NCBI GenBank assembly: GCA_002714185.1
Contig: PAWM01000020.1
Location: 11,666 to 75,665 of the forward strand
Reading direction: 5' to 3'
Length of the DNA stretch: 64,000 nucleotides
Origin: Flavobacteriales bacterium
GTDB taxonomy: Bacteria > Bacteroidota > Bacteroidia > Flavobacteriales > TMED113
The notes below the pieces were generated by a model. It was not told the DNA's origin. It searched no databases and saw only the letters and a program-made list of their open reading frames with translations. Position numbers and translations under genes: made by a program. Each line of letters opens with the position of its first letter. Position 1 is the first letter of the stretch. Below, piece by piece: positions 1 to 64,000 of the stretch.

Positions 1-1639
1 TTTTTATTTTTAATTCATTAGCCATTGTAGATAATCTCATGCTTTCAGTTTGTGCAATTCTTTTAACAGGAATACCTGTCATCATTGATATAACTTCAGA
101 TACATCATCTTCATCAACTGTTTGCCTATTTTGCTTTATATTTTCTTCCCATTTAATTTGTTCATCAAGTAATAAAGCTTCAGTTTCTTTTTCAGTATCT
201 CTTAACCTAGCAGCTTCTTCATATTTTTGCTTTTTAACTACTTGTTTTTTTTCTTTTTGGATAACCTGAAGATTCTCTTCTAAATTTAGTATTTTCTTAG
301 GTACATTGATATTTGTTATATGAACTCTCGATCCAGCTTCATCAAGAGCATCAATAGCTTTATCTGGTAAAAATCGATCACTTATATATCTATTAGTTAA
401 TGATACACAGGCTTTTATTGCATTGTCAGAATAAGTCACATTATGATGTTCCTCGTACCGTTCTTTAATATTATTTAATATTTGTATAGTTTCATCTGGT
501 GATGTTGGTTCAATTATCACTTTTTGAAATCTTCTCTCTAATGCACCGTCTTTTTCAATATGTTGTCTATACTCATCAAGAGTTGTTGCACCTATACATT
601 GTAAATCGCCTCTCGCTAATGCCGGTTTAAACATATTTGATGCATCAAGTGATCCTGTTGACCCACCAGCTCCCACAATTGTATGAATTTCATCTATAAA
701 GAGAATTATATCTGTATTTTTTTCAAGTTCACTCATAACGGCTTTCATTCTTTCTTCAAATTGTCCTCTATATTTAGTACCAGCTACAAGTGATGCTAAA
801 TCAAGAGCAATAACTCTTTTATTAAATAGTACTCTAGATACTTGTTTTTTAATTATTCTTGTAGCTAGACCCTCAGCAATTGCTGACTTACCAACTCCAG
901 GTTCACCAATTAATAAAGGATTATTTTTTTTTCTCCTTGAAAGTATTTGTGATACACGTTCAATTTCTTTTGTTCTCCCAATAACGGGGTCTAATTTACC
1001 GTCCTCAGCATATTCAGTTAAATCTCTACCAAAATTATCTAAAACAGGTGTATTTGATTTATTTTTTTTAGCATCAGATGTTGAACTGTATTTATAGTTT
1101 GCTTTGTGGCTTTGATAATCTTCATCATTTTCAGAAATGGAAGATTTTAAATTACTATTATCAATAGTATCACTTTTTTCTAACTCATGATCTATTTTAT
1201 CAAGTTGGTTTAAAAAAGCTTCTTTAATTCTTTCATATGTTATATTATATTTATTTAAAAATTTTGTTGTTGAATCTTCATTATTTCTAAGAATACATAA
1301 TAATAAATGAGTTGTACCAATCATACCCGAATTAAATACTCTTGCTTCTAAAAAAGTTGTTTTTAGTGCTTTTTCTGCTTCTTTTTTTAAAGGAATCTGT
1401 GTTTTTGATATATGGAGATTAGTATTTGAATTACTTATAGCAAAAGTTTCTATTTCTTTTCTTAAATCATGTATTTCTACACCTAAAGAACTTAATAAAG
1501 TTACAGCACTTGAGTTCTTTAAGCGAATTATTCCTAAAATAAAGTGTTCAGTCCCAATATAATTGTTCGATAATCTTAGAGCTTCATCTCGGCTAAAACC
1601 AATAACATCTTTTATGTTTGCAGAAAAATTTTCTTCCAT
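1..1639 (-). CDS. clpC: ClpC-type AAA+ chaperone / Clp protease ATP-binding subunit (5' part only; gene runs off the left edge)
   Basis: Absent from the ORF track because it is not stop-bounded in the window. Reverse complement from ATG at 1639 reads [38 protein letters not shown] (Clp_N repeat). Further in: Walker [18 protein letters not shown], Walker [18 protein letters not shown], and a UVR-like linker [14 protein letters not shown] typical of ClpC. Confidence 0.85.
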
Positions 1640-1799
1640 AATTTCATAATATCTATATGATTAAGATGTAATATAATAATATTTTATTTTTTTACAATTT
1701 CGAATCATTTTTATTTTTTAAAAAAACTTTCAAAATTATATATAAAAATACCTAGAATAACATTATCTTGTATATTACTAAATAATACTAATTTACAAC

Positions 1800-4325
1800 A
1801 TGTCTGACAGAGAAAAAATTATACAAATTAACATTGAGGAAGAAATGAAATCTTCCTATATAGATTATTCAATGAGTGTTATTGTTTCAAGAGCATTACC
1901 AGATGTTCGTGATGGTTTTAAGCCGGTTCATCGTCGTGTACTGTTTGGGATGTATGAGTTAGGAGTTCGAGCAAATAGTTCGTATAAAAAATCTGCTAGA
2001 ATTGTAGGAGAGGTATTAGGTAAATATCATCCACATGGTGATACTTCAGTATATGATTCTATGGTTCGTATGGCTCAGGAGTGGTCATTAAGATACCAAT
2101 TAGTTGATGGACAAGGTAATTTTGGCTCAATTGACGGAGATAGTCCAGCCGCAATGAGATATACTGAAGCTAGATTAAGAAAAGTAAGTGAAGAAATGTT
2201 AGCTGATATTGATAAGGATACTGTTGATTTTCAGCTTAATTTTGATGATACATTAAAAGAACCTACTGTTTTACCGACTCGTATCCCAAATTTACTTATT
2301 AATGGGGCTTCTGGTATTGCTGTTGGTATGGCCACAAATATGCCACCTCACAACTTAACCGAAGTTATAGACGGAGTTTGTGCTTGCATAGATAATCCTG
2401 ATATTTTAGCTTCTGAATTAATTGAATATATTAAAGCACCAGATTTTCCTACAGGTGGCATCATATATGGTTACTCTGGGGTTCGGGATGCATTAGAAAC
2501 AGGTAGAGGTAGAGTGGTGATGCGAGCACAAGTTAATTTTGAAGAAAAAAATGGTAAAGATTTTATTATTGTATCTGAACTTCCATACCAGGTAAATAAA
2601 GCAGATATGATTTCTAAAACAGCGGATTTAGTAAATTCTAAAAAAATTGAGGGCATCTCTGATATAAGGGATGAGTCAGATAGGAATGGTATGCGTATTG
2701 TATATATTTTAAAAAGAGATGCTATTCCAAATATTGTTTTAAATCAATTGTATAAATACACTCAATTGCAAACTTCTTTTAGTGTAAATAATATTGCTTT
2801 GGTTAATGGAAGGCCAATGCTTTTAAATGTCAAGGATCTAGTTAAGTATTTTATAGAACATAGACATGATGTTGTGGTGCGGAGAGCAAAGTATGAATTA
2901 AAACAAGCTGAAAAGCGGGCTCACATTCTTGAGGGTTTATTAATCGCTTTAGATAATTTAGATGCAGTAATTAGTTTAATTAGAAGTTCAAAAAATCCAG
3001 AAGAAGCGAAAAATGGTTTAATTGCTAAGTTTGATCTTTCTGAACTTCAAAGTAAAGCTATTATTGACCTAAGATTACAAAAGTTAACTGGTTTGGAAGT
3101 TGATAAATTAAAGAGTGAGCATGAAGAATTAATGAAAACAATTTTAAATTTAAAAAATCTTTTAAATGATAAGTCTTTAAGAATGACTTTAATAAAGGAT
3201 GAAATATTAGAAATAAAAGAAAAATACGGTGATAAACGAAAAACACAAATTGATTATGCAGGTGGAGATTTAACAATTGAAGATATGATACCAGATGAAA
3301 AAGTTGTAATTACTATTTCTCATTTAGGGTATGTTAAAAGAACCCCTTTATCTGAGTATCGTATTCAAAACCGGGGTGGAGTCGGGCATCGCGGTGTAAC
3401 GACAAGAGATGATGATTTTATTGAACATATTTTTGTAGCTACAAATCATAATTACATGTTGTTTTTTACCCAAGCAGGTAAGTGCTTTTGGTTACGAGTT
3501 TATCAAATCCCTGAAGGATCTAAAACCTCAAAAGGAAGAGCTATTCAAAATTTAATTAATCTTCCCTCTGATGATAAGGTTATGGCCTATTTAAATGTTA
3601 AAGATTTAAAAAATGAAGATTACTTAAATTCACATTATGTAATTATGTGTACAAAAAAGGGGATTGTCAAAAAAACATGTCTTGAAGCTTATTCTAGACC
3701 AAGACAAAATGGAATTAATGCAATTGGAATTAGAGATGGTGATAGCTTATTAGAAGCTAGATTAACTAATGGTAATAGCGATGTAATGATTGCAGCAAAC
3801 TCTGGTAAAGCAATTAGATTCCATGAATCTAAAGTTAGAGCTATGGGTAGAGGAGCTTCCGGAGTTCGTGGTATTATGTTAGCTAATGATCATGATAAAG
3901 TTGTTGGCATGATTTGTGTTAATAATTTGGAATCTCATGTTTTAGTAGTTTCGGAAAATGGTTATGGAAAAAGATCAGATATTGAATCTTACAGAGTAAC
4001 TAACAGGGGAGGGAAAGGTGTTAAAACAATTAATATAACATCAAAAACAGGTCAGTTAATTGCTATAAAAAATGTTATTGATGAAGATGGTTTAATGATT
4101 ATTAATAAAAGTGGTGTAATGATTAGAATGAATGTTGAATCTATGCGAGTAATGGGTCGTGCAACTCAAGGTGTTAAGTTAATTAACTTAAAAGAAAACG
4201 ATCAGATTTCATCCGTCGCTAAAGTAGAAATTGATCAAGATGATAGTATGAATATAGAAGATGAAACAAATAATGTTACTCCATCAGAGATAAATGACTC
4301 TAATTCTGTTTCAAGTCAAGAATAA
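1800..4325 (+). CDS. gyrA: DNA gyrase subunit A
   Basis: 841-aa ORF. Catalytic-Tyr motif [31 protein letters not shown], repeated C-terminal beta-pinwheel blades, acidic tail. Confidence 0.97.
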
Positions 4326-4356
4326 TAAATAGTTTTAAAATTTAAAAATATACATA

Positions 4357-5568
4357 ATGAAAAATTCATTTTACTTAATTATAGTATTGATTTTCTCCAG
4401 TCAACTTTTTTCACAAAATCAAGACTTAACCAGTGCTATAATAGCTATAGATAATAAACGTGATGTTATTACAGCTAAGCAAGCTATTGATAATGCTACT
4501 CAAAAAATTGAATCTGGCTCATTATTAAAAGCAAAAAAAATGTCAAAATACCATCATTACAGGGGTAAAATATATTTATCAATTTTTGAAAAGGCATGGT
4601 TTGATTCTATTGCTGAAGTTGATTTTAGTCATTTAGAAATTGCTGCAAATTCATTTTCTACAGATGCAATATTGAATGGATCTCACTCAAAGAAATCATT
4701 AACTCAATTAAAAAGATGTGCTAATTTTTTCCAAGAAGCTGGTTTTAAAGATTACGAAGCCAAAATTTTTGATCAATCTGAATTAAAATTTGAAAAGGCA
4801 ATCTCTATTAATATGTCTAAACCAATATCAATTATTGATACAGTAAATATGTTTAATGCATGCTTAATGGCTGTTTATGCAGAAAATTATCAAAATGCTA
4901 TTAAATGGAGCTCACAATTAGTAAACATCAATCCAAATGATGAAAAATATCATTTACAACTCATTAATGCATATAAAGAAAGTGGTAATTTAGAGAAACA
5001 ATTATCGTCCATTCAAAGTGGTAGATTGTCAATTCCGCAATCACAAGCTATTATTATTGAAGAAGTTAATTATTATTTAGGGATTGGAGATAATGAATCA
5101 TTGTTGAAAAGTTTAGATTTTGCAGTTCAAAAAGATTCTACTAATGCTGTATTACATTTTGTTTTAGGTTTAACATATAGTAATCTCAGCCAAAAAAATC
5201 AAGCAATTAATTCTTACAAAAAATCATTATTACTTGATCCTAATTCAGTAGATACTTATAATAATTTAGCTGCAATTTATATTGATGAGGCGATAGGTTA
5301 TGAGGAGGAATATAATAATTTAGCTATAAATGCTTCTCAAAAGAAATATGATCAATTATCTAAAAAGATTAAAAAAGCCCAATTAAATGCTTTACCATAT
5401 TTAGAAAAAATATTATTATTGAAGCCCGAAGACAATAATATAGTTAATAGATTGAAGCAAATATATTATCAACTAGGTGAGCAAGACAAAAGTATTTCTA
5501 TGAAAAAGTTGATAGAACTTCAAGGTTTAGATAGGGAAAATTTTGTAAAAGATTTTTTTGCAAACTAG
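4357..5568 (+). CDS. Secreted tetratricopeptide-repeat protein
   Basis: 403-aa ORF. Signal peptide MKNSFYLIIVLIFSSQLFSQ. TPR-like segments, e.g. AVLHFVLGLTYSNLSQKNQAINSYKKSLLLDPNSVDTYNNLAAIY. Confidence 0.6.
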   Translation: MKNSFYLIIVLIFSSQLFSQNQDLTSAIIAIDNKRDVITAKQAIDNATQKIESGSLLKAKKMSKYHHYRGKIYLSIFEKAWFDSIAEVDFSHLEIAANSFSTDAILNGSHSKKSLTQLKRCANFFQEAGFKDYEAKIFDQSELKFEKAISINMSKPISIIDTVNMFNACLMAVYAENYQNAIKWSSQLVNINPNDEKYHLQLINAYKESGNLEKQLSSIQSGRLSIPQSQAIIIEEVNYYLGIGDNESLLKSLDFAVQKDSTNAVLHFVLGLTYSNLSQKNQAINSYKKSLLLDPNSVDTYNNLAAIYIDEAIGYEEEYNNLAINASQKKYDQLSKKIKKAQLNALPYLEKILLLKPEDNNIVNRLKQIYYQLGEQDKSISMKKLIELQGLDRENFVKDFFAN

Positions 5569-5585
5569 TATAGATTCTATCATTA

Positions 5586-5732
5586 CTAATTGTTTATTTT
5601 TTTTAAAATTTCTTCAATTTTAGCAGACATACTATCTGCATCCATAAGTGTTTGACAGCACTCAGTATCTAGATTATTTTTTATATCTTCTACTAAATTT
5701 ACTAGTTCTTTGATTTTTTCTTCGTTAGTCAT
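5586..5732 (-). CDS. Small hypothetical protein (48 aa), below the ORF-track length cutoff
   Basis: Hand translation of the minus strand from ATG at 5732 to TAG at 5586-5588 gives MTNEEKIKELVNLVEDIKNNLDTECCQTLMDADSMSAKIEEILKKINN (147 nt, in frame). Predicted helical; no recognisable family. Only the open frame supports it. Confidence 0.25.
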   Translation of the reverse strand: MTNEEKIKELVNLVEDIKNNLDTECCQTLMDADSMSAKIEEILKKINN

Positions 5733-5959
5733 TTTATTTTTTATTGCAAATTAAATTTTATTTGTTTAAAAAATAAATAATTATTAAATTCATTATGCCC
5801 GAATTAGATTTTGTTTGTGAAATTAACACTATTATAATTCACTTTTTTGTTTGTGATAGCTAGGGCGGGTCTGGTCTATTTATTGATTGCAGAATTACCG
5901 AATTATTACAACTAAGTTACCGTTTTTTTTTGAATTTCTTTAAACTTCTTTTTCGGGCT

Positions 5960-8410
5960 TTATTTTACAAGAGTCACCTTTCCAATATATTTTTTTTCTT
6001 TTCCAGATTGTGTTATATATGATATTTTATATGAATAAACATCTTCAGTTACAATATTTCCATTATGAGTGCCATCCCAACCTTTCATGTGATTTGTAGT
6101 TGAAAATAATAATTTCCCCCATCTATCATAGATCAACATTAAATACGAATCCTCTAAAACACCTCTTATAATTGGCAGGAAATTCTCATTAATATTATCA
6201 TTATTAACAGTAAAAATATCAGGTATGTAAGCATAAGAATTTTCATAGATATTTATTATGTTACATTTTTTAGATTCACATCCATTTTCATCTTGTATAG
6301 TTAGGCAAATATTATATTGTCCCTCATTTTCATATAAATGAATCGGATTTTCCAAGTTTGATACATTACCATCTCCAAAATCCCATAACCAATTTATTAT
6401 TGGTGAATCTGATGTTGAATAATCTATAAATTCTATAGGCTCAAATATTATCGTGTCAGTACTTGACATTTCAAAGTCAGCGAAAGGGTCTTCCCATGTT
6501 TCTACTGTTATAGTTTCAGAATTCGCTTCACATCCATTAGCATCTGTAGCAGAAACATTTATTGTTCCATTCCATTGGTCAAAATTATTATATTCAAAAT
6601 ACCATTGATTTGTGTTATTCCAAATAAAATTGGTTGTTTCTCCCCAACTAGTATTTATAATACCTTCAACGGAACCTATTCCATTAATTAAATTAAAATT
6701 GATAAAAGGGTTATTAAAGCAATCCAGATTTTCTGAACCGATAAATTCGATATCCAAGGGTTCAGGTTCATTCAGTATTATTGATATAAATTGTTCACAT
6801 CCATTATTATCTAAAATGTTACATTCATATAGTCCTGATGGAAGGTTATAAATATTTTGATTATTGCTGATAAAGTTATTTGGTCCAACCCAACTGTAAA
6901 GATATGGTGGATATCCTCCAATAGGGACTAATTCAATAAATCCATCTTCTAATCCACTACATGTTATATTATAATTATTATAATTTGACACATTTTCAAT
7001 ACTTACATTTAATTCTTGAACAGTTATGTTAATTTGACTTGCACTTGATTCACATGGATCTGAAATTATCCATTCTAAAATATTTTCACCTACTGATAAA
7101 TTAGTTATCAATGTATTTGGATCTGTATCATCAAAAAACACACCAGTTCCAGAAATTATATTCCATATACCATTCTCATTTTCTCCAGGAATATTTGCAT
7201 TTAGTAATGCTTCTGTGTCGCATAATTCTTGGTCATTTCCAGCATTTGAAGCTAAATTAGATATTACATAATTTATGGCTACTTCATCAGAAATTTCACT
7301 ACATAATGTAGATGATATTGACCATTCAAATATATTAATTCCAACATTTAAATTTGTTACTAATGTATTCGGATCATTTATATCATTAAAATTACCATTA
7401 CCACTTATTATTGACCACACTCCAATTTCTTCATCACTTAAAGTATTTCCATTTAAATAAGTAAAATTTTCGCATATTTCTTGATTTATTCCCGCATTTG
7501 GTTCAGGTTCTTCATAAACAAAAATATTTACTTCACTAATTCCGATTTCTTCGCTACACTCAGCTATTACAGACCATTCAAATATATTATTTCCTTCTTC
7601 TAAATTAGTTACTAATGTATTTGGGTCATTGATATCTATAAAATTACCATTTCCACTAATTATTGACCAGCTACCTGTTTGTCCAGATTCTAAATTATTT
7701 GCATTCAGATATATTGAATTATTGCAAATTTCTATATTTGCTCCTGCATCAGAAAAAGGTGGTGAATTAACAATTGGAGTTATATTATCTGCAAGTAAAT
7801 ATGCACAAATAGCATTTTTTTCAGTTTTTACACATTGAAAAGAAATGTGTGTGTAATTAGTATTAGGGATAAATTCTACATTATAAGTCTCCCATTGCTC
7901 ATTAGTCACCGGGCCAGAACTCCATAATAATTCTTCTTCTGAACAAAAATCAAAACCCCCATAAACTCTAACTTCTCCTATTGTAGTTTGGATACCTGTG
8001 CTATTCCATGGGTCGGGTGTTAATCCATTTGCTAGATCAATTGTGAATTCATAAGGACAACCATTAGCTATCATAGGACTACTTAACTCTTGACTAAAAC
8101 CTTCTTGCCATTCATCTACACCTAGATATGGGTTTACTATATTATAATTTGGTATATGTCCAAATCCAATATAACTAACCCCTTCACTTGGAGGTAATGT
8201 AACTCCGTAACAACCTGGTTGTGTATCTGGTGTTGCAGCATCACCTACACCTGCCACAAAAGTCCCAAATGGCATACAATTATCCCATGGTGCAGGTGTT
8301 ATAAATAAACTCCCTGGTGTACCTTCTAAACCGGGATTAAGAACTGTTAGTTGTGGATAAACTATTATTGGAAATAAAATTGTTATTAATGAAATGTATA
8401 CTATTCTCAT
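5960..8410 (-). CDS. Large T9SS-secreted cell-surface protein (three tandem Ig-like repeats, SprB repeat, PKD domain, type B gliding-motility C-terminal sorting domain)
   Basis: 816-aa ORF with a signal peptide. SprB-type repeat: CSGLEDGFIELVPIGGYPPYLYSWVGPN. PKD: WLWDFGDGNVSNLENPIHLYENEGQYNICLTIQDENGC. C-terminus IPDIFTVNNDNINENFLPI...YDRWGKLLFS...GWDGTHNG...YSYKISYI...GKVTLVK matches the CHU_C / T9SS type B domain pattern. Confidence 0.8.
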   Translation of the reverse strand: MRIVYISLITILFPIIVYPQLTVLNPGLEGTPGSLFITPAPWDNCMPFGTFVAGVGDAATPDTQPGCYGVTLPPSEGVSYIGFGHIPNYNIVNPYLGVDEWQEGFSQELSSPMIANGCPYEFTIDLANGLTPDPWNSTGIQTTIGEVRVYGGFDFCSEEELLWSSGPVTNEQWETYNVEFIPNTNYTHISFQCVKTEKNAICAYLLADNITPIVNSPPFSDAGANIEICNNSIYLNANNLESGQTGSWSIISGNGNFIDINDPNTLVTNLEEGNNIFEWSVIAECSEEIGISEVNIFVYEEPEPNAGINQEICENFTYLNGNTLSDEEIGVWSIISGNGNFNDINDPNTLVTNLNVGINIFEWSISSTLCSEISDEVAINYVISNLASNAGNDQELCDTEALLNANIPGENENGIWNIISGTGVFFDDTDPNTLITNLSVGENILEWIISDPCESSASQINITVQELNVSIENVSNYNNYNITCSGLEDGFIELVPIGGYPPYLYSWVGPNNFISNNQNIYNLPSGLYECNILDNNGCEQFISIILNEPEPLDIEFIGSENLDCFNNPFINFNLINGIGSVEGIINTSWGETTNFIWNNTNQWYFEYNNFDQWNGTINVSATDANGCEANSETITVETWEDPFADFEMSSTDTIIFEPIEFIDYSTSDSPIINWLWDFGDGNVSNLENPIHLYENEGQYNICLTIQDENGCESKKCNIINIYENSYAYIPDIFTVNNDNINENFLPIIRGVLEDSYLMLIYDRWGKLLFSTTNHMKGWDGTHNGNIVTEDVYSYKISYITQSGKEKKYIGKVTLVK
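7001..7753 (-). repeat. Three tandem ~84-codon intragenic repeats in the adhesin gene
   Basis: Protein residues ~220-470. Each unit has the form (N/D)AGxNxE(I/L)C...LNAN...G(S/V/I)W(S/N)IISG(N/T)G(N/V)F.D..DPNTL(V/I)TNL..G.NI(F/L)EW. Units 1 and 2 share the identical core WSIISGNGNF.DINDPNTLVTNL (DNA ~7601-7669 and ~7349-7417). Confidence 0.7.
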
Positions 8411-8454
8411 ATAATGAGTTATTTATTGATGTAAATTTATGTTATTATAGATTA

Positions 8455-10032
8455 TTACTCATAATTAACACCTTGTTTTTGTAGTATTTCTTTAACTTTT
8501 AAAGCAAAAAAACCAATATAGATAAAACATAAAATGGTGATTATATATGAGTTGTGAATATTCCATATATCAGCTATTTTACCTTGAATTGGTGGGATTA
8601 TTGCACCTCCTAAAATCATCATAATTAAAAAAGATGATCCTTGAGAAGTATATTTATTTAGTCCTGCAATACTTAGAGAAAAAATACAAGGCCACATTAT
8701 AGAACAAAATAAACCACCGCTTAGAAATGCATAAATACTTACTAAACCTGTATTCATTAGGCCAATAATCATTGCAAGTGTTGCTAGTATACTAAAAATT
8801 AATAATGTTTTGATTGGTTTATCTTTTCCAAATAAAAAACCAATGATTTGCACAAAAACACATATTGAAAATAATTTTAATGATTCAATATCAGACCCTC
8901 TAAGATTAATAAAGAAAAGAACAATTAAAAATGCTAGATAGGGAACTAATATATATAGAATATTTTTTATTAATTTTGAAGGGTTAAATATAGTTATTGC
9001 TCCAAGCCATCTACCAATCATTAAACTCCCCCAATACATAGCTATAAAATGTGAGTTATTGGATTCACTAATAGCTCCAAATTCAGGTGTTTTTAATAAG
9101 GCACCTAAATTACTTTGTATTGTTACTTCTACACCAACATAGCAAAATATTGCAATCATACCTAGAATTAACTGAGGGTATTTCATAGCTCCCCATTCTT
9201 GTGATTTTTTATTCTTAATAAATAAAGGTCTTGAGAGAGTTAATATAATTAATAGTAGGAGAATAAATAAGGTTAACGTACTTAATATATCACTTTGTTG
9301 GACATTGTTAATTAAACTAATAGATGATATTAAAATAATAATAATAGTTAATTTCGTTAATAATTTACTTGCTTTAGGAGATGATGAAACAATACTATGG
9401 TTTTGAGTATTGGGTAAGTTTTTAGATTTTTTTAAAAAATAAGCTAATAGTAGAAATAATAAAGCAACAAATAGATATAAGATGTTCATATTCTTAATAT
9501 CGGCAGTTGTGTTCATAATTCCTCCAAATAATATTATACTTAAAACTATAGGTCCAATTGTTGTGCCAAGAGAATTAATACCTCCAGCTAAATTTAATCT
9601 ATGAGAACCTGTTTCTGGCGGACCAAGTGAAATAGTAAATGGATTAGCTGAAGTTTGTTGTAAGCAGAATCCGATAGCTAAGATAAATAGAGAGATTAAA
9701 ATAAAACTAAAGGATCCAGTATATATAGCAGGAATCATTAATATAGCACCTATTGCTGAAATAATTAAACCAAAAATAATTGATTTTTTATATCCCCACG
9801 AATTAATTAAATCTATTCTCTTTCTAGAAGAATATAAATAAATGAATAGTGCTCCAAAGTAATATGCACCATAGAATGCACTATCAATTAATTGTGATTG
9901 AAATTGACTTAGTTTAAAAAAATCTTTACAAAAAGGTATAAAAACTCCATTAGAAGCAGCAATAAAACCCCAAAAAAAGAACACTGTTATAAGAGTTATT
10001 AATGCTGAAAAATTATTTGTTTTTTGTGTCAT
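8455..10032 (-). CDS. MFS sugar transporter, FucP/GluP (fucose or glucose/galactose:H+ symporter) family, with enlarged central loop
   Basis: 525-aa polytopic ORF. The N-terminus ([46 protein letters not shown]) and the TM7 region ([23 protein letters not shown]) resemble the FucP/GluP family. Confidence 0.65.
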
Positions 10033-10165
10033 ACGAAAATAATTAAAATCAATTTATTAAATTTAGACATAACATTAATTATAAATTGAATTGATATATT
10101 TATTAAAAATAGTTTATTAATTAATTTATAACTATTTTTTTCTATTAATATAAAATCCTATAAAT

Positions 10166-12130
10166 ATGATAAAATATTTACTTATAATAATTTCTTTGAT
10201 TTTTTTTAGTATTAATACTGCACAAGAGGACACAACATTTGTTCAAGCACATAATTATGTAGATTTAGATTGGAATGGTAATTATGATGCTTGGGGGGTT
10301 TTCCCTGATGGTACAACATCATACAGAAAGATTTTAATGCATTATGATATGCGATGTTCGTCAAGTGGATGTAGTGGATGGGATTATACAACAAAGATTA
10401 TTATTCTGAAGGATAATGGTGTTGATTTAGATGGTAATCCAGTGTATATTAATGATCAAACATTAGCAAATGTAGTGACACCTTATGGAACATATATGCA
10501 AGATGGTAATAGTCAAGGTTCAGGATTTTCACCAAATTGGGTTCAAAGGTATACTTACGATGTTACAGATTTTGCTCATTTATTAGTTGATTCAGTTAAA
10601 ATGAGAGCATTTTATGGTGGTTGGTCAACTGGATTTAATGTAACGTTAAACTTTGAATTTATTGAAGGAATTCCTCCTAGAAATGTAATTAATGTTCAAA
10701 GTTTATGGTCTGGAAGTAATTCATATGCAAATATAGAAGATGTTTTAAACGATTCATCTGTTTATATTCCACAAGAAGCTAGTAATTCAGCTATGCGAGT
10801 AACTATTAGTGGTCATGGACAGGATGGGGAATTCACAGATGGTGTCAATTATTATCTTCAATTAGATGATAATAATTTATACAGTCAAGAAATTTGGAGA
10901 GATGATTGCGGGGAAGTTGCTCTATACCCTCAAGGAGGAACATGGATATATGATCGAGCAAATTGGTGTCCAGGTGATAAAGCAACTACACGAATGCATG
11001 AGTTATCTCCTTATTTAATTCCTGGTCAAGAAAACATATTAGATTTTGACATATTTAAAAGCAATTGGAATCCCTCTGAGGCTAGTTATATTTATGATGT
11101 TCAATTAATAACATATGAAAATCCTAATTTTGAGTTAGATGCCGTGATGGAAGATATCATTGCCCCATCGTTAAAACAAGAGTATTTTAGATTTAATCCT
11201 ACTTGTTCTAATCCTATAATTAAAATAAAAAATCAAGGTTCGGAAATTTTAACAAATGTCATAGTTGAGTATGGTTTTGATAATTGTAATGTTAACTCAT
11301 ATATGTGGGAGGGTAGTTTAAATTATGGTCAATCCGAAATAATTGAATTACCAGTAATTGATTGGTGCTCGTCTGATGCTAATATACCTTTTTATGCAAG
11401 ATTAATTCAACCTAATGGTTTACAAGATAACTATGAAGTAAATGATTTTTTATATTCTGAATATGAACATGTTAATGAGTACCCTGAAACTTTTGCAATT
11501 TGGTTTAAAACCAACAGTCAGCCTGCTGAAAATTTTTACGAGGTAACTGATATTGAAGGTAATTTGATTTTTTCTAAGTCAGGTATGTCTGCTAACACTT
11601 TATATAAAGATACTATTACTCTATATCCTGGGTGTTATAAGTTTCAAATTTTAGATACTGGTGGAAATCAAGATTGGAATGAAGATGGTTTATCTTGGTG
11701 GGCAAATACCAATTTTAATCCTCCGTTTGATATTCATGAAGAAACAGAGGATGGGTATGCTAGGTTGAAGTCTGTGCCGGGTAGTTTTTTTAAATATTAT
11801 CAATCAGATTTCGGCACAGAAATTACTGATTATTTCAGGGTACCTAATTGGCCCGCTAGTTTATCTGATAAAGTGTCTGAACCAATTATTGAAATTTATC
11901 CTAACCCTGCAGATAATTTATTAAATATAGATTTAGAATTTTCATCTTCATTAGATTTTGAATTAGTTATCATAGATATATTCGGTAAAGAAATAATGAA
12001 TATGCTCAAGTATAATTTTACGACAGGATTAATTCAATTAAACCTTGATAATTTGAAAAGTGGAATATATAGTTGTTTGATTAGAACTAATCAAACAACT
12101 TATTCAAGAAAAATATTTATTGTAAAATAA
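10166..12130 (+). CDS. Peptide-N-glycosidase F-related secreted protein with T9SS type A C-terminal sorting domain
   Basis: 654-aa ORF with a signal peptide. FPDGTTSYRKILMHYDMRCSSSGCSGWDYTT and SGHGQDGEF...DDCGEVALYPQGGTWIYDRANWCPGDK resemble the PNGase F-related family pattern as I recall it. The C-terminus IYPNPADNLLNIDLE...GIYSCLIRTNQTTYSRKIFIVK is a Por_Secre_tail. Confidence 0.6.
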   Translation: MIKYLLIIISLIFFSINTAQEDTTFVQAHNYVDLDWNGNYDAWGVFPDGTTSYRKILMHYDMRCSSSGCSGWDYTTKIIILKDNGVDLDGNPVYINDQTLANVVTPYGTYMQDGNSQGSGFSPNWVQRYTYDVTDFAHLLVDSVKMRAFYGGWSTGFNVTLNFEFIEGIPPRNVINVQSLWSGSNSYANIEDVLNDSSVYIPQEASNSAMRVTISGHGQDGEFTDGVNYYLQLDDNNLYSQEIWRDDCGEVALYPQGGTWIYDRANWCPGDKATTRMHELSPYLIPGQENILDFDIFKSNWNPSEASYIYDVQLITYENPNFELDAVMEDIIAPSLKQEYFRFNPTCSNPIIKIKNQGSEILTNVIVEYGFDNCNVNSYMWEGSLNYGQSEIIELPVIDWCSSDANIPFYARLIQPNGLQDNYEVNDFLYSEYEHVNEYPETFAIWFKTNSQPAENFYEVTDIEGNLIFSKSGMSANTLYKDTITLYPGCYKFQILDTGGNQDWNEDGLSWWANTNFNPPFDIHEETEDGYARLKSVPGSFFKYYQSDFGTEITDYFRVPNWPASLSDKVSEPIIEIYPNPADNLLNIDLEFSSSLDFELVIIDIFGKEIMNMLKYNFTTGLIQLNLDNLKSGIYSCLIRTNQTTYSRKIFIVK

Positions 12131-12138
12131 ATAGATAA

Positions 12139-12606
12139 TTATTCTTTTCGAAGTATATAGTTTTCTCTTTTTATAAAAATGCTACCAATAGCCTTACCTT
12201 CTTGCCAAAGAGATTCTTCTATTGTACCATCTTGATGTTGAAAAAATCCCTTACCACTCATTTGTCCTTCTTTAAACTCACCAACATATACACCATTTTG
12301 CATAAACATACTACCTGCACCTTCTGGCAAATCACTTTTAAATTCGCCTACATAAAAGGCATCATTTGTTAATAGTGTACCTTCTCCGTTGTACATTCCT
12401 TTTATAAACTCACCTACATATATTGAGCCATCTGCCCATATTACTGTACCTTGTCCACTTGGGATATCATTCCACCATTCACCAACATACATCGTTCCGT
12501 CCTTATATTTTTTTACACCATAGCCATTATTACAATTTCCAGAGATACATTGAGCACTTACACTTGATATTATAAAAAAGGTGAGTACAAATAATAGATT
12601 TTTCAT
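12139..12606 (-). CDS. Secreted MORN-repeat protein
   Basis: 155-aa ORF with a signal peptide. Repeated YVGE(W/F)xxxxxxGxG units: YVGEWWNDIPSGQG, YVGEFIKGMYNGEG, YVGEFKSDLPEGAG, YVGEFKEGQMSGKG. Confidence 0.75.
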   Translation of the reverse strand: MKNLLFVLTFFIISSVSAQCISGNCNNGYGVKKYKDGTMYVGEWWNDIPSGQGTVIWADGSIYVGEFIKGMYNGEGTLLTNDAFYVGEFKSDLPEGAGSMFMQNGVYVGEFKEGQMSGKGFFQHQDGTIEESLWQEGKAIGSIFIKRENYILRKE

Positions 12607-12671
12607 ATTGATAATTAAGTATTATTATAATAAATATAATGAATAAATTATTATAACATTTTTATTGAAAT

Positions 12672-13547
12672 TTATTTTTTACTTTGTTTAATAATTGTAT
12701 TAATTAAAATACTCATTAAAATAATAATTGCACCAACATAGAATCCGGTTGACATTTTTTCTTCATCTCCAAAGATTATAACAGCTAAAATAATTGTATA
12801 AATTGGCTCTAAATTAACACTTAAATTAACAGTGAATGGTTTTACTTTTTTCATAATTATAACACTAGCATAGAATGCAAAAGATGTGCAAATTAATGAA
12901 AGGATAGTTATGTGAATAATGTCTATTCCTTTTGGTAAAATAGATACATTAAATTTATTATTTAATATTAGATACAAAGTAATTATTGATGCACCTCCGA
13001 ACATTTCCCAAGTCGTAATACTAAGTGCTTTATGATTCTCCTTAATTAATTTATGATTTAATACAGTAAATAATGCTGCAAAAAATGCAGATATGACTGA
13101 TAGAATAATTGCTTTTGAATAATGTGTTTCATTATTAAAAACTATAGTAATTCCTACAATAACAAATAGAGAGAGAATAATTTCATAGATTAAAATTCGT
13201 TTATTCTGAATTAATGGCTCAAGTATAGCAGTGAATAAAGAAACACTTGATAAGCATATTAATGCAAGTGATATAGTGGATAATTTAATTGCTTCAAAAA
13301 AACATATCCAGTGAATTGCAATTAAGAATCCAATGCTGCAATATTTAATAAAGTTAATTTTACTAAGTTCTAATTTTTTTTTTGTAAATAAAGTAATAGA
13401 TATTAAACTAAGAAATGCAATTGTCATCCTATTCCACACAATTGCATCAGAGTGCAAATTAATTATTTTTCCTAAAATACCTGTAAAACCCCATATGATA
13501 ATTATAATATGTAGAAGAATAAGACTTTTATTCTTGGATAAGTTCAT
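12672..13547 (-). CDS. EamA/DMT-family membrane transporter
   Basis: 291-aa ORF with ~10 hydrophobic helices arranged as two EamA-like halves. Confidence 0.65.
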   Translation of the reverse strand: MNLSKNKSLILLHIIIIIWGFTGILGKIINLHSDAIVWNRMTIAFLSLISITLFTKKKLELSKINFIKYCSIGFLIAIHWICFFEAIKLSTISLALICLSSVSLFTAILEPLIQNKRILIYEIILSLFVIVGITIVFNNETHYSKAIILSVISAFFAALFTVLNHKLIKENHKALSITTWEMFGGASIITLYLILNNKFNVSILPKGIDIIHITILSLICTSFAFYASVIIMKKVKPFTVNLSVNLEPIYTIILAVIIFGDEEKMSTGFYVGAIIILMSILINTIIKQSKK

Positions 13548-14676
13548 TATTTTTTTGTTTTAAGTATAATGAACCAGAGATTCCAATTATAATAAGTAAA
13601 ATACCAATTATTTGAGCTTGAGTAAAATTCATACCAAATACTGTATACTTATCTGTTATTCTTATTATTTCAATTAGAAATCTTTCTGTTCCATTTAAAA
13701 TTAAATATAGACAAAATAACATACCTGGAATTTTAATAAATTTTCTAATTTTATATAAAAAAATAAAAGCTAAGATACCAAAGCAGGCTTCATATAATGC
13801 AGTTGGATATACTAAATATGGTAGTTTATTACAATACATACCTATACATCCATCGATTTTTTGACCAGCTTCAATTACATTATGTGGAAAGTCATATCCC
13901 CAAAACCAATCAGGTAAAAAAATAGGTTTCTTATCCATATTTGCTATGATTCCCCAGTCACCGTCACCTGAAAAATGGCAACCTAAACGACCCACACCAT
14001 ATGCTAAAATTAATGATGGTGCAAATATATCTGCTAAGTAAGTTATTTTTATCTTATATTTTTTTGCATAAAGAATAACTGATATTGTTCCAAATATTAA
14101 TCCTCCATAAAAAGTTAATCCACTAAATGAAAATATTGCATCAATAGGATTTGTAATTAAATAATTAAAATCTTCAAGTACAGCAAAGAGTTTTGCTCCT
14201 ATTATTCCACTTAATCCTGCAATAAAAATAAAATTCCAGGAAAGACTTGAAGGTAAAATATCTTTTGTTTTTTTTGTTTTTTCATTCTGTTTATCAGAAT
14301 AATAAATTAGAATATTTGATATTGTAAAAAAGATAAAGCCCAACAAAATGTTTCCATCTTTAGATAGTAGTACTTGTTGAGGGTATTGTGAAAATAATTC
14401 ATAATTTTTTATAATATAAATTATTTTAAATCCAAATAAAAAACTTAAAAGTCCATTGAAAATATAATCATATAATATGTTGTAGTTATTTTTATTTTTT
14501 GTAAAACTAACTGTATTAATTTTATTGTTTTTTTCTAATCTTATAAATTCTTTTTTAATAAAAAAGTGTGCTATAATAAATGCAGTTACAATAAAAAAAC
14601 CAAATGTTTGAATTGGTAATGGTATGAAAATACCAGTAGCTTTTTCAATAAAATGGCTAATAGTTGGGTAAGTCAT
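13528..14676 (-). CDS. lgt: Prolipoprotein diacylglyceryl transferase-like membrane protein
   Basis: 382-aa polytopic ORF. GVGRLGCHFSGDGDWG and YPTALYEACFG resemble the Lgt GR-x-G and HP(T/S)QLYE motifs. It is longer than E. coli Lgt. Confidence 0.55.
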   Translation of the reverse strand: MTYPTISHFIEKATGIFIPLPIQTFGFFIVTAFIIAHFFIKKEFIRLEKNNKINTVSFTKNKNNYNILYDYIFNGLLSFLFGFKIIYIIKNYELFSQYPQQVLLSKDGNILLGFIFFTISNILIYYSDKQNEKTKKTKDILPSSLSWNFIFIAGLSGIIGAKLFAVLEDFNYLITNPIDAIFSFSGLTFYGGLIFGTISVILYAKKYKIKITYLADIFAPSLILAYGVGRLGCHFSGDGDWGIIANMDKKPIFLPDWFWGYDFPHNVIEAGQKIDGCIGMYCNKLPYLVYPTALYEACFGILAFIFLYKIRKFIKIPGMLFCLYLILNGTERFLIEIIRITDKYTVFGMNFTQAQIIGILLIIIGISGSLYLKQKNNELIQE

Positions 14677-14678
14677 GT

Positions 14679-15980
14679 TTATATGTTTATTAGTTTACCA
14701 TTTGCAATAGTTGTATTTTCATAATTCACACTATCAATTTTAACTTTTTGTATGTTATTAATTAATCTTGCATCATATTTCGCTTGTATTTTTATGTAGT
14801 TTTTAGAGAATCCAGATATATATTTATTATTAATTTTTTTTTCAAATAATACTTCTTGAATAGATCCGATATTTTTTTGGTAAAAAATACTTTTCTTTTT
14901 TTCTGATAAATTTCTTAAAATTTTACTTCTGTATTTTTTAGTTTCAACATTAATTATGTTATTCATTTTAATTGCCTTTGTGTTTTCTCGTTCAGAGTAT
15001 GAAAATACATGTAAATAAGAAATATTTATTTTTTTTATAAAACTTAATGTCTCATTAAAAAGTTCTTCTGTTTCTCCAGGAAAACCTACAATAACATCCA
15101 CTCCAATACATGCATTTGATATTTGTTTGTTAATTTTTTCAATAATAAGTTGATAATCATTTTGTAAATATCTTCTTTGCATTAATTTTAAAATAGTATC
15201 ACTACCTGATTGTAGTGGTATGTGAAAATGTGGTTGTATTATCTTTGAGTTAGCAATTAAATTAATTATTTCATCAGTAATTAAATTAGGTTCAATTGAA
15301 GAAATTCTTACTCTAATAGACTTGATTTTATCTATTTTTTTTAATAAGTCGATAAGTTTCTCATTTTTATTTGTTTTAAAATCTCCTACATTAACACCTG
15401 TTAATATTATTTCTTTAACACCATCACTTTTAAGTTTATTAATATTATTAATTATATTGTTAACATTATCGCTTCTACTTTTACCTCTAGCAAGAGGAAT
15501 AGTACAAAATGAACACTTATAATTACATCCGTCTTGTATTTTCAAAAATGATCTTGTTCTATCTCCAAATGAAAATGATGGTAAATAATCATGCAAGTTT
15601 TTACTTTCCTGATGAATGATTTTAGTTTTATTTTTTCTTAAATTTTTTAAATATTTTTTTAATTTAAATTTTTCATTATTTCCAAGAACAAGATTAACAC
15701 CCTTTATCTTCGCTATTTCGTTAGGTTTTAATTGAGCATAACAACCCATAATCACAATAAAGGCATTTTCATTTAACTTAAGTTGTTTTCTTACTAAATA
15801 TTGACATTCTTTGTTTGCATTTTCCGTAACACTACAAGTATTTATTACATATACATCAGCAGGTGATGAAAATGGCACTTGAGAAAACCCTTTATCTTTA
15901 ATAGTATTTGCGATAAAAGATGTTTCTGAAAAATTTAATTTACAGCCTAATGTATGGAATGCAATATTCATGATTTGCAA
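14679..15980 (-). CDS. mtaB: Radical-SAM methylthiotransferase, MiaB-like tRNA t6A37 methylthiotransferase
   Basis: 433-aa ORF. N-terminal MTTase domain (FHTLGCKLNFSE...NTCSVT). Radical SAM cluster motif CNYKCSFCTIP. Confidence 0.8.
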   Translation of the reverse strand: MQIMNIAFHTLGCKLNFSETSFIANTIKDKGFSQVPFSSPADVYVINTCSVTENANKECQYLVRKQLKLNENAFIVIMGCYAQLKPNEIAKIKGVNLVLGNNEKFKLKKYLKNLRKNKTKIIHQESKNLHDYLPSFSFGDRTRSFLKIQDGCNYKCSFCTIPLARGKSRSDNVNNIINNINKLKSDGVKEIILTGVNVGDFKTNKNEKLIDLLKKIDKIKSIRVRISSIEPNLITDEIINLIANSKIIQPHFHIPLQSGSDTILKLMQRRYLQNDYQLIIEKINKQISNACIGVDVIVGFPGETEELFNETLSFIKKINISYLHVFSYSERENTKAIKMNNIINVETKKYRSKILRNLSEKKKSIFYQKNIGSIQEVLFEKKINNKYISGFSKNYIKIQAKYDARLINNIQKVKIDSVNYENTTIANGKLINI

Positions 15981-16052
15981 ATATAAAACAATAGAATATG
16001 AAAAATGATATCTCAGATGTTTATATTTGAAAAAAATATATTCATTTTAAAT

Positions 16053-16820
16053 ATGAAAATTTTAATTTCTTTATGGACATATTGGTGTTTTTTTATAACA
16101 TTTTTTGTGTTTGTTCTTTTTTTACCAATTAATTTAATATTGGTTTTTTGTTTTGGAAAAAAAGGAAGGGAAATTTTTGTTCGTTATAATCATTATGTTG
16201 GTAATTTACTGTTGTTTTTATATGGTATGTATAAAGAGACTAAAGGTAGTTTTCCATTTACCCACAATGAACCATGTGTATATATTGCAAATCATAAATC
16301 CTATCTAGATGTAATCATTATTGCCTCTTTAGTATCTCAAAAAATTAAGTATTTAGGAAAAGCAGAAGTATTTGATTGGCCTTTAGTTGGATTATTTTCT
16401 AGATATTCCGGACAAATTCCTGTTAAAAGAGAGGACAAGAATTCTAGAAATAAAGCATATGAAGCTATGAAAAAATCAATAGATGAAGGTTTTTCAATTA
16501 TTTTATTTCCTGAAGGCGGATGGAGACATGATGGTGATGAAAAACATCCAAATCCATATAGTTTTAAAAAAGAAAAAATTCTTAATCCATTTAGAAATGG
16601 TGCTTTTAGACTTGCAATTGAAAAATCAGTCCCAATTGTTCCAATTGCACTTCTAAATGCTGGTCATAGATTTTCATCGAAAACTATGAAGATTATACCT
16701 GGTAAAATTGGAGTTTATGTTTTTGATTTATTATATACAAAAAACAGTGATGATCCTTTGATTATTAATGAGATATGCTATAATATGATATATGAAAAAT
16801 TAAATGAACATAATTCATGA
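16053..16820 (+). CDS. plsC: 1-acyl-sn-glycerol-3-phosphate acyltransferase
   Basis: HX4D motif NHKSYLDV and the FPEGG motif. The ORF is open from 16005, but MKILISLW at 16053 gives a clean N-terminal TM helix. Start is uncertain. Confidence 0.75.
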   Translation: MKILISLWTYWCFFITFFVFVLFLPINLILVFCFGKKGREIFVRYNHYVGNLLLFLYGMYKETKGSFPFTHNEPCVYIANHKSYLDVIIIASLVSQKIKYLGKAEVFDWPLVGLFSRYSGQIPVKREDKNSRNKAYEAMKKSIDEGFSIILFPEGGWRHDGDEKHPNPYSFKKEKILNPFRNGAFRLAIEKSVPIVPIALLNAGHRFSSKTMKIIPGKIGVYVFDLLYTKNSDDPLIINEICYNMIYEKLNEHNS

Positions 16821-17257
16821 TAGTTTGGACCTTAAAAACATATAATGAACTTTCTATTGATTTATTATATCAAGTGCTTAAAATTCGACAAGAAGTATTT
16901 ATAATTGAACAAAATTGCAACTATTTAGATGCTGATAATTATGATCAATGTTCTAGCCATTTATTAGGTTTTATTGACGGAGAATTAATTGCATATATGA
17001 GAATTGTAAATCCTGGAAATATATATAAACACCTTTCTTTAGGTAGGATATTAGTAAAAAAAAAATATAGAAATGAGGGTGTTGGTAAACAATTAATGAG
17101 TAAAGCAATTTCATTATTTGCTATGAATCATACTACAATTGTTTTGTCAGCACAATACTATTTGTTGAATTTTTACAAAGAATTTGGCTTTGAAGTTATA
17201 GGTGATAAGTATTTAGAAGATAATATACCTCATATAAAAATGATTAGATATGGATAA
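16817..17257 (+). CDS. GNAT-family N-acetyltransferase (ElaA-like)
   Basis: 146-aa ORF. RIVNPG...LGRILVKKKYRNEGVGKQLM acetyl-CoA binding pattern. 4-nt ATGA overlap with plsC. Confidence 0.7.
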   Translation: MIVWTLKTYNELSIDLLYQVLKIRQEVFIIEQNCNYLDADNYDQCSSHLLGFIDGELIAYMRIVNPGNIYKHLSLGRILVKKKYRNEGVGKQLMSKAISLFAMNHTTIVLSAQYYLLNFYKEFGFEVIGDKYLEDNIPHIKMIRYG

Positions 17258-18089
17258 AATATGTTATAATAATAATATTATTGATTATAATGCTTTTTTG
17301 ATTTCCCTTGATAATAGAGGTTTTAAATATGGAGATTCTTTTTTTGAAACTATAAAATGTGTTAACGGTATACCTCTTTTTTGGGATGAGCATTATTTTA
17401 GAATTGCTGGGGCATTTCTAATTATGAAGATGATTCCTCCAGATAATTTTACATCAGAATTTTTTTTATCACTAATTAAGAATTTGTTGATTAACAATAA
17501 TTTGGATAATTCAATAGCAAGAGTTAGAATATCTTTTTTCCGTAATCAAGGGGGTTATTATTTACCTTTAGAAAATAATATTTCTTTTGTTATTGAATCG
17601 AATGAACTAAGTCAACAACAACATTATACACTGAATTTAGATGGCTTAAATGTAGGTTTTTATAAAGAAAATACTTTATCTAAAAACCCTATTAATAATA
17701 TTAAAAGTAATAATAAGCTAATTAATATTTTAGGATCCATATATGCAAAAAATAATAATTTTGATGATTGTATTTTATTAAATACAGACAATCAAATCGT
17801 TGAATTTTTATCAGGTAATATTTTTATTATTTCTAATAAAAAATTAATTACACCATCTTTAGCAGATGGTTGTCTTGATGGTGTTATGAGAAAAATATTA
17901 TTAAATAATTTACATATTAGTGCTGAAGAATCTAGTATTACTTTTTCTGATTTATTAAATGCTGATGAAGTATTTATGACAAATGTGATTTCCGGTGTAC
18001 AATGGGTAGGTAAGATAAAAAATAAAACTTATAGTAATAATTACTGTCAAAAATTAATTAATAAATTAAATACTAAGTATTTAATTTAG
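17250..18089 (+). CDS. Class IV aminotransferase-fold protein (aminodeoxychorismate lyase-like)
   Basis: 279-aa ORF. N-terminus RGFKYGDSFFETIKC and GCLDGVMRK resemble fold-type IV PLP enzymes. Confidence 0.55.
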   Translation: MDKICYNNNIIDYNAFLISLDNRGFKYGDSFFETIKCVNGIPLFWDEHYFRIAGAFLIMKMIPPDNFTSEFFLSLIKNLLINNNLDNSIARVRISFFRNQGGYYLPLENNISFVIESNELSQQQHYTLNLDGLNVGFYKENTLSKNPINNIKSNNKLINILGSIYAKNNNFDDCILLNTDNQIVEFLSGNIFIISNKKLITPSLADGCLDGVMRKILLNNLHISAEESSITFSDLLNADEVFMTNVISGVQWVGKIKNKTYSNNYCQKLINKLNTKYLI

Positions 18090-18629
18090 ATGAAAATCTG
18101 ATGGTGCAGTTGCCCATATTTCATATTCTTTATTTACTTCAATTAATAAATCAGACCAGTTTAAATTATTATATAAATTTGCGAGATTAATTTCATGTAT
18201 TATCCAAGAACCTTCTTTAATTTCATTAGTTAATTGATGTTTTTCCCACCCAGTGTAACCTAAAAAAAATATAATCTTATTTGTATTTATTTCTTTTGAA
18301 TTAATTCCGTTAATAACATCATCGATATTTCCTCCCCAAAAAACCCCATTTTTGATAATTTTACTACCATTAATCAAATCAGGATATTGATGTAGATAGA
18401 ATAAGCTTGAATTATCGTCAACGGGACCTCCGTATTTAATGGAAATATTTTCATTTGGTATTTCAGTGATAATATCTTGAATGATACTACTTGTGTTTTT
18501 ATTAATTATAAATCCAATAATACCATCTTCATTAATGTCTACAATTAAAATAATAGTTTTTTCAAATCTTTTATCTTCCATAAAAGGTTTTGAAATTAAT
18601 ATTGTTCCAATTGTTAGTTCCTTTTTCAT
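18081..18629 (-). CDS. YqgE/AlgH family protein (UPF0301)
   Basis: 182-aa ORF. GTILISKPFMEDKRFEKTIILIVDINEDGIIGFIINK and GGPVD...GYTGWEKHQL match the family pattern. Confidence 0.75.
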   Translation of the reverse strand: MKKELTIGTILISKPFMEDKRFEKTIILIVDINEDGIIGFIINKNTSSIIQDIITEIPNENISIKYGGPVDDNSSLFYLHQYPDLINGSKIIKNGVFWGGNIDDVINGINSKEINTNKIIFFLGYTGWEKHQLTNEIKEGSWIIHEINLANLYNNLNWSDLLIEVNKEYEIWATAPSDFHLN

Positions 18630-18682
18630 ATTGTTAATATATAAAATATTTTATATTAAATTTAAGGTCTTTAAACATTGCA

Positions 18683-19318
18683 ATGAAAAAAATTGAAAAT
18701 ATTAGAATAAATTATAATTTAAATTCAATTAGTAAAAAAGAGTTTTCATCGTCACCTATCAAGCAATTTAAAAATTGGTTTAATGATGTCGTTGATGCTC
18801 TAATTGAACCAACTGCAATGACTCTATCTACTTATTCACAAGACTATGGTGTGCAAAATAGAATCGTTTTATTGAAGGAAATAAAACAATCAGGTTTTGT
18901 ATTTTATACTAACTATAATAGTACAAAAGGTCAGCAAATTGCATTAAATAATAATGTATCTCTTTCTTTTTTTTGGCCTAAGTTTCAACGTCAAATACGA
19001 ATTAATGGAATAGCTAATAAAATTTCTACAAAAGACTCAGTATCCTATTTTAAGAAAAGGCCAAGAAAATCTCAATTGGCTGCTTGGGTATCAAGTCAAA
19101 GTCAAATTATTAAAAACAGAGAAATCCTTGACTGTAAGTTTTTAGAAATTGAAAAAAAATTCAAAAATAAAGAAATAAAAAAGCCAAATTTTTGGGGAGG
19201 TTATCTGGTAAAGCCATCAACTGTAGAGTTTTGGCAGGGACGAGAAAACAGAATGCATGATAGATTAATTTATCAGAAAAAAAATAACAAATGGATTTTA
19301 AATAGATTGTCCCCCTAG
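18683..19318 (+). CDS. pdxH: Pyridoxamine 5'-phosphate oxidase
   Basis: 211-aa ORF. RIVLLKE...GFVFYTNYNSTKG and the C-terminus VEFWQGRENRMHDRLIY. Confidence 0.85.
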   Translation: MKKIENIRINYNLNSISKKEFSSSPIKQFKNWFNDVVDALIEPTAMTLSTYSQDYGVQNRIVLLKEIKQSGFVFYTNYNSTKGQQIALNNNVSLSFFWPKFQRQIRINGIANKISTKDSVSYFKKRPRKSQLAAWVSSQSQIIKNREILDCKFLEIEKKFKNKEIKKPNFWGGYLVKPSTVEFWQGRENRMHDRLIYQKKNNKWILNRLSP

Positions 19319-19338
19319 TTATTTTAATATAATATGGT

Positions 19339-20361
19339 TTAATCTAAATCTATAATCCTCATTTTATTATCATTTTTATTGAGAAATCCATTAATAAATT
19401 CTATGTCTGACATTTCTTTTCCATTTTCTGGTTTTAATCTTTTAATTTGAAAGCTTCCATTGTGGTTATGAATTATTAAATTGTTATCTTTTTTAGAAAG
19501 CATTAAATGATTATTTTTTTCTTTTTCAATTATTATGTTATTTTTTATATAATTACTCACCTTCACAACAGTAATTATTAATTTTTTTTCCATTTGATTG
19601 TTTTGAATTTTTAATTTCATTTTTACTCCAGGTGGAGACATGCCTCGGATGAAGTTATATGATTTTTCTAAACCTAATTTTCCTTGAAAAATATTTAATT
19701 TAAATAATCTATCATTTTTATTAATTTTTGGTGCTAAAGGATAAATATTTTTTTTTGGATTAACATCTTGCTTCTTAACTTTATAATTTTTTTTAAATAA
19801 TTTATTAATTGTTTTAATTATTAATTCAGAACTTTCAATCATCAAAGAATCATGTAGTTCTCCTGCATGATAGTCAATTGGAATGTCATTTTTAGTCTGT
19901 AATATAATATCGCCAGTATCAATTTTTTCATTTATAAAAAAAGTAGTTAATCCTGTTTGATTTTCACCATTTATAATAGCCCAATTAATTGGTGCTGCTC
20001 CTCTATATTTTGGTAGTATTGATGCATGTAAATTAATAGTTCCAATTTTAGGGATTTCAAATAAAACTTTTGGGAGTTTTTTGAAAGCAATTACTATAAT
20101 TAAGTCTGGTTTTAAAGATTTTACAGTGTTTATAAAATGATTATTTGTTAAATCATAAGGTTCTAAAATGGGTAAATTATAAGATTTAGCAACTTTTTTA
20201 ATTTCTGATTCTGTCATTTTTTTTCCTCTACCAACTTTTTTATCAGGAATTGTTATGACTCCATTTAGATTGAAATTAAGTTTTTTTTGGCTTTCATATA
20301 ATTTTTTTAAAGATGCTACAGCAAATTTTGGAGTACCACAAAAAATAATATTTTTTTTCAT
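19339..20361 (-). CDS. fmt: Methionyl-tRNA formyltransferase
   Basis: 340-aa ORF. IIFCGTPKFAV and NLHASILPKYRGAAPINWAIINGE. The C-terminal domain is divergent and N/K-rich. Confidence 0.85.
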   Translation of the reverse strand: MKKNIIFCGTPKFAVASLKKLYESQKKLNFNLNGVITIPDKKVGRGKKMTESEIKKVAKSYNLPILEPYDLTNNHFINTVKSLKPDLIIVIAFKKLPKVLFEIPKIGTINLHASILPKYRGAAPINWAIINGENQTGLTTFFINEKIDTGDIILQTKNDIPIDYHAGELHDSLMIESSELIIKTINKLFKKNYKVKKQDVNPKKNIYPLAPKINKNDRLFKLNIFQGKLGLEKSYNFIRGMSPPGVKMKLKIQNNQMEKKLIITVVKVSNYIKNNIIIEKEKNNHLMLSKKDNNLIIHNHNGSFQIKRLKPENGKEMSDIEFINGFLNKNDNKMRIIDLD

Positions 20362-20903
20362 AAATTGTTAATGATAAAATCAACTCTTTTATTTACATCT
20401 AATTTAGGAACTTCTATAATATTATAATTAAATTCTATATATGCATTTCTTAAAAATATATCAATTTTTATTGAATTTTCGTAGTTTTCAGGCCTATGAG
20501 GTGTTGTTTTGTAAATTTTTTTCCAACAAGGTGTGTAGAATATATTTTTGTTATAATTATATTTTTTAATTGCAGTATTCATTTTTATTGGAAATTTTAT
20601 TTTCCACATATTTAAATATGCAATAACATCAATAATACTTCTATCAAAAAATATTAGTGGATGCTCATATGTTAGTTTTATATTATGTTTATTAGATTTA
20701 ATTATAGTTTTGTCATGGTATTGTTTAATCCTTTTGCTAAAAAGATAATTACTGAGTTCAAGTTTATCAGATTCCTTATTTATTTTACCAGGATGTAATT
20801 CATTTTGAACTAAATATCCTTTATTTTTTAAAGCATTTATTATACTTGTTTTTCCACTTCCAGGTGGTCCACTAATTATTATTTTATGATTTTTCATCAT
20901 CAC
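20358..20903 (-). CDS. Small P-loop NTPase (AAA_28-like ATPase)
   Basis: 181-aa ORF. Walker A ISGPPGSGKTS near the N-terminus. No other motif recognised. Confidence 0.5.
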   Translation of the reverse strand: MMMKNHKIIISGPPGSGKTSIINALKNKGYLVQNELHPGKINKESDKLELSNYLFSKRIKQYHDKTIIKSNKHNIKLTYEHPLIFFDRSIIDVIAYLNMWKIKFPIKMNTAIKKYNYNKNIFYTPCWKKIYKTTPHRPENYENSIKIDIFLRNAYIEFNYNIIEVPKLDVNKRVDFIINNL

Positions 20904-20931
20904 TAATTTACATTTTATTTATTTTTATCAA

Positions 20932-21534
20932 ATGATTCCAATTAAAGAAACATTTTTATCTTTTCAAGGAGAAGGTTATTTTGCTGGTCAAGCTTCTTAT
21001 TTTATCAGAACTCAAGGTTGTGATATTGGATGTCATTGGTGCGATGAGCCAGCTTCATGGGAGTTTAAATCTGGTATTAATCAATCTTTGTCCAATATTC
21101 TTAAAGATATAAAAAAATCAAATGTTAAAAATGTTATTGTCACTGGTGGTGAACCACTAATACATGATTTATCGAATTTAACGAATGAAATAAGTAAAAA
21201 TAACTTTTCTTTACATTTAGAAACTTCGGGCAGTTATGCATTGACTGGAAATTGGAATTGGATTACTTTATCACCTAAAAAAATTAGACCACCTTTAAAA
21301 TCGATATATTCACATACTTCAGAATTAAAAGTAGTTATTTATAATAATAAGGATTTTGAATGGGCTCTAGAGCAAGAAAGAAATATATCTAAATTTAATA
21401 ATGATTGCTTATTATATCTACAGCCAGAGTGGAGTAGGAAAGAGATTATGCAACAGCAAATTCTTGATTTTATATCAAAAAACCCTAGATGGAAGCTGTC
21501 ATTGCAAATGCATAAATATTTAAATGTGAAATGA
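20932..21534 (+). CDS. queE: 7-carboxy-7-deazaguanine synthase (radical SAM)
   Basis: 200-aa ORF. FQGEGYFAGQASYFIRTQGCDIGCHWCD cluster motif. Confidence 0.75.
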   Translation: MIPIKETFLSFQGEGYFAGQASYFIRTQGCDIGCHWCDEPASWEFKSGINQSLSNILKDIKKSNVKNVIVTGGEPLIHDLSNLTNEISKNNFSLHLETSGSYALTGNWNWITLSPKKIRPPLKSIYSHTSELKVVIYNNKDFEWALEQERNISKFNNDCLLYLQPEWSRKEIMQQQILDFISKNPRWKLSLQMHKYLNVK

Positions 21535-22400
21535 AATTTATATCAGTATTATTGATTGTTTTTTTTACTCAAAATTGCTTTAGTCAAGATAAGTGTGGAA
21601 GTGCAAATAAAAAATTGAGAAAAATTGAAAAACATATAGCTAAAGGTGATAATAATAAAGCAGTTAATTTATTATTAAAAATTGAAGATAAATGTGATGA
21701 AGAATTGTTTTTAATCTCTGTAGCAGATATATATTATTCATTAAACAAAATAAAAAAATCCTATCTTTTTTACTTACAAAGTTTCCAAAAAGGAAGTATA
21801 TTATATATGAATAATATATCCGTTTCTAATTTTTTAAAATCATCTTATAGTACAGGTCATTACAATACTTTTAATGATATTATTAATGATTCTAATTTTA
21901 AGATGGTTTTAAATAAAGAATTAAAGAGGATTAAAGAAAAAAACTCTTTTGCTATAAATAATAAAAATGATTCAATTATTTTTAACCCTAATTCAATTGA
22001 TATTAATAGCTCTAATGATGAATACTTTCCTTCTATGCCAATTAATTCGGATATTCTAATATTTACATATAGAAATAATGATTCATTATTTCAAGATGAG
22101 AATTTTTATATTTCTAGAAAAATAAATGGCTCTTGGCAGTTTCCATTAAAATTAGGTGATAATATTAATAGTACTTATAGAGAAGGTTCACTTTCTGTTA
22201 GTCTTGACGGGAAGGATATTTACTTTGCTTCTTGTCATAGACCTGATAGTTACGGTGGGTGTGATCTTTATTATTCTACATTAATTAACGATACACTTTG
22301 GTCTCAATCTAATAATATTGGTTCTAGTATTAATACTAAATACTGGGAGACACAACCATCTATTTCTGCTGATGGAAATACACTTTTTTTTTGTAAGTAA
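21531..22400 (+). CDS. OmpA-family outer-membrane/peptidoglycan-associated protein, N-terminal fragment (TPR plus TolB-like repeats); frameshifted
   Basis: Signal peptide followed by TolB-like WD40 repeat motifs (EYFPSM, GKDIYFAS, WETQPSISADGNTLFF). It terminates 3 codons after a T9 run at 22384-22392. Confidence 0.7.
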   Translation: MKFISVLLIVFFTQNCFSQDKCGSANKKLRKIEKHIAKGDNNKAVNLLLKIEDKCDEELFLISVADIYYSLNKIKKSYLFYLQSFQKGSILYMNNISVSNFLKSSYSTGHYNTFNDIINDSNFKMVLNKELKRIKEKNSFAINNKNDSIIFNPNSIDINSSNDEYFPSMPINSDILIFTYRNNDSLFQDENFYISRKINGSWQFPLKLGDNINSTYREGSLSVSLDGKDIYFASCHRPDSYGGCDLYYSTLINDTLWSQSNNIGSSINTKYWETQPSISADGNTLFFCK

Positions 22401-23397
22401 TAGATATGGGGGCTATGGCGGATCAGATATTTGGATGTCGAAAAAAATAAACAGTATTTGGAGTGAACCAATTAATCTTGGACCTGAAGTCAATACATCT
22501 AGTGATGAGTCAACACCTTTTTTGCATTATGATAATAAAACTTTATATTTTGCTTCTAAAGGGCATAAGGGATTTGGAGGATATGATGTGTTTTCTGCTA
22601 ATATTGATAATCAAGGAAAAATATTAAATGTATCTAATTTAGGCTATCCTATTAATACTCATTATGATGAATCAGGACTCATTGTTGCAAGAGATGGTAA
22701 ACAAGCTTATTATAATTCCAATGTAACAGATGATTTAAACATTTATTCATTTAATTTACCTGAAAAAAATAAAGCTAATTCTATTGCTATTATTAATGGT
22801 ATTGTTATTGATTCTATTAGTCAATTAGGAATGGAGGCAGAGATTATAATTAATGAGTTGAATTCTATTATTGAATATAAAATATCCTCAGATGACGACG
22901 GAGTTTTTTCTTCACCTATTCCCCTTAATTCAGAATTTTCTATTACTGTCTTATGTGATGGATATGATTTTTTTTCATCTAATTATTATTTAAATAAAAA
23001 TGAGTATATAAAAGATGTAGTAATAGTTTTAAATCGATTAAATATTGGTAATAAAATTAATTTAGAGAATATATATTATGAGTTTAATGATTATTCCTTA
23101 AAGGAAGAGTCTTTAATTACAATTCAAAAGTTAGCAAATTATTTACTTGTAAACCCAAATATAAAAATACAAATAGAAGGTCACACTGATAATATTGGCT
23201 CTAAATCATACAATAATAGATTATCTGAAAAAAGAGCAAAATCTGTATATCTTGCCTTGATTCAGTGTGGTATTTCGCCATATCAATTAAGTTACAAAGG
23301 TTATGGTTTCTCAATTCCATTAATTGACGAGGACAATGATTTAGCAAGAATAAAAAATAGAAGAACAGAAATAAAAATTATTGGAGATTATGAATAA
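22393..23397 (+). CDS. OmpA-family protein, C-terminal fragment (TolB-like repeats, CarboxypepD_reg-like domain, OmpA domain)
   Basis: Continues the upstream repeat in another frame (VSNRYGGYGGSDIWMS...). OmpA motif: IQIEGHTDNIGSKSYNNRLSEKRAKSV...RRTEIKI. The track ORF starts at 22318, but its first 25 codons merely overlap the upstream fragment. Confidence 0.7.
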   Translation, partial: VSNRYGGYGGSDIWMSKKINSIWSEPINLGPEVNTSSDESTPFLHYDNKTLYFASKGHKGFGGYDVFSANIDNQGKILNVSNLGYPINTHYDESGLIVARDGKQAYYNSNVTDDLNIYSFNLPEKNKANSIAIINGIVIDSISQLGMEAEIIINELNSIIEYKISSDDDGVFSSPIPLNSEFSITVLCDGYDFFSSNYYLNKNEYIKDVVIVLNRLNIGNKINLENIYYEFNDYSLKEESLITIQKLANYLLVNPNIKIQIEGHTDNIGSKSYNNRLSEKRAKSVYLALIQCGISPYQLSYKGYGFSIPLIDEDNDLARIKNRRTEIKIIGDYE

Positions 23398-24241
23398 TCA
23401 AGTTAGAATTATAGAATGTCCTCGAGATGCAATGCAAGGTTTATCGGAATTTATTCCAACAAGAAAAAAAGCTGATTACATTAATTCTTTAATTAAGGTT
23501 GGATTTGATATGATAGATTTTGGAAGCTTTGTCTCACATAAAGCAGTTCCGCAGATGAGAGACACATCAGAGTTAGTTAATTTACTAAATCTTGAAAAGG
23601 AAACAACACTTTTATCTGTAATTTTAAATAAAAGAGGAGCTTTAGCAGCATCTAGTTTTGAACAAATTAAAATACTTGGTTATCCATTATCGATATCTGA
23701 AATTTTTCAAAAAAAAAATTCTAATAAAGATATTTCTAGTTCATTATCTGTTGTTGATGAAATACAAAATATATGTTTACAAAAAAATAAAACACTTCTT
23801 GTCTATCTTTCTATGGCATTTGGTAATCCTTATAATGAAAAATGGGATAAGAATATTTTATTTGATTACATATTAAAGATTCAAAATAAAAATATTCATT
23901 ATATTTCATTAGCAGATACAATTGGTAATTCAAATACTAATTTAATTAATAGTATTTATACTGATGTAAAACAGAATTTCCCAGATTTAGACATTGGACT
24001 TCATTTGCATTCTAGTCCTGAACAATCATATGAGAAACTTCACGCAGCTTGGTCTTCTGGTTGCAAGAGATTTGATGTTTCAATTAATGGTTATGGTGGC
24101 TGTCCATTTGCTCAAAATGAGCTTGTTGGTAATATCTCTACTCAAACAATGATAAACTTTTTAGTATTGAATAAAATTCAACATTCACTTGATTTATTAG
24201 CATTTGAGAATGCATGTAATTATGCGAAGGATATTTTTTAA
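23381..24241 (+). CDS. Hydroxymethylglutaryl-CoA lyase-like (HMGL family) enzyme
   Basis: 286-aa ORF. IIECPRDAMQG, SLADTIG and HLHSSPE resemble the HMGL TIM-barrel motifs. Confidence 0.7.
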   Translation: MEIMNNQVRIIECPRDAMQGLSEFIPTRKKADYINSLIKVGFDMIDFGSFVSHKAVPQMRDTSELVNLLNLEKETTLLSVILNKRGALAASSFEQIKILGYPLSISEIFQKKNSNKDISSSLSVVDEIQNICLQKNKTLLVYLSMAFGNPYNEKWDKNILFDYILKIQNKNIHYISLADTIGNSNTNLINSIYTDVKQNFPDLDIGLHLHSSPEQSYEKLHAAWSSGCKRFDVSINGYGGCPFAQNELVGNISTQTMINFLVLNKIQHSLDLLAFENACNYAKDIF

Positions 24242-24708
24242 TTTATATTATTAATAAGTGAAATTGCAGTTAAGGCTGAATCAGAACCTTTGTTGCCAAA
24301 ATTTCCACCTGACCTTTCTAATGCTTGTTGCTTATTTAAATCAGTTGAAACACAAAAAATAAAAGGAATATCATAAATAATATTTAAATCTTTGACACCA
24401 TTTGCTACTGCATTAGCAATGAAGTCAAAATGAGGTGTTTCACCTTTAATAATACTTCCAATTACAATAACAGCATTTAATTTTGATTTTTCTGTTATTT
24501 TTTTTGCACCATATATTAATTCAAAACTACCAGGCACATTAACTGTAATTATATTCTTTTTTACCGCTCCGTATTTTAACAAAGTTTCATAACATCCATC
24601 ATATAGTCTCTGTGTTATTTCTTCATTCCAGAGGGATTTCACAATACCAAATGATATTTGCTTACCATTACTTAATTTGAATTGATTCTGAATATTTGAT
24701 AATTTCAT
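24238..24708 (-). CDS. ribH: 6,7-dimethyl-8-ribityllumazine synthase
   Basis: 156-aa ORF. VPGSFELIYGAKK and GETPHFDFIANAV patterns. Confidence 0.9.
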   Translation of the reverse strand: MKLSNIQNQFKLSNGKQISFGIVKSLWNEEITQRLYDGCYETLLKYGAVKKNIITVNVPGSFELIYGAKKITEKSKLNAVIVIGSIIKGETPHFDFIANAVANGVKDLNIIYDIPFIFCVSTDLNKQQALERSGGNFGNKGSDSALTAISLINNIN

Positions 24709-24714
24709 TTTAGA

Positions 24715-25401
24715 TTATTGATTATTCAAATTATTCAGGTAATTAATGTATTTGTCTATATTTTTTGCAGTTTCTGATTTTGGATACTTATTTTTAATTA
24801 CTTCATAGCATATTCTTGCTTTGTCGAAATCTTGATTTTTCTCATGTATTTTTGCAGATTTAATCAGAATGATGGGAGTAGTTAATTGATTTTCATAGAT
24901 TGAGATTGCTGCTTCATAATATTCAATTGCTTCATTAGGTTGATTAATCTCAGAAAAAGCATCACCAATCGCAGTTTTTGCAATTGACATAAGTAGTTTA
25001 TCAGTTGATTTAAATTTGTCGAGTACCTCAATCGCATTTTTATATTCGCCAATATTTAAATAAGAAATACCTGCATAATATTTAGCAATAGCTCCTGATT
25101 TTGTACTACCAAATTCTTTAATTATATCTTTTAATCCAATAAATTTATCATTGCCATTTAATGCTATATTAAAAGAATCTTTTTCAAAGTATTGTTCTGC
25201 AATAAATAATTGTTTTTGTGCTTTTTTATTCAATGGTTTTTTATATAGATTCTCATATCCATAATATGCGATAAAGATGAAAATGATAACACCTATTATT
25301 GAAAATAATATTTTTCTATTATCTTCTATAAATTGTTCTGTTTTACTTAAGCCTTCTTCTATATTTGCAAATTGTTTTTCAGTTGAGTTCTTTTTTTTCA
25401 T
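24715..25401 (-). CDS. Membrane-anchored TPR protein (YfgM-like)
   Basis: One TM helix followed by TPR units (YYAGISYLNIGEYKNAIEVL; AIEYYEAAI). The track start at 25422 is a TTG; the ATG at 25401 (MKKKNSTEKQ) is more plausible. Confidence 0.6.
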   Translation of the reverse strand: MKKKNSTEKQFANIEEGLSKTEQFIEDNRKILFSIIGVIIFIFIAYYGYENLYKKPLNKKAQKQLFIAEQYFEKDSFNIALNGNDKFIGLKDIIKEFGSTKSGAIAKYYAGISYLNIGEYKNAIEVLDKFKSTDKLLMSIAKTAIGDAFSEINQPNEAIEYYEAAISIYENQLTTPIILIKSAKIHEKNQDFDKARICYEVIKNKYPKSETAKNIDKYINYLNNLNNQ

Positions 25402-25461
25402 AAAAAATTTATTTTGACGCAAAATTAAGTTATTTTATGTTATTATTTGAAATAAATAATT

Positions 25462-26574
25462 ATGATTTTAAAATCTGTATCAATAGTTAACTTTAAAAAT
25501 CATAAAAGTTTAAAGGTAAACTTTTCTGATCATGTAAATTGTTTTTTAGGAAATAATGGTGTAGGTAAAACAAATTTACTTGATTCAATATATTATTTAT
25601 CTTTTTGTAAAAGTTACTATAATTCTATTGAGTTTGATAATATTAATTATGGGCAAGATTTTTTTATGATTAAAGGAGATTTTATAGATAAAAATCAAGT
25701 TGATTTCATGATTAATGGATCTTTAGTAAATAATAAAAAATCATTTAAATTCAATAATAAAAAATATGATAAATTATCTAATCACATCGGAAAGGTTCCC
25801 TTAGTAATTACAACACCAATAGATGCAAATATCATTGTTGGTGGAGGTGAAGAAAGAAGAAGATTTGTAAATAAATTTTTATCTCAAATAGACAAGGATT
25901 ACTTACTGAATTTAATTTCATACAACAGAGTTCTTAAACAAAGAAATACATTATTAAAAGATTCTAATAATTTTAATCTTAATGAAGATTTAATGAATGC
26001 TTATGATGTTAAATTATCTAATTTTGCTAAAATTATTCATCAAAAAAGACAAGATTTTATTTCATTAATACTTAATAATGTTCAATCATATTATGATTTT
26101 ATTTCTCAAAAAAATGAATCTATAGATATTTTATATCATTCTGAACTTAACAATTATACTCTTTTTGATTTACTTAAAAAGAATAGAGAAAAAGATAGAT
26201 TTTTAAAACACACAAGTTCAGGTGTTCATCGTGATGATTTTGTATTTAAAATAAATGAATATAGTTTAAAAAAATCTGGTTCTCAGGGTCAGCAAAAAAC
26301 ATTTTTAATTGCATTAAAGTTTGGTTATTTTGATTTATTAAAATCAAATTTAAAAATTACTCCTTTACTGCTTTTAGATGATATTTTTGATAAGTTGGAT
26401 AATAATCGTGTTGAGCAAATAATTAGAATTATTAATAAAAATGAGTTTGGACAAATTTTTATAACTGATACAAGCTTTAATAGAATAGATTCTATAATGG
26501 ATAAAGTTAATAGTGTCTGTAAATACTTTATTTTTGATAAAACTGGTTTGTATGAAGAGAAATTTAAAAAGTAA
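25462..26574 (+). CDS. recF: DNA replication and repair protein RecF
   Basis: 370-aa ORF. Walker A GNNGVGKTNLLDSIYYLS, signature SGSQGQQKTF, Walker B LLLLDDIFDKLD. Confidence 0.9.
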   Translation: MILKSVSIVNFKNHKSLKVNFSDHVNCFLGNNGVGKTNLLDSIYYLSFCKSYYNSIEFDNINYGQDFFMIKGDFIDKNQVDFMINGSLVNNKKSFKFNNKKYDKLSNHIGKVPLVITTPIDANIIVGGGEERRRFVNKFLSQIDKDYLLNLISYNRVLKQRNTLLKDSNNFNLNEDLMNAYDVKLSNFAKIIHQKRQDFISLILNNVQSYYDFISQKNESIDILYHSELNNYTLFDLLKKNREKDRFLKHTSSGVHRDDFVFKINEYSLKKSGSQGQQKTFLIALKFGYFDLLKSNLKITPLLLLDDIFDKLDNNRVEQIIRIINKNEFGQIFITDTSFNRIDSIMDKVNSVCKYFIFDKTGLYEEKFKK

Positions 26575-26830
26575 AAAAGTAAAAGCTTTAATATCTGAAT
26601 ATATTAATTTCAGTAAAAATCAAAAGCCAACTAATTTTTTTTCATTATGGAAAAGAGTTTCTGGAGAGAAGATTGCTAATGAAACCGATTCTGTTCGATA
26701 TAATAATAACACTCTTTTTATAAAACTGAAAAATCCTAATATTAAATTAGTTGTAATAAAAGAAGAAAGGGATATCTTAAAAAAGATATCTCTATTAAAT
26801 TCAAATGTAACTAGGTTGATTTTTGACTAG
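26552..26830 (+). CDS. DUF721-like small protein downstream of recF
   Basis: Position immediately after recF and its size fit DUF721. ATG at 26552 (MKRNLKSKK) is preferred over the longer track ORF starting at 26513. Confidence 0.55.
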   Translation: MKRNLKSKKVKALISEYINFSKNQKPTNFFSLWKRVSGEKIANETDSVRYNNNTLFIKLKNPNIKLVVIKEERDILKKISLLNSNVTRLIFD

Positions 26831-27243
26831 TTTTTTTCATTAGAAAAGTGAAAATGACTCTCTATTTCAGCATTCTCGTCACTATCTGATCCGTGAATTG
26901 CATTAGCATCAATAGATTGAGCATACATATTTCTTATTGTACCTACTTCTGCTTCTTTTGGATTAGTGTTGCCAATTAATTTTCTGAAATCAGATACAGC
27001 ATTATCTTTTTCTAGCACGGCTGCTATTATAGGACCTGATGTCATATAATGAATTAAATCATTAAAAAAAGGTTTCCCTTTGTGGATTTTATAAAACTCT
27101 TGAGCGGATTCTTTAGACAGATACGTCATTTTCATTTCTATAATTTTAAATCCAGCTTTTTCAATTTCTGCTAATATTAACCCAGCATAGCCATTTTGCA
27201 TTGCATCAGGTTTAATCATGGTGAAAGTTTTATTATTTTTCAT
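26827..27243 (-). CDS. ndk: Nucleoside diphosphate kinase
   Basis: 138-aa ORF. TFTMIKPDA, and NAIHGSDS with the active-site His. Confidence 0.92.
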   Translation of the reverse strand: MKNNKTFTMIKPDAMQNGYAGLILAEIEKAGFKIIEMKMTYLSKESAQEFYKIHKGKPFFNDLIHYMTSGPIIAAVLEKDNAVSDFRKLIGNTNPKEAEVGTIRNMYAQSIDANAIHGSDSDENAEIESHFHFSNEKN

Positions 27244-27319
27244 TATTTATAAATTTTAATCGAATTTAATTAAAAAATGATTATGTATCAATACCGTAAT
27301 TTATATTATTTTTGTTTTA

Positions 27320-28321
27320 ATGAATAAAATAGATTATCCATTTGTTAAAAAACTATTATTAAATAAAAAAAATATAGTTATTACAACACATAAAACACCT
27401 GATGGCGATGCTTTAGGTTCATCATTGGCTTTATGGCATACTTTAAAGAAGAATCATAATGTTCATATTATCGTTCCTAATGAATACCCTGATAATCTAA
27501 AGTGGTTACCAGGCAATAATAATGTAATTATATATGAAAATAATAAGTCTTTTGCTGATAATATAATTACACAGTCTGATATTATATTTTGTTTAGATTT
27601 TAATAAACTTTATAGAGTAGATACTATGTTTGATGTGGTTGCTAATCATAAATGTTATAAAATTATGATTGATCATCATGAAGATCCAGATAATTTTTGT
27701 GATCAAGTTTTATCAAATCCTTTTATTTCTTCTACAGCTGAATTATTATATACTTTTCTTTTTTCTTTAGATTATAAACTAAATAAGAATTCTGCTACAT
27801 GTATATATACTGGAATAGTAACTGATACTGGTAGTATGAGGTATCCTAATGTAACAAGGCATACTCATTTAATTATCAGTGAATTATTTAATTTTAAAAT
27901 TAATCATAGTTCTATTCATCAAAATTTATTTGATACTCAAAATAAATCAAGATTGTCACTTTTAAAAGTATGTTTGGAAAATTTAAAATTATTTACAAAT
28001 CATAAAGCAGCTTTAACCTTCCTCAGAGAAAAGGATTTAATTGATAATTCTTATCAAAAAGGTGATACAGAGGGTTTTGTAAATATGCCCTTAAGTTTAA
28101 AGAATATTGAGTTTTCTACATTATTTATTGAATTTAAAGATGGTATTAAGATTTCTTTTCGATCTCAGGGTGAATTTAATGTAAATTTATTTTCTCAAAA
28201 ATATTTTAATGGAGGTGGTCATAAAAATGCTGCAGGAGGTTTTTTGAATACAAAAAATATTGAGGAATCAATTGAATATTTTTCTATTGTGCTTCAAAAG
28301 TTTATAAATGAAAAAGCATAA
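27320..28321 (+). CDS. nrnA: DHH/DHHA1 phosphoesterase (NrnA-type oligoribonuclease / pAp phosphatase)
   Basis: 333-aa ORF. HKTPDGDALGS, MIDHHEDP (DHH) and the GGGHKNAAGG (DHHA1) motifs. Confidence 0.75.
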   Translation: MNKIDYPFVKKLLLNKKNIVITTHKTPDGDALGSSLALWHTLKKNHNVHIIVPNEYPDNLKWLPGNNNVIIYENNKSFADNIITQSDIIFCLDFNKLYRVDTMFDVVANHKCYKIMIDHHEDPDNFCDQVLSNPFISSTAELLYTFLFSLDYKLNKNSATCIYTGIVTDTGSMRYPNVTRHTHLIISELFNFKINHSSIHQNLFDTQNKSRLSLLKVCLENLKLFTNHKAALTFLREKDLIDNSYQKGDTEGFVNMPLSLKNIEFSTLFIEFKDGIKISFRSQGEFNVNLFSQKYFNGGGHKNAAGGFLNTKNIEESIEYFSIVLQKFINEKA

Positions 28322-28853
28322 ATCATTTTTATTAGTTTGTTTTCTATTATTATCTTTATACTCCTGTAGAGATTCATATCAATCAAAAATTATTAGTAAT
28401 GTAAACGAAAGGGCACCTGAATTTCTTATTGATGCTAATAAAATGATGATTGAATATGAGGAAAAAATAATTGATTCCTTATTAAATATTTCAACGATTC
28501 CTTTTTCAAAAGATAATTCAGGAATTAGAATTTGTTTGAATAAGAATAATAAAAATGACAGTACTGCCTTCCCTGATGATGGTGATAATATAACTATATT
28601 ATATAATTGTGTAATTTTTGACGATGTAAATCTGATTTCTAATGATGTCTTAGTCGATACAATAAGGTTTAAAATTGGACATTCAAAACAAATGAAAGGA
28701 TTAAATTATGCAATTAAATTACTTAAAGTTGGTGATAAAGCAAAGATTATAATACCTTCGTATTTAGGATTTGGTATGTCAGGTTATGGTAAAACTGTTC
28801 CTCCTTATTCAACGTTATTATTAAATGTTAAATTATTAAATATAAAAAAATGA
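28308..28853 (+). CDS. FKBP-type peptidyl-prolyl isomerase lipoprotein
   Basis: 181-aa ORF. Lipobox LLSLYSC. C-terminal FKBP pattern: [34 protein letters not shown]. Confidence 0.65.
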
Positions 28854-29845
28854 AAAAAATTGGTCTTTTAGTTACTGTTCTATTAAGTTTTTTGTTCATA
28901 TCTTGTGCAGGAACTAAATTAAATGACGGTATGTATGCAAAAATAATTACAAATAAAGGTGATATTACAATATCCCTGGCTTATGATAAGACACCTCTTA
29001 CAGTTGCTAATTTTATATGTTTGGCTGAAGGCTTGACATCTGAAATTAATAAGCCTTTTTATGACGGTTTGAAATTTCATCGTGTTATTGCTGACTTTAT
29101 GATTCAAGGAGGTTGTCCCCTAGGTAATGGTACAGGTGATCCAGGTTATAAATTTGCAGATGAATTTCATCCTGAATTAAAACATGATGGACCTGGTGTG
29201 TTATCAATGGCAAATTCTGGTCCAAATACTAATGGTTCGCAATTTTTCATTACTCATAAAGCTACCCCTTGGTTAGATAATAAACACTCTGTTTTTGGAA
29301 AGATCTTAGACGAGTCTAGTCAATCTGTAGTTGATGCAATTTCACAAGATGATGAAATTATAAAAGTAGAAATTATTAGATCTGGAAAGGATGCTAAAAG
29401 ATTTGATGCACTAAATATATTTAATGACTCAATGGAAGAATTCAAAAAAGAAGAAGCAGAAAAAGAAAAATTGATGTTAGAAAAAATGAATTCTGTTTCT
29501 AAAGATGCTGAAACTACTGCTAGCGGATTAAAATATATTATGATTGAAGAAGGAAAAGGTAATTTTCCTAAAAGTGGTCAAAATGTATCAGTTCATTACT
29601 CTGGATATTTATTAGATGGTACAAAATTTGACTCATCTTATGATAGGGAAGAACCTATTACCTTTCCATTAGGTCAAGGTCGTGTAATACCAGGTTGGGA
29701 TGAAGGTATAGGACTTTTAAAAATTGGTGGAAAAGCAAAATTCATTATCCCACCTAATTTAGGTTACGGAAGTAGAGCTGTTGGACCTATTCCGGCTAAT
29801 TCTATATTAATATTTGATGTTGAACTTGTAAATATTACAGACTAA
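28850..29845 (+). CDS. Dual-family peptidyl-prolyl isomerase lipoprotein (cyclophilin domain fused to FKBP domain)
   Basis: 331-aa ORF. Lipobox FLFISC. Cyclophilin: [29 protein letters not shown]. Charged linker, then FKBP: [47 protein letters not shown]. Confidence 0.85.
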
Positions 29846-29858
29846 TTTATATTTTTAT

Positions 29859-31082
29859 ATGAATTATATCTTTCACTATATTTTCTGTTCTTTAATCTTT
29901 ATCTCATCTGTTTCTATTGCTCAATCTGATAAAGTTCTTGCTGGGCCTATGTTATCACATATAGACTCTTATGGTTCTCAGATTTGGTTTTTACTAGATA
30001 AGAGTGCTGATAAAATTAAGATTGATGTTAGAGATTATGAGAATAATAATTTAATAGAGTATCATTTTGATGTTATTAATAAAGACAATAGAAATGAAAT
30101 ACCTTTTACTGTTACTATAGAAACTCTTGAGCCTAACACTGAGTATATAGCTTCAGTATATGTAGATGATACATTTGTTACAGAATTAGATATATTTACA
30201 AAACGCCCTCATTTAGATGATATTCAATTTTTAATTAGTTCAGATTTAGGTGAGCCTTCAGCAAAGATTTTTTCTCAAATGAAAAAATCTAATTCTGATT
30301 TTATGGTCTGGCTTGGTGGTCATGTTTCTTTTGATTTCCCTATTGAATATGAAGATATTGTATCGATATATATTAATGTAAGATGCAACGATAATTTAAA
30401 TGATTTTATGACTTCAACACCTCAAATTTCGACCTGGGGAGATGAAGATTATGGTTTAAATACAGGAGTTTCATTTTCTTTAAAAAATATTTCACATGAT
30501 GCATTTAAATTATTTTGGCCTAATTCATCAAAAAAAACATATAATTATACATATTTTGATTATGGTACTTATCAACGATATACTTATAACGATTTAGATC
30601 TATTTTTATTAGATGCTATGTCTTTTAGAAGAGAGGATAAGTCCATTTTATATAGTACTAATCAGCTTGATAGAATGTTTCAAGAAATAAAAAATACAGG
30701 TGCTACTTTTACTATTATAGCAAGTCCAGTACCATTTACATTTGAAAATCAAGAGTCATATTTATATTATAAAAGAGAATTTGATTATTTTTTACAAAGA
30801 TTAGAAAATTCAGGTGTAAATGGAGTGATTTTATTAAGTGCTGGAAGTGAAACAGGGACTACTATGAATGAGTATGATTTACCTAAAGAGATTGGTGAGA
30901 GTAATTATATTAAAAAATCTTTATTCGAGTTTAATTTTTCTCCTTTATATATGAACAACTACTCTATGGTTAGTATATCAGGAAAAAAAGGATATCGTGT
31001 ATTTTCTTTTGAAACTTATAATGAGAACGGTAATTTACTCTATAGAAAAAATCTATATGAGAGAGAATTGAAAATTAATTAA
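29859..31082 (+). CDS. Secreted PhoD-like metallophosphatase-fold protein with apparently degenerate metal-ligand motifs
   Basis: 407-aa ORF with a signal peptide. Architecture resembles PhoD (N-terminal beta domain, then LISSD...LGGHVSFD...TWGDEDYG...LLSAGSETG where PhoD has GD-x-Y, WDDHE and SGDVH). Alignment is from memory. Confidence 0.4.
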   Translation: MNYIFHYIFCSLIFISSVSIAQSDKVLAGPMLSHIDSYGSQIWFLLDKSADKIKIDVRDYENNNLIEYHFDVINKDNRNEIPFTVTIETLEPNTEYIASVYVDDTFVTELDIFTKRPHLDDIQFLISSDLGEPSAKIFSQMKKSNSDFMVWLGGHVSFDFPIEYEDIVSIYINVRCNDNLNDFMTSTPQISTWGDEDYGLNTGVSFSLKNISHDAFKLFWPNSSKKTYNYTYFDYGTYQRYTYNDLDLFLLDAMSFRREDKSILYSTNQLDRMFQEIKNTGATFTIIASPVPFTFENQESYLYYKREFDYFLQRLENSGVNGVILLSAGSETGTTMNEYDLPKEIGESNYIKKSLFEFNFSPLYMNNYSMVSISGKKGYRVFSFETYNENGNLLYRKNLYERELKIN

Positions 31083-31836
31083 TTGATATTAATTGAGTAA
31101 ATTTTTGCTTTAAATTTGTATAGGAAACTATGTATACACCTTTTTTGTAATCTTCAGTGTTAATTTTCGTAGTTTGATTAATTTCTTTTGATAATATAAA
31201 TTTTCCGTTTATATCTCTTATCTCTAAAACACCATTTTGACTTATTTTAGATATGTTTAATACATTATTTGCTGGATTTGGGTATAGTACAGGATTTTGA
31301 CTATTTTCATCTATATGAATACTTGGAGGCCACAATAAATCATCAATAATATAAATTACACCATTACATGCACATAATGGCTCTCCTGGATTTAAAACAT
31401 TGATAGTATTATTAATAATACCAGTTCCATTAGGTATTTCACCGCCTCCCTCTAAAAAAATTGAATTTCCATCCAACATAAAGAATTCTCCCTCAACTGT
31501 ACAAGGAACAAAGGGGCATACCCATTGTAATGTTATTTCAGGAGCTAATGGATTATGATATATGTAGTGATATAATAAATCAAGCATTGGTGTTGTTCCT
31601 CCAATCAAAGGAGTGACAGCAGATGTTGGTACATCTACTCCAGGTGCAAATAATGTATAGTTTTCATCGGGATTGCAGTCATCAAGAAAATTTAACTCTT
31701 CAACATTTAATGATAATGCAATTTGAAAATATTGATTTATATTTTCGTTGGTAGAAGCTAAATCTAATATAGAGTCCTCACAATCTTGTGAGAACCCTAT
31801 AGTAGATAATAGTAGAAAAATAATTAATTTTTTCAT
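31075..31836 (-). CDS. Fasciclin (FAS1)-like domain protein with T9SS type A C-terminal sorting domain
   Basis: 253-aa ORF with a signal peptide. FAS1-like YTLFAPG...NGVIYIIDDLLWP. CTD: LYPNPANNVLNIS...GVYIVSYTNLKQKFTQLISIN. Confidence 0.55.
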   Translation of the reverse strand: MKKLIIFLLLSTIGFSQDCEDSILDLASTNENINQYFQIALSLNVEELNFLDDCNPDENYTLFAPGVDVPTSAVTPLIGGTTPMLDLLYHYIYHNPLAPEITLQWVCPFVPCTVEGEFFMLDGNSIFLEGGGEIPNGTGIINNTINVLNPGEPLCACNGVIYIIDDLLWPPSIHIDENSQNPVLYPNPANNVLNISKISQNGVLEIRDINGKFILSKEINQTTKINTEDYKKGVYIVSYTNLKQKFTQLISIN

Positions 31837-33512
31837 TTAATTAAATATCGTTTTTCAACACTTCCATCATCATAAATATAAAATGAAATTAATTGATTTG
31901 TATTTGCATTTATACTTCTTCCAGTAATATCAACAATATTTAGTAAACTTTTTTCTATTTTATTGTCGCTAATACTACAAGTATTCATATTCGATCCAAG
32001 ATCTAATGCTGCATAAATTCTAGGACAAATAAATTCTTGAATCATTGATGCAAATGCTAAACCTTTTTCCTCAGACATGTCCGGGTTATCAGTTGTTGAT
32101 TGACAAGCATATGTGTCAGCTGTAATGCCTTCTGGAGCTAATGGGTTATTTACTGCAAGTTGTGGGTATCCAAATGGATCTTCAGTATCATTATTCCACC
32201 AATCCCAAGGTGACCCTTGTTGTCCCCATGGAAAAAAGCATGAACTCCATGCTCCTCCACAACCATTACAATCGTCTGGGCTTAATTGATCTCCAGTTGG
32301 TGCAACAATAGGAAATAGACCTGGGTAAACATCGTGACCTTCAAATGTTAATACTGGATTTCCTTCATCGTCCACTACAGGATTACCAAATTCGTTAATA
32401 GCTTGTACTTGTAGAGCTGAATTTGCTGCTCCATCACCATTTCCATACCATGCATCATTCACTTGCATACTTAAGCCTTCAAATGCTGCATTATTACCAT
32501 ATTCAGATGATAATCTTTGAATTACCAATGATCCATGGGCTTCAACTACAAATTCATTTGTTGTTGGAACAATAATATCACCTACTTCATAAGGACCGAA
32601 TTCATCTAAATAGCAATGCATACTTGCAATAGCAGGTTCCCCTGCATCTATCCATGAACTATCTGGTAATGCACCACCAATATTGAATGCCATATCAATA
32701 TGAGAGCTATATCCAACATGATTAGGCGTGCATAGTGTTACATCTGTTGCATCAGCAACTCCATCTCCATCAATATCTAATTCAGGTAGTACTCCAATTG
32801 TTGTACCATTCACATCACCCATAAATTCTGGAATAATATATGGTACTGCATCTAATTCACCATCGCCATCTACATCCATAGAAGTATCCATAAATTTTGG
32901 TAAAAGTAATTCAGACTCATAATCATTTAAAGTTGCTGCTGCTAGTGACACATATCCACCTGTACCAAGACCACCAACAACCATTTGACATGAGACACCA
33001 TAAGGGTTGCCTTCTTCAACAGATTTCCTCAAAAATCTAACAGCAGTTCTAGTATCTTGCAATCCTCTATATGCAGCTTGAATTAAACTTCTTCTTCTTA
33101 CATCTTCATTATCAGATGTAGGATTCCACCCTAATCTATAACCTAGTGCAATAGCAACATATCCTTTTTTTGCAAATTCCATACATTGTTCTATAATAGC
33201 ATTATCGTTTTTTCCACCTGTTGCCTGGCCATTTAATACTGCAGGTAAAAAACTACCGGTATGTAACAATATAACTGTTGGTCGATTTGTTTCTGTATCA
33301 CCGACTGGTGAATAAATATCCATTGTTAAATCTTGAGTTGTTGGTCCTTGACCCAATAGAGTAGGGAATACAGTTACATTATTTCCGTAAACAACATCAT
33401 AGTTAACATCTACCTCTGAAAAAATATTATCGATGTATCTTTCTTGAGCATTAATTTGTTGAAAAGATAGGACGATTAATAATGAGGTTATTAATTGTAA
33501 AGCTTTTTTCAT
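31833..33512 (-). CDS. Secreted alpha/beta-hydrolase (esterase)-fold protein with Ca-binding-like DxDGDG inserts; catalytic motifs look degenerate
   Basis: Signal peptide from ATG at 33512 (MKKALQLITSLLIVLSFQQINAQ). RPTVILLHTGSF and VVGGLGTGGYV sit where esterases have HGGGF and G-D-S-A-G-G. DVDGDGELD and DIDGDGVAD are present. Short beta-strand tail at the C-terminus. Confidence 0.5.
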   Translation of the reverse strand: MKKALQLITSLLIVLSFQQINAQERYIDNIFSEVDVNYDVVYGNNVTVFPTLLGQGPTTQDLTMDIYSPVGDTETNRPTVILLHTGSFLPAVLNGQATGGKNDNAIIEQCMEFAKKGYVAIALGYRLGWNPTSDNEDVRRRSLIQAAYRGLQDTRTAVRFLRKSVEEGNPYGVSCQMVVGGLGTGGYVSLAAATLNDYESELLLPKFMDTSMDVDGDGELDAVPYIIPEFMGDVNGTTIGVLPELDIDGDGVADATDVTLCTPNHVGYSSHIDMAFNIGGALPDSSWIDAGEPAIASMHCYLDEFGPYEVGDIIVPTTNEFVVEAHGSLVIQRLSSEYGNNAAFEGLSMQVNDAWYGNGDGAANSALQVQAINEFGNPVVDDEGNPVLTFEGHDVYPGLFPIVAPTGDQLSPDDCNGCGGAWSSCFFPWGQQGSPWDWWNNDTEDPFGYPQLAVNNPLAPEGITADTYACQSTTDNPDMSEEKGLAFASMIQEFICPRIYAALDLGSNMNTCSISDNKIEKSLLNIVDITGRSINANTNQLISFYIYDDGSVEKRYLIK

Positions 33513-33603
33513 AATTTTTAGTTTAATTAATAAAATTTTATGCAAGATAAAATAATTATTACTATCAATAACTAATTATAATGTGAAATTTTCAGGGTTG
33601 ATT

Positions 33604-36600
33604 TTAGTAGTCAAATGTTAGAGAAATATATCCTAATCTTCCAACTGTTGGGCCACCATAAGCTTGATAAACTTGATTATCCAATAAATTAGATGCTCCA
33701 ATTTTAGCTGTTAGTTTGCTGTTGTTAACACTAAATTCTCTATTGATTTGTGTGTCAATTAACCCATAAGCTGGTATTTCACCTGTAAATTGAGGTGATC
33801 CTTCAAATATAAATTTTTGTTGCCATTTATAATTTAATGAGATATTATATTCTTGATTTTTAATTAAAAATTTATTAGATATTCCTAAATTAAATTTGTG
33901 TTCAGGTGTATTATATGCAGGTACTATAGGGTCTTTACTATCTTCATTAATTAATTTATTCCATGAATAATTTCCATTTAATGCTATTTTTTCATTTACA
34001 TAATAATTTAAACCGATACTAAAACCCTGTGCTGTGACTCTTCCTACAGCATTTGCTGCTACTCTATAAACTTGAATTGAGGGTATAGATACTGTTAAAT
34101 AATCTTCAATTTCTTGTCCAATATATTCTGCCCATCCTTCGTCAATATCTTCTTGTGTAGCTTCTTGTAAACCAGATAGGGAGCCACTTTTATAACTTGC
34201 ACCTATTTGATAGCCAATAAAATTCTTATAAATAGAATAATAATAACCTGCATCTATATATACTTTATTTAATAAAGTAGTCCTGAATCCCAATTCAAAA
34301 GTCTTTACTCTTTCAGGTTGAATAGGATTTACCCTTATAAAACTTCCTCTTAGTGCATTTTTATTATATGTACCAAGTTCATTCTCTCCTCTTAAGTAAG
34401 ATAATAAAGAATCTGTATTAACAAAGTACTGATTAAATCCAAATCCATTAAGATTACCAAGTAAAATAGCTTGTCCTTGATTATAATCAAAATATTGATC
34501 AGTAAGTGTTGGATTCCGTACTGCTGAAGAAAGAGAGAATCTTATTATATCTCTTTCATTAGGCTTGTAAACTAGCGATGTTGCTGGTGAAAACACATAG
34601 TTAAAATTCTGATTTTTATCTAGTCTAGCTGTTCCGTTTATCATTAATGTTTCAGAAAATAATTTTTTATCATAACCTAGATATATACCAAATTCAGAAT
34701 TTTTAATATTTAATTTTACTGTATCAACATATGCAATGTTTGGTATTAATATTGTGTCATATATTTGGTTTCCAAACGCATCCCAACCAGGTTGTAGGGA
34801 TTCAGTATAAACAATTTCTCCATTTTCATCTCTTTCATATATATCAATATAATCATAACCATCATTAAAAATCGATCCATTTGAGTCGGGACTATACAGC
34901 CTTCCATTTGCACCAATAGTAAACTCACCGTATATAGTCTTTATTTTTTTTTCTGAATGAATATGATATAAACTTGATTTATCATAAAATCTAGTCCCAC
35001 CAGTTAAATTGCCATATTCATCATATCTAGTTTGGGTTGTAATTTCATTAAATAAATTATTAAATTGCTCTGAATTGGGTTCTACAAATGAATAACCTAA
35101 ATTACCTACATAATTATTTGCATTTTCTCTTGCTAATTGATGATAGTAGTCTAGTAATTCCGGATTCATATCTAAAAGTAATTGGGTTTGATTAATCCAA
35201 GTAATTAAATCACCGTTCCAATTAGCTAGAGGTACAAATCCTTGATTTGCTAAATCCTCTTCCATTAAGGGTATGATGTCAGTATTCCAAAATGTACCAT
35301 ACTGTGTGTACCAATCCTGATTATTGACACCTCTATCTAATAAAGATATAGCAGTTGCTACAGCATCATATGAATCACCAGCATCTTCATGTGTACTATA
35401 TAATCTAATGAAAAAATTATCTTTTCTTTTATATTCAATTTTGTTTTGCCAGAATTGTATATTTTTTAAACTAATTCTATTATCTCCTTGATAAATTGTT
35501 GTACCATTTCCGTAATTAAATGAGTAGATAAATTCATTTGAATTTTTCCTTAGATGTAAAGCTGAATTAAATTTTAAATTTTCCGTATTGTAGTCAACTA
35601 ATTCAGAATCTAAATATCCATTTCTATGGACTGTTCCCATTCCAGGTTTACTTGTAAATACAAAGCTTCTATTATATTCGTCTCCATAAATATTTACTGC
35701 ATCGTAGCCTCCGTGGTTATTTGAGCTTGATTGTGTATCGAAAGCAGTATTATAATTATCGGCTTCCCAGTCATTAGCTTTCATTTTTTGAATATTAATT
35801 TTAAAGCCAATTTCAATATTATTAATCTTCTTATTTTGAGCATATCTGAAACAATGTTCTGTTAAAGATCTTTCACCCATTTTAATTTGATAGCTAGCAC
35901 CAGGAAACATAAAAGGATCTTTTGTTGACATATTAATTACTCCATTAAATGCATTTGGACCATATAGTGCGGAATTCGCTCCTACAATAATTTCAACACC
36001 TTTTGTATCTAATTCTGTTGTGCCTAAAAAATTTCCTAATGAAAAATTTAAACCTGGAGACTGATTATCTACACCATCTATAATTTGTAATGAGCGAACA
36101 GGTGATGTACTATTAAATCCTCTTGTATTAATAATTTTAAATCCTAAACTTGCTGATGTTAAATCTACCCCCTTTAAATTACCAATACTTTCATAAAAAG
36201 TTGATGAAGGTGCTTCCTTTATAGCTTTTACATCCATAGCTTCAATAGTAACGGGTGATTGTTTAAGCTTCTCGGTCAATCTAGTGTCTACAACATTTAT
36301 TTGATCTAATAATAATTTATCAGGTGATAATTTAATTAAAATTTCATTTTCATTTTTTATAATTTTCATCAAAACATTTTCATAGCCCATAAATGAACAT
36401 TCAATTGTAATTGGTAAAGATGAATAATCAAGTTTAAAATTACCATCAAAATCTGTAGATGTGCCTCTGTTTTCATCAACTACAATAATACTTGCTCCAA
36501 TTAATGTTTCGTTAGTTTCTTTATCAATAATTTTTCCTGAAAGATAATTTTGACTAGCACTACTGAAATTTATTAATATGGTAAGTAGTAATAGGTATAT

Positions 36601-36621
36601 GATATGTTTTTGATTTTTCAC
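33604..36621 (-). CDS. TonB-dependent outer-membrane receptor with N-terminal CarboxypepD_reg domain (no adjacent SusD)
   Basis: CarboxypepD_reg: LSGKIIDKETNETLIGASIIVVDENRGTSTDFDGNFKL. Plug and barrel follow, with terminal ...GYISLTFDY. The in-frame GTG at 36621 gives a clean signal peptide (KNQKHIIYLLLLTILINFSSASQ) and removes the 44-nt overlap implied by the track ATG at 36675. Confidence 0.85.
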   Translation of the reverse strand: MKNQKHIIYLLLLTILINFSSASQNYLSGKIIDKETNETLIGASIIVVDENRGTSTDFDGNFKLDYSSLPITIECSFMGYENVLMKIIKNENEILIKLSPDKLLLDQINVVDTRLTEKLKQSPVTIEAMDVKAIKEAPSSTFYESIGNLKGVDLTSASLGFKIINTRGFNSTSPVRSLQIIDGVDNQSPGLNFSLGNFLGTTELDTKGVEIIVGANSALYGPNAFNGVINMSTKDPFMFPGASYQIKMGERSLTEHCFRYAQNKKINNIEIGFKINIQKMKANDWEADNYNTAFDTQSSSNNHGGYDAVNIYGDEYNRSFVFTSKPGMGTVHRNGYLDSELVDYNTENLKFNSALHLRKNSNEFIYSFNYGNGTTIYQGDNRISLKNIQFWQNKIEYKRKDNFFIRLYSTHEDAGDSYDAVATAISLLDRGVNNQDWYTQYGTFWNTDIIPLMEEDLANQGFVPLANWNGDLITWINQTQLLLDMNPELLDYYHQLARENANNYVGNLGYSFVEPNSEQFNNLFNEITTQTRYDEYGNLTGGTRFYDKSSLYHIHSEKKIKTIYGEFTIGANGRLYSPDSNGSIFNDGYDYIDIYERDENGEIVYTESLQPGWDAFGNQIYDTILIPNIAYVDTVKLNIKNSEFGIYLGYDKKLFSETLMINGTARLDKNQNFNYVFSPATSLVYKPNERDIIRFSLSSAVRNPTLTDQYFDYNQGQAILLGNLNGFGFNQYFVNTDSLLSYLRGENELGTYNKNALRGSFIRVNPIQPERVKTFELGFRTTLLNKVYIDAGYYYSIYKNFIGYQIGASYKSGSLSGLQEATQEDIDEGWAEYIGQEIEDYLTVSIPSIQVYRVAANAVGRVTAQGFSIGLNYYVNEKIALNGNYSWNKLINEDSKDPIVPAYNTPEHKFNLGISNKFLIKNQEYNISLNYKWQQKFIFEGSPQFTGEIPAYGLIDTQINREFSVNNSKLTAKIGASNLLDNQVYQAYGGPTVGRLGYISLTFDY

Positions 36622-36631
36622 GATAATATAT

Positions 36632-37315
36632 TTAGAAATTTGGAGAGAATTTAGATTCTTTGTAAAAATCATCAATTGTATTCACAACATCATCTATGTC
36701 ATCAAGGATTATAAAATTATCAAAATCAGATTGGTTAATACATTTTTCTTTTTTCATAACAATTTCTTTTAACCAAACCAAGAGTCCATTCCAGTATTCA
36801 CTGCCATATAAAATAATTGGAATTTTTTGAATTTTTTCAGTTTGAATTAATGTTATTGTCTCAAATAATTCATCTAATGTGCCAACTCCACCAGGTAGTA
36901 TTACAAATGCTTGTGCATATTTAACAAACATAACTTTTCTTACAAAAAAATAATTAAAATCTATACTTTTTTCATAATCTATGTATTTATTTGGAGTTTG
37001 CTCAAAGGGTAGTTCAATATTTAATCCTACAGATTCACCACCACCTTCTTTAGCTCCTTTATTTGCTGCTTCCATAATACCTGGACCACCCCCTGTAATA
37101 ATCCCATAACCCATTTCAGTTAATTTTTTTGATAATATTATAGCATCTTTATAATAAGGGTTGTTTGTTTTAGTCCTTGCTGAGCCAAAGATTGAAATAC
37201 AAGGTCCAATATTGGAAAGTTTTTCAAAGCCCTCAACAAATTCAGACATAATTTTAAAAACACTCCATGTGTTTTGATTTTGTTTTGTCTTCCATGTCTT
37301 TTTAAACTTATTCAT
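36632..37315 (-). CDS. LOG-family (TIGR00730) nucleotide 5'-monophosphate nucleosidase
   Basis: 227-aa ORF. GGGPGIMEA and PGGVGTLDELFE motifs. Confidence 0.85.
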   Translation of the reverse strand: MNKFKKTWKTKQNQNTWSVFKIMSEFVEGFEKLSNIGPCISIFGSARTKTNNPYYKDAIILSKKLTEMGYGIITGGGPGIMEAANKGAKEGGGESVGLNIELPFEQTPNKYIDYEKSIDFNYFFVRKVMFVKYAQAFVILPGGVGTLDELFETITLIQTEKIQKIPIILYGSEYWNGLLVWLKEIVMKKEKCINQSDFDNFIILDDIDDVVNTIDDFYKESKFSPNF

Positions 37316-40124
37316 CGTGTGAAGATATTTCTTTTTTTAGAAATAATCCTGTTTGACTGTTTTTAATATTCACAATATCTTTCATATTGCCTTGAAAAAT
37401 AATTTTTCCTCCATCTTTTCCACCTTTTGGACCTAAATCTATAATATAGTCTGCTTGTTGTACAATGTCTAAATTATGTTCTATGATAATAACTGTATTT
37501 CCTTTATCAACAAGGAGATTTATGGATTTCATTAAGATTTGTATATCATAAAAATGTAATCCAGTTGTTGGCTCATCTAAAATATATAGTGTTTGTCCAG
37601 TTGATTTTCTTGATAGTTCAGAGGCTAGTTTTACTCGTTGAGCTTCACCGCCAGATAATTTAGTAGAGGATTGTCCTAATTTTATATAACCCATTCCAAC
37701 AGCCACCAAAGCATTAAGTTTATTTTTTATTTTTGGAATTTTATTAAAAAAGGTTACATCTTCATCTACATCCATATTGAGCACATCATAAATGTTTTTA
37801 TTGTTGTATTTAATTTCTAAAGTTTCATTATTAAATCTTTTTCCATTACAATTTTTACATAGAGTTTCAATATCAGGTAATAATTTCATTTGAATTGTTA
37901 AATATCCATTACCCTCACATTCCTTACATGTTCCTTTTTTTAAATTAAATGAGAATTGACCTGGTGAATATCCTCTAATTTTGGATTCTTTTAGATTTGC
38001 ATATAATTTTCTAATCTCATCAAATAGACCAATGTATGTAGAGGGATTTGACCTAGGTGTTCTTCCTATTGGACTCTGATCTATATTAATAATTTTATCT
38101 ATATTTTGAATACCTTCTATGGATTTATAAGAATAAGGATTTTGTAATGATCTATATAGTTTTTGACTTATTATTGGATATAGTGTTCCATTAATTAATG
38201 TTGACTTTCCTGATCCAGAAACACCTGTAATAACAGTAAGTTGACTTAATGGAATAGATATATTTATGTTTTTTAGATTATTACCTTTAGCTCCTTTTAA
38301 AATTATTGAGTTTCCATTTCCTTTACGACTATTTTTTTTAAGTTGACTAACACTTGATATGTGCTTACCAGTTAATGATTTAGATTTTAATAAATTCTTA
38401 TAAGAGCCTTGAAAAGTAATATTGCCGCCTCGATTACCAGCTCCTGGTCCCATATCAATTATATAGTCAGCTGCTTCCATCATTGCTTTATCATGTTCTA
38501 CAACAATAATACTATTTCCTAATTTTTTTAATTTATTTAACGAGTTTATTAATAGTTGATTATCCACAGGGTGAAGACCAATACTGGGTTCATCAAGTAT
38601 ATATAATACATTTGTTAATTCTGAACAAATTTGAGAAGCAATTTTTATTCTTTGACTTTCACCACCAGACAATGAAGATGTTTGTCTTGCAACAGTTATA
38701 TAGCCTAGCCCTATGTTAATTAAAAAGTCTAATCTTTTTGATAATTCTTTTATGATTTCAATTGCAATTTTTTTTTTCTCATTTGAAGTCTTTTCTATAC
38801 TTTGCAAGCACCATTTTCGCAATTCATAAATGTCAAAATTAGATATGTCAGCAATATTTCTGTTATCTATGAGGAAATGTAGAGATTCTTTTTTTAATCT
38901 TTGTCCATTACATTCCTTACACTTAGTTGTTTTGAAAAAATCTTTTGCCCATCTAGATATTTTTTTAGATTTATTATTATTGTATTCATATTCAATAAAG
39001 TTAACAATTCCCTCAAAGTTAACTTCGAATTTTTGTGTAACACCAATTTTTTTATTATTAATATGAAATCTATCATTTAAACCATAAAGTATCGCATCTA
39101 CTCCCTCTTTTTTTATATCTTTAAATTTAGTTGAAAGGGTAAAATTATATTTTTTTCCAATTATCTTTAGTTGTTGAAAAATCCAATTATTTTGATATTT
39201 TCCAATCGGCTTAATTGCTCCATTTTCAATACTTAAATTTGGATTTGTTATGATTTTTTCTAAATCAATTAATTCAATTTTTCCAATACCTTTACACTGT
39301 TGACAATATCCTTTTGGAGAGTTAAAAGAAAATGAATTAGGTTCGGGATTTTCATATGATATTCCGAAATCTGAACAGTTATAATATTCACTAAAATATT
39401 TATAAGTATTTTTTTTAATATTATGAATTACTAGTACACCTTTCCCCTCCTGTAGAGCCAGATTTAAAGAATCTTTTAATCTATTATAAGAATCTTTTTT
39501 TATTGTCAATTTATCAATTATAAGTTCAATATTATGATTTTTATATCTATCTAGTCGCAAATCAGGTGATAGTTTAGTGATAGTATTATTTATTCTAACT
39601 TTTATATATCCTTTTTTTATTAGTGATTGAAATAATTCGTTATAATGGCCTTTTCTAGCTTTGACAATTGGAGTGAGAATTAAAATTTCGTTGTTTTTAT
39701 TTTCATTTAGTATTGTTGTTAAAATGACTTTTGGATCTTGTTTTGTCATTTTTTTATTAGTCATAAATGAAACAGGTTCTGCAACTTTTGCATATAACAG
39801 TCTTAAATAGTCATATATTTCGGTAGTTGTGCCAACTGTTGATCTTGGATTATTTGATTTAGCTTTTTGGTCAATAGAAATTACTGGGCTAAGACCGCTG
39901 ATATGATCTACATTGGGTCTTTCAAAATTACCTATAAAACTTCTTGCATAGGTCGAAAAGGTTTCCAGATACCTTCTTTGACCTTCTTTATGAATTGTAT
40001 CAAATGCTAATGAAGATTTTCCACTACCACTTAAACCTGTAATGACAGTAATTTTATTTAATGGAATTTCAACACTAATATTTTTTAAATTATTTTCTTT
40101 TGCACCAATAATTTTGATTTCCAT
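37308..40124 (-). CDS. uvrA: Excinuclease ABC subunit A
   Basis: 938-aa ORF. Two ABC modules (GLSGSGKSSLAFDT; GVSGSGKSTL; LSGGESQR / LSGGEAQR). Zinc-finger cysteines: CQQCKG, CKECNG, CKECEGNG, CKNCNG. Confidence 0.93.
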   Translation of the reverse strand: MEIKIIGAKENNLKNISVEIPLNKITVITGLSGSGKSSLAFDTIHKEGQRRYLETFSTYARSFIGNFERPNVDHISGLSPVISIDQKAKSNNPRSTVGTTTEIYDYLRLLYAKVAEPVSFMTNKKMTKQDPKVILTTILNENKNNEILILTPIVKARKGHYNELFQSLIKKGYIKVRINNTITKLSPDLRLDRYKNHNIELIIDKLTIKKDSYNRLKDSLNLALQEGKGVLVIHNIKKNTYKYFSEYYNCSDFGISYENPEPNSFSFNSPKGYCQQCKGIGKIELIDLEKIITNPNLSIENGAIKPIGKYQNNWIFQQLKIIGKKYNFTLSTKFKDIKKEGVDAILYGLNDRFHINNKKIGVTQKFEVNFEGIVNFIEYEYNNNKSKKISRWAKDFFKTTKCKECNGQRLKKESLHFLIDNRNIADISNFDIYELRKWCLQSIEKTSNEKKKIAIEIIKELSKRLDFLINIGLGYITVARQTSSLSGGESQRIKIASQICSELTNVLYILDEPSIGLHPVDNQLLINSLNKLKKLGNSIIVVEHDKAMMEAADYIIDMGPGAGNRGGNITFQGSYKNLLKSKSLTGKHISSVSQLKKNSRKGNGNSIILKGAKGNNLKNINISIPLSQLTVITGVSGSGKSTLINGTLYPIISQKLYRSLQNPYSYKSIEGIQNIDKIINIDQSPIGRTPRSNPSTYIGLFDEIRKLYANLKESKIRGYSPGQFSFNLKKGTCKECEGNGYLTIQMKLLPDIETLCKNCNGKRFNNETLEIKYNNKNIYDVLNMDVDEDVTFFNKIPKIKNKLNALVAVGMGYIKLGQSSTKLSGGEAQRVKLASELSRKSTGQTLYILDEPTTGLHFYDIQILMKSINLLVDKGNTVIIIEHNLDIVQQADYIIDLGPKGGKDGGKIIFQGNMKDIVNIKNSQTGLFLKKEISSHDE

Positions 40125-40125
40125 A

Positions 40126-41175
40126 TTATTTAATAATGATTATTTCTTGATTTTTTTTTAATTTTTTAGAGGGAATTAATTGATTCCATATTAATAAATC
40201 ATCAATTTTCACATCAAATAATCTAGCAATTTCAAATAAATTATCTTTAGGTTTACATATGTATTTTAGTGTATCTATTTTATTAGAAAGAGAGTAGTTG
40301 TTATTTGGAATAGTTAAGGTGTAATTTTTGTTTTTATTATTTGAAATATTATTTTTTAAAATCCAAGGGTTAAATTGTTTAATTATTTTATAATTTACAT
40401 TTAATGATAATGCAAGCTCAGCGATATTATTAATAGTTGTATCTATATTCACTGTTGATAATTCTGGCATCATATAAAAATCATTTTCATTTATTGTGAA
40501 ACCATATTTGGTAAAATTTGTAATAATTTCTTTGATAGCTATAATTCTGAATACATATCTATATGTTTCATTATTTAACATTAGGTCATAATAATTTGAA
40601 ACTTTTTGTAATTCAATGGCTTTTTTCAAGCCATTTATTCCCATATTATATGAAGCAGCAGCTAATGTCCAATTATTGAACTCATTATATGCTTTTCTAA
40701 TGTATTGACATGCTGCATACGTTGATTTTTCTAGATGATACCTTTCATCAATTTCATTATTAATTTCTAACCCGTATTCCAGACCTGTTTTTTTTAAAAA
40801 TTGCCAAATTCCCTTTGCGCCTGCAGGCGAAGTTAAATTTTCTAAACCACTTTCAGCAATTGCTAAGTATTTAAAATCATCTGGTATATTTTGTTCCTTT
40901 AATATTTTTTCGATTATAGGTAAATATTTGAAAGATCTCTTAATTAATAAAATTGTTTTAGATTGCCAGTATGTATTTACCAGAAGTTCTTTATCTAAAC
41001 GCTCTCGAATATCAAATTGATTTAATGGGACATTTTCTCCAGCAAACGATATTTGATGTGGTAGATTAATAGCATAAATATTATAATTCTCATTTATTTC
41101 AAATTGTGCTGAAGATACACCAAAAAATAATAATAAAATTTTAAAAATATGTTTATTGAAAAGTAATTTATGCAT
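40126..41175 (-). CDS. Lytic transglycosylase (SLT domain) with C-terminal LysM, MltD-like
   Basis: 349-aa ORF with a signal peptide. SLT catalytic region: LAIAESGLENLTSPAGAKGIWQF. LysM-like YICKPKDNLFEIARLFDVKIDDLLIWN. Confidence 0.75.
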   Translation of the reverse strand: MHKLLFNKHIFKILLLFFGVSSAQFEINENYNIYAINLPHQISFAGENVPLNQFDIRERLDKELLVNTYWQSKTILLIKRSFKYLPIIEKILKEQNIPDDFKYLAIAESGLENLTSPAGAKGIWQFLKKTGLEYGLEINNEIDERYHLEKSTYAACQYIRKAYNEFNNWTLAAASYNMGINGLKKAIELQKVSNYYDLMLNNETYRYVFRIIAIKEIITNFTKYGFTINENDFYMMPELSTVNIDTTINNIAELALSLNVNYKIIKQFNPWILKNNISNNKNKNYTLTIPNNNYSLSNKIDTLKYICKPKDNLFEIARLFDVKIDDLLIWNQLIPSKKLKKNQEIIIIK

Positions 41176-41722
41176 TTATTGAATTTGATTTTATATATTG
41201 ATTAAGTGTTATTCCATTTTTATCCTTTTCAGATAATATAGGTTTATTAATTCCCCATTTAATATTAATATCTGTATCATTCCATTTTAGTGTATATTCA
41301 TATTCTGGCGAATATTTTCCAAAACATTTATAGTAAAATATTGTATTTTCTTGAAGGGACAAAAATCCATGTGCAAAACCATTTGGAATGAGGAGCCCAA
41401 GATGATTACTTCCTGATAATTCTAATGAAAAATATTGACCAAAAGTTTTAGAATTTCTTCTTAAGTCAACTACAACATCTAAAACTTTACCAGATAATAC
41501 ACTAACATATTTTATTTGACCATAAGGATGTTTTTGAAAATGTAGTCCTCTTATGACATTAATTTTTGATACTGATAAATTATCTTGAGAAAACGCAATA
41601 TTTATTTTATTTTCTTGTTCTTTATCTTTATTCCATAATTCTTTAAACCACCCTCTATTATCTGAGTGAAAATTATTTTCGATGATAAATAAGTCATTGA
41701 TTTTTGTTTTTATTTTTTTCAT
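41168..41722 (-). CDS. rfbC: dTDP-4-dehydrorhamnose 3,5-epimerase
   Basis: 184-aa ORF. DNRGWFKE and RGLHFQKHPYGQIKYVSVLSGKVLDVVVDLR. Confidence 0.88.
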   Translation of the reverse strand: MKKIKTKINDLFIIENNFHSDNRGWFKELWNKDKEQENKINIAFSQDNLSVSKINVIRGLHFQKHPYGQIKYVSVLSGKVLDVVVDLRRNSKTFGQYFSLELSGSNHLGLLIPNGFAHGFLSLQENTIFYYKCFGKYSPEYEYTLKWNDTDINIKWGINKPILSEKDKNGITLNQYIKSNSINA

Positions 41723-42159
41723 TTTTTTAAATTAATATACATTGTTTGATGAAGACCAATATTTTTAATATTATATAATCCTGGAGTACTTATCATATTT
41801 AATTTTTTATAAAAATCAATTGCTTTTATTCTAGCATCACACCATAAAATATTAATTTTTTTTTCTTTGAGGATTGCAATTCCTGTTAATAATAATTTTC
41901 TTCCTGCACCATGAATTTGATATTTTTTATCAGTCGCCATTGCTCTTAGCCTGTATTGTGAATTTGAGTTAAATTTTGAATTATTTTCCTTAACAAATGT
42001 TCCTATACTAATTATTTTCTTATTTATGTATGTTCCTAAGTGAAATGTACTTACATCTTTATCTACTTTTAAGGAGTAGTTGTCATTTTTTATATGAGGC
42101 CATAGTACTTTTTTTCTTATGTCATATGTTAATTTACTATCTATTATTTTTACATTCAA
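41719..42159 (-). CDS. GNAT-family N-acetyltransferase
   Basis: 146-aa ORF. LRAMATDKKYQIHGAGRKLL acetyl-CoA binding pattern. Confidence 0.65.
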   Translation of the reverse strand: MNVKIIDSKLTYDIRKKVLWPHIKNDNYSLKVDKDVSTFHLGTYINKKIISIGTFVKENNSKFNSNSQYRLRAMATDKKYQIHGAGRKLLLTGIAILKEKKINILWCDARIKAIDFYKKLNMISTPGLYNIKNIGLHQTMYINLKK

Positions 42160-42170
42160 AATGATGAAGT

Positions 42171-43256
42171 TTATTGTTTTGAATTTTTTTCAATATATAT
42201 GCTTGTTGATGGAAAAGCAAAACTACAATTGTGTTTTTCAATAATGTCCATAATTTTAAAATTAATATCTTCCTTAGTGTTTATGAAATCATCCCAGTTA
42301 GATGAGTTGACAAAGAATACAATCATAATATCTAGTGAGCTATCATTAAAATTCATAAATCTTACTCTACCATCATCATTAGTCATAGGATGTTCATTAA
42401 TCATATTTTGTATGTCCTTAACAATATTTTTAATTTGATCTTTTGTTGTATCATATGTTAAGCCTAGATTAAACTTAGCTCTTCTTACTGGCCGCATACC
42501 TAAATTGTCTAATTCGGCATCCACCATTTTTTTGTTTGGTACGGTGACTAGGCTTTTATCAAATGTTCTTAGTCTTGTACTCCTAAATCCAACTTTTTCA
42601 ACAACACCAGTAATTGTTCCTACTGTAACAATGTCACCAACTATAAAGGGACGATCAAGAAAAATAGTAAATGAACCAAGTAAATTCTCTAAACTTTCTT
42701 TTGATGCCATTGCAATTGCAATTCCTCCAACTCCTAATCCAGCTGCTAGTGCTGTCACATTAACATTGAAAATATTACCTATAATAACTAATACACCAAT
42801 AATAATAGTAATAATTTTTATTGAATCAATAGCAAAAGGTATTAGTTGGTCATCTAATTTTGACTTTGTTTGGCTAGCTTTATTTTTTAATATTTCTCCT
42901 AAAAGATCTGTTGATTTTAAAAATAATTGAATAATAAATAATGCTATTATTAATGCATATCCTCTATTCATTATCATCTTAACACCAAATTCATTTGCAT
43001 CAACCAAGTTCCACTGATTTGGGTATTCTAACTGATTGAATGCAATGTACAGAAAAACCATAAATATGATGTTATTTATAGGTTTATTAAGATATGTATT
43101 TAAATTATTGTTTTGTTTATTGAAAATTTTTGTAATTCCAATAATAATACGTTTTGAGATAAATTTTCTTATTAAAAATGACAGGAGGATTATGGATATA
43201 AATGTAATCCATTCTGAACCTGAATTATCTAAAAATTGAAAGTTAGTTATATTCAT
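42171..43256 (-). CDS. Mechanosensitive ion channel (MscS family)
   Basis: 361-aa ORF. TM helices, then the MscS beta domain: FIVGDIVTVGTITGVVEKVGFRSTRLRTFDKSLVTVPNKKM. Confidence 0.8.
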   Translation of the reverse strand: MNITNFQFLDNSGSEWITFISIILLSFLIRKFISKRIIIGITKIFNKQNNNLNTYLNKPINNIIFMVFLYIAFNQLEYPNQWNLVDANEFGVKMIMNRGYALIIALFIIQLFLKSTDLLGEILKNKASQTKSKLDDQLIPFAIDSIKIITIIIGVLVIIGNIFNVNVTALAAGLGVGGIAIAMASKESLENLLGSFTIFLDRPFIVGDIVTVGTITGVVEKVGFRSTRLRTFDKSLVTVPNKKMVDAELDNLGMRPVRRAKFNLGLTYDTTKDQIKNIVKDIQNMINEHPMTNDDGRVRFMNFNDSSLDIMIVFFVNSSNWDDFINTKEDINFKIMDIIEKHNCSFAFPSTSIYIEKNSKQ

Positions 43257-43257
43257 A

Positions 43258-43986
43258 TTAGTTCTTTTTTTTAAATACTAAAATAAGCCTTTCAGAAATT
43301 ATAGAATTAAATTCACTTAACATATAATCTCCAAAAGTATAAATTAGCTCCATATTTGTTTGATTTGCATAATTAATAAAATCTTGCTTATTAATCAATC
43401 TCACTTTTTCGGTAAAAATATATTGATTTTTTTTATCTGCAATAGAAATATGTTTATAAACAAAATTCTTGTCGTATGTCTTGTTAATTTTGAAACGAAT
43501 TCCATTAATTATTTTTATTTCACTTAGTGGTAGTGGTTTTATAACTTTATCGGAATTGAAGAAATCAATAATAAAATATCCATTTTTTTTCAGGGAAGTC
43601 TCTACATTATTGAATACTTTTAAATTATCGTTATCATCATCAAAGTACCCAAAGCTTGTGAAAAGATTTAAAACTACATCATATTTATTATTATAGTTCA
43701 TACTTCTCATGTCTTGAATATTAAATTTCAATGTATCATTAGTGTGTTTTAATGCACTAGCAATACTTTTTTTTGATAAATCAATACCATCAACATTATA
43801 TCCTTGCTTATTTAGATGTACTGAATGTCGTCCATTTCCACACCCTAAATCTAAAAAAAATGTGCTTTTATTAAAATTAAACTTATTAATAATATGGTCA
43901 ATTAACAAAGAAGCTTCATCATCATCTCTATCCTTGTATAGGATATGGTAATATTTTGAATCAAACCAGTTATGAAACCAACTCAT
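43258..43986 (-). CDS. Class I SAM-dependent methyltransferase
   Basis: 242-aa ORF. Motif I FLDLGCGNGRHS and the post-I acidic residue (GIDLS). Confidence 0.75.
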   Translation of the reverse strand: MSWFHNWFDSKYYHILYKDRDDDEASLLIDHIINKFNFNKSTFFLDLGCGNGRHSVHLNKQGYNVDGIDLSKKSIASALKHTNDTLKFNIQDMRSMNYNNKYDVVLNLFTSFGYFDDDNDNLKVFNNVETSLKKNGYFIIDFFNSDKVIKPLPLSEIKIINGIRFKINKTYDKNFVYKHISIADKKNQYIFTEKVRLINKQDFINYANQTNMELIYTFGDYMLSEFNSIISERLILVFKKKN

Positions 43987-43996
43987 AAATTAATTT

Positions 43997-44698
43997 TTAT
44001 TTTTTTCTCCATGTCATTCCAGCGGACGGAGAATATGAAGATATCCATCCAAGTTGTTTTAAATGTTGATGATATTTTGTCAGTGATTCAACATCATTAC
44101 TTAATTTTAATTCAATCTTTTTATCATAATAGTCAGGGAAGGTTTTTTGTTTATTTAATCTCCTTATCCAATTTCTTGCTGCACTTTTCCAGCACTTCAT
44201 AGGAGCTTTGCCTACTTTCCAGCCTTTTGACTCATAGTAATCATACATTATATGACTTTCATTATTGTTCCCGATTTCTATAAAATATTCCTTAAGTTCT
44301 TTTACTGTTGGTTTTTTAAATCTTCTCTGTTTAATTATGGATTTCTTTTTACTTTTTTTAGTATCAATTTCAAAGGATTGTAAGTCTGTAAGTATGGTTG
44401 ATATGATATTTTGTTTATAAATTTTCACATCTATGGTGTCATTATTTTTCACAATTACATCAATAAATTTTTTTTTATATAGACTATTTAAACCATTTTT
44501 TATTTTAAAAATCGATAATGTTGTATTATTAGATACTTCAATTAGTTTAATAGTACAATATTCTTCTTTTTCATTTAATTGGTTAATATTAATTAACTCA
44601 GCAAGTATTAATGTGGAATTTATTCCAATTTTTTTTACTAAATGCTTATTTAAGAAAAAGTATTCGGAACCAGAAAGTAGTAAATTAAATATATTCAT
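43997..44698 (-). CDS. Hypothetical protein; wHTH-like N-terminus and a Trp/Lys-rich C-terminal module resembling phage/plasmid replication-organiser accessory domains
   Basis: 233-aa ORF. N-terminus YFFLNKHLVKKIGINSTLILAELI. C-terminus KPTVKELKEYFIEIG...YDYYESKGWKVGKAPMKCWKSAARNWIRR. Family assignment is by resemblance only. Confidence 0.4.
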   Translation of the reverse strand: MNIFNLLLSGSEYFFLNKHLVKKIGINSTLILAELININQLNEKEEYCTIKLIEVSNNTTLSIFKIKNGLNSLYKKKFIDVIVKNNDTIDVKIYKQNIISTILTDLQSFEIDTKKSKKKSIIKQRRFKKPTVKELKEYFIEIGNNNESHIMYDYYESKGWKVGKAPMKCWKSAARNWIRRLNKQKTFPDYYDKKIELKLSNDVESLTKYHQHLKQLGWISSYSPSAGMTWRKK

Positions 44699-44739
44699 AA
44701 CTTAATCTAAGTTATTAATACCTTTAAAGATTTCCAAAG

Positions 44740-45423
44740 TTATTTTAAATTGACACATGATTTCCATATGTTATCATCCGTTGGGGGGTTAGCTGTAATT
44801 ATAATTTTTGATTTTTTAATGGGGTGAATAAATTCAATAATTCTAGAATGTAAATTGATACTACCATCATTATTTGTTCTGGAAAATCCGTATTTAATAT
44901 CACCCTTTATTGGCGACCCAATTGTTGAAAGTTGTGCTCTGATTTGATGATGTCTTCCAGTCATAAGGTTAATTTCATACAGATAATAATTATTTAATTT
45001 TTTAACTAATTGAAATCTTAATTTTGCCATTAGATATCCTTTTTTTTCTTCATTTATTGCGAAAGATTTATTTAGTTTTCTATTTTTTTTTAAATAATGG
45101 ATTAATACATCATTTTTAACAGATATTTTATTTTTTACTATTGCCCAGTATTTTTTTACTATTTTTTTTTCTCTAAAAATCTTAGTCATTTTAGATAATG
45201 ATTTGCTGGTTTTTGATAAAATTACAATTCCACTTGTTGGTCGGTCAATTCTATGAGGTAACCCTAAATATACATTACCTGGTTTGTTGTATTTTTTTTT
45301 GATGTAACTTTTTACAATATCAATTAGAGTTTTATCGCCAGACTTATCTCCCTGAACAGGAATTCCATTAGGTTTATTTACTATGATTAAATGATTATCT
45401 TCATAAAGAATCCAGCTTGTCAT
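44740..45423 (-). CDS. RluA-family pseudouridine synthase
   Basis: 227-aa ORF. Catalytic motif HRIDRPTSGIVIL; GRHHQIRAQL. Confidence 0.85.
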   Translation of the reverse strand: MTSWILYEDNHLIIVNKPNGIPVQGDKSGDKTLIDIVKSYIKKKYNKPGNVYLGLPHRIDRPTSGIVILSKTSKSLSKMTKIFREKKIVKKYWAIVKNKISVKNDVLIHYLKKNRKLNKSFAINEEKKGYLMAKLRFQLVKKLNNYYLYEINLMTGRHHQIRAQLSTIGSPIKGDIKYGFSRTNNDGSINLHSRIIEFIHPIKKSKIIITANPPTDDNIWKSCVNLK

Positions 45424-45426
45424 TAT

Positions 45427-46245
45427 TTAATTATATTCTTCATCCTTGTTTGGAAATTGCATTTTTTTTACATCATTAATATAGTTTGATACAGCATTAT
45501 GAACAATATTAGATAGATCACTGTATCTTCTTAAAAATCTAGGATTAAAATCACTATTAATACCAAGCATATCATGCATAACTAAAACTTGACCATCTAC
45601 ATTTAAACCTGCACCAATACCAATTATTGGAATATCAACTGAATCTGTTATTTCTTTTGCTAGTTTTGCTGGAATTTTTTCTAATACAATTGCAAAACAG
45701 CCTGCATTTTTTAATTTTATTACATCTTCTTTTAATTTTTTAATTTCTTGTACTTCCTTAGCACGAACAGTATAAGTTCCAAATTTATATATAGACTGAG
45801 GAGTTAATCCTAAATGACCCATTACTGGTACTCCAGAATCAATAATTCTTTTTACAGATTCTTCTACTTCAGATCCACCTTCTAATTTTACTGCATGTGC
45901 TCCTGATTCTTTCATAATTCTCACCGATGATTCTAGTGCTTTTTTTGAATTCCCTTGATATGAGCCAAATGGTAAATCCACTACAACTAAGCATCTTTTA
46001 CTTCCTCTAACAACTGATTTAGCATGATATATCATTTCATCTAGAGTGATTGGTAAAGTTGTTTCATGACCTGCCATTACATTTGATGCTGAATCTCCAA
46101 CTAATAGAATATCAATATTAGATGAATCTAGTAGTTTTGCAAAAGAATAGTCATATGCTGTGAGCATAGCAATTTTCTCCCCATTTCTTTTCATTTCTTC
46201 CAGTGTATGGGTAGTAATTCGAGTATATTTTTGATTATTATTCAT
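45427..46245 (-). CDS. panB: 3-methyl-2-oxobutanoate hydroxymethyltransferase
   Basis: 272-aa [42 protein letters not shown]. Confidence 0.92.
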
Positions 46246-47341
46246 TAAGTGTATCTTTTTGTTCCATCATAGAGTCAATTACTCTTAGATATTCTAATTT
46301 AAATTCTTCTTGTCTATTAATTAAAAATTTAATTGAATCATTTAGTATTGTATTTATATTTTTTAATTTTTTATTTTTTTCCATTTGATTTTTTAAATCT
46401 TTAGTTAGAGTATACATAAAATTACCATTCTCATTAATAATATCCTCAAATGGTTCATATCTTTTATTTTGACTTCTTAATGAATCAATTAATTTATTAT
46501 TAGATTTCAATTGAATTTCTAATAATTCAATTACAGATTCTAATTCTTTAACAGCATCTAATTTTTCTTGATTTAATAATTTTTGAATTTCTTTTTTTTC
46601 TTCCAACAAAATTTTAGCATCCTCTTCAGAGAGATTTAATACTTTATTTATTCCATTATAATTTTCAAGAGCTGAAATATAAAAATAATCAATCATAACT
46701 TGTGTATTTTCACCTATATAAAATCCAAATTTTCCAGGATTTAATATACTGTCTATTTTATTAAAGTTTTCTCTATATTCAAATTGTCCATTAATATAAA
46801 ATTCATATTTATTATTTTTTGTTCTTATTAATATTTCATTTCTATCATTCCTATTTAAATTTTCTGAGAATATCCAGTCATTTGTTAAATGGTGTAGTTT
46901 TTCATTTTTTAAATGACTTAGTCGATATTGCTTGACTCCATTAGTTTCAAAAATTAATGCTTCTTGATTATCTGGATTATATTTGAGTATGATTCCTATT
47001 GTTTGACCAGTTTCCCCTTGTATTTTTTGTAAAACAAAACTGTTTTCTTCATTTTTTAACCTATATGATAGTTTTAACTCAAAGTACATTAAATCATTTT
47101 CCCAACCAATAATGAGTGGATATGGTGAATTATTACTACCTAAACCATAATATCCAAGAGAATCAATTATAATAGCATATTTTCCATCTAATGCTGTTAT
47201 TGTTGGGAAAATAGATTTTTGATTATTAAAATCTTCAGTGATGATTCTTTCTAAGAAGATTTCATTAATTTTATTTTCTTGTGATAAAACTATGCAAGAA
47301 TAAATTAAAAAGTAAAAGATAATTAGTGGTCGATACATCAA
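46238..47341 (-). CDS. Secreted hypothetical protein: N-terminal beta-rich (jelly-roll-like) domain plus long C-terminal coiled coil
   Basis: 367-aa ORF with a signal peptide. The C-terminal ~130 aa is heptad-like and K/E/L/N-rich. 8-nt overlap with panB. Confidence 0.5.
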
Positions 47342-47390
47342 ACTATTTTTTTTTATTACTCCAAATCTACAAAAATTATATATTTGCTTT

Positions 47391-48743
47391 ATGAAAAATT
47401 ATTTATCAATCTTTTTTATTATTCTATTTTTTTCCTGTGAAAATGATATTGAAATAAATGATACATGGAAAGATATCCCTGTAATATATGCTATTTTAAA
47501 TTCTGGTACACAAGAGGATGCTGATGGTTATGGTTTTGAAGACCCTAATCCATTTACTGAGTTTGATTTTGATGGAGATACAGATTCTGATTTAAATAAT
47601 CTTCACTTTGTTCGTGTTCAGAAAAGTTTTCTAGGGGAAGAGTCAGCTTATAATTATATGAATATTTCAGATTCAATTTATTATGATAATAATAATCTGT
47701 CTGTATGGGCTGAAGTTATTGATCCTAATTATTTAGGTAGTGTAAATCCTGCCCAAATTTCACTAATTCATGTAGGTGAAAATGAATTAGAGCAATTAGG
47801 TATAGATAAATTAGATGGTAATTTTTCTATTGATAATCATTATTTATATCGTTTTCCAAACATAAATGATATTAATTTTAATAATCCGGATCCTAATGTC
47901 ACCGATATTTCCGATTTATGTCAAGGAGGAGATTGCAATCATTTATATAAAATATGTGTTTTAAATAATTTAACTGGTGATACTGCTTATGCTATAACAA
48001 ATATTGTGCAACCTTTAGAAATGTTTAAGCCCCATGCACATGGTCCAACATCTATTTTAAAATTGGGATTAGAAAGTACTCCGTTTCAAATTGATATACA
48101 ACCGTCAATAAATGCAAAGATGTATTCAGTTTCTTTAAGATTTAATTATTTAGAACAGTCTAGAGATTCTTATCTTTTTGATGTTGAAAACGGAAATGCT
48201 TTACCAACTACTGGGGTGGTTGCAAAATATGTTGACTGGACATTTAGCGAAGTGGTAATTACAGATCAAAATCAATTAAATGGCTCAGGTAATAGAATTA
48301 AAAAATCTTTTTACGGTGCGGAATTTTTCACATATCTAAAAAGTACTATTTCGGAACAAGATGCATCACAGCCTGAATTTTATAGATACCCTATTAATAC
48401 TTTTTATCAAAATTTTGAAAATAGTCAAGCTGTTGCAGGTATTTATCACAGGTGTATTGATTTAAATATTACAGCTGTTAATACTGAGTTGTACACATAT
48501 CTTAATGCTAATGCACCAAATTATGGATTGAATCAAGAGAGACCTGAATATAATAATGTAGAAAATGGAATCGGACATGTTTCTTCTAGAAGTGTATTAA
48601 ATATGAATAATCTTCGAATTGATAAACAAGCTAGTGACTCCTTATCTTTTGGTCAAATTACTAAAAATCTTAATTTTGCATGTTTCAGTAACTTAGGAAC
48701 AGGTTATTTAGATATAAATTTTGGCTATTATTGTGACAATTAA
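47391..48743 (+). CDS. Hypothetical lipoprotein (possibly DUF4249-like)
   Basis: 450-aa ORF. Lipobox ILFFSC. WKDIPVIYAILN near the N-terminus and VENGIGHVSSRS near the C-terminus loosely resemble DUF4249 as I recall it. Confidence 0.45.
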   Translation: MKNYLSIFFIILFFSCENDIEINDTWKDIPVIYAILNSGTQEDADGYGFEDPNPFTEFDFDGDTDSDLNNLHFVRVQKSFLGEESAYNYMNISDSIYYDNNNLSVWAEVIDPNYLGSVNPAQISLIHVGENELEQLGIDKLDGNFSIDNHYLYRFPNINDINFNNPDPNVTDISDLCQGGDCNHLYKICVLNNLTGDTAYAITNIVQPLEMFKPHAHGPTSILKLGLESTPFQIDIQPSINAKMYSVSLRFNYLEQSRDSYLFDVENGNALPTTGVVAKYVDWTFSEVVITDQNQLNGSGNRIKKSFYGAEFFTYLKSTISEQDASQPEFYRYPINTFYQNFENSQAVAGIYHRCIDLNITAVNTELYTYLNANAPNYGLNQERPEYNNVENGIGHVSSRSVLNMNNLRIDKQASDSLSFGQITKNLNFACFSNLGTGYLDINFGYYCDN

Positions 48744-48766
48744 AAGTGTCATTTTGTCACTTTTTT
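48733..48766 (+). terminator. Candidate intrinsic terminator overlapping the stop codon of the upstream lipoprotein gene
   Basis: GTGACAA (48733-48739) pairs with TTGTCAC (48754-48760), giving a 14-nt loop, followed by T6 (48761-48766). Confidence 0.4.
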
Positions 48767-48772
48767 ATTAAT

Positions 48773-48804
48773 TTGTCATATAAATATATTTAAATTTATG
48801 ACAA
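48773..48804. promoter_or_regulatory. Perfect 8-bp inverted repeat TTGTCATA-N16-TATGACAA upstream of dnaK (candidate operator)
   Basis: Read directly: TTGTCATA at 48773-48780, TATGACAA at 48797-48804, with a 16-nt all-A/T spacer. It ends 71 nt before the dnaK ATG. Confidence 0.35.
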
Positions 48805-48875
48805 TTTGAATAATTATTCTATTTGGTATAATCTTTGAGATAATACAAATTAATAATAATAAAAATATAATCATT

Positions 48876-50783
48876 ATGAGTAAAATAATAGGTATTGATT
48901 TAGGAACAACAAACTCATGTGTTTCAGTAATGGAAGGAAATGAGCCTGTTGTCATTCAAAATAGTGAAGGTAAAAGAACAACACCCTCTGTAGTTGCTTT
49001 TGTAGAAGGAGGTGAAAGAAAAGTTGGAGATCCTGCTAAAAGACAGGCAATTACAAATCCTGAAAAGACAATTTATTCTGTAAAAAGATTTATGGGTGAA
49101 AAGTACGACAATGTTAAGTCAGAATTTGGGTCTATTCCATACAAGGTGGTTAAGGGAGATAATAATACAGCTAGAATAAAAATTGATAAAAGAGATTATA
49201 CTCCACAAGAAATTTCTGCTATTATACTTCAAAAAATGAAGAAAACTGCTGAAGATTACTTAGGTTCTCAAGTAAGCGAAGCAGTTATTACTGTTCCTGC
49301 ATATTTTAATGATTCTCAACGACAAGCTACTAAAGAAGCAGGGGAGATAGCAGGATTAAAAGTAAGAAGAATTATTAATGAACCAACTGCTGCAGCTTTA
49401 GCATATGGTTTGGATAAAAAAACATCTGATTTAAAAATTGCTGTTTTTGATTTAGGTGGTGGTACATTTGATATATCAGTTCTTGAATTAGGTGATGGTG
49501 TTTTTGAAGTTAAATCTACTAATGGAGACACACATTTAGGAGGCGATGATTTTGATTTAGCAATAATTAACTGGTTAGCTGAAGAATTTAAAACACAAGA
49601 GCAAATTGATTTAAGAGAAGATCCAATGGCTCTTCAACGATTAAAAGAAGCTGCAGAAAAAGCTAAGATAGAGCTTTCATCTAGTTCTCAAACAGAAATT
49701 AATTTACCTTATGTAACAGCTACATCCTCTGGCCCTAAACATTTAGTTAAGACTCTAACTAGAGCACATTTTGAAAAAATATCTGATTCATTAATTCAAA
49801 GATCATTAGAGCCATGTAAAAAAGCTGTTAAGGATGCAGGTTTAAGTCCTAATGAGATTGATGAAATTATTTTAGTAGGTGGTTCAACTAGAATTCCTGC
49901 TATACAAAAAATAGTAAAAGATTTTTTTGGTAAAGAACCATCTAAAGGAGTAAATCCAGATGAGGTTGTTGCTGTCGGTGCAGCTATTCAAGGTGGAGTT
50001 TTAGCGGGAGATGTTAAAGATGTTTTATTATTAGATGTTACACCATTGTCTTTAGGTATTGAAACTCTTGGTGGAGTGTTTACTAAGCTTATTGAAGCAA
50101 ACACTACTATTCCTACTAAAAAATCTGAAGTTTTTTCAACAGCTGCTGATAACCAACCAGCAGTTGATATTCATGTTTTACAAGGAGAAAGGTCAATGGC
50201 TAAAGATAATAAAACTATGGGCCGTTTTCAATTGTCAGATATTCCGCCTGCTCCAAGAGGAGTGCCTCAGATTGAAGTTGCTTTTGATATTGATGCAAAT
50301 GGTATGATAAATGTGTCTGCAAAAGATAAAGCAACAAATAAAGAGCAAAAGATTGTTATTGAGGCTTCCTCAGGTTTAAGTGATGATGAAATAGAAAAAA
50401 TGAAAAAAGAAGCAGAAGCTAATGCTGAGAGTGACAAGAAAATGAAAGATGAAGTTGATAAATTTAACACTGCAGATACATTAATTTTTACCACAGAGAA
50501 GCAATTAAAAGAACATGGAGATAAGTTGCCCTCTGAAAAAAAGAAAGCAATTGAAGAGGATTTATCTAATTTGAAAAAAGCTTATGCTGATAAAAATTTA
50601 GAATCTATTGATGCAGCAGTTGAAAAATTAAATCAATCTTGGCAAAATGCATCTGAGGAAATGTATAAAGCAACTCAAAATAAACAGCCTAATGCAGATG
50701 CTGCAACTAATCAAAAAACTTCTAACGAATCTGGTGATGATGTTACGGATGTAGACTTTGAAGAAGTAAAAGAAGATAAGTAA
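48876..50783 (+). CDS. dnaK: Molecular chaperone DnaK (Hsp70)
   Basis: 635-aa [33 protein letters not shown]. Confidence 0.98.
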
Positions 50784-50807
50784 GGTATGTATATTTAACT
50801 TTTCATT

Positions 50808-50838
50808 AAAAAAGGCTCCATTTGGAGCCTTTTTTTTT
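50808..50838. terminator. Bidirectional intrinsic terminator between convergent dnaK and dnaA
   Basis: A6 (50808-50813), stem GGCTCC (50814-50819), loop ATTT, stem GGAGCC (50824-50829), T9 (50830-50838). The T-run overlaps the dnaA stop codon. Confidence 0.8.
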
Positions 50839-52261
50839 ATGGTAGTGAGAATTTTTTTTCTAATTCTTGTACATATTGTCTAAAATCTTTGTCTGTATCT
50901 ACAAGATTATTTACAGTTTTACAGGCATGTAATACTGTTGCATGATCTTTGCCACCGCATCTTGCTCCGATATTTGCTAAAGAAGATTTAGTTAATTGTT
51001 TAGAAAAATACATTGCAAGTTGTCTTGCTTGTACAATATTTCTTTTTCTTGTTTTAGATTTCAATGTATCAATTGATAAGTCAAAATAGTCACAAATAAC
51101 CTTTTGTATATAATCAATAGATACTTCTCTTGTTGTATTTTTTACAAATCTATCAATCATTTCTCTAGCAAGTGAAATCGATATTTCTTTTTTATTTAAA
51201 GAAGCTTGGGCAAGTAAGGATATTAATGCACCTTCTAATTCTCTAATATTTGTTGAAATACTATATGCTAAATATTCTAAAACATCATTAGCTATATCAA
51301 TACCGTCAGTATGCATTTTCTTTTTTAAAATAGCAATTCTGGTTTCTAAATCAGGTTGCTGAAGATCAGCTGATAATCCCCATTTAAATCTAGATAAAAG
51401 CCTTTGTTCCATTCCAGTTAAGTCAACAGGTGGTCTATCTGATGTTAATATAATTTGTTTATTGTTTTGGTGCAAATGATTGAAAATATGGAAAAATATA
51501 TCCTGTGTTTTTTCTTTAGACGAAAAAAATTGGACATCATCAATAATAAGAGTGTCAACCATTTGATAAAAATGTGAAAAATCATTTCTCGTATTATTTC
51601 TTATAGATTCAATAAATTGCTGAGTAAATTTTTCCGCAGAAACATATAATACTGTTTTACCTGGGTGTAATTCTTTTATTTTAATTCCAATAGCATGAGC
51701 TAAATGTGTTTTTCCTAATCCCACTCCTCCATATATTAAAAGTGGATTAAATGATGTTCCTGCAGGTTTTTGTGCTACAGCAAAGCCAGCAGACCTTGCT
51801 AATCTATTACAAGATCCTTCAATAAAATTTTCAAATGAATAGTTTATATTTAGTTGAGAATTAATTTGAACTTTTTTAAGGCCAGGAATTATAAAGGGAT
51901 TTTTAAATTTTTTATCTAAAACTTGAATTGGAACTGAGTGAGCAGGATTATTGTTTAGTTTTTTATTTATACTTGGTATTTCAACTGAATAAGGAGATTT
52001 TTTATCATTATTAATAATAATATTATATAATAACTTACCCTCTTTACCAAGTTCTTTTTTTATTGCTGTCTTGATAAGGTCAATATAATTTTCTTCTAAC
52101 CACTCGTAAAAGAATTTACTTGGAACTTCTACAGTAAGTATACTTTTCTTTAATTTAATAGGACGAATTGGTGAAAACCAAGTATCATAACTTTGGCTAT
52201 TAATATTATCTTTAATAAAAGACAAGCATTTTGTCCAGACGATTTCGGGGGTTAGTTCCAT
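50837..52261 (-). CDS. dnaA: Chromosomal replication initiator protein DnaA
   Basis: 474-aa ORF. Walker A GGVGLGKTHLAHAIG, Walker B/box VII IDDVQFF, C-terminal DNA-binding helix GGKDHATVLHA. Confidence 0.96.
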   Translation of the reverse strand: MELTPEIVWTKCLSFIKDNINSQSYDTWFSPIRPIKLKKSILTVEVPSKFFYEWLEENYIDLIKTAIKKELGKEGKLLYNIIINNDKKSPYSVEIPSINKKLNNNPAHSVPIQVLDKKFKNPFIIPGLKKVQINSQLNINYSFENFIEGSCNRLARSAGFAVAQKPAGTSFNPLLIYGGVGLGKTHLAHAIGIKIKELHPGKTVLYVSAEKFTQQFIESIRNNTRNDFSHFYQMVDTLIIDDVQFFSSKEKTQDIFFHIFNHLHQNNKQIILTSDRPPVDLTGMEQRLLSRFKWGLSADLQQPDLETRIAILKKKMHTDGIDIANDVLEYLAYSISTNIRELEGALISLLAQASLNKKEISISLAREMIDRFVKNTTREVSIDYIQKVICDYFDLSIDTLKSKTRKRNIVQARQLAMYFSKQLTKSSLANIGARCGGKDHATVLHACKTVNNLVDTDKDFRQYVQELEKKFSLP

Positions 52262-52451
52262 GTATTCTTTTAAGCTTTTTTTATATTTTAAATTTAATAT
52301 TAAGCGGAAAACTTGGGTAATATTACACTTGGTCGCTTTGAAATAAAACTTGCCGTAAATGTGTGAAGAAAAAAGTTTAAAAAAAAATTTTTTTGCTATT
52401 GTTTTATATTTTTTTTAGTGCTAAATTAAAGGCGTTTGTGGAATGTTCATT

Positions 52452-53543
52452 CTATTCATGTCTAATTTGTTTATAATTTTTTTTAATGTATAATTTATCT
52501 GTACTAATACTTAGAATGTTAGTATCTTCATTTTTATAATTTAAATTTGGTGCTTTTATTCCATTAATTAATTTTTTGTTTGATACAAAAATTCTTGCTT
52601 CATCCCATAAATCATTATTTATAAAATTATTTAATAATTTAGCTCCACCTTCAATAAGAATAGATTTAATACCTTTTTTATACAAAATGTTCATCATTAT
52701 ATTTAAAATTTTGTCATTATCATAATCTTGAAAATTATGATTGATATAATTTATATATTCTATATTTTCTATTTTAGAATTTATATTTTCATTAAAAATT
52801 ATAGTCTTTGAATTTTTATTAAATATTTTCAATGATTTATTTTTTAATATATGATTTCTGTCAATTGTAATTCTTATTGGATTATCACCTTTGACTTTAC
52901 GAGTTGTTAGTTCAGGATTATCACAAGTCACCGTATTAGTGCCTACCATAATTGCATCAATTTCACTTCTCCATTTGTGTGATAATAACAAGCTATCTTT
53001 GTTACTTATTTGTGTAATTCCTTTTGAGAGTGTATTAATGAATCCATCTTTTGATTCAGCCCATTTAAGTATTATGAAAGGTCTATTAAATTTATGATTA
53101 GTAAAATATTGATAGTTAATTTTCTCACATTGATCTATTAGAACACCAACAATAACTTTTGAATGTTTTTTTAATTTACTTATTCCTCTACCATTAACTT
53201 TTTTGAATGGATCAATTGTGCCTATTACAACTTCTGGTATTTTATATTTTATTATCAGGTCCATACATGGAGGGGTTTGACCAAAATGTGAACAAGGTTC
53301 TAAATTAACATATAACGTTGATTGTTTTAATATTTTTTTATAATCTAATGGGTGTTTTTTTTTCAAATCAATTATTGCATTTTTTTCCGCATGATTACCT
53401 CCATATTTTTTATGATAACCACTCCCAATTATTTTATTTTTCAATACAATAACACATCCAACTAAAGGATTAGATTTAGTTTTATTTTTACCTAGAATAG
53501 CAAGTTCTAGGCATTTTTTCATAAATTTTATATGCTTTTTCAC
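52452..53543 (-). CDS. ribD: Bifunctional riboflavin biosynthesis protein RibD (pyrimidine deaminase / uracil reductase)
   Basis: 363-aa ORF. Deaminase zinc motifs HAEKNAI and PCSHFGQTPPC. C-terminal reductase domain (EGGAKL). Confidence 0.9.
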   Translation of the reverse strand: MKKHIKFMKKCLELAILGKNKTKSNPLVGCVIVLKNKIIGSGYHKKYGGNHAEKNAIIDLKKKHPLDYKKILKQSTLYVNLEPCSHFGQTPPCMDLIIKYKIPEVVIGTIDPFKKVNGRGISKLKKHSKVIVGVLIDQCEKINYQYFTNHKFNRPFIILKWAESKDGFINTLSKGITQISNKDSLLLSHKWRSEIDAIMVGTNTVTCDNPELTTRKVKGDNPIRITIDRNHILKNKSLKIFNKNSKTIIFNENINSKIENIEYINYINHNFQDYDNDKILNIMMNILYKKGIKSILIEGGAKLLNNFINNDLWDEARIFVSNKKLINGIKAPNLNYKNEDTNILSISTDKLYIKKNYKQIRHE

Positions 53544-53580
53544 AATTCAAAAATAATCTAATTTCTTATTATCTTTAATT

Positions 53581-54429
53581 ATGTTTAAAATTGATTACAT
53601 AAAGATAAAGTTTGAAGAATCATTGATAAATCATTATTCTGCTAATGAAATATTATCAATGTGGAATTTATGGGTGCTAAAATATATATTTAAAATATCT
53701 CAAATTGATTATATTCTTAATAGAAATTATGTGGTTTTACAACGTCATAAAAAACAGGTGGATAATTTAATTAAACATCTGCTCAAAAATCAACCAATTC
53801 AGTATTTTTTTGGTTTTACATATTTTAAAAATTTAAAAATTATTATTAACGATAATGTTTTAATTCCTAGACCTGAGACTGAAGATTTAATTGATATTTT
53901 TTTTTCACAAACTAATTTTTTTTCTTTTAAAAAGATTATTGATATAGGAACAGGTTCAGGATGTATTGCAATTGCAATTAAAAAAAAAATAGAATCTCAT
54001 GTTTATGCAATAGATATTTGTGATGAAGCTCTTAAAATTGCTAAACAAAATTCAGTTGCAAATAATGTTCAGGTTGAATATAATAAAATTGATATTTTAA
54101 ATATTAATAACCATCATTTATTGCCTAAAATTGATTGCATTGTTAGTAATCCTCCATATGTCCTTCCATTAGAAGTGCCTAATGACTCCATAATTCATTC
54201 AGAACCAAAAAATGCAATTTTTGTTCCACCTGATAATCCATTAATTTTTTATGAAGCTATAATTAAGTTTGCAAATTCTAATTTAAATTTAGGTGGAAAA
54301 ATTTTTTTAGAAATAAATCCTATACTAATTTCAGATTTAACTAATCTAATAAAAAAATATGGGTATTTTAATATCAAAATTCATAATGATTTTTATCAAA
54401 AAAAAAGATTTATAGTTGTATCTTCTTAA
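53581..54429 (+). CDS. prmC: Release-factor glutamine N5-methyltransferase
   Basis: 282-aa ORF. IPRPETE, DIGTGSGCIAIA, catalytic NPPY (VSNPPY). Confidence 0.85.
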   Translation: MFKIDYIKIKFEESLINHYSANEILSMWNLWVLKYIFKISQIDYILNRNYVVLQRHKKQVDNLIKHLLKNQPIQYFFGFTYFKNLKIIINDNVLIPRPETEDLIDIFFSQTNFFSFKKIIDIGTGSGCIAIAIKKKIESHVYAIDICDEALKIAKQNSVANNVQVEYNKIDILNINNHHLLPKIDCIVSNPPYVLPLEVPNDSIIHSEPKNAIFVPPDNPLIFYEAIIKFANSNLNLGGKIFLEINPILISDLTNLIKKYGYFNIKIHNDFYQKKRFIVVSS

Positions 54430-54433
54430 GTAT

Positions 54434-55033
54434 ATGTCAGATAATTTAATTAAAAAAAGGATTATAGAATTACAGGATTTATTAAATCGGTATAATTACC
54501 TTTATTATGTTTTAGATGCTCCAGAAGTAAGTGACTATGAATTTGATTCATTGATGTCTGAATTAATTAAATTAGAAAATCAGTATCCTGAACTCACAAA
54601 TGATTTCTCTCCCACAAATAGAGTTGGTGGTCAGCCTATTGATTCATTTAAAACAATCCCTCATAAATATCCTATGCTATCCTTGTCTAATACTTATGCT
54701 AAAAATGAGTTAGAAGAATTTGATACAAGAGTAAAAAAAATATTAAATATTGATAGTATTGATTATACGTGTGAGTATAAATATGATGGTGTTGCAATAT
54801 CTATTGTTTATGAAAATGGTATTTTAAAACATGGAGTAACTAGAGGAAATGGTATTGCTGGTGATGATGTAACTAACAATATCAAAACTATTAAATCTAT
54901 TCCGTTAAAATTATTTGGTGATTACCCTAAATTATTTGAAATAAGAGGAGAAATTTTTATAAAAAAAAATAATTTTAAAAATATAAATTATCAAATCGAA
55001 AAAAAAAAAAATAAAACTATTAGAAGATTATAA
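54434..55033 (+). CDS. ligA: NAD-dependent DNA ligase LigA, N-terminal fragment (Ia plus most of the adenylation domain); frameshifted
   Basis: MSDNLIKKRIIELQDLLNRYNYLYYVLDAPEVSDYEFD (domain Ia). Adenylation lysine motif CEYKYDGVAI. TRGNGIAGDDVT. Ends shortly after an A13 run (54999-55011). ATG at 54434 is preferred over the track start at 54416. Confidence 0.85.
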   Translation: MSDNLIKKRIIELQDLLNRYNYLYYVLDAPEVSDYEFDSLMSELIKLENQYPELTNDFSPTNRVGGQPIDSFKTIPHKYPMLSLSNTYAKNELEEFDTRVKKILNIDSIDYTCEYKYDGVAISIVYENGILKHGVTRGNGIAGDDVTNNIKTIKSIPLKLFGDYPKLFEIRGEIFIKKNNFKNINYQIEKKKNKTIRRL

Positions 55034-55055
55034 TAATAAGAAATCAAATAAAGAT

Positions 55056-56549
55056 TTGTCGATTGAAGATTTAAATAAATTACAAAAAAAATATATTGCT
55101 GAAAATAATAAATTAGAAAAGTATTCAAATGCTAGAAATTTTGCATCCGGTAGTTTAAAATTACTTGATAGTTCAAAAGTTGCAAAACGAAATTTAGATT
55201 GTGTTCTATATGCATTATATGGTGAAAATCTTCCACATGATAATCATTTAGATAACTTAGAAAAAGCAAAAAGTTGGGGTTTTAATATATCGAATAGTAT
55301 TACAGTATCTAATAATATTACTCGCCTGATGGAAAATATTAATAGAATTGATATACAAAGAAATACTTTACCTTTCGAAATTGATGGTGTAGTAATTAAA
55401 GTAAACAAAATAAGTTATCAAAATATTTTAGGTAATACAGCTAAATCACCCCGTTGGGCTATTTCTTATAAATTCAAGTCTATTCAAGCTGAAACTTTAT
55501 TAAAAAATATCACATATCAAGTTGGAAGAACTGGATGTATTACCCCAGTTGCAGAACTGTCTCCTGTAAATCTTGCAGGAAGTGTAATTAAAAGAGCTAG
55601 CTTACATAATTATGAATATATTAAAAAAATGGGATTACAAATAGGTGATACTGTAATAATTGAAAAAGGAGGTGATGTTATTCCTAAAGTTGTTTCTATT
55701 AATTTATTAAAAAGAAATAATTTATGCAGGAATATTAATTTTATTATTAATTGTCATTCCTGTGGATCTAGATTGGAAAAGAATCAAACAGAAGCAAATT
55801 TTTATTGTTTAAATATTTATAATTGTTTGCCTCAAAGAATTGGAAGTGTTGAACATTTCATTTCTAGAGATGCACTGAATATTCAAACATTAGGTTCTAA
55901 AACAATTGAACTATTATTTAAAGAATTACTTATATCAAATATTTCTGATTTATATTTTTTAAATTTAGATTCATTTATTGGTTTACCTGGTTTTGGAGAA
56001 AAATCAGGCTCTGTAAAAAAAGCTGAAAATATACTTTTTAGTATTAATGAGTCTAAAATGATTCCATTTGATAAAGTTTTATATGGTTTAGGTATTAGAT
56101 ATGTTGGTAAAACTGTTTCAAAAAAACTTGTAAATTATTTTAGGTCAATAAGTAAATTGATGGCAGCATCGTATGAAGATTTATTAGAAGTCGATGAAAT
56201 TGGTGAAAAAATAGCTCAAAGTGTAGTTGGTTTTTTCTCGAACAGTTATAATTTAAATCTCATTAATAGATTGCAAAAGGCTGGATTGTTATTTGAAATT
56301 CAAACTCATAAAAATAAATCTTATAAACTATTAAAATTATCGTTTGTTATTTCAGGATCATTTACTGTTTCAAGAGAGGATTTAAGAAATATAATTGAGG
56401 ATAATGGAGGTAAAAATATGACTTCAATTTCTTCAAAAACAAGTTTTTTAATATCTGGTGAAAAAATGGGTCTTAAGAAAAAAGAAAAGGCTATTAGATT
56501 AAATGTTCCTATAATATCTGAGTTTGAATTCTATGAAATGCTTAAATAA
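55056..56549 (+). CDS. ligA: NAD-dependent DNA ligase LigA, C-terminal fragment (end of NTase, OB, Zn finger, HhH, BRCT)
   Basis: SNARNFASGSLKLLD, FEIDGVVIKV, RWAISYKF, Cys4 CHSCGSRL...CLNIYNC, IRYVGKTVSKKL, BRCT-like FVISGSF...SISSKTSFLISGEKMG. This frame is open from 54987, through the A13 run. Confidence 0.85.
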   Translation: MSIEDLNKLQKKYIAENNKLEKYSNARNFASGSLKLLDSSKVAKRNLDCVLYALYGENLPHDNHLDNLEKAKSWGFNISNSITVSNNITRLMENINRIDIQRNTLPFEIDGVVIKVNKISYQNILGNTAKSPRWAISYKFKSIQAETLLKNITYQVGRTGCITPVAELSPVNLAGSVIKRASLHNYEYIKKMGLQIGDTVIIEKGGDVIPKVVSINLLKRNNLCRNINFIINCHSCGSRLEKNQTEANFYCLNIYNCLPQRIGSVEHFISRDALNIQTLGSKTIELLFKELLISNISDLYFLNLDSFIGLPGFGEKSGSVKKAENILFSINESKMIPFDKVLYGLGIRYVGKTVSKKLVNYFRSISKLMAASYEDLLEVDEIGEKIAQSVVGFFSNSYNLNLINRLQKAGLLFEIQTHKNKSYKLLKLSFVISGSFTVSREDLRNIIEDNGGKNMTSISSKTSFLISGEKMGLKKKEKAIRLNVPIISEFEFYEMLK

Positions 56550-56576
56550 ATTATAATAAATATTACCTTAGATTTT

Positions 56577-57128
56577 ATGTTAAATCAATTCAAATTAAAA
56601 ATAGCTTCTTTTATATTAAAGAATGAGTTTCTTAAGAATGATGAGTCACAAGAACTGATTACATTATCAAGTTCAAAAAAAATTGGTCTTTTATTTGAAG
56701 CTGACCATTCACAATCTATTCAATGTGTAAAACAACTCCTTAAGTATTTTTCAAAGTTCCATTTTTCTATTGATGCATTGGGTTTTGTAAATAGTAGAAA
56801 AGAGGACTCTGTTCATATTTCTACAATTCATATGAATTATTTTAATTTGACGGATTTAAATTTGTTCGGAATACCTAATTCTCAAAAAATTAAACAATTT
56901 TGTGAAAATGAATATGATATTTTAATTAATTTATCATTGAATAATAATTTTCAATTAAAATATTTAGCATTTACATCTAATGCAAAATATAAGGTTGGTA
57001 TCTTTGATTCAGATAAAGTGTTTAATTATGATTTGATGTTTAAATTAAAGGTTAAAACTTTAGATTATTTTATAGAACATTTGATATATTATTTAGAATT
57101 AATTGATAAAAACAATGAGAAACAATAA
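56577..57128 (+). CDS. Hypothetical protein
   Basis: 183-aa ORF with no recognisable motif. Sits immediately upstream of dapA and overlaps it. Confidence 0.45.
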   Translation: MLNQFKLKIASFILKNEFLKNDESQELITLSSSKKIGLLFEADHSQSIQCVKQLLKYFSKFHFSIDALGFVNSRKEDSVHISTIHMNYFNLTDLNLFGIPNSQKIKQFCENEYDILINLSLNNNFQLKYLAFTSNAKYKVGIFDSDKVFNYDLMFKLKVKTLDYFIEHLIYYLELIDKNNEKQ

Positions 57129-58011
57129 GTTAATAGGCACAGGAGTTGCTTTAGTTACTCCATTTAATGAGGATTATACTATAGATTTTCCGTCACTTAA
57201 AAGATTGATAGAAAATCTTCTTGAAAATAATATTGATTATTTTGTGGTAATGGGTACAACTGCTGAATCGGCTACACTCTCATTACAAGAACAAGATCAA
57301 GTGATTTACTTTGTAAATCAAATAGTAAAAAATAAAATTCCTATTGTTATTGGTGTTGGAGGTAATAACACTATGGATGTGATAGCTAGAATAAAGAATC
57401 TTGACTTATCAAATGTAGAAGCTATACTTTGTGTGTCTCCATATTATAATAAACCATCTCAAGAAGGATTAGTTTTTCATTATGAAAAAATTGCAGAAGT
57501 ATCTCCAGTAGATATAATTATGTATAATGTTCCATCTAGGACGGCAGTAAATATTGAAGTTAATACTGTAGAGTATTTATCTAATAAATATTCAAATATT
57601 ATAGCAATCAAAGAAGCATCAGGCAATATTGCTCAATGTATGGATTTGATTACGAAATGTCCTGATGACTTTATGATTATTTCAGGTGATGATAAAATGA
57701 CTTTACCTATTATTTTGTTAGGTGGTGTTGGAGTTATTTCTGTACAAGCAATGGTATTTCCATTAACTTTTAGTGACATGGTCACATCTGCATTAAATGA
57801 TAACTTTAATAATGCAAGCAAGCAGCATTATAAATTATTAAAAAGTGTTGATTTATTATATGTCGATGGTAATCCATCTGGTATTAAGGAAGCATTGTCT
57901 TTTCTTAAAATATGTAATTCAAATCAAGTTCGACTTCCTTTGGTTAAAATGAAAAAAGAGAATGCTGAAGCTCTACATAATTGCTTAAATACTTTTAGTA
58001 ATAAAAGATAA
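57115..58011 (+). CDS. dapA: 4-hydroxy-tetrahydrodipicolinate synthase
   Basis: GTGVALVTPF, GTTAESATLS, Schiff-base lysine context IAIKEASGN. ATG at 57115 is preferred over the TTG at 57103. Confidence 0.9.
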   Translation: MRNNKLIGTGVALVTPFNEDYTIDFPSLKRLIENLLENNIDYFVVMGTTAESATLSLQEQDQVIYFVNQIVKNKIPIVIGVGGNNTMDVIARIKNLDLSNVEAILCVSPYYNKPSQEGLVFHYEKIAEVSPVDIIMYNVPSRTAVNIEVNTVEYLSNKYSNIIAIKEASGNIAQCMDLITKCPDDFMIISGDDKMTLPIILLGGVGVISVQAMVFPLTFSDMVTSALNDNFNNASKQHYKLLKSVDLLYVDGNPSGIKEALSFLKICNSNQVRLPLVKMKKENAEALHNCLNTFSNKR

Positions 58012-58097
58012 TTTTTTTCGTTTTTTATATTGACTGAATACACTTTATTTAATAGCTTTGAAAATCTTATTTAGAACATAATAAAAAAATTAAGAAA

Positions 58098-59090
58098 ATG
58101 ATTACAAAAGATATAGAATTAATTGATCAAAAGATATCTAAAGAAAGTGCTTTTATTGATGATTTATTTCTTGAAATAAATAAAACAATTGTAGGTCAAG
58201 AACATATGATTGAAAGATTGTTAATTGGTTTGTTGGGTTCAGGTCACATTTTATTAGAAGGAGTCCCAGGTTTAGCAAAAACACTTGCTATAAATACACT
58301 TTCAAGTGCTATTAAAGGTAAGTTTAATCGAATTCAATTTACACCTGATTTATTACCATCTGATGTTATTGGGACTTTAGTGTATAATATTAAAGCAGGA
58401 GATTTCAGTATTAAAAAAGGACCAATTTTTGCAAATTTTATTTTAGCTGATGAAATTAATCGATCACCTGCTAAAGTGCAAAGTGCTTTACTTGAGGCAA
58501 TGCAAGAAAGACAAGTAACAATTGGAGATGAAACATATCCATTAGATAATCCTTTTTTAGTTTTAGCTACTCAAAATCCTGTTGAGCAAGAGGGGACATA
58601 TCCATTACCAGAAGCTCAAACTGATCGTTTTATGCTTAAGACTATTATTGATTATCCTAAGAAAGAAGAAGAAAAAATAATTATTAGAAATAATTTATCA
58701 GAAAAAACAACAAAAATTAAACCTGTTGTTTCAATAAAAAAAATTATTGATTCTAGAAAATTAATTAATCAGATTTATATGGATCAAAAAATTGAAAATT
58801 ATATTCTTGATATAGTATTCTCAACTAGAAATCCAAAAGAATATAATTTAAAAGATTTAGAAAATTTAATCAATTTTGGCTCTTCTCCTAGAGGAAGTAT
58901 TAATTTAGCAAAAGCTGCAAAAGTATATGCATTCATTAAAAGAAGAGGTTATGTGATACCAGAGGATGTTAGAGCAATTTGTCACGATGTACTAAGACAT
59001 AGAATTGGTTTGTCCTATGAAGCTGAAGCTGAAAATATAACTACTGAAGAGGTTATTGATAAAATTTTAAACACAATCGAAGTCCCATAA
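58098..59090 (+). CDS. MoxR-family AAA+ ATPase
   Basis: 330-aa ORF. Walker A LLEGVPGLAKT, Walker B ILADEINR, ATQNPVEQEGTYPLPEAQTDRF. Confidence 0.9.
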   Translation: MITKDIELIDQKISKESAFIDDLFLEINKTIVGQEHMIERLLIGLLGSGHILLEGVPGLAKTLAINTLSSAIKGKFNRIQFTPDLLPSDVIGTLVYNIKAGDFSIKKGPIFANFILADEINRSPAKVQSALLEAMQERQVTIGDETYPLDNPFLVLATQNPVEQEGTYPLPEAQTDRFMLKTIIDYPKKEEEKIIIRNNLSEKTTKIKPVVSIKKIIDSRKLINQIYMDQKIENYILDIVFSTRNPKEYNLKDLENLINFGSSPRGSINLAKAAKVYAFIKRRGYVIPEDVRAICHDVLRHRIGLSYEAEAENITTEEVIDKILNTIEVP

Positions 59091-59950
59091 TGGAAACATC
59101 TGAGCTATTAAAAAAAGTTCGTAAGATAGAAATTAAGACAAAAAGATTAACTAATAATCTTTTTACTGGTCAGTATCATAGTGCATTTAAAGGTAAGGGT
59201 ATGCTTTTTAGTGAGGTAAGAAAGTATGTTCCTGGTGATGATGTAAGAGATATTGACTGGAATGTAACTGCAAAATTGTCTGAACCTTATATTAAAATAT
59301 TTGAAGAGGAAAGAGAGTTAACTTTAATGCTTATGGTAGATGTGTCAGGTTCCGAATTGTTTGGTACTTCGATGCTGAAAAAGGATATTATAACTGAAAT
59401 ATGTGCAGTTCTTTCATTTTCTGCAATGCAGAATAACGACAAAGTTGGAGTGTTATTTTTTACTGATGAAATTGAGTTGTTTATTCCTCCAAAAAAAGGA
59501 AAAAAACATATATTACGTATTATACGAGAGTTAATTAATTTTAAACCTACGAGAAAAAAAACGAATATTTCTAAAGCATGTCAATACTTAAATAATATTG
59601 TCAAAAAGAAATCTATTATATTTATTTTATCTGACTTTCTTGATAATAATTTTCAACAATCATTAAATCTTTTATCAAAGAAACATGATTTAAATGGTAT
59701 AAGAGTATATGATAAATTCGAAAAAAGTCTTTTTCCTATAGGCTTAAGTTTGTTTTTTGATCCAGAAACTGATTCACATCTTTGGGTAGATACAGCCGAT
59801 AAAGAAGTTAGAAATAATATTCAAAAATCTTTTTATGATAAAGAGATTTATTGTAAAAAATCATTTTTAAAAACAGGTGGCTCAATTGTTGATATATCAA
59901 CAAATGAATCATATGTTGTCAAATTATTAGAGTTATTTAAGAAAAAATGA
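59090..59950 (+). CDS. DUF58 domain protein (MoxR partner)
   Basis: 286-aa ORF. GDDVRDIDWNVTAKL motif. VWA-like MVDVSGS. Start overlaps the moxR stop (TAATG). Confidence 0.8.
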   Translation: METSELLKKVRKIEIKTKRLTNNLFTGQYHSAFKGKGMLFSEVRKYVPGDDVRDIDWNVTAKLSEPYIKIFEEERELTLMLMVDVSGSELFGTSMLKKDIITEICAVLSFSAMQNNDKVGVLFFTDEIELFIPPKKGKKHILRIIRELINFKPTRKKTNISKACQYLNNIVKKKSIIFILSDFLDNNFQQSLNLLSKKHDLNGIRVYDKFEKSLFPIGLSLFFDPETDSHLWVDTADKEVRNNIQKSFYDKEIYCKKSFLKTGGSIVDISTNESYVVKLLELFKKK

Positions 59951-60849
59951 AATATATATATTTTGTATTATTATTAATTTCATGTTCATTGTTTTCACAA
60001 AGTCTTATAATTGAAACTGATACAAATTTTTTACGTATTGGTGAACAATTTGATTTAAAATTAAAGGTTTATGATGTCGAAAAAGAAAATATTATTTGGC
60101 CCTTGGGAGATTCAGTTTTAAATGATTTTGATTTAATTAATGAAGAGTCATCTTTGTTGTTTTTTCAAAGTGATACTTATGTGTACAAAAATTATCTTTT
60201 AACTTCATTCGATACTGGTAAATTTATTATTGATAGTATATATGTGTTAAATCAATTAAATGATACTCTATTTTCTAATTCTTTAATTATGAATTTTATT
60301 GCAATGCCTTTAGATTCAACGGATAAGTTTTTTGATATAAAGCCACCAAAAAAAATACCCTTTTTAACTCGAGAATTATTATATTATTTACCATACTTTT
60401 TACTATTTTTATTTTTATGTATTTGTATATATACTTATGTTAAGTTTTTTAATCAAAAGCCAGTTCAAAATAATGATTTTCTTACTCCATCTATTCCAAT
60501 CGATGTGTATTTTTTAAATAAATTAAGTGATTTGAAAAAAAAGAAATATCTAGAAAGTAAAAAATATAAAGATTTTTACACTGAACTATCTGAAATCTTT
60601 AGAGGGTACTTAGAGTTAAGGTTTAATATTTCTGCTTTAGAATCAACTTCCTATGAACTAAAGAATATGTTAAATGATTTAAATATAAAAGAGCAATGGT
60701 TTACTAATTTTTTCAGAAATAATGATATTGTCAAATTTGCAAAAGGTATACCTCCTTTAAAAGAGAGTAAAGATTTTTTAACTAGTGTTCAATTATTCAT
60801 TAAATCAAATGGTGCAGGTGATCTTGATAATATAAACAATAAAGAATAA
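59947..60849 (+). CDS. Bat-operon membrane protein (hypothetical; signal peptide plus one TM helix)
   Basis: 300-aa ORF. Its position between DUF58 and batA matches the third gene of the Bacteroides Bat operon. TM segment LLYYLPYFLLFLFLCICIYTYV. Confidence 0.5.
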   Translation: MKYIYFVLLLISCSLFSQSLIIETDTNFLRIGEQFDLKLKVYDVEKENIIWPLGDSVLNDFDLINEESSLLFFQSDTYVYKNYLLTSFDTGKFIIDSIYVLNQLNDTLFSNSLIMNFIAMPLDSTDKFFDIKPPKKIPFLTRELLYYLPYFLLFLFLCICIYTYVKFFNQKPVQNNDFLTPSIPIDVYFLNKLSDLKKKKYLESKKYKDFYTELSEIFRGYLELRFNISALESTSYELKNMLNDLNIKEQWFTNFFRNNDIVKFAKGIPPLKESKDFLTSVQLFIKSNGAGDLDNINNKE

Positions 60850-60859
60850 ATACCATTAT

Positions 60860-61840
60860 ATGAATTTTTTACATCCTCTTTTTTTCTGGTTATTATTATT
60901 GATACCAATTTTAATTGTATTCTATTTTTTTAAGGGAAAAAATCAATTTTCAAGTATTTTATTTACTATTCCAACTAAAATGTCATTTGGAATCAAAGCA
61001 AAACTATATCCTTTATTATTTATATTTCGTCTATTAACTATTATATTTCTTGTTTTTGCTTTAGCAAGACCTCAATCGACAGAAGTAAGTAGTGATACAC
61101 TAAAAAAAGAAGGTATAGATATTATGATTGCAATGGATATTTCTAGTAGTATGTTAGCTGAAGATTTCAAGCCTAACAGACTAGAATCTGCAAAAGAGTT
61201 AGCGATTGAATTTATAAACAGGAGAAAAAATGACAGGATTGGTTTAGTTACATATGCCTCTGTTAGTTTTACTCAATGTCCTTTAACTACTGATCATGAT
61301 ATTTTAATTAATATGATGAATGAAGTTAAAACAGGAATTTTAACAGATGGAACTGCAATTGGTGTTGGATTATCCAATTGTATTAACAGATTAAAGGATA
61401 GTAAAGCTGATAGTAAAATAATTATTTTACTTACTGATGGTGAGAATAATAGTGGTGTTATTGATCCAATTAGTGCAGCAAACATTGCTAGAAAATATAA
61501 TATAAAAACTTATACTATTGGAGTTGGATCTTATGGGACAGCTCCTTATCCAGGCGAAGATGTATTTGGTCGACCAACATATTATAATGTTCCCTCTAAT
61601 ATTGATGAAGATATGTTAACATTAGTTGCAGATACAACTGGGGGAGTATATTTTAGAGCAGATAAAAAAAGTAAATTAGCTCAAATTTATGAAGAAATTG
61701 AGTTGCTTGAAAAAACTGAAATAGAAGAGATTAAATATTATAATGTAACAGAAAAGTATTTTGTATTTTGTCTAATTGCATTTTTATTATTTATTATTGA
61801 GTTGTTATTAGATTATACTATTTTTAGAAAAGTTGTGTAG
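60860..61840 (+). CDS. batA: VWA-domain membrane protein BatA
   Basis: 326-aa ORF. N-terminal TM pair, MIDAS IDIMIAMDISSSM, LLTDGENNSG, C-terminal TM. Confidence 0.8.
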   Translation: MNFLHPLFFWLLLLIPILIVFYFFKGKNQFSSILFTIPTKMSFGIKAKLYPLLFIFRLLTIIFLVFALARPQSTEVSSDTLKKEGIDIMIAMDISSSMLAEDFKPNRLESAKELAIEFINRRKNDRIGLVTYASVSFTQCPLTTDHDILINMMNEVKTGILTDGTAIGVGLSNCINRLKDSKADSKIIILLTDGENNSGVIDPISAANIARKYNIKTYTIGVGSYGTAPYPGEDVFGRPTYYNVPSNIDEDMLTLVADTTGGVYFRADKKSKLAQIYEEIELLEKTEIEEIKYYNVTEKYFVFCLIAFLLFIIELLLDYTIFRKVV

Positions 61841-62853
61841 TGGATTTTGCAAAACCTGAATTATTAAATCTTTTTTTTGGAATACTTGTCTTAACTCTTG
61901 TATTTTACATTTATTTTATTTGGCAAAGAGATATAGTAAACAATCAATTTAACAAAGATATCTTTAAAAAGATAAATCCTAATTATAGTAGTATTTTAAA
62001 AATAATACATTTTATAATTAGGTTAATTATTGTTTGTTTATTGATTTTTGCACTGGCAGGCCCAAGATTAGGCTCAAAACTAAAAACTGTGACAAGAGAG
62101 GGAGTAGATGTAGTATTTGCTTTAGACATATCAAAAAGTATGTTGGTTGAAGATGTTGCTCCAAATAGACTATTAAAAAGTATACAAATTATATCAAAAG
62201 CAATTGATGATTTAGTTTCTGATAGGATAGGTATTATAGTATATGCTGGCGAAGCATTACCATTAATGCCTCTGTCTTTGGATTATTCTATGGCTAAATT
62301 ATTAATTAAAAGTATTGATACTGATATGTTGCAGCTTCAAGGAACAGATGTTTCAAGTGCAATTTCATTATCAAATTCATTTTTTGATAATGATGAAAGA
62401 AGTAAAATTATTTATATTATCTCGGATGGTGAAGAACACGAAGGGGATTATCAGGAAGAAATTACAGGTTTAGTTGAGAAAAATACAGTAATTTGTGCAA
62501 TTAATATTGGTACTCAAGCAGGTGGTCCAATACCGGTAAAGAATGTACAAAAATTATATTATAAGAAAAATAAAAATGGAGATGTTGTGATTTCTAAATC
62601 AAGCTCAGAAGCTTTACAGTCAATTTCTTCATTTTGCAACGGTTCATTTATAAAGACTAACAATACAAGTGATGCAGTAGAGTTTATATTTAATAATATG
62701 AAAAATTTGGATAAGTCAATTGAAGATGAAGAAGTTTATTCAGATTATGAAGATCAATTTCAATGGTTTTTAGCTTTTGCTTTATTCTTTCTATTGATAG
62801 ACTTGATATTAACTCAAAAGAAAATTAATTTTATTAGAAAAATAATTAAATAA
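61840..62853 (+). CDS. batB: VWA-domain membrane protein BatB
   Basis: 337-aa ORF. GTG start overlaps the batA TAG by 1 nt. MIDAS VDVVFALDISKSM, IISDGEEHEG, C-terminal TM. Confidence 0.8.
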   Translation: MDFAKPELLNLFFGILVLTLVFYIYFIWQRDIVNNQFNKDIFKKINPNYSSILKIIHFIIRLIIVCLLIFALAGPRLGSKLKTVTREGVDVVFALDISKSMLVEDVAPNRLLKSIQIISKAIDDLVSDRIGIIVYAGEALPLMPLSLDYSMAKLLIKSIDTDMLQLQGTDVSSAISLSNSFFDNDERSKIIYIISDGEEHEGDYQEEITGLVEKNTVICAINIGTQAGGPIPVKNVQKLYYKKNKNGDVVISKSSSEALQSISSFCNGSFIKTNNTSDAVEFIFNNMKNLDKSIEDEEVYSDYEDQFQWFLAFALFFLLIDLILTQKKINFIRKIIK

Positions 62854-63608
62854 TGATTAAAAGTGTTTTTTTCTTTTTTCTTTTGCTTTCTCTTTTTGTT
62901 TTCTCACAAAATGAGAGAAGTATTGCTAGAGACGGAAATGAAAATTATAATAATAGTCTTTTTGCAGAATCAGAAGTGCAATATAGAAAGTCATTATCTC
63001 ATGATAAAAACTTTGAAGAAGCGAAATTTAATTTAGCTGCTACTTTATTTAAACAAGATAGATATGATGAATCTTTAAGTGTTTTAAATGATTTAATTTT
63101 AAATACAGAAAATATAATTACTAAATCTGAGGCTTATTATAATATTGGAAATAATTTTTTAAAACAACAAAAATTAGAAGAAGCTATTTCTTCATATAAA
63201 GATTGTCTACGTATCAATCCCGCTGATGAACAAGCAAGATATAATTTATCTAAAGCTATGTCATTATTAGAGAATCAACCACAGCAAAATGATCAAAATC
63301 AACAAAATGATCAAAATCAACAAAATGAAGAAGAGAAAAAAGAGCAAAACTCTGGTGAAACAGATGGTGAAAATGATGACAATAATAAAGATAATGAAAC
63401 TGATAATCAAAATAATGGGAATAATGAAGATAGAGATAATGATGATTCAAAAAATAATCAGGAGTCAAAAATAGATGGTGATAATTTGTCAAAGAAGGAA
63501 ATTGAAAGAATATTAGATGCTTTGGAAAGAGAGGAACAGAAAGTTCAAGAAGAGATGCGAAAGTTAAAAATCAACACATCTAATAAAAATATAGAAAAAG
63601 ATTGGTGA
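62853..63608 (+). CDS. batC: TPR protein BatC with D/N/Q/E-rich low-complexity segment
   Basis: 251-aa ORF. Signal/TM segment and TPR units (AYYNIGNNFLKQQKLEEAISSYKDCLRINPADEQARYNL). Position after batB. Confidence 0.7.
   Translation: MIKSVFFFFLLLSLFVFSQNERSIARDGNENYNNSLFAESEVQYRKSLSHDKNFEEAKFNLAATLFKQDRYDESLSVLNDLILNTENIITKSEAYYNIGNNFLKQQKLEEAISSYKDCLRINPADEQARYNLSKAMSLLENQPQQNDQNQQNDQNQQNEEEKKEQNSGETDGENDDNNKDNETDNQNNGNNEDRDNDDSKNNQESKIDGDNLSKKEIERILDALEREEQKVQEEMRKLKINTSNKNIEKDW
63285..63328 (+). repeat. Tandem 18-nt repeat CAAAATGATCAAAATCAA (2 full copies plus a partial) encoding QNDQNQ units in batC
   Basis: Read directly: 63285-63302 and 63303-63320 are identical; 63321-63328 repeats the first 8 nt. 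Confidence 0.7.
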
Positions 63609-63610
63609 TT

Positions 63611-64000
63611 ATGAGATTATATTTTACTTTAATATTATTATATGTAACTCCTTTTTTATTTTCACAAAATCTTGAAGTTAAGGTTGACCAAAGAAAAGTT
63701 GGTTTACATGAAAGTTTTAAAATATCTTTTGTGTTGGATGATAGTGGTAAAAACTTTTCCCCTCCAGCTTTTACAGACTTCCAAATAGTTAGAGGACCTA
63801 GTCAGTCTACAAGTACTTCAATTGTGAATGGTGATTTTAGTCAAGAAACTGTTTATTCATATATTTTAAAGCCTAAAAAAACAGGAATGTTTACAATTCT
63901 TCCGGCTACCATTGAAGTTAAAAGAAAGACTATTGGTAGTAAGCCAATTACAATTCAGGTTGTTAAAGGGAGTGTGCCTAAAAAACCAAATACACCCCAA
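63611..64000 (+). CDS. batD: BatD-like oxygen-tolerance protein, N-terminal part (runs off the right edge)
   Basis: ATG at 63611 opens a frame reading MRLYFTLILLYVTPFLFSQNLEVKVDQRKVGLHESFKISFVLDD...FTILPATIEVKRKTIGSKPITIQV. Not in the ORF track because it is not stop-bounded. Position after batC. Confidence 0.65.
   Translation, partial: MRLYFTLILLYVTPFLFSQNLEVKVDQRKVGLHESFKISFVLDDSGKNFSPPAFTDFQIVRGPSQSTSTSIVNGDFSQETVYSYILKPKKTGMFTILPATIEVKRKTIGSKPITIQVVKGSVPKKPNTPQ

Follow-up and report, generated by a model that had tools for sequence, protein, structure and literature searches.

An extra adenine that splits the DNA ligase gene ligA in a marine Flavobacteriales contig is probably an artefact of one assembly

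The ligA locus and its reading frames

The stretch of DNA analysed here (the window; 64,000 nucleotides of contig PAWM01000020.1, assembly GCA_002714185.1, positions 11,666 to 75,665) has a G+C content of 26.7% and carries a gene for an NAD-dependent DNA ligase (ligA) that is divided between two reading frames (Table 1). In frame 0 the gene starts at ATG 54434 or TTG 54416 and reads across a run of 13 adenines as GAA AAA AAA AAA AAT AAA ACT ATT AGA AGA TTA TAA, the premature stop codon at 55031-55033 being a consequence of the extra A. The +1 frame has a TAA at 54984-54986, is then open, and offers its first start codon, a TTG, only at 55056. Removal of one A from the tract gives a complete ligase of 704 amino acids, and over the 2.1 kb of the gene this single frameshift is accompanied by no further stops or indels. 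A sequence-only reading had taken the two ORFs for halves of one ligA, put out of frame by a one-base excess in a 13-A tract through which the second frame is open from 54987. The window sequence bears this out in every respect, and the corrected protein carries all of the LigA domains.

With its 13 bases the tract exceeds every other homopolymer of the 64-kb window, the nearest being five runs of 10. A run of 12 or 13 adenines is within chance for DNA of this composition, since it was matched by 47 of 100 dinucleotide shuffles; what is notable is the location of the run rather than its existence. The gene dnaA (50837-52261, minus strand) lies three genes upstream of ligA, and a MoxR-DUF58-BatA-BatB-type (aerotolerance-like) operon lies downstream (58098-63608, plus strand). 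The gene order around ligA is kept in a relative whose LigA is 73% identical.

Table 1. Features of the ligA locus, and of a second split gene, in the window
Feature	Position	Strand	Remarks
T9 homopolymer, PD40/OmpA gene	22384..22392	+	Window-private +1; T8 elsewhere
ligA 5' part	54434..55033	+	Domain Ia and first part of adenylation domain with KxDG; ends at premature TAA
A7 tract, ligA codons 5-7	54446..54452	+	In frame in window and scaffold_105; A6, out of frame, in L001, L002 and L004
ligA 3' part, +1 frame	54987..56549	+	Rest of adenylation domain, OB, Cys4 Zn finger, HhH, BRCT
K/N-rich insert, nucleotidyltransferase domain	54998..55118 (LigA residues 189-228)	+	A tract at its 5' edge
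A13 homopolymer	54999..55011	+	A12 (E-K-K-K-I) in all four other contigs
G>T, synonymous (Val), ligA	55691	+	Window-private
C>A, LigA Pro441His in zinc-finger CPxC	55756	+	Window-private; Pro in four other contigs and nearly all aligned relatives

The low G+C content had raised the question of an endosymbiont origin. This was rejected: Tara Oceans seawater is the source of the near-identical contigs, and the genes present (TonB receptor, Por-secretion tail proteins, the Bat/MoxR operon and uvrA) are those of a free-living organism. To judge from its sequence relatives, the organism is a free-living planktonic member of the marine Flavobacteriales.

The corrected ligase and its K/N-rich insert

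With the tract shortened to A12, the product has its domains in the canonical order: Nlig-Ia, adenylation, OB, zinc finger, HhH and BRCT. Domain searches assigned the N-terminal part to PF01653 (9.7e-78) and PF22745 (4.8e-08), and the C-terminal part to PF03120, PF12826 and PF00533, with residues 195-669 of the E. coli enzyme (PDB 2OWO) aligned; the zinc finger family PF03119 fell under its cut-off, all four cysteines being nevertheless present. The alignment to E. coli LigA runs from end to end (E = 1e-138). It places the motif CEYKYDG on the KxDG motif around K115 of that enzyme, and the sequence SNARNFASGSL is also found. The adenylation motif ascribed to the first half of the gene, and the Cys4 zinc finger, HhH and BRCT elements ascribed to the second, are thus all in place, and the protein shares with E. 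coli LigA and other NAD-dependent ligases the full set of Ia, nucleotidyltransferase with KxDG, OB, zinc finger, HhH and BRCT domains.

The window LigA differs from that of E. coli in a K/N-rich insert between EcLigA residues 188 and 195, where query residues 188-229 align to residues 188-195 of 2OWO. The excess had been put at roughly 30 amino acids and measures 34 against this structure. A homologue search recovered marine Flavobacteriales proteins from MAGs and metagenomes (696-707 amino acids, 53-73% identity) and a single match, P0001, that is 100% identical; among the matches listed from GTDB species-representative contigs, which carry generic LigA motifs, the best LigA identity was 50%, which places the organism no more finely than Flavobacteriales. 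A separate search of the GTDB species representatives by 8-mer patterns of a single protein found no relative. About 30 of the marine LigA proteins of 696-707 amino acids have the insert in frame, with the common motif KxEKKY...KKLExYSN, and the LigA proteins of Flavobacterium and other Bacteroidota (663-682 amino acids) are without it. The presence of an open frame across the clade marks the K/N-rich insert as a predicted translated and conserved feature, specific to the marine Flavobacteriales.

Tract length and private changes in near-identical contigs

Over its full 64 kb the window shares 99.98% identity with scaffold_105 of the Tara assembly TARA_SAMEA2621278, a scaffold of 77.7 kb that is collinear with positions 1-64000 (segments L109, L019, L013 and L003). 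Further contigs, reached through P0001 and the neighbouring genes, come from Tara Oceans seawater assemblies and are 99.9-100% identical to the window. Four contigs other than the window span the tract (L001, L002, L003 and L004, from at least two samples and representing three haplotypes), and all four have A12 and an open junction. The ligA of scaffold_105, 99.9% identical to that of the window, is one intact ORF of 704 amino acids. Its 5' part has the same sequence as that of the window save for the length of the tract, and its protein differs from the A12-corrected window protein solely by H441P.

An alignment to the ligA genes of relatives, which had been proposed as a check, gave the same answer: about 30 relatives all encode the tract region in one frame, and the near-identical contigs have A12. 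The closest relative (P0002; 73% amino acid identity, 26.5% G+C) has here the codons GAA AAA AAG AAA TTA, that is A7-G-A3, and reads GAAAAAAAGAAA in frame; the tract itself is therefore not conserved, and the lysine run is not even kept in more distant relatives. A pattern scan of JGI metagenomes that allowed the tract to vary in length found no match.

A second length variant lies near the start of ligA, where three of the contigs have A6 for the A7 of the window and scaffold_105 (Table 1). The A6 is found around positions 83-88 in L001 and L004 and around 28-33 in L002. In these contigs the gene is called from an internal methionine, Met48 (P0001, 664 amino acids), with loss of the first 47 codons and of the NAD-binding domain Ia. 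The A6 is either a true population variant or a low-coverage error, the depth of L004 being ~4.8x.

Only 13 differences separate the window from scaffold_105, namely 11 substitutions and two indels. Each indel adds one base to a long homopolymer and thereby breaks a reading frame: the A13 of ligA, and a T9 for T8 that splits the gene of a 621-amino acid outer-membrane protein with PD40 and OmpA domains into 21531-22400 and 22318-23397 (plus strand). T8 and an undivided PD40/OmpA ORF occur in six contigs (L019, L020, L021, L022, L024 and L026), which derive from four or more datasets. When every homopolymer run in the window (at least 6 bases of A/T or 5 of G/C) was checked for merger of ORFs at ±1, nine candidates emerged. 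Seven of these were rejected as adjacent unrelated genes, which left the ligA tract and the T9 as the true splits. In the other long runs the window and the Tara scaffold agree, at all five of the A10/T10 runs and at 18 of 19 runs of nine.

The substitutions have a marked bias, eight of the 11 being G:C>T:A, with T or A in the window and G or C elsewhere (1116, 3063, 37759, 38627, 47086, 55691, 55756 and 62557); for six of the eight, contigs of a second sample confirmed that the change is private. Such a cluster is the pattern expected of oxidative (8-oxoG) damage. Nine of the 11 are non-synonymous, several of them with radical replacement of a conserved residue. Besides Pro441His in the LigA zinc finger, they include two in UvrA (G500C, within the motif QIGSGL, and A789D, within EEALEFF), S175Y in ClpB, L422I in GyrA and two changes of Asp to Tyr. 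As a set, the private changes appear to be unfiltered by selection. Exact-sequence look-up found four window-private products to be absent from an index of 153 billion genes, and the shared alleles of neighbouring genes were found on 5-14 contigs each. ligA accounts for three of the 13 private differences (post hoc binomial P = 0.008).

Origin of the thirteenth adenine

Judging from the four contigs with A12, the split in ligA is no trait of the organism, and we infer a technical cause for the thirteenth A, which is most probably an artefact of the window assembly arising by damage, amplification or consensus calling. The ligA of the lineage would then be normal and intact, a single ORF with an in-frame A12 (GAA AAA AAA AAA ATA, or E-K-K-K-I). 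Template damage of the 8-oxoG type, together with polymerase slippage, may have altered the sequence, and the changes may have become fixed in the consensus either because the whole genome was amplified from a single template or a handful, or because read depth was very low. The private changes, skewed towards the 8-oxoG type and seemingly unfiltered by selection, fit such a course of damage and slippage when taken with the +1 insertions in homopolymers: A13 and T9 are private to one assembly, independent assemblies agree on A12 and T8, and the remaining private differences resemble errors in their base bias and in the conserved residues that they alter. Whole-genome amplification inflates loss-of-function indels in homopolymers (PMC5467262). 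As in the homopolymer artefacts of amplified (WGA/MDA) or low-depth assemblies, a long A/T run has gained one base in a single assembly and an essential gene thereby seems to be inactivated; the window also shares with them a further error of this type and G>T/C>A changes typical of damage. It differs from them in that most of its other long runs are correct, which indicates a modest error rate; the likeness is one of sequence. The accuracy of the A10/T10 runs (5/5) and the nine-base runs (18/19) means that homopolymer errors are not systematic, which counts against an artefact in general and disfavours a crude long-read homopolymer problem in particular. Two further observations could be turned against an artefact: the enrichment of private differences in ligA could mean relaxed selection on a truly broken gene, and the G:C>T:A bias could be the true mutation spectrum of an organism with 26.7% G+C.

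The most serious competitor, although an unlikely one, is that the A13 is a real, private and recent product of replication slippage in the sequenced cell or clone, some A12 transcripts being supplied by slippage of RNA polymerase. Sliding of ribosomes on poly(A) could add to the yield; rescue of this kind would be passive and unselected, with no evolved mechanism behind it. The tract, as the longest homopolymer in the window, is the site most prone to slippage of DNA polymerase. The A7 and A6 alleles of natural contigs at codons 5-7 suggest that homopolymers are unstable in the population, the correctness of the other long runs speaks against any gross homopolymer problem, and the same enrichment of private differences in ligA agrees with a genuine lesion. 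The frequency of transcription indels rises exponentially with the length of A/T runs (PMC5574713), and for frameshifted genes of endosymbionts a full-length share of about 30% of transcripts is reported (PMC3017870), so that a real A13 would almost certainly give some A12 transcripts. Against this, the allele occurs in no other contig, and the sequence that bears it has numerous further radical changes, also private, in proteins that are essential or conserved. Nine non-synonymous changes and two frameshifts in 64 kb extrapolate to a few hundred genome-wide; such a load is implausible for a wild, viable cell of a population whose remaining sampled members hardly differ from one another. A broader version, in which A13, T9 and the A6 of the Tara contigs would all be real, calls for hypermutable A/T tracts in a streamlined, very AT-rich bacterium, perhaps with reduced mismatch or 8-oxoG repair, and for cells with a frameshifted ligA that survive by RNA polymerase slippage; this we consider quite improbable.

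A ligA that is out of frame throughout the lineage and is read by way of programmed slippage in transcription or programmed frameshifting of ribosomes, as in Blochmannia and Buchnera or in dnaX, is the least probable reading of all, and the comparative data refute it. In its favour is the general precedent of A/T-tract frameshifts retained in AT-rich genomes (PMC3017870, PMC5009743). As far as the slippage-rescued genes of Buchnera and Blochmannia are described in those two sources (Tamas et al. 2008, as cited there), the likeness is real: an AT-rich genome of about 26% G+C, and a one-base indel in a poly(A) run of at least nine within an information-processing gene that is otherwise intact, as is the window ligA with its A13 for an in-frame A12 and its lack of any other stop or indel. 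In the same accounts, however, such frameshifts persist in different populations and species, the organisms being obligate endosymbionts of tiny effective population size, whereas that of the window is confined to a single sequence and is missing from the population of its free-living marine flavobacterium. Retention is just what is missing here: the other contigs are in frame at the tract, the tract of the nearest relative is interrupted and in frame, about 30 relatives use a single frame, and the organism is planktonic with a very large population. Nor does the locus look like a programmed ribosomal frameshift, which would call for a 3' stimulatory structure and a conserved two-frame arrangement. 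Folding of the RNA 3' of the tract was no better than that of shuffled sequences (z = -0.72), and an Rfam search of the whole window gave no matches. The suggestion that the gene might be rescued in the manner of endosymbionts, as an evolved feature, thus fails on the free-living host, the private frameshift, the G that interrupts the tract in the relative and the lack of structure; by these comparisons the frameshift is not a maintained trait.

Only slightly better placed, and still very improbable, is the reading of ligA as a genuine pseudogene whose function another ligase takes over. The radical P441H in the zinc finger and the enrichment of private changes in ligA speak in its favour. The frameshift is nevertheless a lone one in 2.1 kb without other stops or indels, the gene matches intact copies at 99.9% identity, and its neighbourhood is kept in the 73% relative; no second ligase was seen within the 64-kb window. 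At the level of the lineage the intact A12 copies exclude a dead gene.

Of the sequence-only reading, then, the anatomy stands (two halves, an excess A and a K/N-rich segment). Among its three explanations a homopolymer error of sequencing or assembly is favoured by the four near-identical contigs with A12 and the intact ORF of scaffold_105; a gene dead across the lineage is set aside on the same evidence, and evolved rescue on the private nature of the frameshift, the free-living host, the interrupted tract of the relative and the absence of RNA structure.

The main value of an assembly artefact of this sort, if that is what the thirteenth A is, lies in the quality flag that it raises: neither the split of ligA nor that of the PD40/OmpA gene should be taken for gene loss, pseudogenisation or recoding, in a window that carries about two private error-like changes per 10 kb. 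Were the A13 confirmed, the organism would be a rare instance of a free-living bacterium in which transcriptional slippage makes a frameshifted, essential gene of replication tolerable; were all of the length variants real, phenotypic rescue of the endosymbiont type would extend to an abundant planktonic bacterium.

Metagenome assemblies often break within ligA, between 54427 and 56285. Logan contigs of SRR7617330 end at 54427 and restart at 56078, and three contigs from different assemblies (L006, L008 and L009) all start at 56285, which points to variation among strains in the gene or to a problem of coverage there.
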